Assembly: GCA_034530615.2 (NCBI GenBank)
Contig: JAVRCV020000073.1
Location: forward strand, 128,001-192,000
Direction of reading: 5' to 3'
Source of the DNA: Aulosira sp. ZfuVER01
GTDB taxonomy: Bacteria; Cyanobacteriota; Cyanobacteriia; Cyanobacteriales; Nostocaceae
DNA length: 64,000 nucleotides
Below the pieces are notes generated by a model. It ran no database searches, was not told the DNA's origin, and worked only from the letters and a program-made list of their open reading frames with translations. This document shows, one piece after another, positions 1 to 64,000 of the stretch. Every line of letters begins with the position of its first letter. The first letter of the stretch is position 1. Both the position numbers and the translations under genes were made by a program.

Positions 1-138
1 TATTAGTAAAATAACTTACTTTCCAGTCAGTAAAAATAATTATATAAGTGAATAAGAGATAGAAAATTTTAGAGCGTTTTTCTAGTTTGTAACAGCCGAT
101 TAACTTGATTGACGCCCTAAATTCAGCAGAGAAGAATT

Positions 139-198
139 ATTGACAATAATTCCTAATCCTTCTACTATACACAAGAGTAATTGCAAATAATTTGCAAC
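139..198. promoter_or_regulatory. two Fur-box-like palindromes
   Basis: ATTGACAATAATTCCTAAT (139-157, overlaps the -35) and perfect TTGCAAAT-A-ATTTGCAA (181-197); AT-rich 9-1-9 type. Confidence 0.6.
140..168 (+). promoter_or_regulatory. sigma70-type promoter of the multicopper oxidase operon
   Basis: TTGACA (140-145), 17-nt spacer, TACTAT (163-168), upstream of ATG at 232. Confidence 0.7.
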
Positions 199-231
199 TT
201 TTCATTGTAGCGCTAACCGTTATTTAATGTC

Positions 232-1227
232 ATGCCCAACAACTTAGCTCTCGGAAAAGAAACCCTTTGGAGCCGTCGTCAACTGCTGAAGCTAGGTCTA
301 TGTGGCGCTGGTGTGGCAGGAGTGGCAGCACTTTTACAGATGGCGAAATTCAAAAGTCATTCAATCGTCAAAGTGCCACCCCTGAAAATGGCAGCAGATG
401 AAGGTGTGGCTCAACCGATGAAGATGCTAAGAAATTTCGATTATGGGACGCTGAAAAAAGAAAATGGACGTACTATCAGAGAATTTACTTTGACTGCGGG
501 TACTTCTGTAATTCAGCTTAATAGCGCTGTCTCTTACAATATCTGGGATTTAAACGGTCACATACCAGGGCCGACACTCAGAGTAAAACAGGGCGAACGG
601 GTACGGATACTATTTCTCAATAAGGCAGGACATTCTCACTCTTTACATTTTCACGGCATTCATTCATCAGATATGGATGGTATTCGCCCAGTCAGTAATG
701 GTAGTGCCACAATCTATGAATTTGACGCTGAACCTTACGGCGTTCACTTGTATCACTGCCATATTGAACCCGTTACCCGTCATATTGCGAAGGGGCTATA
801 CGGGATGTTTATCATCGATCCGCCAACTCCCCGTCCGCCCGCTGATGAGATTGTACTAGTGATGGCTGGGTATGACGTGAATGACGATAGCCACAATGAA
901 TATTACGCTTTCAATGGACTGCCTCACCACTACATGGACAATCCCATCCGAATTTACAAGGATCAGTTAATTCGGCTGTATGTCCTAAATATTATTGAAT
1001 ACGATCCGGCAGTGACATTTCACCTTCATGCCAACTTCTTTGATGTTTATCGCACAGGGATGACTATGACTCCTAGCGAGAAGGCTGATGTCATTACGAT
1101 GGGTGTAGCAGAAAGGCACATCTTGGAATTTGCGTTTCGCTATCCAGGTAAGTATATGTTTCATCCCCATCAAGATGCGATCGCAGAACATGGTTGCATG
1201 GGTGTATTTGAAGTCATGAATGCATGA
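232..1227 (+). CDS. Tat-exported two-domain multicopper oxidase
   Basis: SRRQLLK twin-arginine signal; Cu motifs HSLHFHG, YHCHIEPVTRHIAKGL, FHLH, FHPH. Confidence 0.9.
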   Translation: MPNNLALGKETLWSRRQLLKLGLCGAGVAGVAALLQMAKFKSHSIVKVPPLKMAADEGVAQPMKMLRNFDYGTLKKENGRTIREFTLTAGTSVIQLNSAVSYNIWDLNGHIPGPTLRVKQGERVRILFLNKAGHSHSLHFHGIHSSDMDGIRPVSNGSATIYEFDAEPYGVHLYHCHIEPVTRHIAKGLYGMFIIDPPTPRPPADEIVLVMAGYDVNDDSHNEYYAFNGLPHHYMDNPIRIYKDQLIRLYVLNIIEYDPAVTFHLHANFFDVYRTGMTMTPSEKADVITMGVAERHILEFAFRYPGKYMFHPHQDAIAEHGCMGVFEVMNA

Positions 1228-1261
1228 TTTGTCTATTTGTGATGAGACTTTGAATTTTTAA

Positions 1262-1903
1262 TTGCTTGGTAGTTTTGTTATGGCGCTAGACTCACAAGTT
1301 GATTCCGTTTCCGGCCCTTTTCCTAGACAGTTTGATATCGCCAAGGTTGCTGTTTATGGATTAAGCATTTTGTCTGCGGGAATGTTTTTATTTTTACCCT
1401 TCATTAATCTATTGCATCCTAGTCCTTGGCAACGATGGCTAGGAACAATACATGGCTTTGGGGCATTACTCGCCACAGTAGTTACTGTGTATACCGGGCA
1501 TTTAGCCTTTCCCTTACTACGGGGAGTCGGTCAAATTTTGCCTCAGATGCGTACCTTAACATTTTGGTCAAGTGCGATCGCTTTTTTGGGGATAGCCACT
1601 GGTAACTTAGCATATATGCGCTACCGTGCAGGCGCAGAAGTTGGTGGTGCTAGAGCTTGGCTAAAAGAAAATTCGCCTTTAGCACATTATATTTTCATGG
1701 AATACCACGAATTTAGCGTACTTTTTACCTTGCCATTAGGAGTAGCTTGTACCTGGATTTTGTGGAAGTATGGTGACTCAATTTTAGAAAAGCAAAATCG
1801 TCCTCTGCTCACAGGTACTTGTGTGGCTTTAATGGCAATGATGTTTTTTGCTATGGGTGGATTGGTTAGTGGAATTGGTGTTGCTAAAATCCATGCTTTG
1901 TAA
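1262..1903 (+). CDS. integral membrane protein, unknown function (start probably ATG 1280)
   Basis: about 5 hydrophobic helices with intramembrane His residues; closely follows the MCO gene. Confidence 0.8.
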   Translation: MLGSFVMALDSQVDSVSGPFPRQFDIAKVAVYGLSILSAGMFLFLPFINLLHPSPWQRWLGTIHGFGALLATVVTVYTGHLAFPLLRGVGQILPQMRTLTFWSSAIAFLGIATGNLAYMRYRAGAEVGGARAWLKENSPLAHYIFMEYHEFSVLFTLPLGVACTWILWKYGDSILEKQNRPLLTGTCVALMAMMFFAMGGLVSGIGVAKIHAL

Positions 1904-1925
1904 TTAAACTTTCGAGCTTGCAGAA

Positions 1926-2405
1926 ATGTCTCAACAACTAAATCGCACATCTGAATTAGAACTAGTATCTGAACCTTTATATGTTCGCTTGTGGAAGGGA
2001 ATAAAGAGATTTCCTCAAGGATTAGCGGCAGGTTCAAAAAATCCGCCAAATGTTTCTGGACCCGGTGCAGCAGCTTTAATTAGCCCAGGAATTGGATGTT
2101 TTCTCATGATGGTTGCACATCATTTTTCAGATACATCCAAACACATAGAAAAAACAGTTTGGTTACTTGGAAGTTGGATACCAGGAAGCCATCTCAAGCA
2201 TAAATTTTGGGGAAATATTGGCAGTTATTCGGGAAAAGAAACAGTGCTGTTGCTGGGTTGGCTCATTAGTTGGGCTATTCTTTCTGTTCTCTGGAAGCAT
2301 AAAAAAATTACATCTAGAACAATATTCTTTTGGATGTTTAGCTTACTGATTGCAGCCACTACGATGATCTGGCATCCGTTATTTCCCTATTTACCCTTGA
2401 GCTAA
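1926..2405 (+). CDS. integral membrane protein, unknown function
   Basis: 3 hydrophobic segments; GNIGSYSGKE loop; 22 nt after the previous stop. Confidence 0.8.
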   Translation: MSQQLNRTSELELVSEPLYVRLWKGIKRFPQGLAAGSKNPPNVSGPGAAALISPGIGCFLMMVAHHFSDTSKHIEKTVWLLGSWIPGSHLKHKFWGNIGSYSGKETVLLLGWLISWAILSVLWKHKKITSRTIFFWMFSLLIAATTMIWHPLFPYLPLS

Positions 2406-2430
2406 TCAAAAGTTAGGAAGAATTTAAGTT

Positions 2431-2625
2431 ATGGAAAGAGAAACAATCCGCCTTTCTAGCCAAGTGATGCACAAATATATTTGGATATTAGTAGGGATTT
2501 TTACTTTATTAGTCGCTACCTATCCTACAGCTATAATTCGGGTTAGCCAAAAGCCTAAGTTTCAAGGTTATCACGTCAAATCTTTGCAAATAGACGGCAA
2601 AATTAGCAGTGATTCTGTAAAGTAA
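2431..2625 (+). CDS. small single-TM hypothetical protein
   Basis: 64-aa ORF with one TM segment, AGGA upstream, same orientation as the operon. Confidence 0.5.
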   Translation: MERETIRLSSQVMHKYIWILVGIFTLLVATYPTAIIRVSQKPKFQGYHVKSLQIDGKISSDSVK

Positions 2626-2726
2626 AGACCCCATACAGTATCAATACAGATAGCCGCAATGGAGTCTAATTAGTTTTTCTTGTTGTTTCATGTTAACATT
2701 CCCAGACTCTTACCTGGGAATAAGAA

Positions 2727-4151
2727 TTAATTGAGCAATTTTTTAATATCACCGTAGGCGCGGTAGAAACCTCCACTAGCTGACTCGCGGATTTCTTCAA
2801 CAAGATAACGCTGTCCCTCTTGGCGAATATCTTTAGGAAACTGCACTTTCCAGTTGGCGTTATATCCTGGCGAAACAACTCTCATCCTCAGTTTATTTCC
2901 CTCCCGGAAACACTCAACAATTACTCCTTGGCTGGTGTCTGTTGTAGTTTCCACAACTGCGGAGGGTGCTGCGCCTTCTCCTGCTGGTGCCTTAATAATA
3001 GCTGCTTGGGGGATTGTGCCCACTTGGGCGGCTTGGATAGCAACGTCATTAGTATCTATACAAGCTAGAGAGCCATCGGTAGTGACAATATAGATGCGAT
3101 TCTCAAAAAATTGCATAGATAAAGCTGAACCGCAACCAGTTCCAAGTTTCCAGAGGCGTTCTCCTGATTTGTTAAAGCAGTAAATCGAAGAACTATTATC
3201 ACCAGCAAATACATACTTCCCATCTAAGGCTGTAGCACAAGAGTAGACAGCCGCATCGCATTTGTATACTGGGCCAGCCTCACCCTTCTTGCTAAAGCAG
3301 TAAATCTTTTGGTCGCTTGCACCCGCATAAACAGCTGATGCTTCTTGCCAACCAAATAGTACACCGCCGCCAGTTTTTTGATGCCAAAGCATCCGGCCTT
3401 CTTTGGTATCATACATAGTCACACCTTGACTATGACCGTGATAGATACCAACTTCGTCACAACGTACCATCCAGCCAGAATTACCTTGACTTAAACGAGT
3501 CCACTGTGACTCATCATCATGATCGATGGTAGTGACACCACCGTTTGCATCGGAAACTGCTAATAAACCGTTGTTAATATCAAGCCAGAAAATATCAACA
3601 TTTTCATCAATCTCGTAGGCAATACGTGGTAGTTTGCCTGTGAGGTCGTAGACGTTGCCGTTATCGCAGCCAGCATAAATCCAAATATCATCAGCAACTA
3701 AACATTTAACCCCATCGGGCAGCTTAAACCGATTGATAACTTGACCTTGGTGATTTAGCGCAAACACTTGACCATCTTGATTCCCCACCCAGCAGCGATC
3801 GCTATCAACAAAAATTCCAAAGGCAGCGGAATTAGAGTTGAATTTCCAAAGAATTGGAGCTTGTTTTGCTGTCGATATTGTACTTGTGACTGCGCGTCGG
3901 GTAACGGCACGCTTCTGACGCACGCCCATGACTGCGTGTTCGTAACCTTTTGCCAGTTTTTCTTTGATTTTCTTGTTCGCGTCTGCTTTAGCTTTGTCTG
4001 GGGTAGGGTAAGTTTTAGTTTGAGTTTGTCCTGCGTCACCAATGCGACCATAGCGGATGGTTACTTGCGTATCTTTGACGATGACTTCATAAAATTTATG
4101 AGAGCCGCCACTCGTTTCGGAAAGCTCTAGGTAGGTTTTTTCTTCAGTCAT
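2727..4151 (-). CDS. WGR-domain protein with PQQ/WD40-like beta-propeller
   Basis: N-terminal SHKFYEV...IRYGRIG WGR motif followed by repeated propeller-like blades. Confidence 0.85.
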   Translation of the reverse strand: MTEEKTYLELSETSGGSHKFYEVIVKDTQVTIRYGRIGDAGQTQTKTYPTPDKAKADANKKIKEKLAKGYEHAVMGVRQKRAVTRRAVTSTISTAKQAPILWKFNSNSAAFGIFVDSDRCWVGNQDGQVFALNHQGQVINRFKLPDGVKCLVADDIWIYAGCDNGNVYDLTGKLPRIAYEIDENVDIFWLDINNGLLAVSDANGGVTTIDHDDESQWTRLSQGNSGWMVRCDEVGIYHGHSQGVTMYDTKEGRMLWHQKTGGGVLFGWQEASAVYAGASDQKIYCFSKKGEAGPVYKCDAAVYSCATALDGKYVFAGDNSSSIYCFNKSGERLWKLGTGCGSALSMQFFENRIYIVTTDGSLACIDTNDVAIQAAQVGTIPQAAIIKAPAGEGAAPSAVVETTTDTSQGVIVECFREGNKLRMRVVSPGYNANWKVQFPKDIRQEGQRYLVEEIRESASGGFYRAYGDIKKLLN

Positions 4152-4284
4152 GAGAGTTTCTCGTTAAAACAAAATTAATATGTTTAAATTCTTACTTTGT
4201 TCTAACTGCTACTTCAATTAAATGTCGAACGATGAAGAGGACATTGGGACGTGGAGAACACCATAACTAAAAATATCGACAGCG

Positions 4285-4316
4285 AAACCCAACAAGGCCT
4301 GAGAAATGTTGGGTTT
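4285..4316. repeat. inverted repeat (REP-like remnant), possible terminator of the glutaminase gene
   Basis: AAACCCAACA ... TGTTGGGTTT immediately downstream of the glsA stop. Confidence 0.5.
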
Positions 4317-4327
4317 TGTTCCTCCCT

Positions 4328-5335
4328 TTAAATACTGTTCAACTTCCCCTCAGTTTCCTGACATCCAAACTTCGAGCTTTTACCCGAACACTCAAATAGA
4401 TGTAACCCTAGCTGCTGGGACAATTCTTCGCATACTTTAACCCCCCGCACGCTGTTACCACGTCTATCCAACGGTGGCGAAAAGACTGCAATTCCCATCT
4501 GATGCGGGACAACAGCCATAATTCCGCCACAAACGCCGCTTTTCGCAGGAATACCGATTTTGTATGCCCATTCACCAGCAAAGTTATACATCCCGCAAGT
4601 GTACATGACACTCAAAATGTCTTTAATGTAACTTTTCTTTACTGCTTGTTCCTGGGTAATTGGGTTGATACCTTTATTGGCTAAAGTTGCTGCCATGACT
4701 GCCAAGTCACGACAATTTACCATGACCGCACACTGCTGGAAGTATAGATCTAAGGACTCTTCAATATTCTGGTCAATCATGCCAAAGTTGAGCATGAGAT
4801 GTGCCATTGCGCGGTTGCGATGTCCTGTACTGCGTTCTGAAGTGAATACAGAAATATCAACGAATACATCATGACCGATGTATCGTTTAAACATATCTAG
4901 CATCCGATTGAGGCGTTCGGTAGCACCTGCACCTTTGATTAAACTAGTGGTAGCGATCGCCCCGGCATTTACCATTGGGTTTAATGGTCGATTTGATTGT
5001 TCATCAAGGATAATGGCGTTGAATGCATCTCCTGTCGGTTCTACGCCAACTCTGGTCAATACATAATCTCTTCCATGATCCTCAAGGGCCAGTCCGTATG
5101 CAAATACCTTGGAAATCGACTGTATGGTAAATAGTTGCTCAAAATCCCCAACTTCGTAAATCTGACCATCTACGGTAACAATGCAGATGCTAAACAAGTC
5201 GGGATTTACCTTTGCCAATTCTGGAATGTAGTTTGCTACTACACCTTCTTTGAGTGACTGGTACTTGTCATGCAAGTCCTTGAGAACATCTAGATAGGAC
5301 AATGGAACTGTTTCTAAATCTCCTTGGGTGGCCAT
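4328..5335 (-). CDS. glsA: glutaminase A
   Basis: [14 protein letters not shown] (catalytic S-x-x-K), [21 protein letters not shown] at 5335 preferred over 5374. Confidence 0.93.
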
Positions 5336-5474
5336 GAGGCTTACAGCTTGCTCTAAAAAATCATACTCGCTCAACTACTGTAAGCAGAAATGTGATTCTA
5401 TTTTCTCAATTGGCAAAATAATCTACACGTAGTTATCAATTTTGTGTTATTTATCTTGATGTATTTTCTTTACC

Positions 5475-5490
5475 TGTAAAAAATATTACA
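5475..5490. promoter_or_regulatory. NtcA-type site
   Basis: TGTA-AAAAATAT-TACA matches GTA-N8-TAC upstream of glutaminase. Confidence 0.5.
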
Positions 5491-5650
5491 TACTGTTACT
5501 TCACTGATTAGTCCATATTAATACGGTTAATTTAAGTAATTTATATAACTATTACTTAACTGATGTCGAGTTATGATTCCTATTTTAAATGTAGCAATCG
5601 TAACTTTATAAAGTTTTGTCAAGTTTATGTTATTTTTATAATTAAAAAGC

Positions 5651-5666
5651 TGTAACTCTTGTTACA
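5651..5666. promoter_or_regulatory. NtcA-type site
   Basis: TGTA-ACTCTTGT-TACA matches GTA-N8-TAC in the glsA/rlpA divergent region. Confidence 0.5.
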
Positions 5667-6152
5667 GAATAATTAAAAAGAAAGATAAAGATTTAATCAA
5701 GTGAGTCTTTTTCAGTATTTATTCGCAATTTATAATTCATAAAGTTATTAATTTTTTGAATTTTATATAGTCAAATATTGGGCAATAAAAATTTACCAGC
5801 AGGGTAAATATTTGGGCATTTCTTTGCAGTTGACTGACTCAATTTCATACCCCGAAAATGTTAATTTTTCATAAGAAAAGTTTTACTTATCAAAAAAAAC
5901 GTTACACAGTTGAAATCCGCATTTGAGAAAGGTTTGAGCCTTGAAAACAGAATTAAAATTTGCTAAAGTTACCAAGACTTACGCTAAAACCCTGATCCCC
6001 AAGCTCAAAGGTTCGTGTTAGTCTGTTGCAGTTATGAACAAAAAAGTGAAAGCGGAACGAGTTCGAGTTGTAGGGGTACTCACTTTTCTCAGTGGTGCAA
6101 AATCCCACGAACCGTAAAACTTCTGTTCTACAGTCGCTTTAAAATCGGACGC

Positions 6153-7256
6153 ATGAATCAAAGACATTTGTGGACTATTGTCGCCCTGTTTCTGACTGTT
6201 TTAGGGATGCCCTCAGTCGGTCGCACTCAAACTAACAAGGGAACTGCGCTTGCTTCCCAACCATCGCCAGCAGGTGATGTTGTCAAAGTAGGAGAGTATC
6301 AATCCCCAGCAGGGAAGCCGACCTCTGATGTTGCGATCGCAGAAATTCATTCGCACAGCATTCAAGGTCGTCAGGCGGCAACCCTTTTTATCCGAAATAT
6401 TCCTGTTCTTACCTTTTTGAGTTCTTTACCATCAGCTAGTGCTGATAGTAAGGTCGGCGTAATTGGTAACTCTGGGGGCGTGCAAATGTACGCCCCTCTT
6501 GCTAGCAATGCAACCAAGGTGGCAAGCATTGGAAACATCTCGGATGTAAGTAACCAAATTACTGCGGCTCAAAATGACCCGGTACAAAAAGCTGGTGTAA
6601 TAGCAGCGAAAATCAACCAGCTGGTTCGGGACAATGTAGACGCCAGCCAGATTAGTGTGAGCTGGAAAGGAGGCGGCGAAGCGAAAGTTGCCAATCAAGA
6701 CCAAAATAAAGCTGCTTCCTCCCAGCAAAAAGGCGATCGCTATACGATCAAGCTAAATGGCGAAGAATTGGTGGAAATCAACGAAAATACCCGACTAGCA
6801 AATCCCACCAACGATCTGGCACAAGATGCGTTGCAAGCGACTAATCGGATGCGCAGACTTATCGGCAATGCAGCCCCCATCAAGGAGATTTCTAATTTAC
6901 CAGTTCGTTCCCCCTTATCGGTACCAAAGTTGCCACAACAAGTTGCCATTGGTCCAGTACGAATTACACTCCGTGGCATGGCTTCCTGGTATGGTTATGA
7001 TGGTTCTGGCAGCCGCACTGCCAGTGGCAAGAGATTTCATCCAGAAGGCATGACTGCCGCCCATCGTAGCTTACCCTTTGGCACAAGAGTTCGTGTAACT
7101 AACACCAACAATGGTCGTTCTGTAGTGGTGTCTATTACTGACCGAGGCCCGTACATTCGGGGTCGTATCCTTGACCTTTCTGCTGGAGCGGCTCGGATTT
7201 TAGGAATGATGGGCAGTGGCGTTGCGCCAGTGAGGATTGAAGTCTTAGGCAGATAA
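6153..7256 (+). CDS. rlpA: septal ring lytic transglycosylase RlpA family protein
   Basis: signal peptide from MNQRHLW; C-terminal GMASWYG, TAAHRSLPFGT, DRGP, DLS double-psi beta-barrel motifs. Confidence 0.9.
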   Translation: MNQRHLWTIVALFLTVLGMPSVGRTQTNKGTALASQPSPAGDVVKVGEYQSPAGKPTSDVAIAEIHSHSIQGRQAATLFIRNIPVLTFLSSLPSASADSKVGVIGNSGGVQMYAPLASNATKVASIGNISDVSNQITAAQNDPVQKAGVIAAKINQLVRDNVDASQISVSWKGGGEAKVANQDQNKAASSQQKGDRYTIKLNGEELVEINENTRLANPTNDLAQDALQATNRMRRLIGNAAPIKEISNLPVRSPLSVPKLPQQVAIGPVRITLRGMASWYGYDGSGSRTASGKRFHPEGMTAAHRSLPFGTRVRVTNTNNGRSVVVSITDRGPYIRGRILDLSAGAARILGMMGSGVAPVRIEVLGR

Positions 7257-7438
7257 AGACAATTTTCACTGCTGACAGTTGATATTCAAGCTTCAACTGT
7301 CTATTTCCTCCCCGCTTTCAAATCCCTACGCTCTAGTTTTCATTCGCTATCACTTAAATTCCCCTAGTTAAACATTTCTTCCCCCTATTTCAGATATAAA
7401 CTAACGGGGGAGGGATCAAGAAAAACTAGGGGTATTTT

Positions 7439-9055
7439 GTGCGCCTGCTCACAACAGTCGCAGCTTTAAGCTGCTATTTAACTAAACGCCGCTCGGAAAA
7501 CAAGTGTGCGGTTCTAGAAGATGTGGTACTAGATGAGATGACTAGCTGGGATCAAACCGCTGTCGGTTTAGTACCGACAATGGGAGGGTTACATGAAGGT
7601 CATTTAAGCTTGATTCAACGAGCTAGGCAAGAAAATTCTACGGTGATTGTCACTATTTTCGTCAATCCCCTGCAATTTTCGCCAAATGAAGATTTTCAAC
7701 GCTACCCCCGGACTTTAGAGCTAGATATGCAACTGTGCGAACAAGCTGGGGTAGACCTAATTTTTGCGCCCACTCCGGAAGAAATGGGAGTTCCGCAGAA
7801 GAGTATACAAGAAGCGAAGGTTACACAAGTAATCCCTCCATCTGCTATGATAACAGGCTTGTGTGGTGGGTCTCGGCAAGGACATTTCCAAGGTGTGGCC
7901 ACGATTGTGACCAAGCTTTTCAACTTGGTACAGCCTGACCGAGCCTACTTCGGGCAAAAGGATGGTCAGCAACTAGCAATTATTAAACGCTTGGTGGCTG
8001 ATTTGAATTTTCCCGTAGAAATTGTTGCTTGTCCAACGGTGCGGGAAACCTCTGGTCTGGCCTTAAGTTCTCGCAATCAATATTTGACTGCAACGGAAAA
8101 AGAACAGGCTGCGGTGTTGTATCGCGGCTTGCAGCAAGCTGAAGCTATTTTCAAGTCAGGAGTTCGCGACAGCAAAGAGCTGATCGCAGCAGTGCAGCAA
8201 GAAGTAGCAATGGTCAGTAATGTCTTAGTGGAATATATTGAATTGGTTGAGCCGACTACATTAATGTCTTTAGTAAAAGTTCAGGAGGAAGGAATGCTCG
8301 CGATCGCAGCTCGTCTTGGTTCTACACGTTTGATTGACAATATTCTCTTGTGCGATCGCCTACCAATCATCGCCATTGATGGCCCAGCTGGTGCTGGAAA
8401 ATCGACAGTGGCTCGTCTAGTAGCGAATAAGCTAGGTCTAGTGTATTTAGACACCGGATCTATGTATCGTGCTGTTACTTGGCTGGTGCTGCAACAGGGT
8501 ATTGCCATTGACGATGAGTGTGCGATCGCTGAATTAGCCAACTCTTGCGAAATTCAACTCACTCCCGGACAGGATTTACAATCTCCCGTGCAGGTTTGGA
8601 TTAATAATACTAATGTGACTCAAGAAATTAGGACTATTGAAGTCACATCTAACGTATCGGCGATCGCAGCCCAAAGCGCTGTACGTAAAGCCTTGGTAAA
8701 ACAACAGCAAAGCTGGGGTAAAAGAGGTGGTTTAGTAGCTGAAGGCAGAGACATTGGCACTCATGTATTCCCCGATGCTGAAGTAAAAATCTTCTTAACT
8801 GCCTCTGTTAGCGAACGTGCCCGCCGCCGACAGCAAGACTTTAAAAAACAAAATCAGCCTGAAGTTAGTCTAGAGCAGCTGGAACGGGATATTGCCGAAC
8901 GCGACTGGAAAGATAGCACGCGCAAAGTTTCACCCTTACAAAAAGCAGCAGATGCGATTGAAATTCAAACCGATGGTCTCAACGTATCTGAAGTCACAGA
9001 AAAAATCGTTAGCTATTGCCAACAGCAGTTACAAGAGCTGTTATCTCAATGGTAA
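7439..9055 (+). CDS. panC-cmk: bifunctional pantoate--beta-alanine ligase / cytidylate kinase
   Basis: VPTMGGLHEGH, FGQKD, LALSSRN, RLIDN, then IAIDGPAGAGKST, EGRDIG. Confidence 0.95.
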   Translation: MRLLTTVAALSCYLTKRRSENKCAVLEDVVLDEMTSWDQTAVGLVPTMGGLHEGHLSLIQRARQENSTVIVTIFVNPLQFSPNEDFQRYPRTLELDMQLCEQAGVDLIFAPTPEEMGVPQKSIQEAKVTQVIPPSAMITGLCGGSRQGHFQGVATIVTKLFNLVQPDRAYFGQKDGQQLAIIKRLVADLNFPVEIVACPTVRETSGLALSSRNQYLTATEKEQAAVLYRGLQQAEAIFKSGVRDSKELIAAVQQEVAMVSNVLVEYIELVEPTTLMSLVKVQEEGMLAIAARLGSTRLIDNILLCDRLPIIAIDGPAGAGKSTVARLVANKLGLVYLDTGSMYRAVTWLVLQQGIAIDDECAIAELANSCEIQLTPGQDLQSPVQVWINNTNVTQEIRTIEVTSNVSAIAAQSAVRKALVKQQQSWGKRGGLVAEGRDIGTHVFPDAEVKIFLTASVSERARRRQQDFKKQNQPEVSLEQLERDIAERDWKDSTRKVSPLQKAADAIEIQTDGLNVSEVTEKIVSYCQQQLQELLSQW

Positions 9056-9339
9056 TAACTGTACTTTGCTGTTAATTGCTGACTTGATGTACACAGGTGA
9101 GTGATCTAGCACCCACTCACCATTGTGAAAATCTAGAAATCAAAAGACTTTACTGAAGATAAATTTGCAGTTGATTATATTTAAGTTTAAAGTGGCTGCT
9201 GCGCGTATTTAATTATTTATTCATTTTGCAATTAATTCATCTAGCTAAAGACAGATTTTAAATAATTTAATTACTCCTACCTGGGTTAGAAGTTTTGTAG
9301 CTCAGAATTTTAGCTAAATAGGTAGTGAGAAATAAAATC

Positions 9340-9457
9340 AGGGCTTACGCAACTGGTACATATATCTTGCGTTATGAGACTCAAGATTCAAGAGTCAAAA
9401 ATTGGATTGACTCTAGGCAACCTCTGCGAAAAAAAATCTGACACTTGCGTGATTCCT
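9340..9457. mobile_element. degenerate MITE-like element
   Basis: imperfect terminal inverted repeats AGGGCTTACGCAA / TTGCGTGATTCCT, 118 bp, intergenic. Confidence 0.5.
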
Positions 9458-9553
9458 AAAAATTTAAAAAATGCTTAAAAAATTCATTATCCATACTTTC
9501 TGTTATCCCTTCCTGTTAAGAAGAGGTTAAAAGCTAGACCCCCACAAGCATAG

Positions 9554-9600
9554 GCGAAGCCCTAGCCCTTCCGCATAGCGTCTCGCAGAGAAGGCATCGC
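9554..9600. repeat. small dispersed repeat-like insertion interrupting a HIP1 site
   Basis: GCGA...[GC-rich 39 nt with TCTC-GCA-GAGA hairpin]...TCGC in AT-rich context. Confidence 0.45.
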
Positions 9601-9950
9601 CCACAACCAGGGCATGAAAATTTTTTTCTCGGTTCCCTGTTCCCCATTTTCAAGTTAGAACACAGAGATGCTACAAATTAAGAGGTTTTTGAATTAGGCG
9701 AAAACTTGCCAAGATGATTTCCTGACCTAGCAAAATTTTCTCGAATAATTTTGGAATTCCCCATACGGCTACTAGGGATTTAACTAATTCAAAAAGTCCA
9801 GTGTTTTAATCTTCACTTTGGTAGTAAAATGTCTATGTTAAGTTTTATATTCCTCTATTAAGGATATAAAACTTTTCAAATAAAACCTGTAATTTCCTAA
9901 GCTTCTGAATAGCTTTAAACTGGAAAACGGTAAAGAGAGGATTTCACACA

Positions 9951-10553
9951 ATGGCATTTCAACAGCCCCCCCTACCCTACGACTTTAATGCTTTAGAGCC
10001 GTATGGCATGAAAGGTGAGACTTTCGAGTATCACTATGGCAAGCATCACAAAGCTTATGTAGACAACCTTAACAAGCTCACCGACGGTACAGAACTTGCT
10101 GATAAGTCACTGGAAGAAGTGATTAAAGCTTCTTTTAAAGATGCCTCTAAAGTTGGAATCTTTAACAATGCTGCTCAAGTCTGGAACCACACCTTTTTCT
10201 GGAACTCGCTGAAGCCAGCAGGTGGTGGTCAACCTTCAGGCGCACTCGCCGATAAAATCGATAAAGATTTTGGTAGCTTCGATAAATTTAAAGAAGAGTT
10301 CTCTAACGCCGCCGCAACTCAGTTTGGCAGTGGATGGGCTTGGCTGATTGATGATGGTGGTACTTTGAAAGTAATCAAGACACCGAATGCAGAGAACCCT
10401 CTAGCTCATGGACAAAAGGCACTGTTAACCCTAGATGTTTGGGAACACGCCTACTACATCGATTACAGAAATGCCCGTCCTGCATTTATCAAGAACTTCC
10501 TCGATCAGTTAGTTAACTGGGACTTTGCTGCTGAAAATTTAGCCAAAGCCTAA
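9951..10553 (+). CDS. sodB: Fe superoxide dismutase
   Basis: HYGKHHKAYV, FNNAAQVWNHTFFW (Fe-type), DVWEHAYY; GAGAGG RBS. Confidence 0.95.
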   Translation: MAFQQPPLPYDFNALEPYGMKGETFEYHYGKHHKAYVDNLNKLTDGTELADKSLEEVIKASFKDASKVGIFNNAAQVWNHTFFWNSLKPAGGGQPSGALADKIDKDFGSFDKFKEEFSNAAATQFGSGWAWLIDDGGTLKVIKTPNAENPLAHGQKALLTLDVWEHAYYIDYRNARPAFIKNFLDQLVNWDFAAENLAKA

Positions 10554-10612
10554 CTGGCTGAAAAAGTAGCTAGTAAAGCCGGAAAAAATTAGTTGGGTTT
10601 ATTAATCTCGCC

Positions 10613-10645
10613 AGCAGTCACGCATCTCGCATCGTGGCTGCTTTT
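10613..10645 (+). terminator. intrinsic terminator after sodB
   Basis: AGCAGTCACG...CGTGGCTGCT followed by a T run. Confidence 0.65.
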
Positions 10646-10751
10646 GATTTGTTGGATAGATTAACAACACAGTAGTTTCATTGAGGAAAAGTGGCCACTT
10701 ATGGCTGTCTCATGTATCTTAAAAAGTAATGGCATTGAAAATATAAATCTT

Positions 10752-10958
10752 ATGAATAGCAAACAACTAGCTCAATACATGGAAGCAACCGATAGCATCT
10801 CGAAACCTTGGCTATTAGTACAACTGCGCCTTAAGAAACTCCAAGAACGTCAAGCCACGCTTACAGAAAATGAATATGACACCGAATTACAAGATATTCA
10901 CCAAGATTTGATGAATTTGGGAGAATGGTGGCGCGGCATTGAAGATGAGGTGTTTTGA
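10752..10958 (+). CDS. small hypothetical protein
   Basis: MNSKQLAQY...LGEWWRGIEDEVF helical ORF; start could alternatively be 10701. Confidence 0.7.
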   Translation: MNSKQLAQYMEATDSISKPWLLVQLRLKKLQERQATLTENEYDTELQDIHQDLMNLGEWWRGIEDEVF

Positions 10959-11154
10959 TTGCTGAATAGTGCGTACTCTTGAGGGATGAGGGTGCACTCT
11001 GTTTTAGCGACTTGCTTTGGCGATCGCATTTAGTTGTTTCATCTCGGCAGATCCTCCCTAGCTTACCTTTTTTAGGCTGGCCAGGGAGGATCGATTGTAA
11101 TTAGGCAAAGATGTAGAGGAGACGCGGTGAATTAGGGACGCTGGGACGCGGTGA

Positions 11155-11253
11155 ACCACTTGCGGTGGTGAGGCAGTGCGGTCTTGGGGGTCTCTCCCAT
11201 GAGCAACTGCCGAAAGGGTTTCCCAGCATAAGCAAAGTGGTGAACCCGAAGGG
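11155..11253 (+). repeat. nested structured small dispersed repeat
   Basis: outer ACCACT...AGTGGT-GAACCCGAAGGG encloses inner GGCAGT...ACTGCC (11172-11211); related to the insert at 16881-16937. Confidence 0.7.
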
Positions 11254-11339
11254 ATAATCACAAATGACCAATGACATTGGTTTACGCCGATTTGATATTT
11301 TAATAAAATAATCTCATCAAAAGACTCGCAGAAATATAA

Positions 11340-12971
11340 ATGGACTGGATTACCTTACTGCGATCGCTACAGTCTGATTTTATTAAGAGGTTAACAAGTG
11401 GTTGTCTGCTTCATTGTGAAACAGAAGGTCAATATAGTGAACTAACTATAATCTCTGGAGAAAGATTAAAAGCACTACGAGACTTTTGCTGGCAGATGGC
11501 TGAAAAATATAAACGTACTTCGACAGTCCGTGACGTTTTTATTAGTAACTTAAAAGGCAAACTCGGTGAAGAAGTTGTTAAAGAACGTCTAGCTAATTTT
11601 ATTACAGAAGTAGATTATGAAAAACGCTTTGGTGGTGACGGTAAAATTGATTTTACTCTGACTTCTGACCCATCAATTGGCGTTGAGGTAAAATCCCGTC
11701 ACGGCACTTTTGATAAAGTTAGATGGTCTGTGAGTTCAGCAGAAGTTGAGAAAAATGCAGTCGTAATATGTGTTCTCATCCAAGAAGAGGTGCATGAAGC
11801 TCAAAGCGAATATCACCTGTTATTGGCTGGTTTTTTGCCAACACAAATGATTAAGCTCAAAACAGGGAGAATTTCATTTGGTATCAATCAATTGCTGTAT
11901 GGTGGTGGTTTGTGGTGTTATTTAGAACAGTTACAAGCTGCTAAACCTAGTCAAAAAGAATCGGCAATTTATAATTATAATTATCAGCAAGTTATACCAA
12001 CCAATCAAAATAACGATCGCCTAACTAAGCTATTAGCATATCCAGAAAAAGAAGATGTTTTCTTGGAATATGAGCCGGATTTAAATCAGTTTTATGTAAA
12101 TCTGGGCGATAAATCTTTCGAGCAAGGCGAGTCTGATACAGCAATTATCAACTATAACCAAGCCTTGCAACTTAATCCGCAGAATGCCGAAGTTTATTAC
12201 AAACGCGGTATGGTGCGCTATCACCTAGGAGATTACGAAGGTGCGATCGCAGATTATACTCAGGTTATCCAGGTTAATCTGAATCACACAAAAGCTTATA
12301 ACCAGCGTGGTTTAGCTCGTTATCAGCTAGGAGATTATCAAGCAGCGATTGACGATTATACTCAAGCCCTCAGAATCAATCCCCATGTTGCTGTTACTTA
12401 TAGAAACCGTGCTGATGCTCGTTCGCATCTAGGAGATCATCAAGGAGCAATTGAAGACTACACTCAGGCAATCAAAATTAATCCTCATTATGCCATTACT
12501 TACAAAAACAGTAGTATTTCTCGTTATCTTCTATTAGAACAGCAAAAATTTACTCAAGCAATTAAGATCGATCCTCATGATGCCGTCGCTTACTATAACC
12601 GTGGTAAAGCGCGTGCTGACTTAGGCGATTATGAAGGTACAATTGCCGATTATACTCAAGCCATTAAAATTAATCCTAATTATGTCGATGCTTATTATAG
12701 CCGTGGTAACGCTAATTTTGATTTAGGAAATTATCAAGGTGCAATTATAGATTACAGTCAGGCAATTAAGATTAACACTAATTATGTAGATGCTTATTAT
12801 AACCGTGGTCATGCTCGTTTTGGATTAGGCGATAAGCAAGGCGCACTTGAGGATTTTCAGAAAGCAGCAGATCTTTATTGGAAAGAAGGCAAAATAGCAG
12901 AACACAACGATGCACGAGAAAGAATCTTAGATTTAGAAATTGAAGAATCTTTAGATATTTTAAATTTCTAA
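11340..12971 (+). CDS. TPR-repeat protein with N-terminal PD-(D/E)XK-like domain
   Basis: multiple AYYNRG...AIADYTQAIKINP TPRs; N-terminal GKLGE...IDF...VEVKS. Confidence 0.88.
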   Translation: MDWITLLRSLQSDFIKRLTSGCLLHCETEGQYSELTIISGERLKALRDFCWQMAEKYKRTSTVRDVFISNLKGKLGEEVVKERLANFITEVDYEKRFGGDGKIDFTLTSDPSIGVEVKSRHGTFDKVRWSVSSAEVEKNAVVICVLIQEEVHEAQSEYHLLLAGFLPTQMIKLKTGRISFGINQLLYGGGLWCYLEQLQAAKPSQKESAIYNYNYQQVIPTNQNNDRLTKLLAYPEKEDVFLEYEPDLNQFYVNLGDKSFEQGESDTAIINYNQALQLNPQNAEVYYKRGMVRYHLGDYEGAIADYTQVIQVNLNHTKAYNQRGLARYQLGDYQAAIDDYTQALRINPHVAVTYRNRADARSHLGDHQGAIEDYTQAIKINPHYAITYKNSSISRYLLLEQQKFTQAIKIDPHDAVAYYNRGKARADLGDYEGTIADYTQAIKINPNYVDAYYSRGNANFDLGNYQGAIIDYSQAIKINTNYVDAYYNRGHARFGLGDKQGALEDFQKAADLYWKEGKIAEHNDARERILDLEIEESLDILNF

Positions 12972-13112
12972 CTTGAAAATGGGCGATTTGGCATTGATTG
13001 TCATGTCTTGGACGAGGGATTGCCCTTTAAGGAACTGTCTTGAAAAGACTTGATATCTTACTGTCTTAGTTGTAAAAATCTGAAACTACAGAGACACTAA
13101 GACAAAAAGAGG

Positions 13113-13206
13113 CTAGTAACATCATGAATACAAAATTCAAAATCAATACAGCGTAAACCTTTCCTTGATTTGGGATGCATGGTTTATTTACGCCGACTTG
13201 TACTAG
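13113..13206 (-). mobile_element. CTAG-ended MITE-like element, copy 1
   Basis: reverse complement aligns along most of its length with 60926-61020. Confidence 0.65.
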
Positions 13207-13347
13207 AAATTTGGAAATTTAACTAGACGCTTAATAACAACACACAATCAAAAAATGTAACCAAAATTTAGCTTATTGAAATTTTCTTTTAAACTTTATG
13301 ATATTTTAATTTTTTAAACGTCTAAGTAATCTAATCAGCTCAATTTA

Positions 13348-14106
13348 ATGATTTATAACCACCAATTGCCAAAAAAATTGGCATTTTTGTCTCTATCAGT
13401 GATACTGGGGGCTGATTTAGCGATCGCAGAAATAGCTCCTTCAGCGGTTGCCCAAACTACTGCTATACAGTCATCTGTTGGTAATACTGTGACATTTACT
13501 TGTAATGACAGTGAGGCAACAATCAAAGCGAAAAATGGCCCCAAAGTTACTATTGGGTCAACAACAATCTACATAGGTTATCAGCAGGTATCATCTAATA
13601 ACAAAGATCCTCGCATCGTCCGTTTTGATAATGGTGTCAAGAGATGGTGTCGTACTGATTATGAAACGACTGGCGATGATGGTTCAGGCTATGGCTTGCT
13701 TTGGGATGGAAGAAGTGTTTTATATGGTGTTTTCTCCTCCACCGGAACCCAACCAGGAAATAATTTTGGGCGCTTTGCTATTGGTCGTTGGCTAACTAGT
13801 TATGGCAGTGGTGGCGGCCCCAAAGTAGCCATTATCGCTCGGATTGATCCAAATAATGGTAGCGTTAACTATGCCACATTTCTGACTGCCAAAAGACCAA
13901 GTGATGGGAAAACTAATTCTTTAGTAGTCAACAAACTATTATGGAATGGCTTGAATTTAACTGTACAGGCTAAATCTTGGTGGACTCCCCGTCGCACTAA
14001 TACAAGTGCAATGAATTGTTCTGGTTCATCACCTTATCAATACACAGCTGTATTCACTGGCGATTTAACAAAGATGAACTCGGCTTCAGCAGCTACTTGT
14101 AGTTAA
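13348..14106 (+). CDS. secreted hypothetical protein
   Basis: signal peptide ending AVA-Q; Gly/Thr-rich beta-type sequence with 4 Cys. Confidence 0.8.
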   Translation: MIYNHQLPKKLAFLSLSVILGADLAIAEIAPSAVAQTTAIQSSVGNTVTFTCNDSEATIKAKNGPKVTIGSTTIYIGYQQVSSNNKDPRIVRFDNGVKRWCRTDYETTGDDGSGYGLLWDGRSVLYGVFSSTGTQPGNNFGRFAIGRWLTSYGSGGGPKVAIIARIDPNNGSVNYATFLTAKRPSDGKTNSLVVNKLLWNGLNLTVQAKSWWTPRRTNTSAMNCSGSSPYQYTAVFTGDLTKMNSASAATCS

Positions 14107-14270
14107 TTAGGATTAGGGACTGTTATAGCCTGCGATCGCTTTTTGCTTTTCCGCAGGTTAGGCAATCCATCGTTATTTGGCTGGTAATCCTGGTACTCTA
14201 GACAAGCACTGAAGATAAAGTCAGAAAAAATCGCGACACAAGCAACTACACTCTGTTAGAATGCAGAATT

Positions 14271-14348
14271 GCGGCATTCGCTTTCAGTCTTAGCGCTTAC
14301 TGCGCATATAGCCCTTCAAACCATCCGTCCGCCTAAGACTGATGCCGC
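14271..14348 (+). promoter_or_regulatory. structured 5' UTR of the RNA helicase gene
   Basis: GCGGCA/TGCCGC and TCAGTCTTAG/CTAAGACTGA stems; TAGAAT -10-like box at 14257-14262. Confidence 0.6.
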
Positions 14349-14383
14349 CACTGGCGACAGGCCGATGTTATCTCTGGAGTTTT

Positions 14384-15733
14384 ATGTCTTTTTCTACTCT
14401 CGGCTTGTCCAATGAAATTGTCCGTGCTGTTACCGAGCGAGGATACACTAAACCTACGCAAATCCAGATGCAGGCGATTCCTGCGGTATTGTCAGGTGGG
14501 GATTTGCTAGCTGGTGCCCAAACTGGTACTGGAAAGACTGCTAGCTTCACCCTGCCACTTCTGTATAAGTTGTCCTCCGAAAAGAGCATTAAAGGCACAT
14601 CTGATAATGGATGTCCACCGATCCGGGCGCTGATTCTCACCCCGACACGTGAACTCGCCGCACAAGTGGAGGAAAGCGTGGTTTCCTATGGCAAATACCT
14701 AAAACTGAACTCAATGGTAATATACGGTGGGGTCAGCTTTAGTCAGCAAAAACGGCGTTTGCACAGTCGTGTGGATATTTTAGTTGCTACCCCAGGACGG
14801 CTGCTAGACCACGTGCAGCAGGGCACTGTCAACCTGTCACAGATTGAGGTGTTAGTACTGGATGAAGCAGATCGGATGTTAGACATGGGCTTTATCCGTG
14901 ATATCCGCCGCATTCTGTCGTTGCTGCCCAAACAGAGACAGAATTTGCTCTTCTTCGCCACTTTCTCTGACAAAATCAAGGAACTTGCCACCGGGCTGCT
15001 GAATCGCCCGACGACAATTGAGGTAGCACGCCGCAACGTTACCGCTGATAAAGTAACTCAGAAAGTCTACAAAGTAGACCGCGATCGGAAGCGCCAATTA
15101 CTTGCTCACCTGATACGGCAAAACAATTGGGAACAAGTTCTGGTGTTTACCCGCACCAAGTATGGTGCAGACCGTCTAGTTAAGCAGTTAGGCGAGGAGC
15201 GTATTCAAGCACTGGCCATCCACGGTAACAAGAGCCAATCGGCGCGTACCGACGCTCTGGCAAAGTTCAAGAATGGTAGCTTAAGGGTACTGGTAGCAAC
15301 CGACATTGCCGCTCGCGGTCTCGACATCAGCGAACTGCCCCATGTGGTCAACTTCGATCTGCCCTTTGTACCAGAGGATTATGTTCATCGTATTGGTCGC
15401 ACTGGCCGCGCTGGTGCCTCAGGGGAAGCAGTATCACTGGTTTGTGTCGATGATTATCCGTTGTTGGCAGCTATCGAAAGACTGATTGAACAACGCTTGC
15501 CTTTTGAAGTAGTTACTAGTTTGGGAGCTAATCGCCACATCAAGCTGGAAACAATCCCCAATGGACGCAAACATAAACCCAGAAATGAAAGCGATCGGCA
15601 GACATCTCGCTCTACTGCTAAACCGTTACCAGAAACAAAGGCAAAAAAATCGGCAACGCCAACCGTAACTGGTGGCAAAAAGTCTGGTAGTCGTACCTCC
15701 GCATCACGCCGTTGGGCTAAACGCGATCGCTAA
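14384..15733 (+). CDS. crhC: DEAD-box RNA helicase (CrhC-like, cold-inducible)
   Basis: [21 protein letters not shown] in place of SAT (CrhC hallmark), [15 protein letters not shown] before ATG 14384. Confidence 0.88.
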
Positions 15734-15830
15734 TCTATCAGGGTTAGCAATACTAAACGCCAAATGACAAACAGCATAATTTGATACTAAAATTTTAGTA
15801 TCAATTAAGTATTTACCTGTAAATAGGTTT

Positions 15831-16406
15831 TTGAAGATGATTTTAAATTTAAAACATCTCAGTGCTGTGTGTGTCGCACTTTTGCTAGCTAGCGCTAGCA
15901 GCTTCCCTAATTCAGCTATAGCATCTGCAAACAATCAATCTCAGAAGATTGCACAAAGCCAAGCTCAAACAAGTAAGTCTCAAGTAAATCCGGTTTTTAA
16001 GGCGATTCTACCCAAATTAAAGCAAAAAACTCAAATCAGGATTTTATTACCTAAGTTTATTCCTGAGTCGGATGGAGAAAACCCAATTTATGCAATTGTA
16101 GAAAACGCTACGCTGAAAAAATACGAAATCTTACTGGGTTTTAGTCCCGATTGTACTGGTGGAACTGCTTGCCGTTTAGGTATTGTGACTGCTGAAGCTG
16201 TAACACGTAAAACACCTCGTTTGACTGGGAAAGCTATCTCGTTAGCCAAGGGTATGACTGGCTATTTTGTGGATTTTAGTTGTGGTGCTAATTGCTCAGA
16301 TGCTACCTTGACTTGGCGGCAACAGGGTGTGCAATATACTGTTGGGTTGAAAGCAGGCGATCGCTCTTCGTTGGTAAAAATGGCTAATTCTGCGATCAAT
16401 CCCTAG
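15831..16406 (+). CDS. secreted hypothetical protein
   Basis: signal peptide; CTGGTAC and CGANC cysteine pairs. Confidence 0.8.
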   Translation: MKMILNLKHLSAVCVALLLASASSFPNSAIASANNQSQKIAQSQAQTSKSQVNPVFKAILPKLKQKTQIRILLPKFIPESDGENPIYAIVENATLKKYEILLGFSPDCTGGTACRLGIVTAEAVTRKTPRLTGKAISLAKGMTGYFVDFSCGANCSDATLTWRQQGVQYTVGLKAGDRSSLVKMANSAINP

Positions 16407-16420
16407 AACGTCGATTCAGT
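16404..16420 (+). repeat. direct repeat, copy 1
   Basis: TAGAACGTCGATTCAGT; 16/17 identical to 17205-17221; begins at a TAG stop codon. Confidence 0.75.
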
Positions 16421-16523
16421 TGTGCAGTTGGTTGTTGGTGTAGGTTTTAATGTAGGAGATAGGTTTGATTATCCTCTCTGTACCTAGCAATGAATATTAA
16501 AGCGATGTAGAAGGCAAAAAATT

Positions 16524-17207
16524 ATGATTCAAGCCTTACGTAAGCTAGTAACATTTGATGATTTTATCGCTTGGTATCCAGAAAACTCCCTACAACGCTA
16601 TGAACTGCATGACGGAGTAATTGTTGAGATGTCCCCACCTACTGGCGATCATGAAGAAATTATCGGTTTTTTAGCGCTAGAAATATCTGTTGAAATCAGG
16701 CGACTAAAACTGCCTTATTTTATTCCCAAAACAGCATTCATCAAACCATTGGAAGGTGACTCAGCTTACTCACCAGATGTGTTGATATTAAATCAGCCTA
16801 ATTTAGTGAATGAGCCTCGATGGAAAAAAGAATCGACTGTCAGCCAAGCTGAATCAATTCCTTTAGCAATTGAAGTGGTGAGTCAGTGCGTTGCGCGGGT
16901 TCCCCGCGTTAAAGCAACTGACGAACCCGTAAGGGTTAGTACCAACTGGAGAGATGATTATTTAAAAAAAGCGGCTGACTATGAAGCAGTAGGTATTCCC
17001 GAATACTGGATTGTCGATTATGCAGCTTTAGGTGGTAGGCGGTTTATTGGCAATCCCAAACAACCCACTATCTCGATTTACTCGTTAGTTGAGGGGGAAT
17101 ACCAAGTTCGGCAGTTCCTTCAAGGAGAACGCCTCATCTCACAAGTTTTCCCGGAATTAAATTTGGCTGCTGAACAAATTTTTCAAGTTGGAAGTGTGCC
17201 AAGTTAG
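16524..17207 (+). CDS. Uma2 family endonuclease with a 19-aa in-frame insertion
   Basis: RYELHDG, SPDV, IEVVS...STNWRDDY, GIPEYWIVD. Confidence 0.9.
   Translation: MIQALRKLVTFDDFIAWYPENSLQRYELHDGVIVEMSPPTGDHEEIIGFLALEISVEIRRLKLPYFIPKTAFIKPLEGDSAYSPDVLILNQPNLVNEPRWKKESTVSQAESIPLAIEVVSQCVARVPRVKATDEPVRVSTNWRDDYLKKAADYEAVGIPEYWIVDYAALGGRRFIGNPKQPTISIYSLVEGEYQVRQFLQGERLISQVFPELNLAAEQIFQVGSVPS
16881..16937 (+). repeat. 57-nt structured element inserted in frame in Uma2
   Basis: splits IEVV|STNWRDDY; stems GTCAGT/ACTGAC, CGCGGG/CCCGCG and AACCC-GTAA-GGGTT. Confidence 0.8.
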
Positions 17208-17221
17208 AACATCGATTCAGT
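17205..17221 (+). repeat. direct repeat, copy 2
   Basis: TAGAACATCGATTCAGT beginning at the Uma2 stop codon. Confidence 0.75.
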
Positions 17222-17241
17222 AATCATGATTGTTACGGTAA

Positions 17242-17276
17242 GGACAAGGGGACAAGGGGACAAGGGGACAAGGAGA
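17242..17276 (+). repeat. (GGACAAGG)4 tandem array; left arm of a 35-bp inverted repeat
   Basis: GGACAAGGGGACAAGGGGACAAGGGGACAAGGAGA ending on the A of the ATG. Confidence 0.9.
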
Positions 17277-17662
17277 TGAAAAAAGAATCCATCAAGACTC
17301 ATGAAGATTTAGAGGTTTATCAACAGGCGTTCTCCGCAGCGATGGAAATCTTTGAAATCTCGAAGACATTTCCAGTAGAGGAACGATATTCCTTAACTGA
17401 CCAAATTCGTCGATCATCTCGCTCAGTATGCGCTAATTTAGCGGAAGCTTGGCGCAAACGAAGATATAAAGCAGCCTTTGTTGCTAAACTTAATGATTGT
17501 GAAGCAGAAGCCGCAGAAACTCAAGTCTGGCTGAAGTTTGCTGTGAAATGCAACTACTTAGATATAGAACAAGGGCGAGAATTGTATGGACTTTATAATC
17601 GAGTTCTCGGACAATTGGTGAGCATGATTAACAACCCTTCTGTTTGGATCATTCGGCAATAA
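17276..17662 (+). CDS. four helix bundle protein (23S rRNA IVP-like family)
   Basis: HEDLEVYQ, FPVEERYSLTDQIRRSSRSVCANLAEAW, AETQVWL. Confidence 0.92.
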   Translation: MKKESIKTHEDLEVYQQAFSAAMEIFEISKTFPVEERYSLTDQIRRSSRSVCANLAEAWRKRRYKAAFVAKLNDCEAEAAETQVWLKFAVKCNYLDIEQGRELYGLYNRVLGQLVSMINNPSVWIIRQ

Positions 17663-17669
17663 AGGATAC

Positions 17670-17704
17670 TCTCCTTGTCCCCTTGTCCCCTTTTCCCCTT
17701 GTCC
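17670..17704 (-). repeat. (CCTTGTCC)4 tandem array; right arm of the 35-bp inverted repeat
   Basis: TCTCCTTGTCCCCTTGTCCCCTTTTCCCCTTGTCC; 34/35 match to the reverse complement of 17242-17276. Confidence 0.9.
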
Positions 17705-17713
17705 CCCAATTGA

Positions 17714-17743
17714 AAACCCCTCTTCGCGTGCGAGGAGGGGTTT
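17714..17743. terminator. bidirectional terminator hairpin
   Basis: AAACCCCTCTTCGC-GT-GCGAGGAGGGGTTT between convergent genes. Confidence 0.75.
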
Positions 17744-17757
17744 AACTTTGAATATTC

Positions 17758-18741
17758 TTAATATCCTTCTTCTTCGTATTCTGGCTGTTTTTCTTTAACT
17801 TTCTTGGGAATATTCACGGGCTTTGGTGCATCGTCCCAAGCATCGCCATCTACATCGTCATAATTGTCGTACTCGTCAACGTATGGCTTTTTGTAGGGTT
17901 GGGCTTCATACTTTAGAGGCTGTTGATAACTGTCTTTATCTGTCGCCTCACTCCAGTTGTCTTCTTCGTCGTCTTCTTCGTATTGAATCGATTCGTACTG
18001 TCGCGCTTGCATTACCTGGCGCTGGGGTCTTTCTTCTTCCACATAGTCTTCATCCCATTCTTCCCGGGCTACGGGTTCGGGGGTGCGAACTTTTGGCTTG
18101 GGTGGTTGCAATGGTACACCGCTTGGTAGTTGGTTCGCAGGTGCTACAGTGCGAGGGGCACTATAGCCGTATTCTTCATCAGCATCGCGCTCCCACGGGG
18201 CTTTGCCAATACCTAAACGCTCTAGCAAGCCAACTGTCAATTGATTGGCGCGTTCTTCAGCTCCTTCAAATACAATCAATCTGCTGGGGCCTGTGCTGAC
18301 GATTTCTTCAATTGATAGTTCGTAAGTACTCAAGACTTGCTCAGGTATTTGTGGCAATCCCAAAGAAGCAATGACTATGGAATGAAGTTTGCCATTTTCA
18401 CCATTGAATTTGAAGCCCCGCACTCTACCTAGTACTTCGCCGGTTTCTGTAATTACTTCCCAGTTAATTAGGTTGCTTAATGCTTCTACTTCAATATCTT
18501 CAATTACGTCCTCGTTATCTACCAGGATGACATCACCAATCTGGCTGATACTGCTAAGGTACATATTGCGCGGTATACCAGAAATAGAGATCAGGCTGTC
18601 TCTCAAGCCAAGAGCCACAACCTCTCTTTGGTCAATATCCACCCAGACTTGACTGACGATGCCTACTCGCTTACCGTTATCGCGGGTAATCACCTGAGTA
18701 TTTAATATGTCGGAACGCCTAATTATCTGTTCAGAGGTCAT
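17758..18741 (-). CDS. PRC-barrel domain protein
   Basis: MTSEQIIRRSDILNTQVITRDNG; two PRC barrels and an acidic tail; directly downstream of smc. Confidence 0.88.
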   Translation of the reverse strand: MTSEQIIRRSDILNTQVITRDNGKRVGIVSQVWVDIDQREVVALGLRDSLISISGIPRNMYLSSISQIGDVILVDNEDVIEDIEVEALSNLINWEVITETGEVLGRVRGFKFNGENGKLHSIVIASLGLPQIPEQVLSTYELSIEEIVSTGPSRLIVFEGAEERANQLTVGLLERLGIGKAPWERDADEEYGYSAPRTVAPANQLPSGVPLQPPKPKVRTPEPVAREEWDEDYVEEERPQRQVMQARQYESIQYEEDDEEDNWSEATDKDSYQQPLKYEAQPYKKPYVDEYDNYDDVDGDAWDDAPKPVNIPKKVKEKQPEYEEEGY

Positions 18742-18799
18742 TCTATACCGAGTCCTGATCTCGAATCCGGTTAATCTATACACTATTATTAACAAAAAC

Positions 18800-21700
18800 T
18801 CAAGCAGATGTATGGTCGGTTTGCAATTTAATTCCCAAAACTTGGGTGTAAGCGCCCCGTGCTTGAGTAACGCCAATTGTGCGTTCGGCTGATTCTATCA
18901 TCGGTCGGCGCAAACTCACAACTATAAATTGTGCTTGTTTTGCCTGTTGTTTAATCATTCTAGCTAATCGCTCTACGTTTGCCCCATCCAAAAACATATC
19001 GACTTCGTCAAAAGCGTAGAAGGGTGAAGGGCGATAGCGTTGCAAGGAAAAGATAAAGCTTAAGGCTGTGAGAGATTTTTCACCACCGGACATGGAAGCT
19101 AATCTTTGCACCGGTTTTCCTTTGGGGTGTGCTACCAGATTGAGTCCACTGCTAAAGGGATCTTCGGGATCGTCTAGTTGTAGGTAGCCATCACCGTCGG
19201 AAAGGGTGGCGAAAATTGATTGGAAGTTTTCGTTTACTGCGTCGAAGGCTTCTTTAAAGGCGCGTTGACGCAATGTAGTAAAGTTTTCAATCCGCAAAAG
19301 TAATTCTGTGCGCTCTCCTTCTAATGTTTCTAGTTTTTGCGTCAGTTCTTGCAGGCGGTTTTGGGTGCGTTCATATTCTTCTAAGGCCAGCATATTTACT
19401 GGTTCCATTGCTTGCAAGCGTTTGGCAAGCGATCGCAATTCTTTCTGCAATTCTTCTAAGTCTACTTGATCGGGTACTTCTGGCAGAGGATCGGGCAATT
19501 CTGGCGCTAGGGTTTGCAGTTGCTCTTTGACGTTAACTAATTCCTCACGCCGTGCTACAAGAGTTTCTTGGAGTTTTTCCAGTTCCCATTCTAATTGTTG
19601 TTGACGCAGGAGATGCGATCGCAATTCTTGTTCGGTGCGATCGCGTTTTTGCTTTTCTTCCCCTAAATTCTGTTCCATCTGGCTCAACGTCGCCCGCATT
19701 TCGGCAATTTGGGTGCTGAGTGCTGAGTGCTGGGTACTGAGTGCAGTTAGTTGATTTTGCTGTGTTTCTTGCTCCTGCTGGTATTGAGCAATTCGTTCCT
19801 CGGCTTCTTGGATTTTTTCTTGTAAGCGCTGTTGCTGATTTTCGAGATTTTTTAATCTTTGTTCGGCTTCGCGTAAGGCTGTCTCTCTTTGTTGTAATTG
19901 TTGCTCTTGGTTTTTAATGGTTGCTTGGATTTGTTGCCATTCGCTGGGGGTTTGGGAGGCTTCTAACTCCGCTAAAGTTTGTCGCAATTGTTGCAACTGC
20001 GTTTCTTGTCCTGGTAATTCCCGATCTAGAATCTCCAAGCGAGATTGAGCAGTGGCGAATTTTTCGTTATTTTGCGCTAATTGCGATCGCGTTGTTTCTA
20101 ACTGCGCTGTCAAAGTTTTAATTTCTTTTTGCAACTGTTCTAATTGCAACTGCTGTTCGCGCCGCGCTTGACGTGCTTCTGTGACTTCTTGCGCCAAGGC
20201 TTTGGTTTTGATTGATAGCTTATTGATGGCTTCACCACAACGATCTAAAACTCGCTCAATTTCTCCTAAGCGATTTCTTAAAGCGGCGACTTCTTCCGGT
20301 TCGGCGGCTTCCACGTTCCCAAACCGCAACGATGAACGCTGGTTGTTGCTACCACCAGTCATCGCACCGCTAGTTTCTAATAATTCGCCGTCTAAGGTGA
20401 CAATGCGGTATAAACCTAAGTTTTTCCGCGCCTGTTCTAAGGTAGAAAATACGACGGTGTTACCAAATACATAGCTAAAAACATCTTTATAACGGCGATC
20501 GCACTCAACTAAATTTACAGCATAGTTGACGAAGCCACTGGCTAGACGCAGTGTGGCATCTTGGGTAAATCTGGGAGCGTTAATTTTATTTAAGGGTAAA
20601 AAAGTAGCTCTCCCGGCGCGTTTCTGCTTTAACAGTTCAATCCCAGCAGCCGCAACACCATCATCTTCCACCACAATATGTCCTAAACGCCCACCAGCAG
20701 CAATTTCCAAAGCTAGCTGAAAACGGGGTTCGACTCTGCCTAACTGTACCACTAAGCCACAAAGTCCCGGCATTCCTGATTGCATGATGACTTTGCTAGC
20801 TTGAGTTCCTTGGATTTCTTGTTGTGCTTGCGCTTGCGCTTCAAGTTTATCTAACTGTCGTTGTTTTTCCCGTTGTTCTTGTAAAAGCCGCTTTTGCGTA
20901 TCCTGTTGGATTTGCAGTTCTTGTTCTGTGGCTGCGAGATTTTGCGCTAAGTTTTGGATCGGTTCGCTAGAGGCGTTAAATTCTGTTTCTAGGCGACTAC
21001 AATCAGCTTGTTTTGTGGCTAATTCTGGTTCTAAAGTGGCAATTAGCTGGGTTTGCTCTTGAATTTGCTGCTGTAGTTGGCTATTACGCTCTGTTAACTG
21101 TGCTTGCTCAGTGCGTTGGGGTTCGAGAGTTTGCAGCAAAGTTTCGATTTGACGGTTTAACGCCGTTTGTTGCTGTACCCACGCTTCCGAAGCCGAAGCA
21201 ATTTCTGCTGCTGCTTGGCGAGAAACTTCTAAACCTTGTTGCGTCTCATCCCGCTGCTGCTGACAGTAGACGATTGATTGCTTTTCGACAACCTGAGTTT
21301 GCGCAATTTGTTCTAGGGAACGTTGGTGTTGTTGAATTTCTTGCTGGCTTTGCGCCTGACGTTTGGTAGTTTCTTGAGTGGCTGTTTCTAATTCGCTGCG
21401 TTGACGCTGGAGTTGTTTGTACTCAGCTTCTTGGGTAGCGAGGCTAGATTGTACCGCTAAAAGTTCCTCTTCCCCCAAAGCTTTCACATGAGCATTGAGT
21501 TGATCGAGTTCAACGGTGGTTTGCTCAATTGTAGTGTTGAGAGTTGTCAGTTCCGCCGAAAGTTCTTGTGATTTGCGATCGCCATTTTGAATTTGGTTAG
21601 CTAATTTTTCTTGCTGTGCTTGTAGAGAACGCCACGATAACACTGCTTCCCAAGATTGTTTGGCGAGATATTCGGCGCGGAGTTTTTGGTATTTTTCGGC

Positions 21701-22444
21701 TTTGGCTCGGTCTTGAGAAAGGCGATCGCGTTGTACAGTTAATTCTGTCTCAATAATCCGACAACTATCTTCTTTCTCTTTCACCTCATCTAAAGTATTC
21801 TTGGCTTGGTGAATTTTGCGATCGAACGCTGCTACTCCAGCCAATTCATCAATAATTTCTCGCCGTTCTCTAGCGTTCATGGAGATAATGCTGGTGACAT
21901 CCCCTTGAAGAACAACGTTATAGCCTTCGGGGTAAATCCGCAGTGTCTCTAATGCTTCATGTAACTCCGTGAGCGTGCAAGATGAGCCGTTGATATAGTA
22001 ATTCGATGTATAAGTTCCTTGGTGTGTCACTCGCAGCTTTCTGGTGACACTCCATTCTCCCGATTCGAGATTTGGGATGTGAGGTTTGGAATTTTCTTCC
22101 TCAACTACCTCTATTACTTCAATTTCCTCTAAGTTTTCTAGGTTTTGCGCCTTTGTATCGTTGTGTGAGACTGCATCAGTAATATCAAACGTCACCGTGA
22201 CACTAGCTTCCACAGTCGCACGACTTTTAGCTGTTTGAGTATTATTTACCAAATCTGGTAGGCGATCGGCACGCATTCCCTTAGAACTAGCGAGTCCGAG
22301 ACAAAACAGCAGCGCATCGAGAATATTCGATTTACCAGAACCATTTGGCCCAGATATAACAGTAAACCCCCCCAGCAAAGGAACTTGGGTAGTACCACCG
22401 AAAGACTTGAAGTTGGTAAGTTCGACGCGCTTGACATGAACCAT
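18800..22444 (-). CDS. smc: chromosome segregation protein SMC
   Basis: GPNGSGKSN Walker A, coiled coils, hinge (GRATFLPL), MSGGEKS, FDEVD. Confidence 0.97.
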   Translation of the reverse strand: MVHVKRVELTNFKSFGGTTQVPLLGGFTVISGPNGSGKSNILDALLFCLGLASSKGMRADRLPDLVNNTQTAKSRATVEASVTVTFDITDAVSHNDTKAQNLENLEEIEVIEVVEEENSKPHIPNLESGEWSVTRKLRVTHQGTYTSNYYINGSSCTLTELHEALETLRIYPEGYNVVLQGDVTSIISMNARERREIIDELAGVAAFDRKIHQAKNTLDEVKEKEDSCRIIETELTVQRDRLSQDRAKAEKYQKLRAEYLAKQSWEAVLSWRSLQAQQEKLANQIQNGDRKSQELSAELTTLNTTIEQTTVELDQLNAHVKALGEEELLAVQSSLATQEAEYKQLQRQRSELETATQETTKRQAQSQQEIQQHQRSLEQIAQTQVVEKQSIVYCQQQRDETQQGLEVSRQAAAEIASASEAWVQQQTALNRQIETLLQTLEPQRTEQAQLTERNSQLQQQIQEQTQLIATLEPELATKQADCSRLETEFNASSEPIQNLAQNLAATEQELQIQQDTQKRLLQEQREKQRQLDKLEAQAQAQQEIQGTQASKVIMQSGMPGLCGLVVQLGRVEPRFQLALEIAAGGRLGHIVVEDDGVAAAGIELLKQKRAGRATFLPLNKINAPRFTQDATLRLASGFVNYAVNLVECDRRYKDVFSYVFGNTVVFSTLEQARKNLGLYRIVTLDGELLETSGAMTGGSNNQRSSLRFGNVEAAEPEEVAALRNRLGEIERVLDRCGEAINKLSIKTKALAQEVTEARQARREQQLQLEQLQKEIKTLTAQLETTRSQLAQNNEKFATAQSRLEILDRELPGQETQLQQLRQTLAELEASQTPSEWQQIQATIKNQEQQLQQRETALREAEQRLKNLENQQQRLQEKIQEAEERIAQYQQEQETQQNQLTALSTQHSALSTQIAEMRATLSQMEQNLGEEKQKRDRTEQELRSHLLRQQQLEWELEKLQETLVARREELVNVKEQLQTLAPELPDPLPEVPDQVDLEELQKELRSLAKRLQAMEPVNMLALEEYERTQNRLQELTQKLETLEGERTELLLRIENFTTLRQRAFKEAFDAVNENFQSIFATLSDGDGYLQLDDPEDPFSSGLNLVAHPKGKPVQRLASMSGGEKSLTALSFIFSLQRYRPSPFYAFDEVDMFLDGANVERLARMIKQQAKQAQFIVVSLRRPMIESAERTIGVTQARGAYTQVLGIKLQTDHTSA
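19710..19744. repeat. heptamer tandem repeat within smc
   Basis: TGGGTGC TGAGTGC TGAGTGC TGGGTAC TGAGTGC, encoding ALSTQHSALSTQ. Confidence 0.75.
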
Positions 22445-22755
22445 AGGCGCTCTTTTGCTGGGCTAATGAAGTAAAAGTGTAGCAAGGAAATATAAATTGT
22501 CTACTAATTCAGCCAGAGAATTTCGGATTTATCCAACCACTCTTGGCGCAAACAACAAAGACAAGAGTAAGGGAAGTTTATCAGCACTGGTAAGTAATTG
22601 ATCGAGTTTTAATCTATCGTTAGGCATCGCTATTTCAGCGAGTTAGCCAAATACTCTACATTCTCCTGTAATGTCGATTTTGAACATTTGTACTAACTTG
22701 AATATTGCAGTCTTACTTATATCATGTTTGAGTAAGGCTGTGACGTGACTACGCA

Positions 22756-22818
22756 AGTTACTGTCCTTACTACAGAAGTTGCTGTCCTTACTACAGGAGT
22801 TGCTGTCCTTACTACACG
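22756..22818. repeat. 3 x 21-bp tandem repeat
   Basis: AGTT(A/G)CTGTCCTTACTACA(N2) three times between smc and the GH gene. Confidence 0.85.
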
Positions 22819-23007
22819 ATGATTGTGAATTAGTCCGACTATTCGCCAGATGTCTCATTAATTCAAAGTTGGGAATATTGTTATTCAAGAATGATTTCAA
22901 ATTTTTATATGTTCTTAAACCAGTGGCTTCTGGCTGCAATCTGAGGTGTCAGCAGCGATCGCACGTATGTTGCTAAATTAACAAAGGAGAATCAAAATCA
23001 CAGCTAG

Positions 23008-25212
23008 GTGCAATCCACAATGGTATCTATTTCTACACCGTTCTCAGATATTAATAACCATTGGGCACGCTTATTTATTCAAGCTTTATCAGCGCGTCGC
23101 ATTTTAAATGGATATCCTAACGGGACTTTTCGCCCAGATAACTCAGTAACTCGTGCGGAATTTGCTGCCATTATTGGGGCAGTCTTTACAGTACCTCCAA
23201 AGCGGCAATATGTCCCTTTTACCGATGTACCTGCTAAACACTGGGCTTTTAATGCTATTCAAAAAACTTATGAGACAGGATTTATTAGTGGATATCCCGA
23301 TCGCACTTTTCGTCCCGACAATAGAATTTCTCGGGGAGATGTTTTTGTTGCTATAGTCAACGGCTTGGATCTTGCTTCTAAGATCAAACCTGATTTGGTA
23401 AGTAGATTGTCGCAATTCTATCAAGATGCAAATGCGATCGCAGCCTATGCAAAAAATCAGGTATCTATTGCAACAAGTGCTGGGTTAGTGGTTAGCTATC
23501 CAAATATCAAATTACTGAACCCAAATATCGCAGCGACTCGTGCTGATGTAGCAGCTATAGTCTATCAAGCTTTAGTCTATTTGGGACAAGCAGACAAAAT
23601 TAACTCTGCCTACTTAGTCATCCCACCAACGCCAGCACCCAGCCCAACACCAAGCACCACACCAACGCCGACACCAACACCAACACCAACACCTATACCT
23701 ATTCCAGTCCCAACACCAACGCCAACGCCGACACCCATTCCCATACCAACGCCAACACCCACCCCAACACCCATTCCCATACCAACACCAACACCCACCC
23801 CAACACCCACTCCCATACCATCAAATACAATCAGAATAAATCATCAACGGGAGTTTCGCGGGGCGTGGGTAGCATCAGTCTGGAATAGTGATTGGCCTTC
23901 TAAGCCAGGACTACCTGTTGCACAGCAGAAATCTGAACTACTGGCAATTATCACCAAATTACAGCAGCTGAACTTTAATGCACTAATTTTGCAGGTGCGG
24001 CCAGAAGGGGATGCGTTGTATGCTTCATCGTTAGAACCTTGGAGTGCTTGGTTAACAGGAACTCAGGGTAAAGCGCCAGAACCATTTTATGACCCCTTAG
24101 AGTTTGCGATCGCAGAATGCCACAAGCGCAATATTGAACTTCATGCTTGGTTCAACCCTTATCGCGCTAAAACTTCAATTCAGCAAGGGTCAAATGTCAG
24201 TCCCCACATCGCAGTTACTAATCCCGATGTTGTTTATAAATGGGGTAATCAGCTGTGGATGGATCCAGGATTGAAAGTTGTGCAAGATCGGGCGTACAAC
24301 GTCATTCTTGATGTTGTACGCCGTTATGACATCGATGGCGTACACTTAGATGATTATTTTTATCCCTATCCCATATCAGGTCAAACTTTCCCTGATAACA
24401 AAACCTACGCAGCTTATAAAAACGCTGGCGGCGGACTCAGCTTGGGTGACTGGCGCAGAGAAAATGTCAATCTCATGGTGGTGCGTCTAGCTGAAGGGAT
24501 TAAAGCTGCAAAACCCTACGTTAAATTTGGCATTAGTCCCTTTGGTATTTATCGCCCCGGACAACCATCAGGAATTACCGGCTTAGATGCTTACGATGTA
24601 CTCTACGCCGACTCGAAAAAATGGCTAGAACAAGGTTGGATTGATTACATTGCTCCTCAACTTTACTGGCGTACCGACCAAACACAACAAAGTTATTCTG
24701 CCTTACTTAAGTGGTGGACACAGGTAAACACAAAACAAAAACACGTTTACGCTGGTAACAATTTAACAGAACCCAGCAACAAGAGCCGCGAGAGTGAAGA
24801 GATTGAAAAGCAGGTAATAATTAGTCGTAGCCAAGCCGGACTGTTGTCACTGGGGAACATCTTCTTTAATTTGGGTGTTTTGATGGACAATAGTCAGGGC
24901 ATTGCTGATAAATTCCAAAGTCTGCTTTATAACAAGCCTGCTCTACCTCCTATTTTGCCTTGGCATGATACAACACCACCAGCACCGCCTACAGCATTGC
25001 AATATGTTAACGGCAAACTCAATTGGCAACCTGGTGATAATCAACCAGTTCGTTCTTGGGCACTTTATCGGCAAACTGGGGATAATTGGGTAATTCAGCG
25101 AGTTTTATCTGCTGGAACAAACTTTGCTACTGTAGGGCCGGGAACTTATGCCGTCTCCGCAGTTAACAGGTTAGCGAATGAGAGTTTCGGAACAGTAATT
25201 ACAGTCAGTTAA
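23008..25212 (+). CDS. S-layer-homology + Pro/Thr linker + glycosyl hydrolase-like family 10 (DUF187) protein
   Basis: SLH motifs (TRAEFA, FRPD), (PT)n linker, [31 protein letters not shown]. Confidence 0.9.
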
Positions 25213-25309
25213 TTGTAATTAATTACCGCAGTTTTCAGGCTGTTGCATTCTGTGCGATCGCTTCTTATACCAACATGCTTCTTGTATTAAGCCAATCCTT
25301 TGGATATCA

Positions 25310-25363
25310 AACCACAGATGAAGGCAGATAAACATAGATAATTATCGGCATTCATTTGTGGTT
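25310..25363. repeat. ACAGAT-based imperfect inverted repeat
   Basis: AACCACAGATGAA...TTCATTTGTGGTT; relatives at about 30045-30085 and 61899-61932. Confidence 0.55.
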
Positions 25364-25574
25364 AGTTTTTGATTATTTTCAATTTTCCTAATAAATCTAA
25401 TCCCTCTTTTGTTACTTTCAGCAGAGAATAATCCCTAAGTCTTATTATTGGGTTATTTATCAACAAGCTAAGTTAAATGAGAAAATGATCATGCGATCGC
25501 TCAATTGATGATTTTGTCTAAGGTTCAGATTGGGTAGACTATTATTCTCTCCCCGTAGTGATAAAAGAGGGCTA

Positions 25575-25674
25575 ATACCAATTTGAAAAAAGAATGTTAC
25601 AGATGCTAGGGGCACAGCAATGCTGTGCGCTCTAGAATATATTGATGTGTCGCAAACATTATTTGAATTGGTAT
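25575..25674. mobile_element. 100-bp MITE-like element with an internal REP-like hairpin
   Basis: TIR ATACCAATT/AATTGGTAT; internal TAGGGGCACAGCA-A-TGCTGTGC; homologous to 50542-50641. Confidence 0.7.
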
Positions 25675-25751
25675 AAGTATCCTAATTAGTTACAGTTTAA
25701 ATAGGTTATAGCTTAACCCTTGACAGATCTTTGAGAATCGCTATCTCGATC

Positions 25752-26160
25752 ATGCCTTCTCCTTTCCCCGGAATAGACCCCTACTTAGAACACCCAGAAA
25801 TTAGTCTTAGGAAGTTCTACTCATCTGGTGGAAATTGATTTACTCCGGGTTTGGGAACCCATGCCAGTATTTGCCAACGGTAATCAAAATCACTACCGAA
25901 TTTTAGTCAGTCGCGGAGACTGCCGTCCCAGTGCCGATCTCTATGCTTTTAACCTACAGGATGCGATCCCGCCATTTCCCCTTCCTTTGCGGGCGGGCGA
26001 TCGCGAACCCATTATTGATTTACAGAAGTTGTTAAGTGACATATACGATCGCGCAGGTTACGATCTCAAACTCGATTATACTTCCGATCCCGTACCACCA
26101 CTATCAGCAACTGATGCAGCTTGGGCAAATGCTTTATTAATAGAGAAAGGCTGGCGCTGA
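25752..26160 (+). pseudogene. DUF4058 family pseudogene (internal deletion plus frameshift)
   Basis: typical N-terminus MPSPFPGIDPYLEHPE joined out of frame to the C-terminal part LVLGSSTHLVEIDLLR...PLPLR. Confidence 0.8.
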
Positions 26161-26380
26161 AACTCTTTACGTAGTACATGAAATTTTTCTTGCCAACTTA
26201 CTTACTCATTTGCAGCTTGTTGTAATAGGTTGAGATTAATGAAATCGCTTCCCTTCATAAAGACTTTGACGAGGGAAGCGTGCCAATATCTGTTGCAATT
26301 ACAGATACTACTTTTGATGGCAATTTGGTACACGACTGAGGTTATACGAAAACAGCAAGCTAGAGTTTTAGATATCAGGC

Positions 26381-27079
26381 TCAACGTTGAACAGTCTGTG
26401 CAGATTGATTAAATAATAACTCCCGTGCCTTTTCAATATCTAATGCCTGGTTTTTGAAAGCTTCTGCCTTTTCATAAGCGCGAATTGTTGCCGGACGTGC
26501 CTTAATCGTCTCAAACCAGCGCTTCAGATTGGGAAAATCTTCTAGGTTCTGGCTTTGAATTTCATAAGGCACAATCCAAGGATAAGCGGCAATATCAGCA
26601 ATGGAATAATCGCCAGCGACAAATTCTCTATCTGCCAATCGTTTATCTAACACTGCATACAAGCGTCCTGTTTCTTTGACATAGCGGTTAATGGCATAGT
26701 CAATTTTTTCTGGTGCGTATTGGCTAAAGTGGTGGTTTTGTCCAGCCATTGGCCCTAAACCTGCCATCTGCCAGAATAGCCATTGTAAAACTTCTACGCG
26801 TTGGTGTACATCTTGCGGAATCAACTTCCCAGTTTTTTCTGCTAAATACAACAGAATTGCACCAGACTCAAACACAGAAATCGGCGCACTACCATTTGTC
26901 GGTTCATTATCAACAATTGCAGGGATGCGATTGTTAGGTGAAATCTGAAGAAAATCTGGCTTGAATTGCTCGCCAGCACCAATATTTACCGGAATAATGT
27001 TGTAAGGAATTCCAACTTCTTCCAAGAACATTGTGATTTTATGACCGTTGGGAGTTGTCCAATAATAAAGGTCAATCAT
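26381..27079 (-). CDS. glutathione S-transferase family protein (YfcG-like)
   Basis: MIDLYYWTTPNGHK, NNRIPAI, FESGAIL, WQMAGLGP. Confidence 0.92.
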   Translation of the reverse strand: MIDLYYWTTPNGHKITMFLEEVGIPYNIIPVNIGAGEQFKPDFLQISPNNRIPAIVDNEPTNGSAPISVFESGAILLYLAEKTGKLIPQDVHQRVEVLQWLFWQMAGLGPMAGQNHHFSQYAPEKIDYAINRYVKETGRLYAVLDKRLADREFVAGDYSIADIAAYPWIVPYEIQSQNLEDFPNLKRWFETIKARPATIRAYEKAEAFKNQALDIEKARELLFNQSAQTVQR

Positions 27080-27203
27080 GGTTATTTTTCCTGAATTTTA
27101 TGATTAAGTAAAAGGCAGAAGGCGGAAGGAAAAATTTAATTTTTGAGCAATTTGAATTATCTCTACCTAATCTGACGTATCTCGTGCTGCCGACTGATGT
27201 AGT

Positions 27204-27974
27204 TTATGAATCTGGTAATTTAGCAATTGCAGCCCAAACTCTATGGTGAACCTGCAAAATTGGTGTAGGATATTTCTCTTGCAGTAATGTTGCTAATTCC
27301 TGGTCAAATACTTCTACTTGTTCTGGGGTGATACTGGCTCCTACACCAGCGCTAGCACGTATCCGTCCGCGCCAATTCTCATGAGTGTAAGGTACAAAGA
27401 CATCATAGGAGAATGTTTGAATTTCCCGGAATCCTCCCTCAGCAATGTCTCTTAACCACTGGGGATGTAAACCACTACCGCCGCCCATTTTCCATTGGGG
27501 ATTGTGAGCTTCTATCAGTTTTTCTGTAGCTTCAACTACATTACCTTTTAAAGGTATCCAATCAAAATGAGCGATCGCAATATAACCATCAGCTCTTAAA
27601 ATCCGCTTGACTTCCTGCACAGCGCGGGGACGGTCAAACCAATGCCAGCATTGTCCAGTAGTCACCACATCAACGCTAGCATCTGGTAAACCAGTATTTT
27701 CCGCAGTTGCTATGCGATACTCTACCTGAACCTGGGCAGCTTGGTCTAATTGCTTTGCTTGTTCTACAAGTGATACTGATGGGTCTATGCCAATCACCTT
27801 CGCGCCTCTAGTAGCAAAGCCTCGTGCTAAGGTTCCTGTTCCTGTACCGAGGTCAACAATGTTTTGCTCTGGTAAACCAATACCGTATTTAGATAGTCTG
27901 TCAAATAAGGAACTGGGAAAACCAGCGCGGTGTTTGGCGTAATCAGTGGCAGTTATACCGAAATCTATTTTCAT
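27204..27974 (-). CDS. class I SAM-dependent methyltransferase
   Basis: VDLGTGTG, GQCWHWFD. Confidence 0.9.
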   Translation of the reverse strand: MKIDFGITATDYAKHRAGFPSSLFDRLSKYGIGLPEQNIVDLGTGTGTLARGFATRGAKVIGIDPSVSLVEQAKQLDQAAQVQVEYRIATAENTGLPDASVDVVTTGQCWHWFDRPRAVQEVKRILRADGYIAIAHFDWIPLKGNVVEATEKLIEAHNPQWKMGGGSGLHPQWLRDIAEGGFREIQTFSYDVFVPYTHENWRGRIRASAGVGASITPEQVEVFDQELATLLQEKYPTPILQVHHRVWAAIAKLPDS

Positions 27975-28008
27975 ATTTAGTAGCTCGGTAAAAATCTGGG
28001 AAACTTGA

Positions 28009-28698
28009 TTAAAAACGCTCGACCCAAGGACGCAATTCTACTTCCCAAGTCCAAGCGCTGCGGGGTTGATTTAAGATGTTGAGGTAAGTTTGGGCGATCG
28101 CATCCGGATCGAGGGTACTATCAGGATTATCTGCTGGATCTTGGCGTTCTGTGGAACGGATGGCTCCATCAATTACAAAATGCGCCACATGGATATTCTT
28201 CGGTGCTAGTTCCCTGGCAATGCTTTGAGCTAAACCCCGTAATGCAAATTTGCCCATCGCAAAAGGTGCAGATTGTGCATAACCTTTAACGCTGGCTGAG
28301 GCTCCAGTAAAAAAGATAGCACCGCCCCCCTGCTGTAACATCCTTCTAGCGGCAGCTTGGCCAACTAAAAAGCCTCCGTAAGCAGTGATGTCTAAAGTTG
28401 TTGCAACTTCGTGAGGATCTAAATCAATTAAAGATCCGCGAACTCGAAAACTAGGATTGTAAACAACAACTGTCGGGGCACTCAGTTTATTTTCAACATC
28501 GACAAATAACCGATCTACCTCCTCTGGTTTGGAAGCATCAGCAGCAAAGCTAACCGCTCCAATTTCACTACTCAGCTGAGTCAGTTTCTCAATGCGGCGA
28601 GCAGCTAAGGCTATGTTCAGCCCTTCTTTTGCAAATAAGCGAGCGATAGAAGCACTGAGTCCATTACCTGCTCCGACTATCAAAGCTGTTTCTGGCAT
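28009..28698 (-). CDS. SDR family oxidoreductase
   Basis: IVGAGNGLS, FTGASAS, HVAHFVIDG, WTWEVELRP. Confidence 0.9.
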   Translation of the reverse strand: MPETALIVGAGNGLSASIARLFAKEGLNIALAARRIEKLTQLSSEIGAVSFAADASKPEEVDRLFVDVENKLSAPTVVVYNPSFRVRGSLIDLDPHEVATTLDITAYGGFLVGQAAARRMLQQGGGAIFFTGASASVKGYAQSAPFAMGKFALRGLAQSIARELAPKNIHVAHFVIDGAIRSTERQDPADNPDSTLDPDAIAQTYLNILNQPRSAWTWEVELRPWVERF

Positions 28699-28721
28699 AG
28701 GTGCGATTTTCCTTTTGCTAA

Positions 28722-30020
28722 CTAAGGATTAATTGTGGCTGAAGATAGCTGTGAATTATTCTTAGTAGGACTTTGACCAATTCGCAGCACTAAGACTGCG
28801 GCTATTAAGCAAAGAACACCCGAAAAAATAAATGCTTGCAGATAACTACCCTGCCAGGTTCTTAGCGCTCCGGCTCCAAAGGCGGCTGTAGCTGCACCGA
28901 GTTGATGTCCTGCAACAATCCAGCCGAACATGACACCGACATTCTCTTTACCGAAGGCGTTGGCTACAAGGCGAACTGTGGGCGGTACTGTAGCAATCCA
29001 GTCGAGTCCGTAGAAGATTGCAAAGATTGAAAGTCCGTAGAATGAGAAGTGAAAACTGAAGGGAAGAAAAATTAAGGATATACCCCGCAGACCATAGTAC
29101 CAGCAAAGTAAGTAGCGATTGTTCCAGCGATCGGACAACCAACCGGAGATAGTTGTCCCGATAAAATCAAAGATTCCCATAATCGCCAGCAGTCCCGCAG
29201 CTTTAACTTCAGGGATACCATGATCGATACAAGCGGGAATTAGATGAGTACCAATGAGTCCGTTAGTGCTGGCACCACAGATAAAAAAACTACTAAATAA
29301 CAACCAAAAATCTCTGGATTTAAGTCCCTGCCAAAGTTTGGTGAGTGTTGAAGTGATGGAATTGACTTTTGGCGGTATGACTTCTACAGTTTCGCTATAA
29401 TCGCCAAAAGGTCGTAAGCCAACTTCCGCAGGGCGATCGCGCATGAATAAAGCGATCGCGGGAGTAACTAAAAGTGCAATACCAGCTAGAGCTAAAGTAG
29501 CTGTTCGCCATCCAAACCTTTCCACAACCGACGCTAACATCGGCAGAAATACCAATTGTCCGGTAGCTGTGCTGGCCGTCAGAATTCCCAGAACCAAACC
29601 CCGCCGTTCCACAAACCAACGATTGACAACAACCGCACCTAATACTAAGGCGATGACTCCGCTACCACTACCGACAATGATTCCCCAAAGCAAGACTAAC
29701 TGCCAGGAAGCTGACATGAAAGTTGTTAAGCCAACACCAAGAGCGATAAAAGCCAGGGCGAATACCATTGTCCGGCGAATACCCATGCGCTCCATAACCG
29801 CAGCCGCAAACGGGCCAATTAGTCCATAGAGGACTAAGTTGAGGGAAATTGCCAAGGATATAGTAGCTCTACTCCAGCCAAACTCCTGCTCCAAGGGTAC
29901 GATCAAAACTCCAGGTGCAGACCGAATTCCGGCTGCTACTAATAACGCTAAGAATGTTAAACCTGCGACAAGCCAGCCATAGTGAAGCGAACGACGTGCT
30001 AAAAACGAGGCTAGGGACAT
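28722..30020 (-). CDS. MFS transporter
   Basis: about 12 TM segments; GWLSDRW motif A. Confidence 0.9.
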   Translation of the reverse strand: MSLASFLARRSLHYGWLVAGLTFLALLVAAGIRSAPGVLIVPLEQEFGWSRATISLAISLNLVLYGLIGPFAAAVMERMGIRRTMVFALAFIALGVGLTTFMSASWQLVLLWGIIVGSGSGVIALVLGAVVVNRWFVERRGLVLGILTASTATGQLVFLPMLASVVERFGWRTATLALAGIALLVTPAIALFMRDRPAEVGLRPFGDYSETVEVIPPKVNSITSTLTKLWQGLKSRDFWLLFSSFFICGASTNGLIGTHLIPACIDHGIPEVKAAGLLAIMGIFDFIGTTISGWLSDRWNNRYLLCWYYGLRGISLIFLPFSFHFSFYGLSIFAIFYGLDWIATVPPTVRLVANAFGKENVGVMFGWIVAGHQLGAATAAFGAGALRTWQGSYLQAFIFSGVLCLIAAVLVLRIGQSPTKNNSQLSSATINP

Positions 30021-30104
30021 GGTTTTTAAGGGATTTGGGAAGGGAACAGATAAACACAGATAATTATCTGCGTTTATCTGCGGTTGAATTTCTACAATTC
30101 AGAA

Positions 30105-30770
30105 TTACCCCTGATATGGGTTGCCGATTGTATCTACAGAAACGTTAGCAGATAAAGGCAAGCGACCCGGATTGAGGCGTGGTTCTGCGGCATAGCCAAC
30201 GGGTACTAAAACTGCGATCGCTAAATCTGGATCGTCTGCTGCACCAATTACCGCCTTCACTTGATCCTCAATCCAACCATTCATAAAGCAGGTGGATAAA
30301 CCTAAACTTTCGGCTGCGAGTACTAAATGGGTAGCCGCAATGATTGCATCTTTGATCGCATATTCGCGTTGCTTGTCTCCTAAGCCAGCTTGAAATTGCG
30401 GTATGGCATTTTTAAAGTAGTTGATTGTACCTTCATTCCATGCACCAGTTTCCAGCGCCTTTTCATAAATTGGAGTCAAGTCTTCTTCTCCAGCCTTGGG
30501 ATTGGCAGCAAACACAAATGTTACAGGTGCTTGGATAATTTGTTGTTGATTCCAAGATGCTGCTGATAATGCCGCCTTTTGTGCTTCATCTTGCACAAGG
30601 ATAATTTGCCAGTCTTGGATATTAAAACTGCTGGGTGCGGCTACCGTTAACTCTACTAGTTGCTTGAGCAGTTCTGGGGCTATAGGGTCTGATTTAAAAG
30701 TTTTAATCGATCGGCGCTTGAGAATAGCACTGGGTACATCTAGAGCTTGTGTTTGTGTAATAACACTCAT
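30105..30770 (-). CDS. nitroreductase family protein
   Basis: RRSIKTF, APSSFNIQDW, LGLSTCFM. Confidence 0.92.
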   Translation of the reverse strand: MSVITQTQALDVPSAILKRRSIKTFKSDPIAPELLKQLVELTVAAPSSFNIQDWQIILVQDEAQKAALSAASWNQQQIIQAPVTFVFAANPKAGEEDLTPIYEKALETGAWNEGTINYFKNAIPQFQAGLGDKQREYAIKDAIIAATHLVLAAESLGLSTCFMNGWIEDQVKAVIGAADDPDLAIAVLVPVGYAAEPRLNPGRLPLSANVSVDTIGNPYQG

Positions 30771-30875
30771 GAGATTCTCCTGATTGTTGAAGTTCCTACG
30801 CTGTTATAGCGCTTTTTGTTGCCGGACTAAATGCTTTTTCGGTGTAAAAGGTTGCTTCCCATTACATCGCAGTCA

Positions 30876-31988
30876 TTATAAACTAACTACTTGTTCGCCA
30901 GTAGCCGACCAAAACGGATAGTCTGTATATCCGTGTTCGCCACCACCATAAAATGTTTCTGGATCTGGTTGATTCAACGGTGCATTTAAAGCAAAGCGTC
31001 GGGGTAAATCCGGATTTGCGATAAATAGAGTGCCAAAGGCGACTAAATCGGCTTCTTTGTTAGCTAAGACAGCATTGCCTTTGTCACGGGTATAACCGGC
31101 ACTGGCAATCAGCGTACCTGTATACTTTTCCCGTAAATAATTAGTTGGTACCGCTGTCCCACCATATTTGATATCTGCATCTGTGGAGTCAACGATATGC
31201 AGATAGGCTAAATTAAATTGGTTGAGTACTTGCGCGATGTAACCAAATGTCTCGAAGGGATTGGAGTCACGCATATCGTTAAATGTGCCGCTAGGAGAAA
31301 GGCGTACCCCTACCCGGTTAGCATCCCAGACGCTAGTGACTGCCTCTATTATCTCTAGTAAGAATCTGACGCGGTTCTCAATACTGCCCCCATACTCATC
31401 TGTACGTTGATTCGTACCATCCCGGAGGAATTGGTCAATTAAATAACCGTTAGCTGCGTGAATTTCTATGCCATCAAACCCAGCTGCTAGAGCATTTATT
31501 GCTGCTTGACGGTATTGTTCGACAATCTCTGGAATTTCTGAGGTTTCTAAAGCACGAGGAGTGACAAAAGGTTTAGACCCCTCGTAGGTGAATGCCTCAC
31601 CTTTAGGCGCGATCGCAGAAGGTGCTACAGGTAATGCCCCATCTGGTTGAAAGTCAGGGTGAGAAATCCTACCTACGTGCCACAGTTGTAGAAAAATTCT
31701 TCCTCCCTGCTGATGCACGGCATCGGTGACTAATTTCCAGCCCGCTACTTGTTCGGCTGAATAAATACCTGGTGTATTAGGATATCCCTGTCCTTGAGGT
31801 GAAATTTGAGTTGCTTCTGCAATAATCAGTCCAGCAGAAGCGCGTTGAGCGTAGTATGTAGCATTTAGTGAATGCGGTACGTTTCCCTTACCTGCTCTTT
31901 GTCTAGTTAAGGGAGCCATAACTATGCGGTTGGGCAGTTCTAAGTCACCCAATTGGTAGGGAGAAAACAAGTTAATACTATTATTCAT
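30876..31988 (-). CDS. alkene reductase (old yellow enzyme, NemA-like)
   Basis: NRIVMAPLTR, QLWHVGR, EIHAANGYLIDQF, FIANPDLP. Confidence 0.93.
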   Translation of the reverse strand: MNNSINLFSPYQLGDLELPNRIVMAPLTRQRAGKGNVPHSLNATYYAQRASAGLIIAEATQISPQGQGYPNTPGIYSAEQVAGWKLVTDAVHQQGGRIFLQLWHVGRISHPDFQPDGALPVAPSAIAPKGEAFTYEGSKPFVTPRALETSEIPEIVEQYRQAAINALAAGFDGIEIHAANGYLIDQFLRDGTNQRTDEYGGSIENRVRFLLEIIEAVTSVWDANRVGVRLSPSGTFNDMRDSNPFETFGYIAQVLNQFNLAYLHIVDSTDADIKYGGTAVPTNYLREKYTGTLIASAGYTRDKGNAVLANKEADLVAFGTLFIANPDLPRRFALNAPLNQPDPETFYGGGEHGYTDYPFWSATGEQVVSL

Positions 31989-32022
31989 TGGTCAGATCTC
32001 TAAAATAATGGGGAAAAATAGA

Positions 32023-32817
32023 CTAAATAATCGACCGAATCACGCCACCATCTACACGTAAAGCGGCGCCATTAGTTGCCGAAGCCAGAGGACTAGCTAG
32101 GTAAACGACGATCGCGGCGACTTCTTCACAAGTTGCAAAGCGTTTGAGCAGGGAAGTGGGACGCAGAGTCCGGAAAAATTCTGCCTCGGCTTCGCTGGGA
32201 GTAACACCGCGTTCTTGCGCTATCTGGGTGATAAATTCTTCCACACCTTCTGAGCGAGTCGGCCCTGGTAATACAGAGTTCACCGTTACCCCAGTACCTA
32301 CACTCATCTCTGCTAAACCTCTGGCGATCGCTAGCTGAGATGTCTTGGTCATGCCATAGTGAATCATTTCTACAGGAATCTGCACCGCAGACTCACTGGA
32401 AATAAAAATTATTCGCCCCCAATTCTGCTGCTGCATCTTTTGCAGATATTGCCGGCTTAAACGAACACCGCTAAGTACGTTAACCTCAAATATATTCAAC
32501 CAGTCTTCGTCAGCGATATCAAAAAATCCTTTTGGCTCGTAAATTCCGAGATTGTTAACCAAGATATCGACGTGAGGAACTTCCGCAAATAGTTGCTTAA
32601 TTCCTTCTTGTGTCCCTAAATCCGCAACTACACCCGAAACTTTAGCTTGCGGATGACTGTGCTGAATTTTAGCGATCGCTTCTGTAACCCGTGCAGCAGA
32701 TCGCCCATTAACTATGACTGATGCACCTTCTTGTACCAGCGCTTGTGCAATGGCTAAACCAATACCTGCGGTTGAGCCACTCACCAGCGCGGATTTACCT
32801 TGTAATTTTAAGTCCAT
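32023..32817 (-). CDS. SDR family oxidoreductase
   Basis: VSGSTAGIG, LVNN, HYGMTK; AGGAG RBS before ATG 32817. Confidence 0.92.
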   Translation of the reverse strand: MDLKLQGKSALVSGSTAGIGLAIAQALVQEGASVIVNGRSAARVTEAIAKIQHSHPQAKVSGVVADLGTQEGIKQLFAEVPHVDILVNNLGIYEPKGFFDIADEDWLNIFEVNVLSGVRLSRQYLQKMQQQNWGRIIFISSESAVQIPVEMIHYGMTKTSQLAIARGLAEMSVGTGVTVNSVLPGPTRSEGVEEFITQIAQERGVTPSEAEAEFFRTLRPTSLLKRFATCEEVAAIVVYLASPLASATNGAALRVDGGVIRSII

Positions 32818-32851
32818 TTGATTCTCCTGGGAGAGAAGGAAAGACAAGGGA

Positions 32852-32940
32852 AGGGAGTGTGGGAGAGGGTGGGGAGTGTGGGGAGAAATAACCAATGACT
32901 CTTGACCCTGGACTCTTGACTCTTAACCCTTGACCCTTGA
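32852..32940. repeat. short tandem repeats (GGGAGTGT-type and TGAC(T/C)CT heptamers)
   Basis: degenerate tandem arrays between trxA2 and the SDR gene. Confidence 0.65.
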
Positions 32941-32998
32941 TTTTGAAGAAACAAAGATTCCCCCCACTCAAGTCTTATAATTAGCCCACTCTAAGCGG

Positions 32999-33331
32999 TT
33001 AACTTTGGGAAATATGCTGTGCTAAAGTCTTAGTCAAAGTGGTTTTGGGCACGGCTCCCACGACCGTATCGACTTGTCGGCCTCCCTTAAATACCATGAG
33101 CGTGGGAATACTCCGAATACCATAGTGACTGGCGACGGTGGGATTTTGATCTGTGTTCAGTTTCACCACTTTCACCTGGCCATCGTATTCGGTAGCGACC
33201 TCATCGACAACCGGAGCGACCATTCTGCAAGGGCCGCACCAAGGTGCCCAAAAGTCTACTAAGACGGGAACTTGGCTTTCAAGGACTTCTTGCTTAAATG
33301 TGGCTTCCGTGACATTTGTAACGGATGACAT
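32999..33331 (-). CDS. trxA2: thioredoxin (TrxA2-like)
   Basis: WCGPC; divergent from a RexT-like regulator. Confidence 0.88.
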
Positions 33332-33355
33332 AATCGTCCTCCTGATTTAATTCTA

Positions 33356-33376
33356 TTATTCGATATTATCGAATAA
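33356..33376. promoter_or_regulatory. palindromic operator, probable RexT site
   Basis: perfect TTATTCGATA-T-TATCGAATAA between trxA2 and the ArsR gene. Confidence 0.75.
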
Positions 33377-33411
33377 GTAAAATATATGCGATTTTATGAG
33401 ATAGTGCAACT

Positions 33412-33762
33412 ATGAGATTTTTGTATCATCCAGATCGAAAAGATATTTCTTTAGCAGGAGTGCTATATGCCTTAGGCGATCCGGTAAGGCTAGAGATTGT
33501 GCGGCTTCTAGCGACTCAGGGGGAGCAGTGCTGTGCTGGGTTTGATTTTGCGATCGCCAAATCAACCATGTCAAATCACTTTAAGATTTTGCGGGAGTCG
33601 GGGGTAGTATTAACTCATAAAGAAGGAACCCAGCACATCAATAGATTGCGACGTGAGGATTTAGAGGTGCTGTTTCCGGGATTGTTGGAAGCAGTTTTGC
33701 GATCGGCTCAACCATTAAATATATGCGCTTCGGCTGATAAACAAACAGCCTCAAAAGCCTAA
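33412..33762 (+). CDS. rexT: ArsR/SmtB-family redox-sensing repressor RexT
   Basis: ALGDPVRLEI...STMSNHFKILRESG; Cys40, Cys41 and Cys105 as recalled for Anabaena RexT; divergent trxA2. Confidence 0.85.
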   Translation: MRFLYHPDRKDISLAGVLYALGDPVRLEIVRLLATQGEQCCAGFDFAIAKSTMSNHFKILRESGVVLTHKEGTQHINRLRREDLEVLFPGLLEAVLRSAQPLNICASADKQTASKA

Positions 33763-33954
33763 GCTTAGTAACGCTTTATCTCAATTCATAGCGATTTTAA
33801 ACGCAGAGAGAAGCCGGAGGGGCTGTTTCCGCCGATCTGAATCAGATAGTACAGCTTTACACAAGTTTCTAACCAAAGTGTAAGCAAGTGTAAAGACTGC
33901 ACCTGTGACGCTACTATAGTTAGGATTAGATTGATATGTAATCTAGACTTAGAA

Positions 33955-34146
33955 TCAAGAGAGTTTGTAATCAGAGTTAGAACATTGCCTAATTTGATAT
34001 TCTCTTAATGCTCCACTAGTAATTACAGTTCTTCTATCTCTTCTAAAAGTAGGGATTTGACCTTTCTGCACAGCCACATACAAATCACTCTGACTCATGC
34101 CTAGACGTTTTGCTGCCTCTGCCAGTGAAATACCTTGCTTGAGCAT
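33955..34146 (-). CDS. small excisionase-like helix-turn-helix protein
   Basis: ISLAEAAKRLGMSQSDLY...GQIP pattern. Confidence 0.7.
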   Translation of the reverse strand: MLKQGISLAEAAKRLGMSQSDLYVAVQKGQIPTFRRDRRTVITSGALREYQIRQCSNSDYKLS

Positions 34147-34389
34147 AAGAGGTTACTTTTCCTTGCAATCGTAATTAGATTGCTATCTAAGCAAATCCTA
34201 ACAGAGTATTAAACGATATTAAGAAATGTAACATTTGGGCTGCTTATAGACATAATAAATATTTCTTATCAGCTTCAGCCTTTGTCTCTATTTATAGCTT
34301 TAGCTAAAAATTAAATTCTTATATATATCTGTTACGTTACCTTACAGACAATGGCAACTCTTATACTGCAATAGATTGGAGTTTTAGTC

Positions 34390-34540
34390 ATGACAGGTTT
34401 TAACAAACCTATAGCTCCTGTTTTAGATGACCGCAACGCTGCACGTTTTGGGTTCACTCCCCAAAGTGAAAATGGGAACAGTCGTTTTGATTAAAGTTTT
34501 TTCTGGACAAGGCTTCCTTCATTTTTGGGGAATCTTGTAA
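34390..34540 (+). pseudogene. high-light-inducible protein (Hli) pseudogene
   Basis: MTGF...RFGFTPQSENGNSRFD* and, in another frame, LIKVFSGQGFLHFWGIL*; AMIG segment missing; GGAG RBS retained. Confidence 0.8.
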
Positions 34541-34573
34541 ATTGATGTAGGCTTTTTCGCCTTCACTCAATGG

Positions 34574-34606
34574 TGCTCGGTTCACTTAGAACCGAGCATT
34601 GATTTT
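34574..34606. terminator. terminator hairpin
   Basis: TGCTCGGTTC-ACTTA-GAACCGAGCA followed by T-rich sequence. Confidence 0.65.
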
Positions 34607-34895
34607 ATATAGCAGTAATTTTGCTGCTTTCCTGGATATTACTTACGCAAGAATTGATGTGTGAACGGATAGCCCGCTCATAAACTATAGTCTGCTTTGT
34701 CGGTCTTCCTACAAGCTGATATATCAGTTTAATTTCAGGAAATTCATCCCAATGCATTAAAAAAATATCATTGCCGGGAGTAGTAATTTCATAATTATTC
34801 TCTTGTCTTTTCTTGCGAAACCTACAATTATTTAGTTTTAATTTTTCTCTAAATAATTTTTCAAATTCTGGAATTAAATTGGAAGTATTACTCAT
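34605..34895 (-). CDS. hypothetical protein
   Basis: 96-aa ORF with ATG start and plausible composition. Confidence 0.6.
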   Translation of the reverse strand: MSNTSNLIPEFEKLFREKLKLNNCRFRKKRQENNYEITTPGNDIFLMHWDEFPEIKLIYQLVGRPTKQTIVYERAIRSHINSCVSNIQESSKITAI

Positions 34896-35198
34896 GCTTT
34901 CTCACTTGAATGTATTACTTAGGCAAACAATATCTCGTGATTTATCTAAGTATGACACCTGAGTTACCTATTTGCATAGTATGTCAGTAAAAGAGTCCAC
35001 CTTTTCAGGAGAACGAAAGTATATATGGTAGTAACTAATTATTGTTTTTTCATAAATATCAGAAAACAATAATTGAAGTAGAAAACTTAAACTGAAATTT
35101 AACCAAGCTTTTGGGCGATGATCTATCTGTCGCAATCATTTTTCAAATTGGTACTAATTAGTTACGAACTTCGGAAATCATGTATTTAGACGTACCAA

Positions 35199-36002
35199 TT
35201 AACCAATTTGGGGTGGTCGAAAATTATAAATATCGCAAATTACTTGTACCCAACCATCAGAGACAGATTCGAGGATGCGATCGCCTTTTTCTTTGGTAGC
35301 AGGTATAGGATCGCCAATGACTCCGCTTTTGCTGATATCCCGCGTTACCCAAGCCACAGGTAATTGACCTTCCCAACTCAGCAAATTACTTTGAGATTGT
35401 TCTGGCGGATACTCAGCCACAGCTTTATCTAGTTTTACCTGCTCTGGTAAAAGTGCCAACATCAGACTAGTTTCAGCATCTCCGGCGTGCATACCTAATT
35501 TTGCTTCCTTGGGAGTGAGTAATTCTTTAGTAATATTAGGCACACGCCATGTAAACAAAGGAAATACCGAAAAGTCACCATACTTAACGTGTAAATCCCG
35601 CGCTGCCATTTGCATGACTTGAGGCTGTCCGCCGTGGGAGTTCATCAACACTAATTTTCTAAATCCAGCACGATAAATACTGTCTCCCACCTCCATAATG
35701 ATTGCCGTGAGTGTTTCTGTACTCAGGGTAATCGTGCCGGGAAAGTGCCAGTGTTCGTTGGATTTACCATAGTTAATACTGGGCAAAGCATAAGCAGGAA
35801 TACTAGAGTCAAGTTTTGCCAAGGCTTTCCCCAACACTCCAACGCCGATTGCAGCATCGACAATTAGCGGTAGATGGGGGCCATGTTGTTCAATTGCTCC
35901 TACTGGTTGGATAATTACCACATTTTCCTTATCTGGCATCGCTTGGATGTCAGTCCAACTGAGGTAGGGAAAAAAGCGTTTTGGGGGTATGAAGCTATGC
36001 AT
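35199..36002 (-). CDS. creatininase family protein
   Basis: GAIEQHGPHLP, SNEHWHFPGT, NSHGG, HAGDAETS. Confidence 0.93.
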   Translation of the reverse strand: MHSFIPPKRFFPYLSWTDIQAMPDKENVVIIQPVGAIEQHGPHLPLIVDAAIGVGVLGKALAKLDSSIPAYALPSINYGKSNEHWHFPGTITLSTETLTAIIMEVGDSIYRAGFRKLVLMNSHGGQPQVMQMAARDLHVKYGDFSVFPLFTWRVPNITKELLTPKEAKLGMHAGDAETSLMLALLPEQVKLDKAVAEYPPEQSQSNLLSWEGQLPVAWVTRDISKSGVIGDPIPATKEKGDRILESVSDGWVQVICDIYNFRPPQIG

Positions 36003-36099
36003 CTGACTAATATCGCGCCATTTTCATCTTACCTGCTGGGTTAGGCGATTTTAATTATGGGGATTTCTCTGTTACCCCTTGCCTGTTCCCCGTTTCCTT

Positions 36100-36843
36100 T
36101 TAATTGCTAGTTAATAAAGAGGCCAGAAGCTCAGGACAAGACAGATGCGGGCAATGGCCAGCAGCTAGCTCAATGGCATCAACTCCTAAGCGCTTGCGTG
36201 CAGCGTAACGTGACCATGCAGGAGACAGTATTCGGTCATTGGTACAAACAATATATTTACACTCAACTGAAGGCAAAGCTTTGAGAGGATTCATTTCAAA
36301 AATATATGCCATAGATTGTTGCGAACGCCTTTTCGCGATTGCCCACTGTGCCACATCCGGTTGACAATCATGATAGAAAAAACCCCTTAATACTGCTGCG
36401 TCAGAAAAATCTTGCCCTACGGAAGCTGGTTCAAACATATCAGGCTCATTGTGGAATTGTTCGAGTTTAGTAGGGTCTTTTGCCTGGTAATTGAATGATT
36501 TGAGCATCTCCGAATCAAGATGATGAGCAAATTGGTCGAGTGTACTGATTCCAGGAGATGGGATCAGCGCTGCTACAAACACTAGTTGACGCACTTTTAC
36601 CACTTCTGCAACCAGAGGAATTATCGTACCAGCCATTGAGTGACCAACTAGCACAATATCATCATCAGTTTTTGGCAGCGCTTGAATAACTGCATCCGCA
36701 AATTGAGACAAAGTAGTAGATGCATTTTCAATTGGCAAATCCATTGCTACAGTTTTGTGACCCTGCGCTTCTAAGTAGGGAATTAGCAAATTCCAACACC
36801 AGGCACCTTGAAAAGCACCGTGAACTAGACAAAAAAGACTCAT
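36100..36843 (-). CDS. alpha/beta hydrolase
   Basis: LVHGAFQGAWCW, GHSMAG, GHCPHLS. Confidence 0.92.
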   Translation of the reverse strand: MSLFCLVHGAFQGAWCWNLLIPYLEAQGHKTVAMDLPIENASTTLSQFADAVIQALPKTDDDIVLVGHSMAGTIIPLVAEVVKVRQLVFVAALIPSPGISTLDQFAHHLDSEMLKSFNYQAKDPTKLEQFHNEPDMFEPASVGQDFSDAAVLRGFFYHDCQPDVAQWAIAKRRSQQSMAYIFEMNPLKALPSVECKYIVCTNDRILSPAWSRYAARKRLGVDAIELAAGHCPHLSCPELLASLLTSN

Positions 36844-37118
36844 ATAAATGGAATAGTGGTAATTGTGGACGAATTTTCTGACTTGTCTTATTTTTCAGCA
36901 AATTTTAAACCTTGACTAGTTTTGATTTTAGATTGCCGATTTTAGCAACTTTGCTATGCCAATATGGTTGGAGTGTGACACCAAAGTATGAGACGATCGC
37001 TGCTGTACAACCAGCATTTAAAATCGCGATCGCGTAGACTTGTAACAATGTTTTAAGATTTTCTAAAATTGTTATCTAGAATACCAACTATTAATAGAAC
37101 GGGTGATATTGTTTATTT

Positions 37119-37192
37119 GTGTGTGAGGAGCAAGTTAAAACGAAAAGCACCTGGGGTGGAAACACGGCAACACTCCCGGGTGTTTTTTGTTT
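37119..37192 (+). ncRNA. yfr2: Yfr2-family small RNA
   Basis: 5' GTGTGAGGAG motif; hairpin with GGAAACACGGCAACA loop; T-tail; TATTGT -10 box at 37107-37112. Confidence 0.8.
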
Positions 37193-37253
37193 CATTTAGA
37201 CAAATAATTGCTTTTACTTAAGATATACAAAAGCTAATATCTTGTTGCTAAAT

Positions 37254-38150
37254 TTAGGGATCAAAGGCGGTCAGCTCACGAATTACATTAAGAAATTCCT
37301 GCAACACAGGTGAAGAATCTTCTTGTCGCCACACGACTACAATCTCTCGTATAAGATTTGCACCTTTGATAGGTCTGTAAACGACACCTGTGCGTTGAAG
37401 ATTTTGAACATTGCTAGGTAGAAGTGCAACTCCTACACCGCCAGCAACTAAACTGAGAACGGTAATCATCCAAGTTGCTTCTTGCACTACCTTAGGGAAA
37501 AAACCAGCTTGCTGACAGAGGTTAATAATCTCAGTGTAGGAAGGAACGATTTCTGGGGAAGGTAAAACAAAAGGCTCATCAGCTATTGCTTTGAGAGGAA
37601 TTTCCGCTTGGGTGGTGAGGGGATGTGTTTGAGGTAATGCAATCACCAAAGACTCGCGCACAATTGGCAGATAGCTCAAGGTAGCATCCTGTTGATGAGA
37701 ATGGGGTAAGCGGTCAAATCCAATATCAAGACGGCGATTATGCAGTTCTTGAATCTGTTCGGAAGCTGTGAGTTCGCGTAAGACTAGTTTTACATGAGGA
37801 AAGCGATCGCGGAATGTTCGCAGCAGATCGGGTAAAAGGCTATTAGCAATTGAACTGTTAGTACCAACTACCAATTGTCCAATTTCGCCGCGACTGGCTC
37901 GTTGTGTTTGTAAAATTGCACGTTCGAGTTGAGTTAAAACTAACCGTGCTTCTTCTAAAAATACTTGTCCCGCAGATGTAAGTTGTAGCGGACGCTTTTT
38001 GCGATCGAGCAGTTTCACACCGATTTCATCTTCGAGGGCGCTAATCTGCTGGCTGAGGGGAGGTTGGGCTATATGCAGACGTTGAGCTGCGTAGCTAAAA
38101 TTCTTTTCTTCAGCCACAGCAATAAAGTAGCGCAGATGTCGAAGTTCCAT
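37254..38150 (-). CDS. LysR family transcriptional regulator
   Basis: MELRHLRYF...AAQRLHIAQPPLSQQI. Confidence 0.95.
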   Translation of the reverse strand: MELRHLRYFIAVAEEKNFSYAAQRLHIAQPPLSQQISALEDEIGVKLLDRKKRPLQLTSAGQVFLEEARLVLTQLERAILQTQRASRGEIGQLVVGTNSSIANSLLPDLLRTFRDRFPHVKLVLRELTASEQIQELHNRRLDIGFDRLPHSHQQDATLSYLPIVRESLVIALPQTHPLTTQAEIPLKAIADEPFVLPSPEIVPSYTEIINLCQQAGFFPKVVQEATWMITVLSLVAGGVGVALLPSNVQNLQRTGVVYRPIKGANLIREIVVVWRQEDSSPVLQEFLNVIRELTAFDP

Positions 38151-38299
38151 TGCTTAGTATGACTACTATATTTTTTATATATAGTGTACTTGTTACAAAA
38201 GTATCTTCAATATAGTTGCTTTCCTTTTATAGTTACAGATAAAGACGGTTAGTCAAGATTCGTGTAACGTGTAGGTTTATTGGGGCGATCGCTATAAGT

Positions 38300-39184
38300 A
38301 TGAGCAAAATCAAGCGTGTTGTGATTGTCGGTGGAACTCACGGAAATGAACTGACAGGAATTTATTTAGTCAAAAAATTTGAGCGATCGCCTCATCTAAT
38401 TCAGCGCTCAAGTTTTGAAAGTCTGACGCTGATTGCAAATCCTAAAGCGTATGCGATCGGTAAAAGGTATGTTGATACTGACCTGAATCGCTGTTTTCTC
38501 CGCCAAGATTTAGAAAACCCTAATTTGTCTAGCTATGAAGCACAACAAGCAAAGATAATTTATCAAACCTTTGGCGATCAAGGTAGCCAGCCAGCAGATT
38601 TTGTGATTGATTTACACAGTTCTACAGCTAATATGGGACTGTCTATTATTTTAGCTAATGAGAATTTATTAAATATTCGATTAGCAGCTTATCTCACATC
38701 AATAAATCCAAAAGTTAAAGTACTATATTCAACAAGTAGAAATCAAGACAGACCTCATCTAGATTCTATTTGTGAATTTGGCTGTACCCTGGAAGTTGGT
38801 GCAGTTGCTCAAAATGTGTTGGATGCTGCCTTATTTCAGGAAACTGAAGAAATTGTTTGCGCAATTTTAGATTATTTAGAAGCCTATAATCAAGGAAATC
38901 CGCCGCTAGGAAAAGATACCATCAGCGTTTATCACAGTATTCAAACAATCGATTATCCCAGAAATGAGTTAGGAGAAATGCAGGCAATGATTCATCCTCA
39001 ACTGCAATTTAGGGATTATCAAGCACTTCATCCGGGAGAGCCAATTTTTTTAACCTTTGAGGGTAAGGAAATTGTTTATGAAGGCGACTTCACTGTGTAC
39101 CCAGTTTTTATTAACGAAGCTGCTTATTACGAAAAAGGTATTGCAATGTGTATAACGCAACTAAGCCATAAAAATATTACTTGA
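38300..39184 (+). CDS. aspartoacylase
   Basis: GGTHGNELTG, DLNRCF, DLHS, FINEAAYYEK. Confidence 0.92.
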   Translation: MSKIKRVVIVGGTHGNELTGIYLVKKFERSPHLIQRSSFESLTLIANPKAYAIGKRYVDTDLNRCFLRQDLENPNLSSYEAQQAKIIYQTFGDQGSQPADFVIDLHSSTANMGLSIILANENLLNIRLAAYLTSINPKVKVLYSTSRNQDRPHLDSICEFGCTLEVGAVAQNVLDAALFQETEEIVCAILDYLEAYNQGNPPLGKDTISVYHSIQTIDYPRNELGEMQAMIHPQLQFRDYQALHPGEPIFLTFEGKEIVYEGDFTVYPVFINEAAYYEKGIAMCITQLSHKNIT

Positions 39185-39263
39185 AGAGAGTCAAAAGACA
39201 AGAGTCAAGACTTATAGTTATTTCTCCCTTCCCTTGTCCTCCTGCCTTCTGCCTTATTTTTGT

Positions 39264-39992
39264 CTAACTCTTCACAAACGTCCACTCCAATATTTTGATG
39301 GGGGCTTCTTGGAGTGCTTGAGAAAGTTCAGTGCTGCTTTTAAATTTCAATTGTGATACATCGCAAGCTTCTATATTGACTGTAAATTTCTCATCCTCAA
39401 AAGGCCAAGGTTTGACTGTTACCAAGGAATCGCTGCGCTGCATAATGTCGTAACGTTCTTCGTCAGGGCCTTTGCTAATTTCTAACCATCGCTCATCAGC
39501 AGGTAGTTCTTGTTGACACAGAATCAGAGATAAGCGATCGCACCATTGCATAAATGCATAAGCAGCATCTACATCTGTCTTGTCAATACCCAATTCCTTT
39601 TGCCAAAGTTCTTGATTCTCCAATTGCTCATCTAAAAATTTGTCTAATTCTGGAATCTCGCCACGTTTTGACTCATGGAGCCGACTCATGTGCTTAGAAA
39701 TTAATAAAGCTACCCATCTTCCCCGATAGCGAGCATTTTTCACCAAATTAGCAATTTTCTTTACATCGGTGTCTTGACTTAGGGTGAAGTCCATTGGCGC
39801 ACCAGCTTCAGTTAAAATATCCTCTTCCCATTCTTTCTCTAAATCGTCATGGTGGGAAATTGCAGCTAAGGTTTCATATAACCTTGCTGGAGCATTTTTG
39901 CGCCGCCACTGTCCCGCTAATTGAGCTGCTAATAAAGCGTGTGCCCGATGATAAATAATTTCCCAACCATTGGGTGTAGCATTAACAATCAC
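39264..39992 (-). CDS. DUF3891-like protein
   Basis: HRAHALLA, ISHHDD, WCDRLSL, PWPF; downstream of katB. Confidence 0.75.
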   Translation of the reverse strand: MIVNATPNGWEIIYHRAHALLAAQLAGQWRRKNAPARLYETLAAISHHDDLEKEWEEDILTEAGAPMDFTLSQDTDVKKIANLVKNARYRGRWVALLISKHMSRLHESKRGEIPELDKFLDEQLENQELWQKELGIDKTDVDAAYAFMQWCDRLSLILCQQELPADERWLEISKGPDEERYDIMQRSDSLVTVKPWPFEDEKFTVNIEACDVSQLKFKSSTELSQALQEAPIKILEWTFVKS

Positions 39993-40036
39993 TAGTTAAT
40001 TCTCCATAATTTAAATTCTAAATTTTCGCCTGAAAA

Positions 40037-40069
40037 ATGAGCCAGTGAGTTAACTTCTAACTGGCTCAT
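40037..40069. terminator. hairpin downstream of katB
   Basis: ATGAGCCAGT...ACTGGCTCAT. Confidence 0.55.
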
Positions 40070-40091
40070 CTTATTCTCCTAATTCAGTTAA

Positions 40092-40784
40092 TTAGGAGTG
40101 CTTTTGCAGCGGATCGGCAATGTATTTGAATGTTGGCTCGGAATTCCAAGGGCCGCGCTCATCATGACCATTACCATTTGTAGATAGGTTGTAGTAGAGA
40201 GCAACAGTTTCATCAGGCTGAATATTACCAAATATTGGATCTGTCAATTTACCCAGAGAATCTAATGCTTTCATAAACATCTGGGTATGAGATATTTCTC
40301 TAGTTAACAGATGTACCAAAGTCTTTTTAGTTCCATCATCTGTTGCTAGTTTGATCAACTCTTCGTAAGTCTGACGTGCTCCAGCTTCGGCTGCAATATT
40401 CGCTCTCAGGTCACGTACCACATCTCCACCCTCGTTCAAATAACTTGCAGTCCAAGCATTACCCTGGCTATCTAGAAAATGAGGGCCTATTCCTCGGACA
40501 GCAAAGAGAGTACTCTTATAAGCCTCTGTTTGATCTGTATTTTTGGTATGAGCCTCGATGAGTTTACCCACCATTTCTAAATGGCTAAACTCCTCGATCG
40601 CAATGTCTTGCAGCATATCTTTAATGCCAGCATTTTCGACATGGAAAGATTGCACCCAGTATTGTAGAGCAGCTGAAAGTTCTCCTGTGGCTCCACCAAA
40701 CTGTTCTAGGAGTAACTGCGCAAAACGAGGATTGGCATCACTAACGTTTACTGCGTGAATCGGTTCTTTTTTATGAAAAAACAT
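40092..40784 (-). CDS. katB: manganese catalase
   Basis: EQFGGATGEL, DIAIEEFSHLE, NIAAEAGA, REISH; MFFHKKEPIH N-terminus. Confidence 0.9.
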   Translation of the reverse strand: MFFHKKEPIHAVNVSDANPRFAQLLLEQFGGATGELSAALQYWVQSFHVENAGIKDMLQDIAIEEFSHLEMVGKLIEAHTKNTDQTEAYKSTLFAVRGIGPHFLDSQGNAWTASYLNEGGDVVRDLRANIAAEAGARQTYEELIKLATDDGTKKTLVHLLTREISHTQMFMKALDSLGKLTDPIFGNIQPDETVALYYNLSTNGNGHDERGPWNSEPTFKYIADPLQKHS

Positions 40785-40857
40785 GTCGCTTTTCTTCCTG
40801 AAACAATGATGTGGTTAAAGTGACTTGCTTCTCTACTTTTTGACCTGCCAATTCAAA

Positions 40858-41136
40858 CTAGACCCTGCTGCTTCTGCTCAACAGTCCCCATAGGTAAATG
40901 GCAATAATTGCACCAAGTACAGCTATAAAAAGACCTGTCAGACTAAAACCAGCACCAGCGGCAGTTAATTGTAGAGTTCCTGTTTGTAAAAGTGTGTAAA
41001 GACTTCCACCAATGAAAGCTCCGACAATACCTAAAACCATTGTCGAGAGAATTCCGCCACCCTGATAACCTGGATAAATTGCTTTCGCGATCGCACCAGC
41101 TAGAAGTCCTAAAACAACCCAAGCAATAATATTCAT
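40858..41136 (-). CDS. GlsB/YeaQ/YmgE stress response membrane protein
   Basis: IIAWVVLGLLAGAIAKAIYPG...LGIVGAFIGG. Confidence 0.88.
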   Translation of the reverse strand: MNIIAWVVLGLLAGAIAKAIYPGYQGGGILSTMVLGIVGAFIGGSLYTLLQTGTLQLTAAGAGFSLTGLFIAVLGAIIAIYLWGLLSRSSRV

Positions 41137-41714
41137 AAATTCCTCAGAAAATCTCATCTGGTATGTACTTAATTTATCTATAAAAACTTCAAATTGTTTC
41201 TATCGCTTGAGATAAATATCACAACCAGAAGATAGAGAAGAATTTATATTATTTTTTGGGATTTTAGAGTTTGATTATTATGTTTTCCTAACTTTAAAAT
41301 ATATTGCCTGTTTTGGGCAATCATCCCATTTTGTGCTTTCTCGCTAAATGCTAAGAAACAATTAGGTTATTTATTTCTATCTTTAGAAATAAACACTGTA
41401 TCTGTCTTTTTGTAGATGTAGTAATGAAAATAAATACTTTAGATAGAAATATTGTTTTTTAAACTTGGGCAAATAACTAAATTAATCATTGCCAGCAGCA
41501 ATCTTATTGGCTTTCAAAAAAAATACAAACGTACTAAATGGTTGATTGCAGATTCTCATTTTTTGAGCATGACAATAACCATGAGTTTTAACTGAACCGT
41601 AATGCTTTCTCAAGTTTTGAGTATCCAAAAGGAGGGTTCTTCTTTTGCCGTAAATGACGATGACACTAAAAAGCAGAATCCCCATTGATTGCTCAACATC
41701 AATTAGGAGTCACA

Positions 41715-43073
41715 GTGAGTAGACGCAAATCTTACAGTTTAATTGAGGAGTTAGGATCGCCGGAAATAGCAGCACCCAAGCAATCGCTAACATTACCAGA
41801 CGCTGTGGCGCTAATAGTAGGAATTGTCATTGGGGCGGGGATTTTTCAAACCCCTGCTTTAGTGGCGAATTATGCAGGTAGCGATCTTGCTGTCCTGCTG
41901 TTCTGGCTGATCGGTGGTGTAGTGTCTTTGGTAGGAGCATTATGCTACGCAGAATTGGCAACAACTTATCCTGATGTTGGCGGTGTTTACTATTACCTAA
42001 AGCGTGCTTTTGGGCGGGGACTGGCTTTTTTATTCGCTTGGGCACGAATGACGGTAATTCAAACCGGTTCTATTGCACTGTTAGCATTTGTTTTTGGTGA
42101 TTATGCCTCTCAGATATGGCGTTTAGGGACATTTTCACCATCTATTTATGCAGCAATAGCGATCGCACTTTTAACGGCTTTAAATATTGTCGGTCTGAAA
42201 CAAGGTAAATGGACGCAAAATCTTTTGAGTGCGGCTAAAGTCTTAGGTTTGTTGCTGGTGGTAATTCTGGGATTAACTGCCATACCTAATACCGCTGTCC
42301 CGGTAGAATCTACATCATCAGGTACTTGGGGACTGGCAATGGTATTTGTTCTCTTGTCCTACGGCGGCTGGAACGAAGCCGCTTACATTGCCGCAGAAAT
42401 TCAAAATAGACGACGCAATATCCTGCGATCGCTTTTACTCAGTATTGGTATTATCACTGTTATTTATCTGCTGATCAATTGGGCTTACCTGCGAGGATTG
42501 GGGTTAGCAAACATGGCTAAATCGGAAGCCGTAGCCGCAGATTTAATGCGATCGCTTTGGGGTGAACCTGGGGCTTTTTTTGTCAGTCTACTGATTGCAG
42601 TTTCTACCTTAGGGGCAACCAACGCCACAATTTTTACCGGGGCGCGGACTAATTACGCTTTGGGTCAGGATTTTTCGCTGTTTGGTTTTATGGGACGCTG
42701 GCAACAACGACCTAGCACCCCTAGCTATGCGTTACTTTTGCAAGGTGCGATCGCTTTAGCGCTGGTTGTTTTGGGTACGCTTACCCGCAAAGGTTTTGAG
42801 ACAATGGTGGATTACACCGCCCCAGTATTTTGGTTTTTCTTCTTGCTTTCAGGAATATCGCTGCTAGTGTTGCGACAACGCGAACCCCAGATGACGCGAT
42901 CGTTTCGCGTCCCGTTTTATCCGTTTACACCGTTACTTTTTTGTGCAGTCTGCGCCTACTTACTTTACTCCAGCTTAGTTTACACAGGTGTAGGAGCATT
43001 GGTCGGAGTTGGAGTTGTGGTGGCAGGTATACCGCTACTGCTGTGGAATAGCTACCGCCAAGATCAAGCCTAA
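41715..43073 (+). CDS. APC family amino acid permease
   Basis: GIVIGAGIF, CYAELA, SYGGWNE; GTG start after AGGAG (ORF opens at 41685). Confidence 0.92.
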   Translation: MSRRKSYSLIEELGSPEIAAPKQSLTLPDAVALIVGIVIGAGIFQTPALVANYAGSDLAVLLFWLIGGVVSLVGALCYAELATTYPDVGGVYYYLKRAFGRGLAFLFAWARMTVIQTGSIALLAFVFGDYASQIWRLGTFSPSIYAAIAIALLTALNIVGLKQGKWTQNLLSAAKVLGLLLVVILGLTAIPNTAVPVESTSSGTWGLAMVFVLLSYGGWNEAAYIAAEIQNRRRNILRSLLLSIGIITVIYLLINWAYLRGLGLANMAKSEAVAADLMRSLWGEPGAFFVSLLIAVSTLGATNATIFTGARTNYALGQDFSLFGFMGRWQQRPSTPSYALLLQGAIALALVVLGTLTRKGFETMVDYTAPVFWFFFLLSGISLLVLRQREPQMTRSFRVPFYPFTPLLFCAVCAYLLYSSLVYTGVGALVGVGVVVAGIPLLLWNSYRQDQA

Positions 43074-43114
43074 ATAACTCAACATTCCAAATACCAAAAT
43101 CGAACAGGAGAACA

Positions 43115-43777
43115 GTGATGAATTTCGCAAAAAATTTGCTTGTATTAGCTACAGGGGTCAGTGTTGCTAGCTTGGGAATTGCTGGATGCACAACTCAACA
43201 GCAAGACTTGGAATCTAGAACACAACAACCTGCTGTAACTGTTCAGCAGACCGAAATACCAACTCCTACAACCACAGATACAACCACAACTCAACCTCAA
43301 GAACGTGCTGGTGATGTTCCTTATGTGCCAACTCCACAACCTGTAGTGGATGCAATGCTGAAAGTTGCAAAAGTGGGTAAGAATGATGTGCTTTATGACC
43401 TTGGTAGTGGTGATGGGCGAATTGTGATTACAGCCGCTAAAAAGTACGGTACGCGCGGTACTGGTATAGATATTGACCCAGAACGTATTCAAGAAGCTAA
43501 TCAGAATGCCAAAACAGCCGGAGTAAGCGATCGCGTCAAGTTTGTGCAGCAAGATTTGTTTAACACTAATTTGAGTGACGCTACAGTAGTCACACTCTAC
43601 TTGTTGCCTGAAGTCAACCTGAAACTCCGTCCCAAACTATTGAAAGAGCTTAAACCGGGTACGCGGATTGTTTCTCACGCTTTTGATATGGGTGATTGGA
43701 AACCACAACAGACATTAAACGTTGATGGCAAAACCATCTATTACTGGGTGGTTCCGGCAAATAAATCTATAAATTGA
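43115..43777 (+). CDS. SAM-dependent methyltransferase with lipoprotein signal
   Basis: lipobox IAG-C; VPYVPTP, YDLGSGDGR, TLYLL. Confidence 0.88.
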   Translation: MMNFAKNLLVLATGVSVASLGIAGCTTQQQDLESRTQQPAVTVQQTEIPTPTTTDTTTTQPQERAGDVPYVPTPQPVVDAMLKVAKVGKNDVLYDLGSGDGRIVITAAKKYGTRGTGIDIDPERIQEANQNAKTAGVSDRVKFVQQDLFNTNLSDATVVTLYLLPEVNLKLRPKLLKELKPGTRIVSHAFDMGDWKPQQTLNVDGKTIYYWVVPANKSIN

Positions 43778-43796
43778 CAATCAATCGCGGGTGTTC

Positions 43797-43830
43797 AGAT
43801 CCCCGACTTCTTCAAAGAAGCCGGGGATCT
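43797..43830. repeat. REP-like palindrome / terminator
   Basis: AGATCCCCGACTTCTT-CA-AAGAAGCCGGGGATCT. Confidence 0.75.
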
Positions 43831-44078
43831 TGTAGCTCTTATTGATATTTTGTAACAAGTCGTCACACTTATTAATAGGTACGGATATTGCTATATATTG
43901 TTGCCATAAAACCGAACCGATAAGGCTTGAACCTTGCTTTAACCTATTAAATAGGAAGCTAAAGATTAAGCTTTAAAAAAGAGAAAGTTGATTGAAAAAA
44001 GCCTCAGATTTTTCCTCAGCAAATAAGCTTAATGTTGAGCCTCCTAAAATTGAAGATTGCAGCTTATGAGGTGATAAT

Positions 44079-44549
44079 ATGGCACTCATTCGTTGGGACC
44101 CATTTCGGGAAATTGAACGCATAGAACCATTCCGCGATATTGATACTTTACAGCGGCAAATTAATCGCCTCTTCGATCGGTTAGTACCAACAAACGATGG
44201 TGGTGAATCTATCGGATTTGGCTTCGTTCCTGCTGCTGAAATGGAAGAAACTGATGAAGCAATTCAACTCAGGCTAGAAGTCCCTGGCTTGGAAGCTAAA
44301 GACATAAGTGTAGAAGTCACAGCCGACGCAGTTTCTATTAGCGGTGAACGCAAATCTGAAACTAAGACTGAAGAAAAAGGTATAGCTCGCTCTGAGTTCC
44401 GCTATGGAAGATTTCAACGAGTAATACCATTACCAACCCAAATTGAAAATGACAAGGTAGAAGCCGAATACAAAGATGGCATTCTCAGACTAACCATGCC
44501 GAAATTGGTATCAGAGAAGCAAAAAACTGTGAAAGTTAATATCGGTTAA
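44079..44549 (+). CDS. hspA: small heat shock protein Hsp20
   Basis: MALIRWDPF, SEFRYGRFQRVIPLP, AEYKDGIL. Confidence 0.9.
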   Translation: MALIRWDPFREIERIEPFRDIDTLQRQINRLFDRLVPTNDGGESIGFGFVPAAEMEETDEAIQLRLEVPGLEAKDISVEVTADAVSISGERKSETKTEEKGIARSEFRYGRFQRVIPLPTQIENDKVEAEYKDGILRLTMPKLVSEKQKTVKVNIG

Positions 44550-44567
44550 TTAAGGTTTGGCTAAGGT

Positions 44568-44606
44568 AGCGATCGCATCTGGATTGATATTGTAGATGCG
44601 ATCGCT
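44568..44606. terminator. hairpin with HIP1-containing arms between convergent genes
   Basis: AGCGATCGCATCT...AGATGCGATCGCT, perfect 13-bp arms. Confidence 0.65.
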
Positions 44607-44617
44607 CTTTTCTAATT

Positions 44618-45952
44618 TCACAAAAATGCAGCCTCTTCATCTAAGGACTTGAGAGGATGCTGAGTATCTAACCATGACACTTGTGCTTCTAACTTGTCAC
44701 AACACTCCCTTACTAAACGCAAACCTTCATCGCGGGTAAGTTTAGCAGTTGCGGGGGTAAATTCTTGCAGAATATCGGCTTCTATAGTTTGATAGCGATC
44801 TAATTGAGTTCTCAATTTTGTTAAATACTTTGCGCCTTCGCCGCCATCTGTAATGGCAAACTGCAAAATAGAATCGACGTAAGCTTTAACTTTGGGATTT
44901 TTCACTCCTTCTGTTGCAGCCGCATATAATAGTTCACCATTTAAATATGCAAAGTCTGGTACCCAAAGGTAATTTCCATCCACTTCAAAAGTGTATATTT
45001 CCTGATTTGGTATGACTTTTAAGTTTTCGCTTCTCACGCGGTGGGCTGCTTTTTCTAACAGTGCGATTATACCCACAATCACCGAGGGATAATTGCTGTC
45101 GATGCATCTAATTTCTACAGTCCCTAATTTGTTCAGGCGGATGGGATTCCAAGCTGATTTAAGTAAGCTTCCTCCCGCTTCTAAGAACAAGTGACGCTCG
45201 ATTCCGGCTTTATCTAAAGCTTGCAGCCAAGCATAATAACGGGCAAATTGCTGCTCAACTAAACTTTCCACCGTCTGGGCATAAGGCATCAGTCCACCGA
45301 CAGGCTGCAAATAAGTATATACTCCCTCCCAGCCGAAGGTTTCACTACCCCGATAACGAATTGTGTGTGCTGCAAGTCCAATCGCCTCACCTTCATAAAA
45401 GGGACAAGCACGCCCCAGAGAAATCAGCGCTGAGTCAAAAGCCGTCGCTAAGTTGTAAATATTCAGTAGTTCCTCTCGCTCTGCTGCTGTAGAGTTGTAA
45501 GAAACTGCCACAAGAGAATCGATTACCCCAGGCGCTACTTCCAAATGCAGGTGTGTACCCGTACATTTCCCCGCGTGCAAAAATTTGTCGTAGCCTACAG
45601 TCCTTGCTTGGATATGATAATTGGGGCGATCGCGCATGACTGGCATAATATGCAACGGGTAGCTAGATAGCGGATAAAGCCGTAAACCCATCTCTCGTGC
45701 TACAGCTAACGCCAGTTTGAGATTTGTGAGATACGCTGTTGCTAATTCTGTGCCTGTGTATGCTGGTGGAGTATTGATTTCCACCATACTTTTGACGAAC
45801 TCTGGCACAAAGTATTGGGGATTTATACCTTGAGTTTCTGCCCTCAAATGACAACCTTGCAAAAACTCATCGCCACGATTACTGAGATCGCCTGTTTCAT
45901 CTACTAGAAAAAACTCTTGCTCAAGACCCATGCGACGCTTTAGTACATCCAT
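44618..45952 (-). CDS. glutamate--cysteine ligase (GCS2/carboxylate-amine ligase) family protein
   Basis: GLEQEFFLVD, VEINT, GTHLHL, GTVEIRCID. Confidence 0.82.
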   Translation of the reverse strand: MDVLKRRMGLEQEFFLVDETGDLSNRGDEFLQGCHLRAETQGINPQYFVPEFVKSMVEINTPPAYTGTELATAYLTNLKLALAVAREMGLRLYPLSSYPLHIMPVMRDRPNYHIQARTVGYDKFLHAGKCTGTHLHLEVAPGVIDSLVAVSYNSTAAEREELLNIYNLATAFDSALISLGRACPFYEGEAIGLAAHTIRYRGSETFGWEGVYTYLQPVGGLMPYAQTVESLVEQQFARYYAWLQALDKAGIERHLFLEAGGSLLKSAWNPIRLNKLGTVEIRCIDSNYPSVIVGIIALLEKAAHRVRSENLKVIPNQEIYTFEVDGNYLWVPDFAYLNGELLYAAATEGVKNPKVKAYVDSILQFAITDGGEGAKYLTKLRTQLDRYQTIEADILQEFTPATAKLTRDEGLRLVRECCDKLEAQVSWLDTQHPLKSLDEEAAFL

Positions 45953-46330
45953 ATCCCAAGTATTTACTTAGTTAGGTTACGGGTCTTGCCAGCTTTTGGT
46001 GATGATAGAGAGGGATAGAACTGTTAAAAGTATGACAGCGATCGCGGTAATTCTTCCACAGAAAGACCCAATCAACAAAAATGACAACACCCAAAAAACG
46101 CTCTTTGTCAAACCGAGGACTTGCGGTTGAGTAACGATATTGCGCAAATTTTGAACATACTCTATTCTCTGATATCGGCCTCAGCTTATTTCATTTTTGC
46201 AACACAGCTTTAAAGTTTCGCAACACTAGTGCTTGGGCATGGCTATCTTGAGATACTTAAGTTTAGGGTAGAAATTGCCAGCCCTACTAATTATTTCAAC
46301 AATCAAATCAGAATCATCATATTTTGGCTC

Positions 46331-46768
46331 ATGAATTACCAGATTGTTGACCAGCTGACAGACAATCAAATTGTGGAATTAGTTGATTTGTACAAAAACG
46401 AATTTTGGAGTAAAAAACGTACATATCAAGATGTGGTCAAGATGCTTGCTGCATCAGATATTATTATTGGCTTCGTAGATGACAGCAAACAATTAATTGG
46501 TTTTACACGCATTCTTACAGATTTTGTTTACCGGGCAACTGTTTACGATGTCATCATCAAACCCAGCCACAGAAAAATTGGGCTTGGCGCTAAGTTGATT
46601 GATGCAGCGATTAATCATCCCCAGTTATCTGAAGTTGAGCAAATTGCTCTTTTCTGCTTACCAGAGATGATCCCCTTTTATGAACGTTGGGGTTTTACTA
46701 ATGAGATAGGCGGAATTCAGTTAATGTATCGTTACCAGCAATTATCTCCAAAGACAAATGATTATTAA
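46331..46768 (+). CDS. GNAT family N-acetyltransferase
   Basis: IGFTRILTD, DVIIKPSHRKIGLG, FYERWGF; ATG at 46331. Confidence 0.9.
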   Translation: MNYQIVDQLTDNQIVELVDLYKNEFWSKKRTYQDVVKMLAASDIIIGFVDDSKQLIGFTRILTDFVYRATVYDVIIKPSHRKIGLGAKLIDAAINHPQLSEVEQIALFCLPEMIPFYERWGFTNEIGGIQLMYRYQQLSPKTNDY

Positions 46769-47219
46769 TCCAGAAAATGTGCCCAATCGGACAACTACAC
46801 TTTACCCTGAAGAATTTAAATCCTTGGTGCTGGGAAGAGTTAAAAAAGCTGTAGGTAATGCAGCCGGATTGAAAAATTTCGGCGTCAACTTAGTGACTCT
46901 GGCTCCAGGAAGTTGTTCTTCTGTGCGACATTGGCACACCCGACAAGATGAATTTATCTATGTCATCGAAGGTGAAGTCACTTTAGTTACTAATGAAGGT
47001 GCGCACATCCTCCAGCCAGGAATGATGGCGGGTTTTCCCGCTGGTGAAGCCAATGGACACCACCTGGTGAATCGCTCCCAAGCGACGGTAGTTTATTTGG
47101 AAATTGGCGATAGAACTGCTGATGATGAAGCTCACTATCCAGACGATGATTTGATGGCTCAAGCTGCTGATGGGAGTTGGATCTTTACACGGAAAGACGG
47201 TACTTTGTACGAAAGTTAG
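46758..47219 (+). CDS. cupin domain protein
   Basis: HWHTRQDEFIYVIEG, GHHLVN; overlaps the GNAT stop. Confidence 0.9.
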   Translation: MIINPENVPNRTTTLYPEEFKSLVLGRVKKAVGNAAGLKNFGVNLVTLAPGSCSSVRHWHTRQDEFIYVIEGEVTLVTNEGAHILQPGMMAGFPAGEANGHHLVNRSQATVVYLEIGDRTADDEAHYPDDDLMAQAADGSWIFTRKDGTLYES

Positions 47220-47226
47220 CTGGCTT

Positions 47227-47258
47227 GTAGTTGCGCTTTAGCGCTAAAGCGCAACTAC
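47227..47258. repeat. perfect 32-bp GTAG...CTAC palindrome (REP-like)
   Basis: GTAGTTGCGCTTTAGC|GCTAAAGCGCAACTAC. Confidence 0.85.
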
Positions 47259-47506
47259 GAGCTTGTATCTTTGCTGTCTGAAGCTGTGGGTAAATTTGAT
47301 TTACGCGATCGCCCATGCTTTGATCTTTCTAGCAGGGCTACTTACCATGCCCTAATTTTCTCAAAGCGGTAGGTAAGCTATAGCTATCTAAAGATGAGAT
47401 TACTCAGATATATTTTGCACTTAGGTGTACTTATTCTATAAGAGTGATTATAACTAGGTTATTATTTATCGCTGTCATAATTTAAACAATTGAATTCTAA
47501 CAACTA

Positions 47507-49597
47507 ATGGTGAACTCTACCCTCGTGACCACACTCTATGTCAACTCTGTTCAGGGGAATGATGCTAACGCTGGTTCACGGGTGAGTCCCTTTAAAAGTC
47601 TCACCCGTGCCTTAAAATCATCTACAAAATCTACAATTATTCAGTTGGGGCCTGGAACATACAGTGCCGCTACTGGTGAGGTGTTTCCACTGATTATCCC
47701 TGCGGGAGCGATCGTGGTAGGTAACGAAGCTAGCAAAGGTGCTGGGATTGTAATTATCGGGAATGGCACTTATCAAAGTCCCAGCTTTGGGATGCAAAAC
47801 ATTACGCTGCTGTTACAGGAAGATGCCAGTCTCCGGGGGGTGACTGTGACAAATACCACTTCTAAAGGTACTGGTGTCTGGATTGAATCTACAGCACCAA
47901 CTGTAACTAACAATACTTTTATTAACTGTGCTAGAGAAGGTGTATTTACAACCGGCACAGCTAAACCTGCAATTTTAGATAATGTATTTTTGCAAAATGC
48001 AGCCAGTGGGTTGACGATGGCACGTAATAGCAAAGGCGAAGTTTTGCGGAATGTTTTTCAGAAAAATTCCTTGGGGATTGCCATTAGTGACTCTGCTGCG
48101 CCTTTGCTGGCAAATAATAAGCTATCAGAAAACCAAACTGCGATCGCTCTTTCGCGAGATGCCCGACCTGTACTGCGGCAAAATATCATTACTAGCAATA
48201 CCCAAGGCGGTTTGTTGGTGAATGGAAACGCGATCCCCGATTTAGGTAGTACCCAAGACGCTGCTGGGAATGTGTTTAGGGATAACAAAGAATTCGATTT
48301 ACAAAATGTCACATCGCAGCAGCTAGTTTCTGTTGGTAATCAGTTGAATCCGATCCAGGTAAAAGGAGCAGTAGATTTTCTTTCGGCTACGGTAGAATCT
48401 GCTGGACAAGTATCAGTTGGCACTAGCTTTTACGATTTAGGCGGACATTGGGCAGTGGCTTTTGTTGAAGCTTTAGTTAGTAAAAACTATATCAGTGGCT
48501 TCCCTGATGGTTCATTCAGTCCAAACTCCCCGATCACTCGTGCCCAGTATGCTGCTATAATCGCCAAGACTTTTCCACCACCAAATGGCAGCAAAGTGAG
48601 TAATTTCACTGATGTAAAACCTGACTATTGGGCGGCATCAGCTATATTGCGTGCTGCCAATATGGGCTTTATCAGTGGATTCCCTGATGGAACTTTTCGA
48701 CCGGGACAAAACTTAACAAGAATTCAGGCAATCGTATCTATCGTGAATGGTTTGAAATGGAGTGGAGGGAACCCGAATGTGTTGAGTGTCTACCGCGATC
48801 GCGCCCAAATTCCCAGCTATGCTACTAATGCAGTGGCTATTGCCACACAAAAACTCTTAGTAGTAAATTATCCAAAAACCGAGCAGCTAGAACCACTGCG
48901 CGATATCACCCGCGCTGAGGTAGCGGCAATCATTTACCAAGCATTAGTAGCTATTGGTCAAGAAAAAGCGATTCCTTCGCCCTATATTGTCAATCCTGAT
49001 ATCGATCTTCCTTCCTTCAGCGACCTCAAAGGACATTGGGCTGAAGCATTTATTCGCGCATTGGTGAGTATGGGCTTAACTACAGGTTTTGCTGACGGTA
49101 GCTATCAGCCAGATAAACCGATGACTCGCGCTCAGTATGCGGCTTTAGTGGCGGGTGCTTTTAACCCCACTCCCAAACGTCCAGCCATCGATTTTACTGA
49201 CGTAGCAAAGGATTTTTGGGCTGCTAAGGCCATCCAAATCGCGGCTATGGGTGGCTTTGTCAGCGGATTTAGCGATCGCACCTTCCGCCCAGACCAAAAC
49301 GTGCAAAGATTACAAGTAATAGTCTCCCTCGTCAACGGGTTGGCCTTACCAGCCGCCGATAACGATACCTTACTTGTTTACAGCGATCGCAATGCGATTC
49401 CCGAATATGCCCGTAAAGCTGTAGCCACTGCGACCCAACAGCAAATAGCAGTGAATTATCCCGATCCTAAGCAGCTTGTGCCAGTTCGTGAAGCGACACG
49501 CGCTGAAGTAGCAGCTATGGTTTATCAGGCATTGGTTGCGATCCAGCGCACAAATGCAATTAAATCCCCATATATTGTCTCGCAGACAACCAATTGA
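47507..49597 (+). CDS. DUF1565/beta-helix protein with two S-layer homology regions
   Basis: LYVNSVQGND...PFKSLTRAL, parallel beta-helix repeats, SLH repeats (GHWA, ITRAQYAA). Confidence 0.88.
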   Translation: MVNSTLVTTLYVNSVQGNDANAGSRVSPFKSLTRALKSSTKSTIIQLGPGTYSAATGEVFPLIIPAGAIVVGNEASKGAGIVIIGNGTYQSPSFGMQNITLLLQEDASLRGVTVTNTTSKGTGVWIESTAPTVTNNTFINCAREGVFTTGTAKPAILDNVFLQNAASGLTMARNSKGEVLRNVFQKNSLGIAISDSAAPLLANNKLSENQTAIALSRDARPVLRQNIITSNTQGGLLVNGNAIPDLGSTQDAAGNVFRDNKEFDLQNVTSQQLVSVGNQLNPIQVKGAVDFLSATVESAGQVSVGTSFYDLGGHWAVAFVEALVSKNYISGFPDGSFSPNSPITRAQYAAIIAKTFPPPNGSKVSNFTDVKPDYWAASAILRAANMGFISGFPDGTFRPGQNLTRIQAIVSIVNGLKWSGGNPNVLSVYRDRAQIPSYATNAVAIATQKLLVVNYPKTEQLEPLRDITRAEVAAIIYQALVAIGQEKAIPSPYIVNPDIDLPSFSDLKGHWAEAFIRALVSMGLTTGFADGSYQPDKPMTRAQYAALVAGAFNPTPKRPAIDFTDVAKDFWAAKAIQIAAMGGFVSGFSDRTFRPDQNVQRLQVIVSLVNGLALPAADNDTLLVYSDRNAIPEYARKAVATATQQQIAVNYPDPKQLVPVREATRAEVAAMVYQALVAIQRTNAIKSPYIVSQTTN

Positions 49598-49702
49598 CCA
49601 AGTAGAATAAGAAAAATTTCCTATTAATTTAAAAATACTTGGGCAACAACCCTGTAGCTAAAAGCTCTTTCGCCTATATGCAATGGGTAAAAAATATAAC
49701 CT

Positions 49703-50461
49703 ATGTCTGAAGCTCATAGCTCGATGTTAAAACCAGTTAAAGACCCTTCTACTGAATTGGCAATGGCCTTATTAACTCACTATAGCTTTGACCTCAGTGG
49801 TTATAGTGCCAGTGAGTTAATTAGACGTTGGAAAAACCAATATCCAATTGAATGGCTACACATTGCAGTGATCGAAGCATTGTATCAAGGTCGCTATAAA
49901 GCAGTTTCCGTACAGCAAATTTTAAATTTCTGGCATCGGCGGGGTCAGGCTACCTACCATTTCAATATGGAATTTGAACGCCTAATTTGTAGCAAATTCC
50001 CTGAAAGTTTAACGTCAATCCCGACACCAGTTTTATATCCAGCTAAGAAAATCGCCACTCCTGTTGAGAAAACTAATTATCATTTAGCTTCCTCATCTGC
50101 GAACGCTGAACCATCAACAACTAAGGCGGATCGTGGCTATAGCCAAAAACAGCTTCCGCCATTAAAAGTGGTGCGGGAAACAGAAAGGCCCCTTGCCAAC
50201 GAAGATACAGAAGAAGTTGCAACTTCTTCTACACCTAGCGTTTCCCATGCTGACATAACTCCAGTTGACTCTGAACAACCCAACCTCAAACCAGAAAATA
50301 GCCTTCAGGCTCATTCCCCAGCATATCCAGCTAGTAATAGACCACAGCGACTACTACCAGTTGGTGTCAATCATCGGGCAATTGGGCAATTTACTCCCGA
50401 AAAGAGCGATCGCACCGAATCATTCGCATCAAAACTTAAAGCAATGTCGTCTGGTGGATAA
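49703..50461 (+). CDS. hypothetical protein
   Basis: ordered N-terminal domain (AVIEALYQGRYKAVSV) with a low-complexity tail. Confidence 0.8.
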   Translation: MSEAHSSMLKPVKDPSTELAMALLTHYSFDLSGYSASELIRRWKNQYPIEWLHIAVIEALYQGRYKAVSVQQILNFWHRRGQATYHFNMEFERLICSKFPESLTSIPTPVLYPAKKIATPVEKTNYHLASSSANAEPSTTKADRGYSQKQLPPLKVVRETERPLANEDTEEVATSSTPSVSHADITPVDSEQPNLKPENSLQAHSPAYPASNRPQRLLPVGVNHRAIGQFTPEKSDRTESFASKLKAMSSGG

Positions 50462-50541
50462 ATGCTGAGAAAAAACTGTACACGAGAAAAATTGATATTT
50501 CTAAGGCAAAGGGCAGATGGCAGATGGCACAAGGTATTCTA

Positions 50542-50641
50542 ATAGCAATTTGAAAAAAGAATGCGACAAATGGTTAGGGGCACAACAATGTTATGCCCTT
50601 ACGAATCATTTATATATCGCCAACATTATTTGAATCGGTAG
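50542..50641. mobile_element. MITE-like element, degenerate copy of 25575-25674
   Basis: ATAGCAATTTGAAAAAAGAATG...TAGGGGCACAACAATGTTATGCCC...CATTATTTGAATCGGTA. Confidence 0.7.
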
Positions 50642-50744
50642 AATTTGAATTAGCTGCATCTACTTACATATTTTTAAACTAGATTTTTAAATTATTTACT
50701 TTGGATTGTGGTTAATTTTTCAAATATGATATTAATAGTCTCTC

Positions 50745-50847
50745 ATACCAATTCACAAAAAATATGATACACATGCAAACCATAAAACCTATGCTAATTC
50801 TCACTTTCTTAATTTTGAATTTTGAATTTTGAATTTTGAATTGGTAT
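50745..50847. mobile_element. MITE-like element with the same TIR and an internal (TTTTGAA)n array
   Basis: ATACCAATTCA...TGAATTGGTAT, 103 bp. Confidence 0.65.
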
Positions 50848-50910
50848 CACTCATTGCCTCAAAGTGCGATCGCCTAGCTGTTAAGCATCGCCCTCCAACC
50901 AAAAGATAAA

Positions 50911-52170
50911 TTACGAATTATTAAAAACTTTCCACTTCCGTGGTTGATAAAATAACGAACGGCTAGTAATCTTGCTGGCTTTAACAGTAAATCGGAAAGA
51001 TTCAACTATATCAAAAGAACACACACCTTCTTTGATATATATTTTGGCGCTGTATAAACCGGGTAATAAGCAAAAGTAAGGCATCTGCATTTGAATTTCA
51101 ACTCTTCCCGGAAGTATTTTTAGGGGTTCATTATCACTAGCGGAAGTTATATACAAAATTCGCTCATTTTGTCCTGATAAAGCTGTAATAGATACACCTA
51201 AATTAGCATTTTCAACTTTTTTATAGGCTTTACATTCTACGCATAAATAAGCTAATTCCCCACAAAGAGGAGCCGCAAGTATATTTCCTTGCACATCCTT
51301 AAAACTGAGAGAAACAATATCTACACCTAAGCTTTCACTCTCTGGCTTCTCAGGTAACAACATCATTCCTAAATATGTTTCTGTACCACCTAAACTTAAG
51401 TCTTCTTCGTATTGACGAATTACTGCTTCTGTATCGCCATATTTAATCAATTCACCTTTGGCAAGATAAAGAGAATTTTCACAGACATTTAAGACAACAT
51501 GGGGATTATGCGAAACTAAAATAAAAGCTGTACCAGCTTCTCTCAGTTTTGCTAGTTTCTGATAACATTTGACTCTAAAATTGATATCGCCTACAGCCAG
51601 AACTTCATCAATTAGTAAAACATCGGGTTCTATGTGAACTGCACAAGCAAAACCCAATCTAGCCGCCATCCCAGAACTATAAGTCTGTACAGGTGCATCA
51701 ATCGCATCTGCAATACCAGCAAAATCTATGACATCTGGAAATTTATCTTCTATTTCTTTAGTAGATAAACCTAAAATTGACATATTTGCATAGATATTTT
51801 CTCGCCCTGTAAGAATCGGATTAAACCCTGCTCCCAAAGCAATTAATGGCGCTAATTTTCCTCTCACTTTCACACAGCCAGTATCAGGATTAATCAATCC
51901 ACTAATAATACGTAGTAGTGTACTTTTCCCGGCTCCATTTTCTCCGACTAATCCTACAGCTTCTCCCCGTCGCAGTTGAAAGCTCACATCTTTTAGCGCC
52001 CAAAATTCTTGGGGACGGAGATTTTCACTTTTTCTATTTCCAGCAATTAGTTCTTGATAAATATCTTGAACACCATAGAATAAAGACTGTTTCAAGTTGC
52101 GACAAAACTTCTTAGAAACTTTGTCAACTGAAATTAGTAGTTCAGAATTATCTCGGAAATTCATCATCAT
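50911..52170 (-). CDS. wzt: polysaccharide ABC exporter ATP-binding subunit (Wzt) with C-terminal domain
   Basis: FWALKDVSF, GENGAGKST, YSSGMAARLGF, IDEVLAVGD. Confidence 0.9.
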   Translation of the reverse strand: MMMNFRDNSELLISVDKVSKKFCRNLKQSLFYGVQDIYQELIAGNRKSENLRPQEFWALKDVSFQLRRGEAVGLVGENGAGKSTLLRIISGLINPDTGCVKVRGKLAPLIALGAGFNPILTGRENIYANMSILGLSTKEIEDKFPDVIDFAGIADAIDAPVQTYSSGMAARLGFACAVHIEPDVLLIDEVLAVGDINFRVKCYQKLAKLREAGTAFILVSHNPHVVLNVCENSLYLAKGELIKYGDTEAVIRQYEEDLSLGGTETYLGMMLLPEKPESESLGVDIVSLSFKDVQGNILAAPLCGELAYLCVECKAYKKVENANLGVSITALSGQNERILYITSASDNEPLKILPGRVEIQMQMPYFCLLPGLYSAKIYIKEGVCSFDIVESFRFTVKASKITSRSLFYQPRKWKVFNNS

Positions 52171-53042
52171 TAAGAACTAACTCTTTCAACCACAAAAGGC
52201 ATAGCTAAACGAAAAGCAACCCAGGTTATTATCAAGCCTACTAAGGTAATTGCACTTACCAACCAAAAACGATAAGAGTCTGAGATTACTCCTATTGTTG
52301 CTAACTCTCGCGCTGTTACTAGTAAAGGAGTGACGGGATTAAGCTGTACTAAAAATCCAAAAATTCCTTGTTTTGGTACTGGATAAACTACAGGAGTTAA
52401 GAATAGCCAAAAGCCTGTAATTAAATTTAAACCTCTTGAGATATCTTGATATAGTACTCCTAATGGTGCTAATAAAATTCCAAAAAATATTCCCAATAAA
52501 ACTAAATTAATGATTGCTACTGGTGCAAGAATGACTGTCCAAGTTACAGAGATATGAAACCAAAAGAAAAATGCCACTATTAAGATTAGCTTGATGGCAA
52601 AGTTAAAAAACACTTCGCCTATTTTTGCTAAAATCAGTGCTTCTCTGGGAAAGTTGACTCTTGCCAACATTGGTTTTGCTAAAATCACAGCTTGTATTGG
52701 CCCATTTAAAGCTTCAACAAATGTTTGCCATAATGCGGTGCTGAACATCACATAAGCTGGATAAGGTAAATCTGTAGCCTGAATATTAATGACATTGGCA
52801 TCATGAGCCAGAGTAAATCCCAATGCCATAATAATTGGGGGTAAAAAAGCCCAAGCTATTCCTAAAAAAGATTGACGATACTGTGCGCTAATATCCCGTA
52901 TCATTAGCCGCCAAGCAAGTTCCCGAGAAGCTAGCAAGTCTCGCCACATTTGTTTACCCAATTTTAGGGGATGTCTCAATCTGCTTTCGGGTGTATAAAT
53001 AACTTCCGGTAGCTGAGAATTTAAACGCTGATGCTGCTTCAT
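52170..53042 (-). CDS. wzm: polysaccharide ABC exporter permease (Wzm)
   Basis: RDISAQYRQSFLGIAW, FLTPVVYP, LNPVT. Confidence 0.9.
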   Translation of the reverse strand: MKQHQRLNSQLPEVIYTPESRLRHPLKLGKQMWRDLLASRELAWRLMIRDISAQYRQSFLGIAWAFLPPIIMALGFTLAHDANVINIQATDLPYPAYVMFSTALWQTFVEALNGPIQAVILAKPMLARVNFPREALILAKIGEVFFNFAIKLILIVAFFFWFHISVTWTVILAPVAIINLVLLGIFFGILLAPLGVLYQDISRGLNLITGFWLFLTPVVYPVPKQGIFGFLVQLNPVTPLLVTARELATIGVISDSYRFWLVSAITLVGLIITWVAFRLAMPFVVERVSS

Positions 53043-53306
53043 TATTTCTCACCGTTACGTTCAGACAGATCCGAAGTATAAATACTTAAGTATGGCGTAC
53101 TTTAGTTTGAAGATGTGGGCATCAACTAGTTTATAAGCTCTGAGGGTTTGACGGCCTAACTGACCGCGTTCTTCAAATTCAACGTAGCGTTGAGATTAGT
53201 TTCGGAAAGATAATGACTGATTTAATACATACGCATCATTTATGGCATTATAAAATCCGAAGGTAAACAAACCTGTATTTAAAGCAATATGAAATGAGGT
53301 AGTGGT

Positions 53307-53921
53307 GTGAATACATTTCTGTCTGTTGTGGCTGTATTCCTTTCGACGGTGGCTTTAATATGTGGTGGCTATGCAGCTTACGAAGTTTTCACACTGCGAC
53401 AGACGCTAAATACCACTAACACTAGTACGCAAAGTAATACTACTACTGCGCCAATATCTACCACACAATCAAATCCCCCAGAACCAACAGCATCGCCAGA
53501 AACAACACCATCACCAGTCGCTACCGCCACAAATGCAATTCAGCCTGGCCAATTTGTGCAACCCGCGTTTGGTAATAAGGCAGAAGTTGAGTTACTTTCA
53601 GCAAAACGGATTAAAGATCCCCAAACCGGAAACCGTGATGTGGTAAATGTGCAGATGCGAATCCGTCGCCAAGCTACAGATGGAGTTGGCGGTGGCGATA
53701 TTATATCCGTTTCTAGTACGACAGCTCGTAATCCTGAAACCAGTGAAACCTACAAAGCAATTGCTTTAAATCGCTCAACAGGAAGTGTTTCTTTGGCACA
53801 GCTACGTCCAAAGGCGTCAGCTGATGCGTATGTGTGGATAAGGGTTCCTGATGGTGTCAAGAACTTGGACATTTTTGTACCAGATACAGCTGCGTTTAAA
53901 AATGTACCAATTTCTAACTAA
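53307..53921 (+). CDS. membrane-anchored hypothetical protein
   Basis: N-terminal TM, Thr/Pro linker, beta-rich C-domain; GAGG RBS. Confidence 0.8.
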   Translation: MNTFLSVVAVFLSTVALICGGYAAYEVFTLRQTLNTTNTSTQSNTTTAPISTTQSNPPEPTASPETTPSPVATATNAIQPGQFVQPAFGNKAEVELLSAKRIKDPQTGNRDVVNVQMRIRRQATDGVGGGDIISVSSTTARNPETSETYKAIALNRSTGSVSLAQLRPKASADAYVWIRVPDGVKNLDIFVPDTAAFKNVPISN

Positions 53922-53954
53922 ACTTCTACTTAGATAATAGTGCGATCGCACATT

Positions 53955-54929
53955 TCACACACTTGTTATCAAGCGGTTAAATACCCTATCCATCAGACGC
54001 AGAATTTTACTCACCACCCGAAAGCCAAAGTTCCCAATAGACATTTTTCTGGCAAACGGGTGAATAATTGTCATGTGTCGTCTTGAACCTAAGCGTTTGT
54101 ATCTATTTTGGAAATACTCATCTTCGGTAAGGTTCCACTTTTGGCGTAAGTGTTTCAGGCTTGATAATTCCCAGCGATCGCTCCACCGCAGCATATAGTA
54201 ATGTAAATCTGTCCACTCTAGCGGTGGCCCTGGTACATAAGTGATGACAGATTCCGGTTCGAGGTAAATTGTACCGCCAGCCTCAGCTACCAACATACAC
54301 AAATCGACGTGTTCTTTCGTAGAAAGCAGCGCTTCATCCAAAAAGCCAATTTGCTGAAATATCTCTGTGCGTACCAACATACAGTGAAATTCTGCTAACC
54401 TCGTTTTCTGCTGTTGTAATTGGGGTTTGACATCTGCTACCCGCCGACCTTGATAATATATCTTCTCAATAATTCGCCGTCTGTGCGTTTCTACCTTAAC
54501 TCCCGTTTCGCCTCCCGCACAATGTACTTCTTGATGCAGAGGTGTACCTTGACACAGAAGAGGACTCACTACAGTTGCTTGTGTTGTTTGCGCACAGTCT
54601 ACCAATGAATTGAGCCAACCTGGTGTCACAACTACGTCGTTATCTAGGAAAATTACATATTGGCTGCTAACTTGTTTCAGTCCGATATTTCTAGCGCAGT
54701 TTGGCGACAAGTATTTGTCGCTGCGAATTAATTGAAATTGCTTTTGTTCGGCTTGTTCTCTTAAATAGTCTCTGATATGAGGCGGCGAATTGCCATCTAC
54801 ATAAATTAAATTAAATGGATAATTTGTATGCTCGTAGATGCTTTCTAAAGATTCGCAAGTATAGCTAAAACGCTCTCGTGGCACAACCACTATTGTTACT
54901 TTGGAGTCTGCAATCGCTGATAAGTTCAT
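53955..54929 (-). CDS. glycosyltransferase family 2
   Basis: VTIVVVPR, YVDGNS, ARNIG, FLDND. Confidence 0.9.
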   Translation of the reverse strand: MNLSAIADSKVTIVVVPRERFSYTCESLESIYEHTNYPFNLIYVDGNSPPHIRDYLREQAEQKQFQLIRSDKYLSPNCARNIGLKQVSSQYVIFLDNDVVVTPGWLNSLVDCAQTTQATVVSPLLCQGTPLHQEVHCAGGETGVKVETHRRRIIEKIYYQGRRVADVKPQLQQQKTRLAEFHCMLVRTEIFQQIGFLDEALLSTKEHVDLCMLVAEAGGTIYLEPESVITYVPGPPLEWTDLHYYMLRWSDRWELSSLKHLRQKWNLTEDEYFQNRYKRLGSRRHMTIIHPFARKMSIGNFGFRVVSKILRLMDRVFNRLITSV

Positions 54930-54936
54930 CTCTCTC

Positions 54937-56232
54937 TTAATATCCTTGAGAATTCAACTTTCCTGTTACAGCTAAAGCTGGTTCTGTTACTGGCAAATTA
55001 TTAGTACTTACTCGTTGATAAATTTGGATTAATTCATCATTCAGTTTATTGATATTGTAGTTTGCTTCGACATAAGCACGCCCTGCTTTACCCATCTTTG
55101 ACCACATTTGTGGATGCTCTATTAAATAAGTTATTTTCTCTGCCATTGCTGGTATATCTCGTTCGGGAACAAGAAAACCAGAAATTCCATCTTCTACCAG
55201 TTCAGGAATACCGCCATGTACAGTACTGATGACTGGTAAACCCATAGCCATTGCTTCTTTTAAAGTATTAACGGGAGCATCTATATTCCCATCTTTTGTT
55301 GTGACGTTAGGAGCAATAAAAATCTGAGATTTTTTGAGAATTTCAATGATTTCTGGCTGATTTCTCCACCCCAGCAGTTTGATTTGCTCAGCAACGTTTA
55401 AGTTTTTAATTAATTGTTGTAACTCTGCTTTTAAATGCCCATCTCCAATGATATTGTATTCGATATTGGGATAACTTTTAACTACCTCAGCAACGGCACG
55501 AATACTGTATTCTATGCCTTTCTTTTCAATTAAGCGGCAAGTTGTAGCAAGGTAAATTTTATCGTTTTCACCCGGAGATAGCCTGCATTTAAATTGAAAC
55601 TGGTTGCAATCTATTCCTGAACCATGTACAACAATTTTTTGGCGATCGCAGCCTAGTTGAATAGCTTTTTGTTGAAAGTATTGACAATTTGCTAAGAAGA
55701 AATCACCTTTCTTAAAGAGTTCGTCATAAATATGTTCTCCATATTCATGCACAAACCAAGTAATATCGTAGCCCCGAAACGAAGTAATCAACTTTCCTTT
55801 AATCGCACCGATATCACGCAAAATCATCGCCTCGCGGGCAAATGTCCCAAACTGGCAATGAATGATATCGTAGGAATTAGATTTTAATAAGGGTATGACT
55901 GAGTAAAATAATCTTAAAGAAGATGCCCATCTGCCATATTTGAAAAAATTTAGCGATCGCAGTAAGACTAAAGGATTTTTCCGAAAATTTGTAATTAGTA
56001 GTTTTATCGCTTTTAGCAGACGCAAAAAGTGATTTGGAGGTATATGCGGTTGATAAAAAGTCTGATTTAACAACTGATACTTCTTGACATTTGGATGTAC
56101 TTTAGAAGTATTTCCGGGTTGAAAGGCGTATATATCGACTTTATGCCCCCGGTCGATTGCACCTATAATTTGATTAACAATAAATGTTTCTGATAATACG
56201 GGAAAATACCCAACTATAACGGCTATTTTCAT
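54937..56232 (-). CDS. glycosyltransferase family 4 (WcaL-like)
   Basis: FPVLSETFI, HCQFG, RLIEKKG, EAMAMGLPV, HGGIPEL. Confidence 0.9.
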   Translation of the reverse strand: MKIAVIVGYFPVLSETFIVNQIIGAIDRGHKVDIYAFQPGNTSKVHPNVKKYQLLNQTFYQPHIPPNHFLRLLKAIKLLITNFRKNPLVLLRSLNFFKYGRWASSLRLFYSVIPLLKSNSYDIIHCQFGTFAREAMILRDIGAIKGKLITSFRGYDITWFVHEYGEHIYDELFKKGDFFLANCQYFQQKAIQLGCDRQKIVVHGSGIDCNQFQFKCRLSPGENDKIYLATTCRLIEKKGIEYSIRAVAEVVKSYPNIEYNIIGDGHLKAELQQLIKNLNVAEQIKLLGWRNQPEIIEILKKSQIFIAPNVTTKDGNIDAPVNTLKEAMAMGLPVISTVHGGIPELVEDGISGFLVPERDIPAMAEKITYLIEHPQMWSKMGKAGRAYVEANYNINKLNDELIQIYQRVSTNNLPVTEPALAVTGKLNSQGY

Positions 56233-56403
56233 TGCTTAAGTGTAAGGTTGGCATCACCCACCCTACTCCTCTTTGTTTACTTGCAATGAATTGTAATATA
56301 TATTTTTACCTTATTCAATTAGAAATTTTTTAGATTAATTTTGGCATTTTGACAATAGTATTTGCGCAAAGAATGTTGTATTAAAAAGTCTAGTTGTTGA
56401 TTG

Positions 56404-58725
56404 TTAAGAAGTCCGATTTTGCAGTTGGAATTTAGCACCGCTTAATTGAGTTTCAAAGCGGGTATAAACTATTTGAGTAGGATACCAAGTAGAAAACCAA
56501 TACATATCTTGAATAACTTTGCGATCGCTATTGTCATCTATCTCAAACTGAACTAAAGCTAAATTATTTAATCCGATCACTTCTCGTCCATCTTGTAACC
56601 AGGGTAATTTCCAAAAAGTTAAATACTGCAACCATCTCCATTTGTGGTTTTTTGCTTGTTGTCTAGAATTCATCAGCCATGAAACATCATTGCCAAAATC
56701 AGCAGTCTGTGTGCTGGTTCGCGGAATCCATTCCATGACACCATGCCATTCCGGCTGCTGGGGTGAGAGATGGCGGCGGGATTTTCTGCCAGACATTTCT
56801 ACCATATAAGGTGGATTTGACCATCCTATCCAATGTCGGCTTTTTTCTGGTAAAAGCCATTGTTTGAGTCTTGTATGAATGATGCGAGTAATAGTCTCTT
56901 CATTTTTCCAGGGGCTAGCAGTTAGCTGCACTAAAACAGAATTTGTTTGAGAACCTAGAGAATTTCTCGTATAAGATAATCTGACAACTGAACTGTAGTG
57001 AATATCCCCAGATAAAACAATCACTTGTTGGCGTTGCTCAAATAAAGTTGTGAGAAATTTTGCCAATGCTTCGTAATTAATGTTCCAAGCATCTCCCACA
57101 TCTACGCCATAGACTTTTTCTCTTTGTAAATGCCACTGGTGAATCCAATCAATTACTTTTAAACCAAATAGATTTGTCGGTGCAACTACAAATGTGGCTT
57201 GTAATTGCGATCGCCCTTTGGGTTTATGTGTTGCTTGTTCTAGAGGCTGGGAAAGCTGCTGCTTAAATGCTAGAGGAGATAGCAGCATTGGCGGCGCAAT
57301 TGGTTTTTGATCGGCAGGATAACCCCGCGATGTGCGTGTATCTAAAACAATCACTTCATGGCAAAAACTCCGCACTGTGTAATGCCAGGTAAGTGCTTCT
57401 GGATCTCGATCTAGTACTAGTACTGATTTATATTGAATAAACTCTGGCAAGCCTGTACTGGGGTTTATTGGTGGCATTCCTAAGTAACGGGCGATCGCAT
57501 CCCCAGCCGCAGCATTCATTCCACCAGAAGCAGACCAATCCTCCGCTGCTTGCAATAATTTTTCCCCAGGTTGACCAGATGTAAATTGCTTGGGTGTATT
57601 GCCCCAAGCTTGAAACACTGCATAAGCTAACAGCGCATTTTGAACGGTTCTGCGCCCCAAAGGTCGTCCTAATACGCGCAAACACCAAGCTTGGTTGAGG
57701 TTCCAGTCATCGCTAACATCATGGTCATCGAAGATACTATACATGGGAATATTTGCTAAGGCACGCCGCACTTTCCAGAGGGTATGGAGAAACTGCTGCA
57801 TATCCCGAACTTCTTTGTCCCAGCATCGGCTGACTCGATAACCATCCATCACCTCCCGTCCCTTAGGTAAGCTTGTCGGCCAGCAGACTGGAGACCAAGA
57901 TAACAGGTAAGATGCGTAATACTCACCCAAACTCAGCAGGTGACTGTTCACCTTGGCAGTTTTATTGTGTAATCCGGCGGTGAAACCAGCTTGGTTAGTT
58001 GCTACCTCTGCCCGATATCCAGGAGGTAGTTGCTTTGGCGTGTAATAACCGACATCACAAGGTAGTCGTTCTTCCCAACCCAGCAAAGCATCCCCCAACT
58101 GACTGGAAACCCACAACAGCGGATCGGCAACATCATCTCCATAAATCTGATCGCCTGTAAGGAAAAGTTGATGGGGTCTTTTTCGCGGCTGGTTCGCTGC
58201 TTCCTCAATCAAGCAATCAAGAATTGGCAGGGTATCGAATCCATCGCCGTGGGGTTTGCGGCAGGAACCATGCACAATTCGCAAATCTTGTAAATCAGTT
58301 GGTGGCAGGACAAATGTTGGGTGTTGATGGGCAAAATAACTGATGTTGGGAGTGGGAAAGCTGTTAGAACATAAGGCTTGCAGCAGTGTTTGCTGATTTT
58401 GGGAAGAATGCTCAATAAATTCCAGGTCGTATGCATATATGCGATCGCTACTCAACAAATACCCATCCGCAGATTCAGCAGTTACCACCACAATATGCAG
58501 CGATTGTCCTAACGCAAAGGTAGAACGTCTGCCCTCCAGTAAACAATTTGTCAGTAACGTACCTTGATTAGCTGTTTCATAAACTCGAAGTCGCACTTCA
58601 CATGGACGCTTGAGTGCCACCCAAACTGTTACAGATTCCGATTGTGTCTGTTGTAAGATTGGCCCCGCTAAAATCAGCGGCAATTCCTGTAAAAATTCTT
58701 CTCCAAATGCGTACTTCATTGCCAA
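56404..58725 (-). CDS. PhoD-like metallophosphatase
   Basis: GSCRKPH, LTGDQIYGDD, IFDDHDVSDDW, LDTR, LSGDIH. Confidence 0.88.
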   Translation of the reverse strand: MAMKYAFGEEFLQELPLILAGPILQQTQSESVTVWVALKRPCEVRLRVYETANQGTLLTNCLLEGRRSTFALGQSLHIVVVTAESADGYLLSSDRIYAYDLEFIEHSSQNQQTLLQALCSNSFPTPNISYFAHQHPTFVLPPTDLQDLRIVHGSCRKPHGDGFDTLPILDCLIEEAANQPRKRPHQLFLTGDQIYGDDVADPLLWVSSQLGDALLGWEERLPCDVGYYTPKQLPPGYRAEVATNQAGFTAGLHNKTAKVNSHLLSLGEYYASYLLSWSPVCWPTSLPKGREVMDGYRVSRCWDKEVRDMQQFLHTLWKVRRALANIPMYSIFDDHDVSDDWNLNQAWCLRVLGRPLGRRTVQNALLAYAVFQAWGNTPKQFTSGQPGEKLLQAAEDWSASGGMNAAAGDAIARYLGMPPINPSTGLPEFIQYKSVLVLDRDPEALTWHYTVRSFCHEVIVLDTRTSRGYPADQKPIAPPMLLSPLAFKQQLSQPLEQATHKPKGRSQLQATFVVAPTNLFGLKVIDWIHQWHLQREKVYGVDVGDAWNINYEALAKFLTTLFEQRQQVIVLSGDIHYSSVVRLSYTRNSLGSQTNSVLVQLTASPWKNEETITRIIHTRLKQWLLPEKSRHWIGWSNPPYMVEMSGRKSRRHLSPQQPEWHGVMEWIPRTSTQTADFGNDVSWLMNSRQQAKNHKWRWLQYLTFWKLPWLQDGREVIGLNNLALVQFEIDDNSDRKVIQDMYWFSTWYPTQIVYTRFETQLSGAKFQLQNRTS

Positions 58726-58803
58726 CTGTACAAGCCTTCTGTGAACTGTATTGCAATTATTATGTGTTTTTCTGTTGCAAGCTTGACAGCAAACCGCTTA
58801 TAT

Positions 58804-58817
58804 AGTACAAATATACT
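58804..58817. promoter_or_regulatory. LexA-box-like site
   Basis: AGTACAAATATACT; one mismatch from cyanobacterial AGTAC-N4-GTACT; upstream of the KTSC gene. Confidence 0.45.
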
Positions 58818-58899
58818 ATTAAGCGCTTTGATTTTGCATAAGAATTTAACACTCTCAGCTGAAAAATATCATCTCTACGCCAACAGGAGAGCAAACTAA

Positions 58900-59310
58900 A
58901 TGAAGTTATCTAAAATGGATTTGAGTAGCTTGATAGCGATCGCTCACTCTGACGGACATTTGCAGTTATTGCTCGATCGTGGCGATGAATTAGAATTTGT
59001 AGAAATCCCCGCACCTATCCAAGCGTATGAAGGATTGCGAGAACTTAACGAGATTATCTCTGAACCTGCGGCACTTCCTCCCCAAGAAGAACCAATTGCC
59101 CTATTACCAGTTAGCTCATCAATGGCTGCTAATATTGCGTACGACAGTGACGAGCAAACTTTACAGGTTGAGTTTCGCAGTGGCGCAGTTTATCAGTATT
59201 TTGGAGTAGATGAAGAAACTTGGGAAGATTTTTATTCTTCTGACTCCATAGGTAGTTTTTTTAATGAGCAAATTAAAGGTAGATTTGACTGCGAACAAAT
59301 TGGTTATTAG
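58900..59310 (+). CDS. KTSC domain protein
   Basis: VSSSMAANIAYD...LQVEFRSGAVYQY...SIGSFFN; AGGAG RBS. Confidence 0.88.
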   Translation: MKLSKMDLSSLIAIAHSDGHLQLLLDRGDELEFVEIPAPIQAYEGLRELNEIISEPAALPPQEEPIALLPVSSSMAANIAYDSDEQTLQVEFRSGAVYQYFGVDEETWEDFYSSDSIGSFFNEQIKGRFDCEQIGY

Positions 59311-59971
59311 TACTAGGAGTGGCAAGCTGGGCAACCATCTCAGCCCGAGAGGAAACCTCAAGCTTGCGAAACATTCGCTTTAGAGCTTGCTTGACAGAAT
59401 TTTCCGTAATCCAAAGTTCATTACCAATTTCTGCGTTTGTGTAACCTAACGCCACTAATTCCGCAATTTGCAATTCTCTAGGCGTTAAGCGATCGCTCTT
59501 TAAAAGTTTATCGCGCGATCGCACTGTCGCATTCCAAATAGATAGGTGCAAACAGAGGGCACTTAAATCTGCTAAATCCTGTGTAGCAAACGCAGTCATT
59601 GCTTGTTCGCGGGTGAAGCCGATTGCACCTACTAATTGTCCCTGACTGACAATCGGCCCTGCCATTACGTGCCAATGATCGGATCGGGGACAAATCATTT
59701 GCCAAACATTAGGTGATGTCACCAACGCTTCATGGACGGGAGCATGACGTTCCACTAAGTAACGCACAACAGGATTATGTTCGATTGATAATGCAGCTTG
59801 CAGTGTTTTCAGAAGCTTGCGATCCACAAAGGGAAGTTGATCGAAAAAGAAAACCCCCGATTTTTTAGCCCCAAAATACTCTCCGAGTTTCGGCACGACA
59901 TGCGATCGCAGTTCTTGTTCATCCTGCGCCTGGTTGATGGCTGCAAAAAGCAACTGCAAGGAATTTCTCAT
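59273..59971 (-). CDS. LuxR-family regulator with GAF-like sensor domain
   Basis: LTPRELQIAELVALGYTNAEIG...LEVSSR HTH. Confidence 0.9.
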   Translation of the reverse strand: MRNSLQLLFAAINQAQDEQELRSHVVPKLGEYFGAKKSGVFFFDQLPFVDRKLLKTLQAALSIEHNPVVRYLVERHAPVHEALVTSPNVWQMICPRSDHWHVMAGPIVSQGQLVGAIGFTREQAMTAFATQDLADLSALCLHLSIWNATVRSRDKLLKSDRLTPRELQIAELVALGYTNAEIGNELWITENSVKQALKRMFRKLEVSSRAEMVAQLATPSTNNQFVRSQIYL

Positions 59972-60067
59972 AGTTACCGTGTCGAAAACTGTACTCGATC
60001 GAGGACTGGGCCAAGCTAATACTCTCTCCTAATCTTAGCTTTAGTGCAAGTTACAGGAGAACACCCC

Positions 60068-60907
60068 GTGTCTGAATATGCTCATCCTGAAGTTCTCATC
60101 GATACACAATGGCTGATGGAACATCTTAAAGATCCTAGCGTTCGCGTGGTCGAGGTTGATATGAGTCCAGAACCATATAAAAATACTCACATCCCTGGTG
60201 CAGTCTTTTGGAATATCTTCACGGATCTTTTAACGCCCGATTTGCGGATAAATTTAGATCCCACTGCTATAGAAAAACTGCTGGCGCGATCGGGTATTTA
60301 CCACGAAACAATTGTTGTTCCCTATGGTAGTTACCCTGGAACAGCCGCCTGGATTTTCTGGCTTTTGAAAATCTTTGGACACGATCGAGTGTACGTTCTC
60401 AATGGTGGGCATCAAAAATGGGTAGCAGAAAATCGTCCATTAGCAACGGAATTGTCCAACTTTGCCCCTACTCACTACCGTGCCAAAGCACCCGATGCTA
60501 ACTTACGGGTTTTGCAAGCAGAAGTTCAAGCATCACTAAATCAAGCAAATCCTGTGTTGCTGGATGTGCGTACTTATCAAGAGTACATTGGCGAAGTCTT
60601 CATGATGCAGCTACCACAGGGAACAGAACGCGGCGGACATATTCCGGGTGCGGTGCATATTGAGCATATCCTGACTCTGAATGAAGATGGAACCTTTAAA
60701 TCAGCCCAAGAGTTGCACAATCTTTACAGTAGCAAAGGTATTACACCTGACAAAGAAGTATTTCCTTACTGTGCCATTGGTGGGCGATCGGCATATACAT
60801 GGTTTGTTTTGAAATATTTACTGGGCTATCCCAAGGTACGCAATTATGATGGTTCTTGGAATGAATGGAGCCGTCTTCCTGATGCACCAATTGAAACAAC
60901 GCAATAA
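60068..60907 (+). CDS. sulfurtransferase (tandem rhodanese)
   Basis: HIPGA twice, LNGG, YCAIGGRS, YDGSWNEW; GTG start after AGGAG. Confidence 0.92.
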   Translation: MSEYAHPEVLIDTQWLMEHLKDPSVRVVEVDMSPEPYKNTHIPGAVFWNIFTDLLTPDLRINLDPTAIEKLLARSGIYHETIVVPYGSYPGTAAWIFWLLKIFGHDRVYVLNGGHQKWVAENRPLATELSNFAPTHYRAKAPDANLRVLQAEVQASLNQANPVLLDVRTYQEYIGEVFMMQLPQGTERGGHIPGAVHIEHILTLNEDGTFKSAQELHNLYSSKGITPDKEVFPYCAIGGRSAYTWFVLKYLLGYPKVRNYDGSWNEWSRLPDAPIETTQ

Positions 60908-60925
60908 GGCAAAATCACGAAAAAT

Positions 60926-61020
60926 CTAGTGGCGTGGCGGAAATAAACCTACCATTCAAAATCAATGAAAAGTTTACCCTATAATCATTTTGAATTTTGA
61001 ATTCCGCGTAGCGGTACTAG
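60926..61020 (+). mobile_element. CTAG-ended MITE-like element, copy 2
   Basis: CTAGT...GGCGGAAATAAACC...TTTTGAATTTTGAATTCCGCGTAGCGGTACTAG; homologous to 13113-13206. Confidence 0.65.
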
Positions 61021-61026
61021 TCTTGT

Positions 61027-61890
61027 GTGGTAAGATTTGGATTGGTTTTTACCGACCATTGCAAAAGTAAATTGCTAACTCTATCTAACCAACTGCCTTT
61101 ATATGGCAAAAGAATACTAGTAACAGCACCGAGAACTTACGCCTCTAGGTTGTCTGAAGAAATCATCATAAAAGGTGGTTTGCCGTTGCTCATGCCAACC
61201 ATAGAAACCACTCTGTTAACAGATTACGCTGAGTTAGATATTGTTTTAAAACAGATAAATAAATTTGACTGGATTGCTTTCACCAGTAGAAACGGTATTA
61301 CTGCATTTTTTCAGCGCTTAAATGTTTTGGGTATTCCCACATCTGCACTAGAAAATTGCCAACTGTGCGCTATTGGCAAAGATGCAGAATTATTATTATC
61401 GCTTTGTGGAAGAGTCAATTTGATTCCCAAAGAATCTAGCCCAGCAGGAATTGTAGCCGAATTATCTCAAATTCCTGATATTTCTCAGAAAAAAGTATTA
61501 GTACCAGTGCCATTAGTTGTTGGTATCCCAGAGCCGAATGTTGTACCAGATTTTATTGCTGGTTTGCAGAGATTGGGTATACAAGTAACTCGCGTACCTA
61601 CCTATACTACTTGCTGTGTAGATAAAGAAATTTATGCAGTTGAATTAGAATTACTGCGTCAAGGAATGATAGATGTAATTGCTTTTAGTAGCACGGCAGA
61701 AGTAGAAAGCTTTTTGACAATGCTCGAATCAAATAGTGATTATCAGCATTGTATTGTAGCCTGTTTTGGCCCGTATACAGCTACTAATGCCCAAAAGTTG
61801 GGTGTAAATGTCTCTATAGTTTCAAATAACTATAGCTCATTTGCGGGATTTGCAAATGCGATCGCCCAATTTTTTCATCAGTATGAATAA
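61027..61890 (+). CDS. hemD: uroporphyrinogen-III synthase (start uncertain)
   Basis: PLYGKRILVT, WIAFTSRNG, AIGKD, AFSS, ACFGPYTA. Confidence 0.85.
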   Translation: MVRFGLVFTDHCKSKLLTLSNQLPLYGKRILVTAPRTYASRLSEEIIIKGGLPLLMPTIETTLLTDYAELDIVLKQINKFDWIAFTSRNGITAFFQRLNVLGIPTSALENCQLCAIGKDAELLLSLCGRVNLIPKESSPAGIVAELSQIPDISQKKVLVPVPLVVGIPEPNVVPDFIAGLQRLGIQVTRVPTYTTCCVDKEIYAVELELLRQGMIDVIAFSSTAEVESFLTMLESNSDYQHCIVACFGPYTATNAQKLGVNVSIVSNNYSSFAGFANAIAQFFHQYE

Positions 61891-61953
61891 TTCTGCTCAA
61901 ACCACAGATAAATATCAATGTTCATCTGTGGATGCTTGAGGATTCATGAGAGT

Positions 61954-63336
61954 TTATATCGTGCGGGAGAATTGTTTTTCTTTGGTTCTCAAGTGGTTAT
62001 CGAAGATGACGGCAATATTTCTCACCAGCAATCTACCAATGTCTGTAACTAGAATGTAGTTTTTAGATAAACTAATCAGTCCATCGGCTTCTAGAGGCTG
62101 CAACATCTCTAATTCACGAGAGAAGTATTCATCAAAACAGATGTGATATTTATCTGCGATGTCTTGCTTATGCAATTGAAAGTGAGACATGATACTCATG
62201 ATCGCATCTCGTCTGATAATGTCATCTTGGGTGAGTTTAATACCTTTACTCAGAGGCAAAGCATCCTGAGAAATTGCCTGATAATAATCCTTTAATTGCT
62301 TGTGGTTTTGGAAATAAGCATCTTCTAGCATACTAATGGATGTGGCACCAAAACCAAAGAGTTCTGTTTCCGCGTGGGTTGTATAACCTTGAAAGTTACG
62401 CTTGAGGGTGCCATTTTGTTGAGCGATCGCTAGTTCATCATTAGATTTGGCAAAATGATCCATACCAATGAAGATATATTCGTTACTTGTCAGTTCTTCA
62501 ATGGTCATTTTCAAAATCTCTAACTTTTCCTGCGGTAAAGGTAAAGCTGCTTCAGGAATATTTTTTTGTGCAGGTTTGATCCAAGGAATATAAGCAAAGT
62601 TAAAAACAACAATCCGGTCAGGATCTAATTCAATAGTCTTTTGTACTGTTTCTCTAAAGCTTTGACGAGTTTGATAAGGTAAACCATAAATTAGGTCTAC
62701 ATTTACACTTTCAAATTCAGCTTCTTTAATCCAACTCATCACATCAAATAGCATTTCTTCCGGCTGAACGCGATTTACTGCTACTTGAACTTGGCGATTA
62801 AAGTCCTGGATGCCAAAACTAATGCGATTAAACCCTATATTTCTGAGAAATAAAATGTAGTTTCTATCTACATAGCGGGGATTGATTTCAATTGAGATTT
62901 CCGCTTCTGGGTCAATGGTGAAGTGTTGAGTAATGTTTTTCCACAAGAATTCTACTTGGTCGCGCTCTAAGTAGTTAGGAGTGCCACCACCCCAATGTAT
63001 CTGGAGTACTTTGCGGTCTGAATTGATTAAAGCTGCGGTCTGCTTAATATCTTTAACCAAATTCTCTAAGTAAGGTTTGGCAATATTCTTGTTGTTGGAA
63101 ATTACCGTATTACAGCCGCAGAAATAGCAAGCACTCTGACAAAAGGGAATGTGGAAATACAAAGACAAGGGAGTTTTTCTTTGATTTGAGGCGGCGATCG
63201 CAGTTTGCAAATCACTTGTGGTAAATGCTTCGCTTAACTCAGTAGCAGGTGGGTAACTGGTGTATCTGGGTGCAGGAGCATCATACTTTTGGATCATCTC
63301 TAGATCGAATTTGACACCAGGTAAGAGAAAAACCAT
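61954..63336 (-). CDS. hemN: oxygen-independent coproporphyrinogen III oxidase
   Basis: PRYTSYP, HIPFCQSACYFCGC, GGGTP, IGMDHFA, RNFQGY; GGAGG RBS before ATG 63336. Confidence 0.95.
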   Translation of the reverse strand: MVFLLPGVKFDLEMIQKYDAPAPRYTSYPPATELSEAFTTSDLQTAIAASNQRKTPLSLYFHIPFCQSACYFCGCNTVISNNKNIAKPYLENLVKDIKQTAALINSDRKVLQIHWGGGTPNYLERDQVEFLWKNITQHFTIDPEAEISIEINPRYVDRNYILFLRNIGFNRISFGIQDFNRQVQVAVNRVQPEEMLFDVMSWIKEAEFESVNVDLIYGLPYQTRQSFRETVQKTIELDPDRIVVFNFAYIPWIKPAQKNIPEAALPLPQEKLEILKMTIEELTSNEYIFIGMDHFAKSNDELAIAQQNGTLKRNFQGYTTHAETELFGFGATSISMLEDAYFQNHKQLKDYYQAISQDALPLSKGIKLTQDDIIRRDAIMSIMSHFQLHKQDIADKYHICFDEYFSRELEMLQPLEADGLISLSKNYILVTDIGRLLVRNIAVIFDNHLRTKEKQFSRTI

Positions 63337-64000
63337 CAAAACCTCCGAATACCGCCGATTAGTTGTATGGCCAGCCACAGACTCAGAATGTCTGTCAGTT
63401 CACAGTCAATGGCAGAGTTAAAGAATTGTTATTCTAGGGTTAGACAGGATTCGCATCACTCGATTTAGCAAACAGCACTGCCGATGCGATCGCTGCCATT
63501 TTTATTTCTCCCAAAATTATTTAACTATTTATATTTGTATAACTATAAAGCTATTAATATTTCTTTATCTTTTTCTGTGTGTGAAGGCACATCTTGGGCT
63601 GGAATGGGACATTTGTCATTTATTATTTCTCTGCATCCCTGCATCTTTTTGTCTCCCTCACCCCCCTCATCTCCCTTGGCCCCCAATCGAGCAGTGTTTT
63701 GAAAAAAATCAGAAATTGACAGAGATATTACTAATTCCACGCAGCAGTACTAGTATTTTATTTCTGGGCTATTAACTAGCTCAAAACTAATATTTTGATG
63801 TGAGGTGTATAACCCCTCAGCAATTTACAAAAAGTTTTTCTATAATTACAAGGGCTGAATTATATTAACGTCTTAGACATTTTTTAAACTGTCTAATGTT
63901 CTATAACTGCATAAATATGATTTAATAACTAAAAATGATAACTAACTGTACATTTTTAGTCAGCCAGGAGCAGCAAATAAAGAAATTCACAAAAAAGTAT

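Follow-up and report, generated by a model that had tools for sequence, protein, structure and literature searches.

A four-helix-bundle gene between inverted tandem-repeat arrays, a candidate repeat-gene-repeat cassette outside rRNA in Aulosira sp. ZfuVER01

Within the window, that is the whole 64,000-nucleotide stretch of DNA analysed here, we identified a small four-helix-bundle gene lying between two inverted arrays of tandem octamers. The reading we favour, at a confidence close to even, is that gene and arrays form a repeat-gene-repeat cassette which is gained, lost and swapped as a unit in intergenic slots and whose product, a predicted Avd-like ring, binds its own repeats at both ends. 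The gene (17276..17662, plus strand) encodes a 128 amino acid protein of the PF05635/TIGR02436 family, of the WRKRRY type and belonging to what we term clade A. The left arm (17242..17276, plus strand) consists of four GGGGACAA-type octamers, the first of them partial, and an inner GGAGA unit; it can be written as (GGACAAGG)x4 followed by AGA, its last base is the A of the ATG at 17276, it overlaps the likely ribosome-binding region and its sense strand carries the clade motif GGNGA with a period of 8. The right arm (17670..17706, minus strand) is an inverted octamer array with the GGNGA motif on the minus strand. It starts at the eighth base past the TAA stop codon (17660-17662), and over 17670-17704 it is complementary to the left arm at 34/35 positions (97 %), the mismatch falling at 17693. 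The preliminary description of this DNA had reported a 35-bp inverted repeat tightly enclosing the gene, which is borne out exactly by the sequence.

The cassette is set between a co-directional Uma2-family gene upstream (16524..17207, plus strand), which is context outside the cassette, and a convergent PRC-barrel gene downstream (17758..18876, minus strand), whose 3′ end anchors the comparison of sites below. Between the cassette and the PRC-barrel gene lies a terminator-like hairpin (17714..17748), rich in GC and followed by a T tail on the plus strand; because empty sites retain a similar one, we take it as host sequence marking the right boundary. An Rfam scan of 14000-21000 returned zero matches, the location being between the Uma2 and PRC-barrel genes and not in rRNA, and profile searches matched no transposase family. 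Scanning for promoters gave 3 sites, close to the 2.3 expected. Three RNA runs, each with a 5-6 % share of words with the window, were considered and one (X1) was mapped; its reads fell on the PRC-barrel gene and on a short repeat within the Uma2 gene only, leaving the cassette uncovered. The Uma2 gene is itself bracketed by a 17-nt direct repeat (16/17; 16404-16420 and 17205-17221). A congener without Uma2 (G005) has the start of this repeat once, directly before the left arm, and Uma2 therefore looks like a separate insert. It contains in turn a short in-frame palindromic insert (about 16885-16940) whose 22-nt core has 21 genome matches at ≤ 2 mismatches; similar inserts, which we take to be SDR-like, disrupt the C63 paralog described below and the Uma2 orthologs of two congeners, G007 and G010.

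By a score for enclosing inverted repeats the window gene ranks 5th of 5768 ORFs in the genome, only 8 of which score ≥ 25, so that the arms exceed what chance would give; the ORFs were taken from a simple ATG caller which returned 5801, 33 of them near contig ends being dropped. The suggestion that the transcript could fold into a long stem with the ORF as its loop agrees with the computed fold of the 536-nt region, in which the arms pair as one stem (z = -7.5, with 0/100 shuffles equally stable).

Comparison of 15 genomes of the genus, G000 being this genome, matched the PRC-barrel 3′ end in 15/15 and located the cassette at the window site in 2/15, G000 and G005 only. In G007 and G010 the Uma2 stop codon runs nearly straight into the hairpin with neither gene nor arms between them; Uma2 without the cassette occurs in these two genomes and in G001 and G011, and the cassette without an upstream Uma2 in G005. 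The orthologous cassette of G005 has about 6-7 left and 2-3 right units and differs from that of G000 in its innermost unit, which has changed together in both arms. A second site, found in 5/15 genomes, holds a 28-nt spacer (empty) in 2, an octamer cassette with a clade-A gene in 2, and in 1 a cassette with heptamer arms whose gene is an unrelated member of the family from another clade. The third site, found in 15/15, holds a KYF-type protein with GTCAA-type arms in 6 genomes and a KRF-type protein with GTCAT-type arms in 8, while in 1 most of the ORF is deleted between intact arms; both combinations of protein and arms are represented among genomes whose upstream DNA is 93-94 % identical. 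Homologous recombination through the flanks would be enough to account for the third-site swaps. The filling of this site, by cassette or remnant, in 15/15 is more suggestive of a long stay than of frequent jumps. No target-site duplication was seen by eye between filled and empty sites. Sites without gene and arms (in G007, in G010 and in 2 genomes at the second site), together with the unit-wise swaps, uphold the earlier claim that gene plus arms are a self-contained unit outside rRNA.

The slot beside the PRC-barrel 3′ end (L002-L025) is hypervariable in relatives, with differing upstream genes, stacked palindromic repeats and single arrays, and in one genome (G016, L020) it holds a gene-less octamer/heptamer pair. 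G016 has three copies (L085-L087) of a clade-A cassette that has heptamer arms and stands in place of the middle part of a TnpB-like gene; at L085 the C-terminal Cas12f1-like TNB domain persists downstream and the upstream fragment is without a Pfam match, and here an insertion sequence appears to carry the cassette.

This genome contains six members of the family, and by eye 5/6 are flanked by inverted arrays of a different unit each. Octamer arms flank the window gene (contig C73) and the C63 paralog, whose gene is broken by short inserts; the arms are degenerate octamers at C4, nonamers at C52 and heptamers at C25, and C64 has none. On the strict inverted-repeat score, from which C63 was left out, C52 ranks 4th, C73 5th, C4 88th, C25 897th and C64 3393rd. 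The family is present in 36/41 relatives. C64 (G000:C64:68455-68814) groups with L065, L073 and L079 in a divergent acidic lineage that occupies a conserved site and lacks clear arms; it may represent a domesticated copy in which repeat recognition has been lost. The same repeat-gene-repeat layout surrounds five other small genes (C39:21849-22238, C7:116207-116584, C80:16664-17041, C3:70505-70888 and C22:72595-73146), namely three GxxExxY/PDDEXK_3 nucleases (two of the three run through Pfam), one DUF559 gene and one with a weak match to Y1 transposases, each inside its own repeat type and at the top ranks of the inverted-repeat list.

The broad survey was limited to clade A because the diverse alignment was too variable for a scan of the collection. 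It took the best 80 of 587 genome matches and the best 80 of 588 metagenome matches, and 152/160 loci were kept once edge, short and duplicate loci had been dropped. At these best-match loci, kin included and so not independent, arms score ≥ 14 in 102/152 against 3/291 neighbouring ORFs, in line with the earlier expectation that paralogs would be enriched for flanking inverted arrays with varying units. Arms swapped between loci of this survey reach the score in 10.7 % of 1500 cases, and arms in direct orientation in 16/152. The surveyed best matches come from Planctomycetes, Verrucomicrobia, Chloroflexi, Acidobacteria, Bacteroidetes, Deltaproteobacteria, Nitrospirae and one archaeal bin, with the same repeat motif recurring in Planctomycetes, Chloroflexi, Bacteroidetes, Deltaproteobacteria and others among them. 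Outside cyanobacteria, other clades contributed 18 loci, 8 of which have arms scoring ≥ 14. The neighbouring genes listed (53/66, Pfam E ≤ 1e-15) are diverse and mostly housekeeping, often coupled pairs split by the cassette, and among them there is no reverse transcriptase (RT), polymerase or transposase and no conserved partner gene. Viral contigs gave 16 pattern matches, zero of them confirmed. At L128 and L234 (period 8) and at L167 (period 9) periodic inverted arrays enclose neighbouring genes as well, so that around some cassettes the arrays run on through the operon.

The window protein matches PF05635 (E 1.4e-30) and TIGR02436 (E 2.9e-28) and passes the curated cut-offs of the TIGR02436/PF05635 profile searches (106.1 bits vs 33.8; 98.2 vs 24), in a family with at least 8000 relatives in the protein search; the top matches include proteins named Nostoc or Calothrix, which puts the window among heterocyst-type cyanobacteria. 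Its AlphaFold model has four helices (pLDDT 94.9) and matches the structures of Xcc0516 (2GSC; Z 18.1, rmsd 1.9 over 113 residues), BT_0352 (2RLD; Z 16.0) and Avd (Z 14.3-14.6), all above the helical background, and the four-helix S23/Avd-like fold proposed earlier is supported at the level of the model. Avd (PDB 4DWL, 8UB7) shares this fold at 11-16 % identity, with the Avd HMMs below cut-off against the window protein (NF033474, 28.4 vs 80; PF22296, 29.2 vs 40). No recognised catalytic motif was seen in the window protein, an all-helical bundle, and Arg60 is a one-residue insertion in clade A relative to the heptamer clades. The 2GSC and 2RLD entries contain 5 chains each, and Xcc0516 is described as a toroidal homopentamer (PMC4990558); from 2GSC and 2RLD only, the window protein is predicted to be a likely Avd-like five-subunit ring. 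In the structure of a diversity-generating retroelement (DGR), one RNA element is touched by each of the five Avd protomers, and flipped RNA bases lie in inter-protomer crevices where the same residues read each (bioRxiv 10.1101/2023.10.23.563531).

Repeat unit and protein vary together. Where arrays lie on both sides of the gene, the period in clade A is 8 in 115/149 loci (7 in 20, 9 in 12 and 10 in 2), and in other clades it is 7 in 33/33; among further non-A loci outside cyanobacteria 7 is the best period in 13/18. This link of period to clade is, on the present sequences, one evolutionary event and not a statistic. Without anchoring, the motif G.GA is found on the sense strand of the left arm in 103/121 octamer arrays, compared with 2 for its reverse complement and 60.5 for shuffled arrays. 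Arm units were compared at 90 of 165 clade-A loci, those with ≥ 2 units per arm, where the units of the two arms coincide at variable positions clearly more often than expected from swapped arms and the median is 4 units per arm. Unit numbers are equal in both arms at only 16/90 loci, and at G005 they are about 6-7 vs 2-3, so that the matched arm length noted in the window does not hold as a general trait. Of all the columns tested, protein residue 9 gives the strongest signal, in its association with unit base 8 (z 16): His9, as in the window protein, where it tracks unit base 8, occurs with a non-C base in 47/50 cases and Phe/Tyr9 with C in 38/48. Nine of 9 new His9 loci fit the non-C rule, and 0 new Phe/Tyr loci were obtained. 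Under permutation within clusters the p value was 0.0002 for two cut-offs and 0.09 for the strictest one. Residue 9 changes about 5-8 times on the trees, with 1-3 supported tree-independent pairs, a number at which the tree-independent test cannot reach significance, and a code linking residue 9 to unit base 8 is suggestive, not established.

Repeats of the same kind are abundant away from the gene. This genome has 919 arrays, 677 of period 7, 52 of period 8 and 190 of period 9, compared with zero in 0.88 Mb of shuffled sequence. About half of them match cassette units exactly, as against 2-5 % for shuffled units (4.8 % for heptamers). Exact matches to arm units of other cyanobacteria, taken from the arms of 62 cassettes, a few of the units being mis-oriented internal arrays, number 356/677 for heptamer, 11/52 for octamer and 73/190 for nonamer arrays. 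In being 7-bp, tandem and intergenic the heptamer arrays of this genome resemble the STRRs of filamentous cyanobacteria, whose function is stated as unknown (PMC2670836); the source passage makes no link to a protein family, and the link proposed here is the sequence match of the heptamer arrays to arm units. Gene-less oriented pairs, with orientation labels for some octamers and nonamers derived from this genome's own cassettes, comprise 60 of a left-type followed by a right-type array (F-R) vs 1 R-F, 5 F-F and 4 R-R. Only 4 of the 60 F-R pairs have the same unit within one mismatch, and 44 join different periods and therefore cannot form a stem. Asymmetric gene-less modules, in which a heptamer array meets an inverted nonamer array via a short shared junction, make up 37/73 adjacent 7/9 pairs (in G000 for example C36:126237-126383, C79:19807-19935 and C41:229183-229289); they admit no hairpin and may be a copied MITE-like family. 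The idea that the genome-wide repeats depend on a resident clade-A gene was rejected. In a hand count over 91 cyanobacterial genomes, 38 of them from one family, the gene was found in 9/32 genomes with ≥ 11 pattern matches and in 0/59 others, so that 23/32 array-bearing genomes have arrays without a clade-A gene found and the arrays need no resident gene; the array pattern used is not specific, its reversed control being as frequent in several genomes.

In the cassette reading that we prefer, each subunit interface would recognise a single unit of the repeat, just as flipped-out bases are read by the protomers of Avd, and arrays of about 3-5 units would be multivalent sites for the ring; one unit per interface would fit both the roughly 4-5 units per arm and the clade-set period. 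One protein would read both arrays, on the sense strand at the left and the antisense strand at the right, and the right-arm motif on the opposite strand points to reading of both DNA strands or ends and not of mRNA alone. The arrays would be alike because one protein reads both, making the long stem mostly a by-product, which RNase III may still cut where it is long. The cassette would usually ride on the transcript of the upstream gene, and the protein, by binding the left array at its overlap with the ribosome-binding region, would hold down its own expression. Selfish spread would proceed via host enzymes, by recombination through flanking genes and possibly by a reverse transcriptase in trans, and loss of the ORF would leave gene-less arrays that then expand by slippage. 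Speaking for this reading are the excess of arms over neighbouring ORFs, the unanchored motif, the clade-specific period, the residue-9 association, the empty and swapped sites, the mostly null stem tests given below, the structural matches, the low dN/dS of the gene (0.068) and the co-directional upstream gene (130/152 vs 123/176 background pairs). Weighing against it are the few changes at residue 9, the single origin of the period-clade link, the likeness of inner-anchored units of the two arms, the joint innermost-unit change between G000 and G005, the finding of a clade-A gene in only 9/32 array-bearing cyanobacterial genomes, the persistence of the C64 lineage without clear arrays and the third site filled in 15/15; the mobility step finds no support in a target-site duplication, a catalytic motif or a partner enzyme, none of which was seen.

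An alternative which we consider unlikely is that the cassette is an intervening sequence (IVS) resident in mRNA, its arms kept as an RNA stem through which RNase III removes the ORF or insulates it from the host transcript, as happens in 23S rRNA; the repeats would then be no more than a convenient means of preserving a stem, and the protein need not read them. It has a precedent in the 23S IVS of Coxiella burnetii (helix 45), which has a terminal stem of 28 bp and, ahead of the S23p start, heptamers in tandem, with RNase III cleaving at the first of them (PMC4990558). The 35-bp stem of the window with its computed stability speaks for it, as do the agreement of left and right units at variable positions and the greater likeness of inner-anchored units of the two arms over shuffled order (47/67, p=8e-5); the last of these and the joint innermost-unit change between G000 and G005 both fit stem pairing. 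It is also favoured by the co-directional upstream gene, seen in 130/152 loci of the best-160 survey vs 123/176 background pairs, the downstream gene being co-directional in 100/137 of the same survey vs the same background, in counts that include kin and are not independent. Against it, sense-strand transition mismatches show no bias of G.U over A.C (150 vs 187; away from the start 126 vs 146), unit order is not mirrored at the best offset (p = 0.70), an arm gains nothing in pairing from its own partner over a foreign arm that shares the consensus (0.739 vs 0.731, n=58, p=0.35), sense and antisense arm duplexes do not differ in stability, and only 83/218 loci have a near-perfect duplex of ≥ 22 bp. 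Nor does it explain the clade-specific period, the motif and the residue-9 link, and the 44/60 gene-less pairs that mix periods here could form no stem at all. Base-by-base pairing of the stem is thus mostly not detectably under selection in these sequences, and the earlier proposal of selection for an RNA stem beyond the shared unit fails in most tests, the inner-anchored one alone favouring it, while slippage homogenising the arrays could hide such selection.

It is less probable still that the protein is a maintained host regulator, whose ring on the left mRNA array tunes the translation or decay of its own message and of host operons bearing the same repeats, and whose distribution reflects ordinary gain and loss. 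The gene is, on its divergence from the G005 ortholog, under purifying selection (dN/dS 0.068, near the 0.04 of the neighbouring PRC-barrel gene), cassettes lie within tightly coupled operons, the third site is filled in 15/15 congeners, and the motifs of the resident clades occur on 415/677 heptamer and 170/242 octamer/nonamer arrays of this genome, all of which this explanation would accommodate. The right-arm motif, however, lies on the non-coding strand, so binding to mRNA does not explain the right arm; presence is patchy (2/15 at the window site), unrelated cassettes occupy one slot, and broken copies are frequent, with 4/15 at the third site and 6/90 among cyanobacterial loci.

We think it quite improbable that the protein writes the repeats instead of reading them, acting together with a host polymerase or RT to add units inward from both ends during insertion or repair and so setting array polarity and period. 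The strict polarity of the gene-less pairs, many of which mix unit families, the variable unit numbers and the role of Avd as an RT cofactor would agree with this; yet neither an RT nor a polymerase is among the 53 listed neighbours, array-rich genomes are often without the gene, and the junction shared by 37/73 mixed pairs suggests copying of a ready-made module. That the arrangement is a coincidence, lineage-specific tandem repeats having spread into intergenic DNA and ended up on both sides of a small orphan gene, is very improbable and, on these comparisons, already largely refuted: the 919 arrays of this genome, their abundance without the gene and their presence on both sides of some ordinary genes would allow it, but not the excess of arms over neighbouring ORFs in the same loci of the best-160 survey, nor the same motif across many phyla, nor gene and both arms appearing and changing together at single sites.

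Several known systems can be set beside the cassette that we prefer. The window gene differs from the Avd gene of a DGR in having no adjacent reverse transcriptase, its neighbours encoding the Uma2 and PRC-barrel proteins. TRAP forms an oligomeric ring that binds tandem (G/U)AG repeats, one short repeat per subunit interface; in contrast to the window protein it has an unrelated fold, a single mRNA array and no cassette that is gained and lost. The closest organisational parallel is RAYT/REPIN, which likewise combines a small single-copy gene with its own repeat family, paralog-specific flavours and scattered gene-less inverted doublets (PMC3116915). RAYT, however, is an HUH/Y1 nuclease with palindromic REPs (PMC3116915), whereas here the protein is all-helical and the repeats are non-palindromic tandem 7-9-mers; and where REPINs form hairpins, most gene-less pairs here are mixed and form none, although polarity is kept (60 F-R vs 1 R-F). 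The Coxiella IVS has a member of the same family with its ORF in terminal inverted repeats, repeats before the start and a sporadic distribution; it lies in rRNA whereas the window cassette lies between protein-coding genes, and its ORF is decaying whereas the window cassette has clade-specific octamers and an ORF under purifying selection. The accessible text of PMC4990558 presents the repeats neither as a trait of the family nor as sites for the protein. A full-text literature search, covering main texts and few subscription papers, brought up no account of such a cassette beyond rRNA and none that ties it to STRRs, and the accessible parts of a 2026 preprint on RTs with tandem arrays and of PMC8700078 do not describe the cassette. 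The anatomy is known from the Coxiella rRNA IVS; here it is real and general, with a plausible path to a new class.

A wider reading, which we offer tentatively and regard as rather doubtful, is that TIGR02436 proteins are programmable repeat readers, five-subunit rings in which the clade sets the period (7, 8 or 9) and N-terminal residues set individual bases, and that they form nuclease-free selfish cassettes of which the rRNA IVS is a special case and whose hollowed and recombined ends are the source of the hundreds of STRR arrays in filamentous cyanobacteria. New in the present analysis are the null stem tests, the octamer-clade motif with the residue-9 test, the mixed 7/9 gene-less modules and the finding of no genome-level dependence. 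The null stem tests would place recognition of the repeats by the protein ahead of RNase III as an experimental priority, and a very common family of unknown function gains a specificity prediction at a single residue, His9 versus Phe/Tyr9 against unit base 8. A testable origin is offered for the STRR repeats, and ORF-bearing rRNA IVSs would be recast as one landing site of a general cassette.
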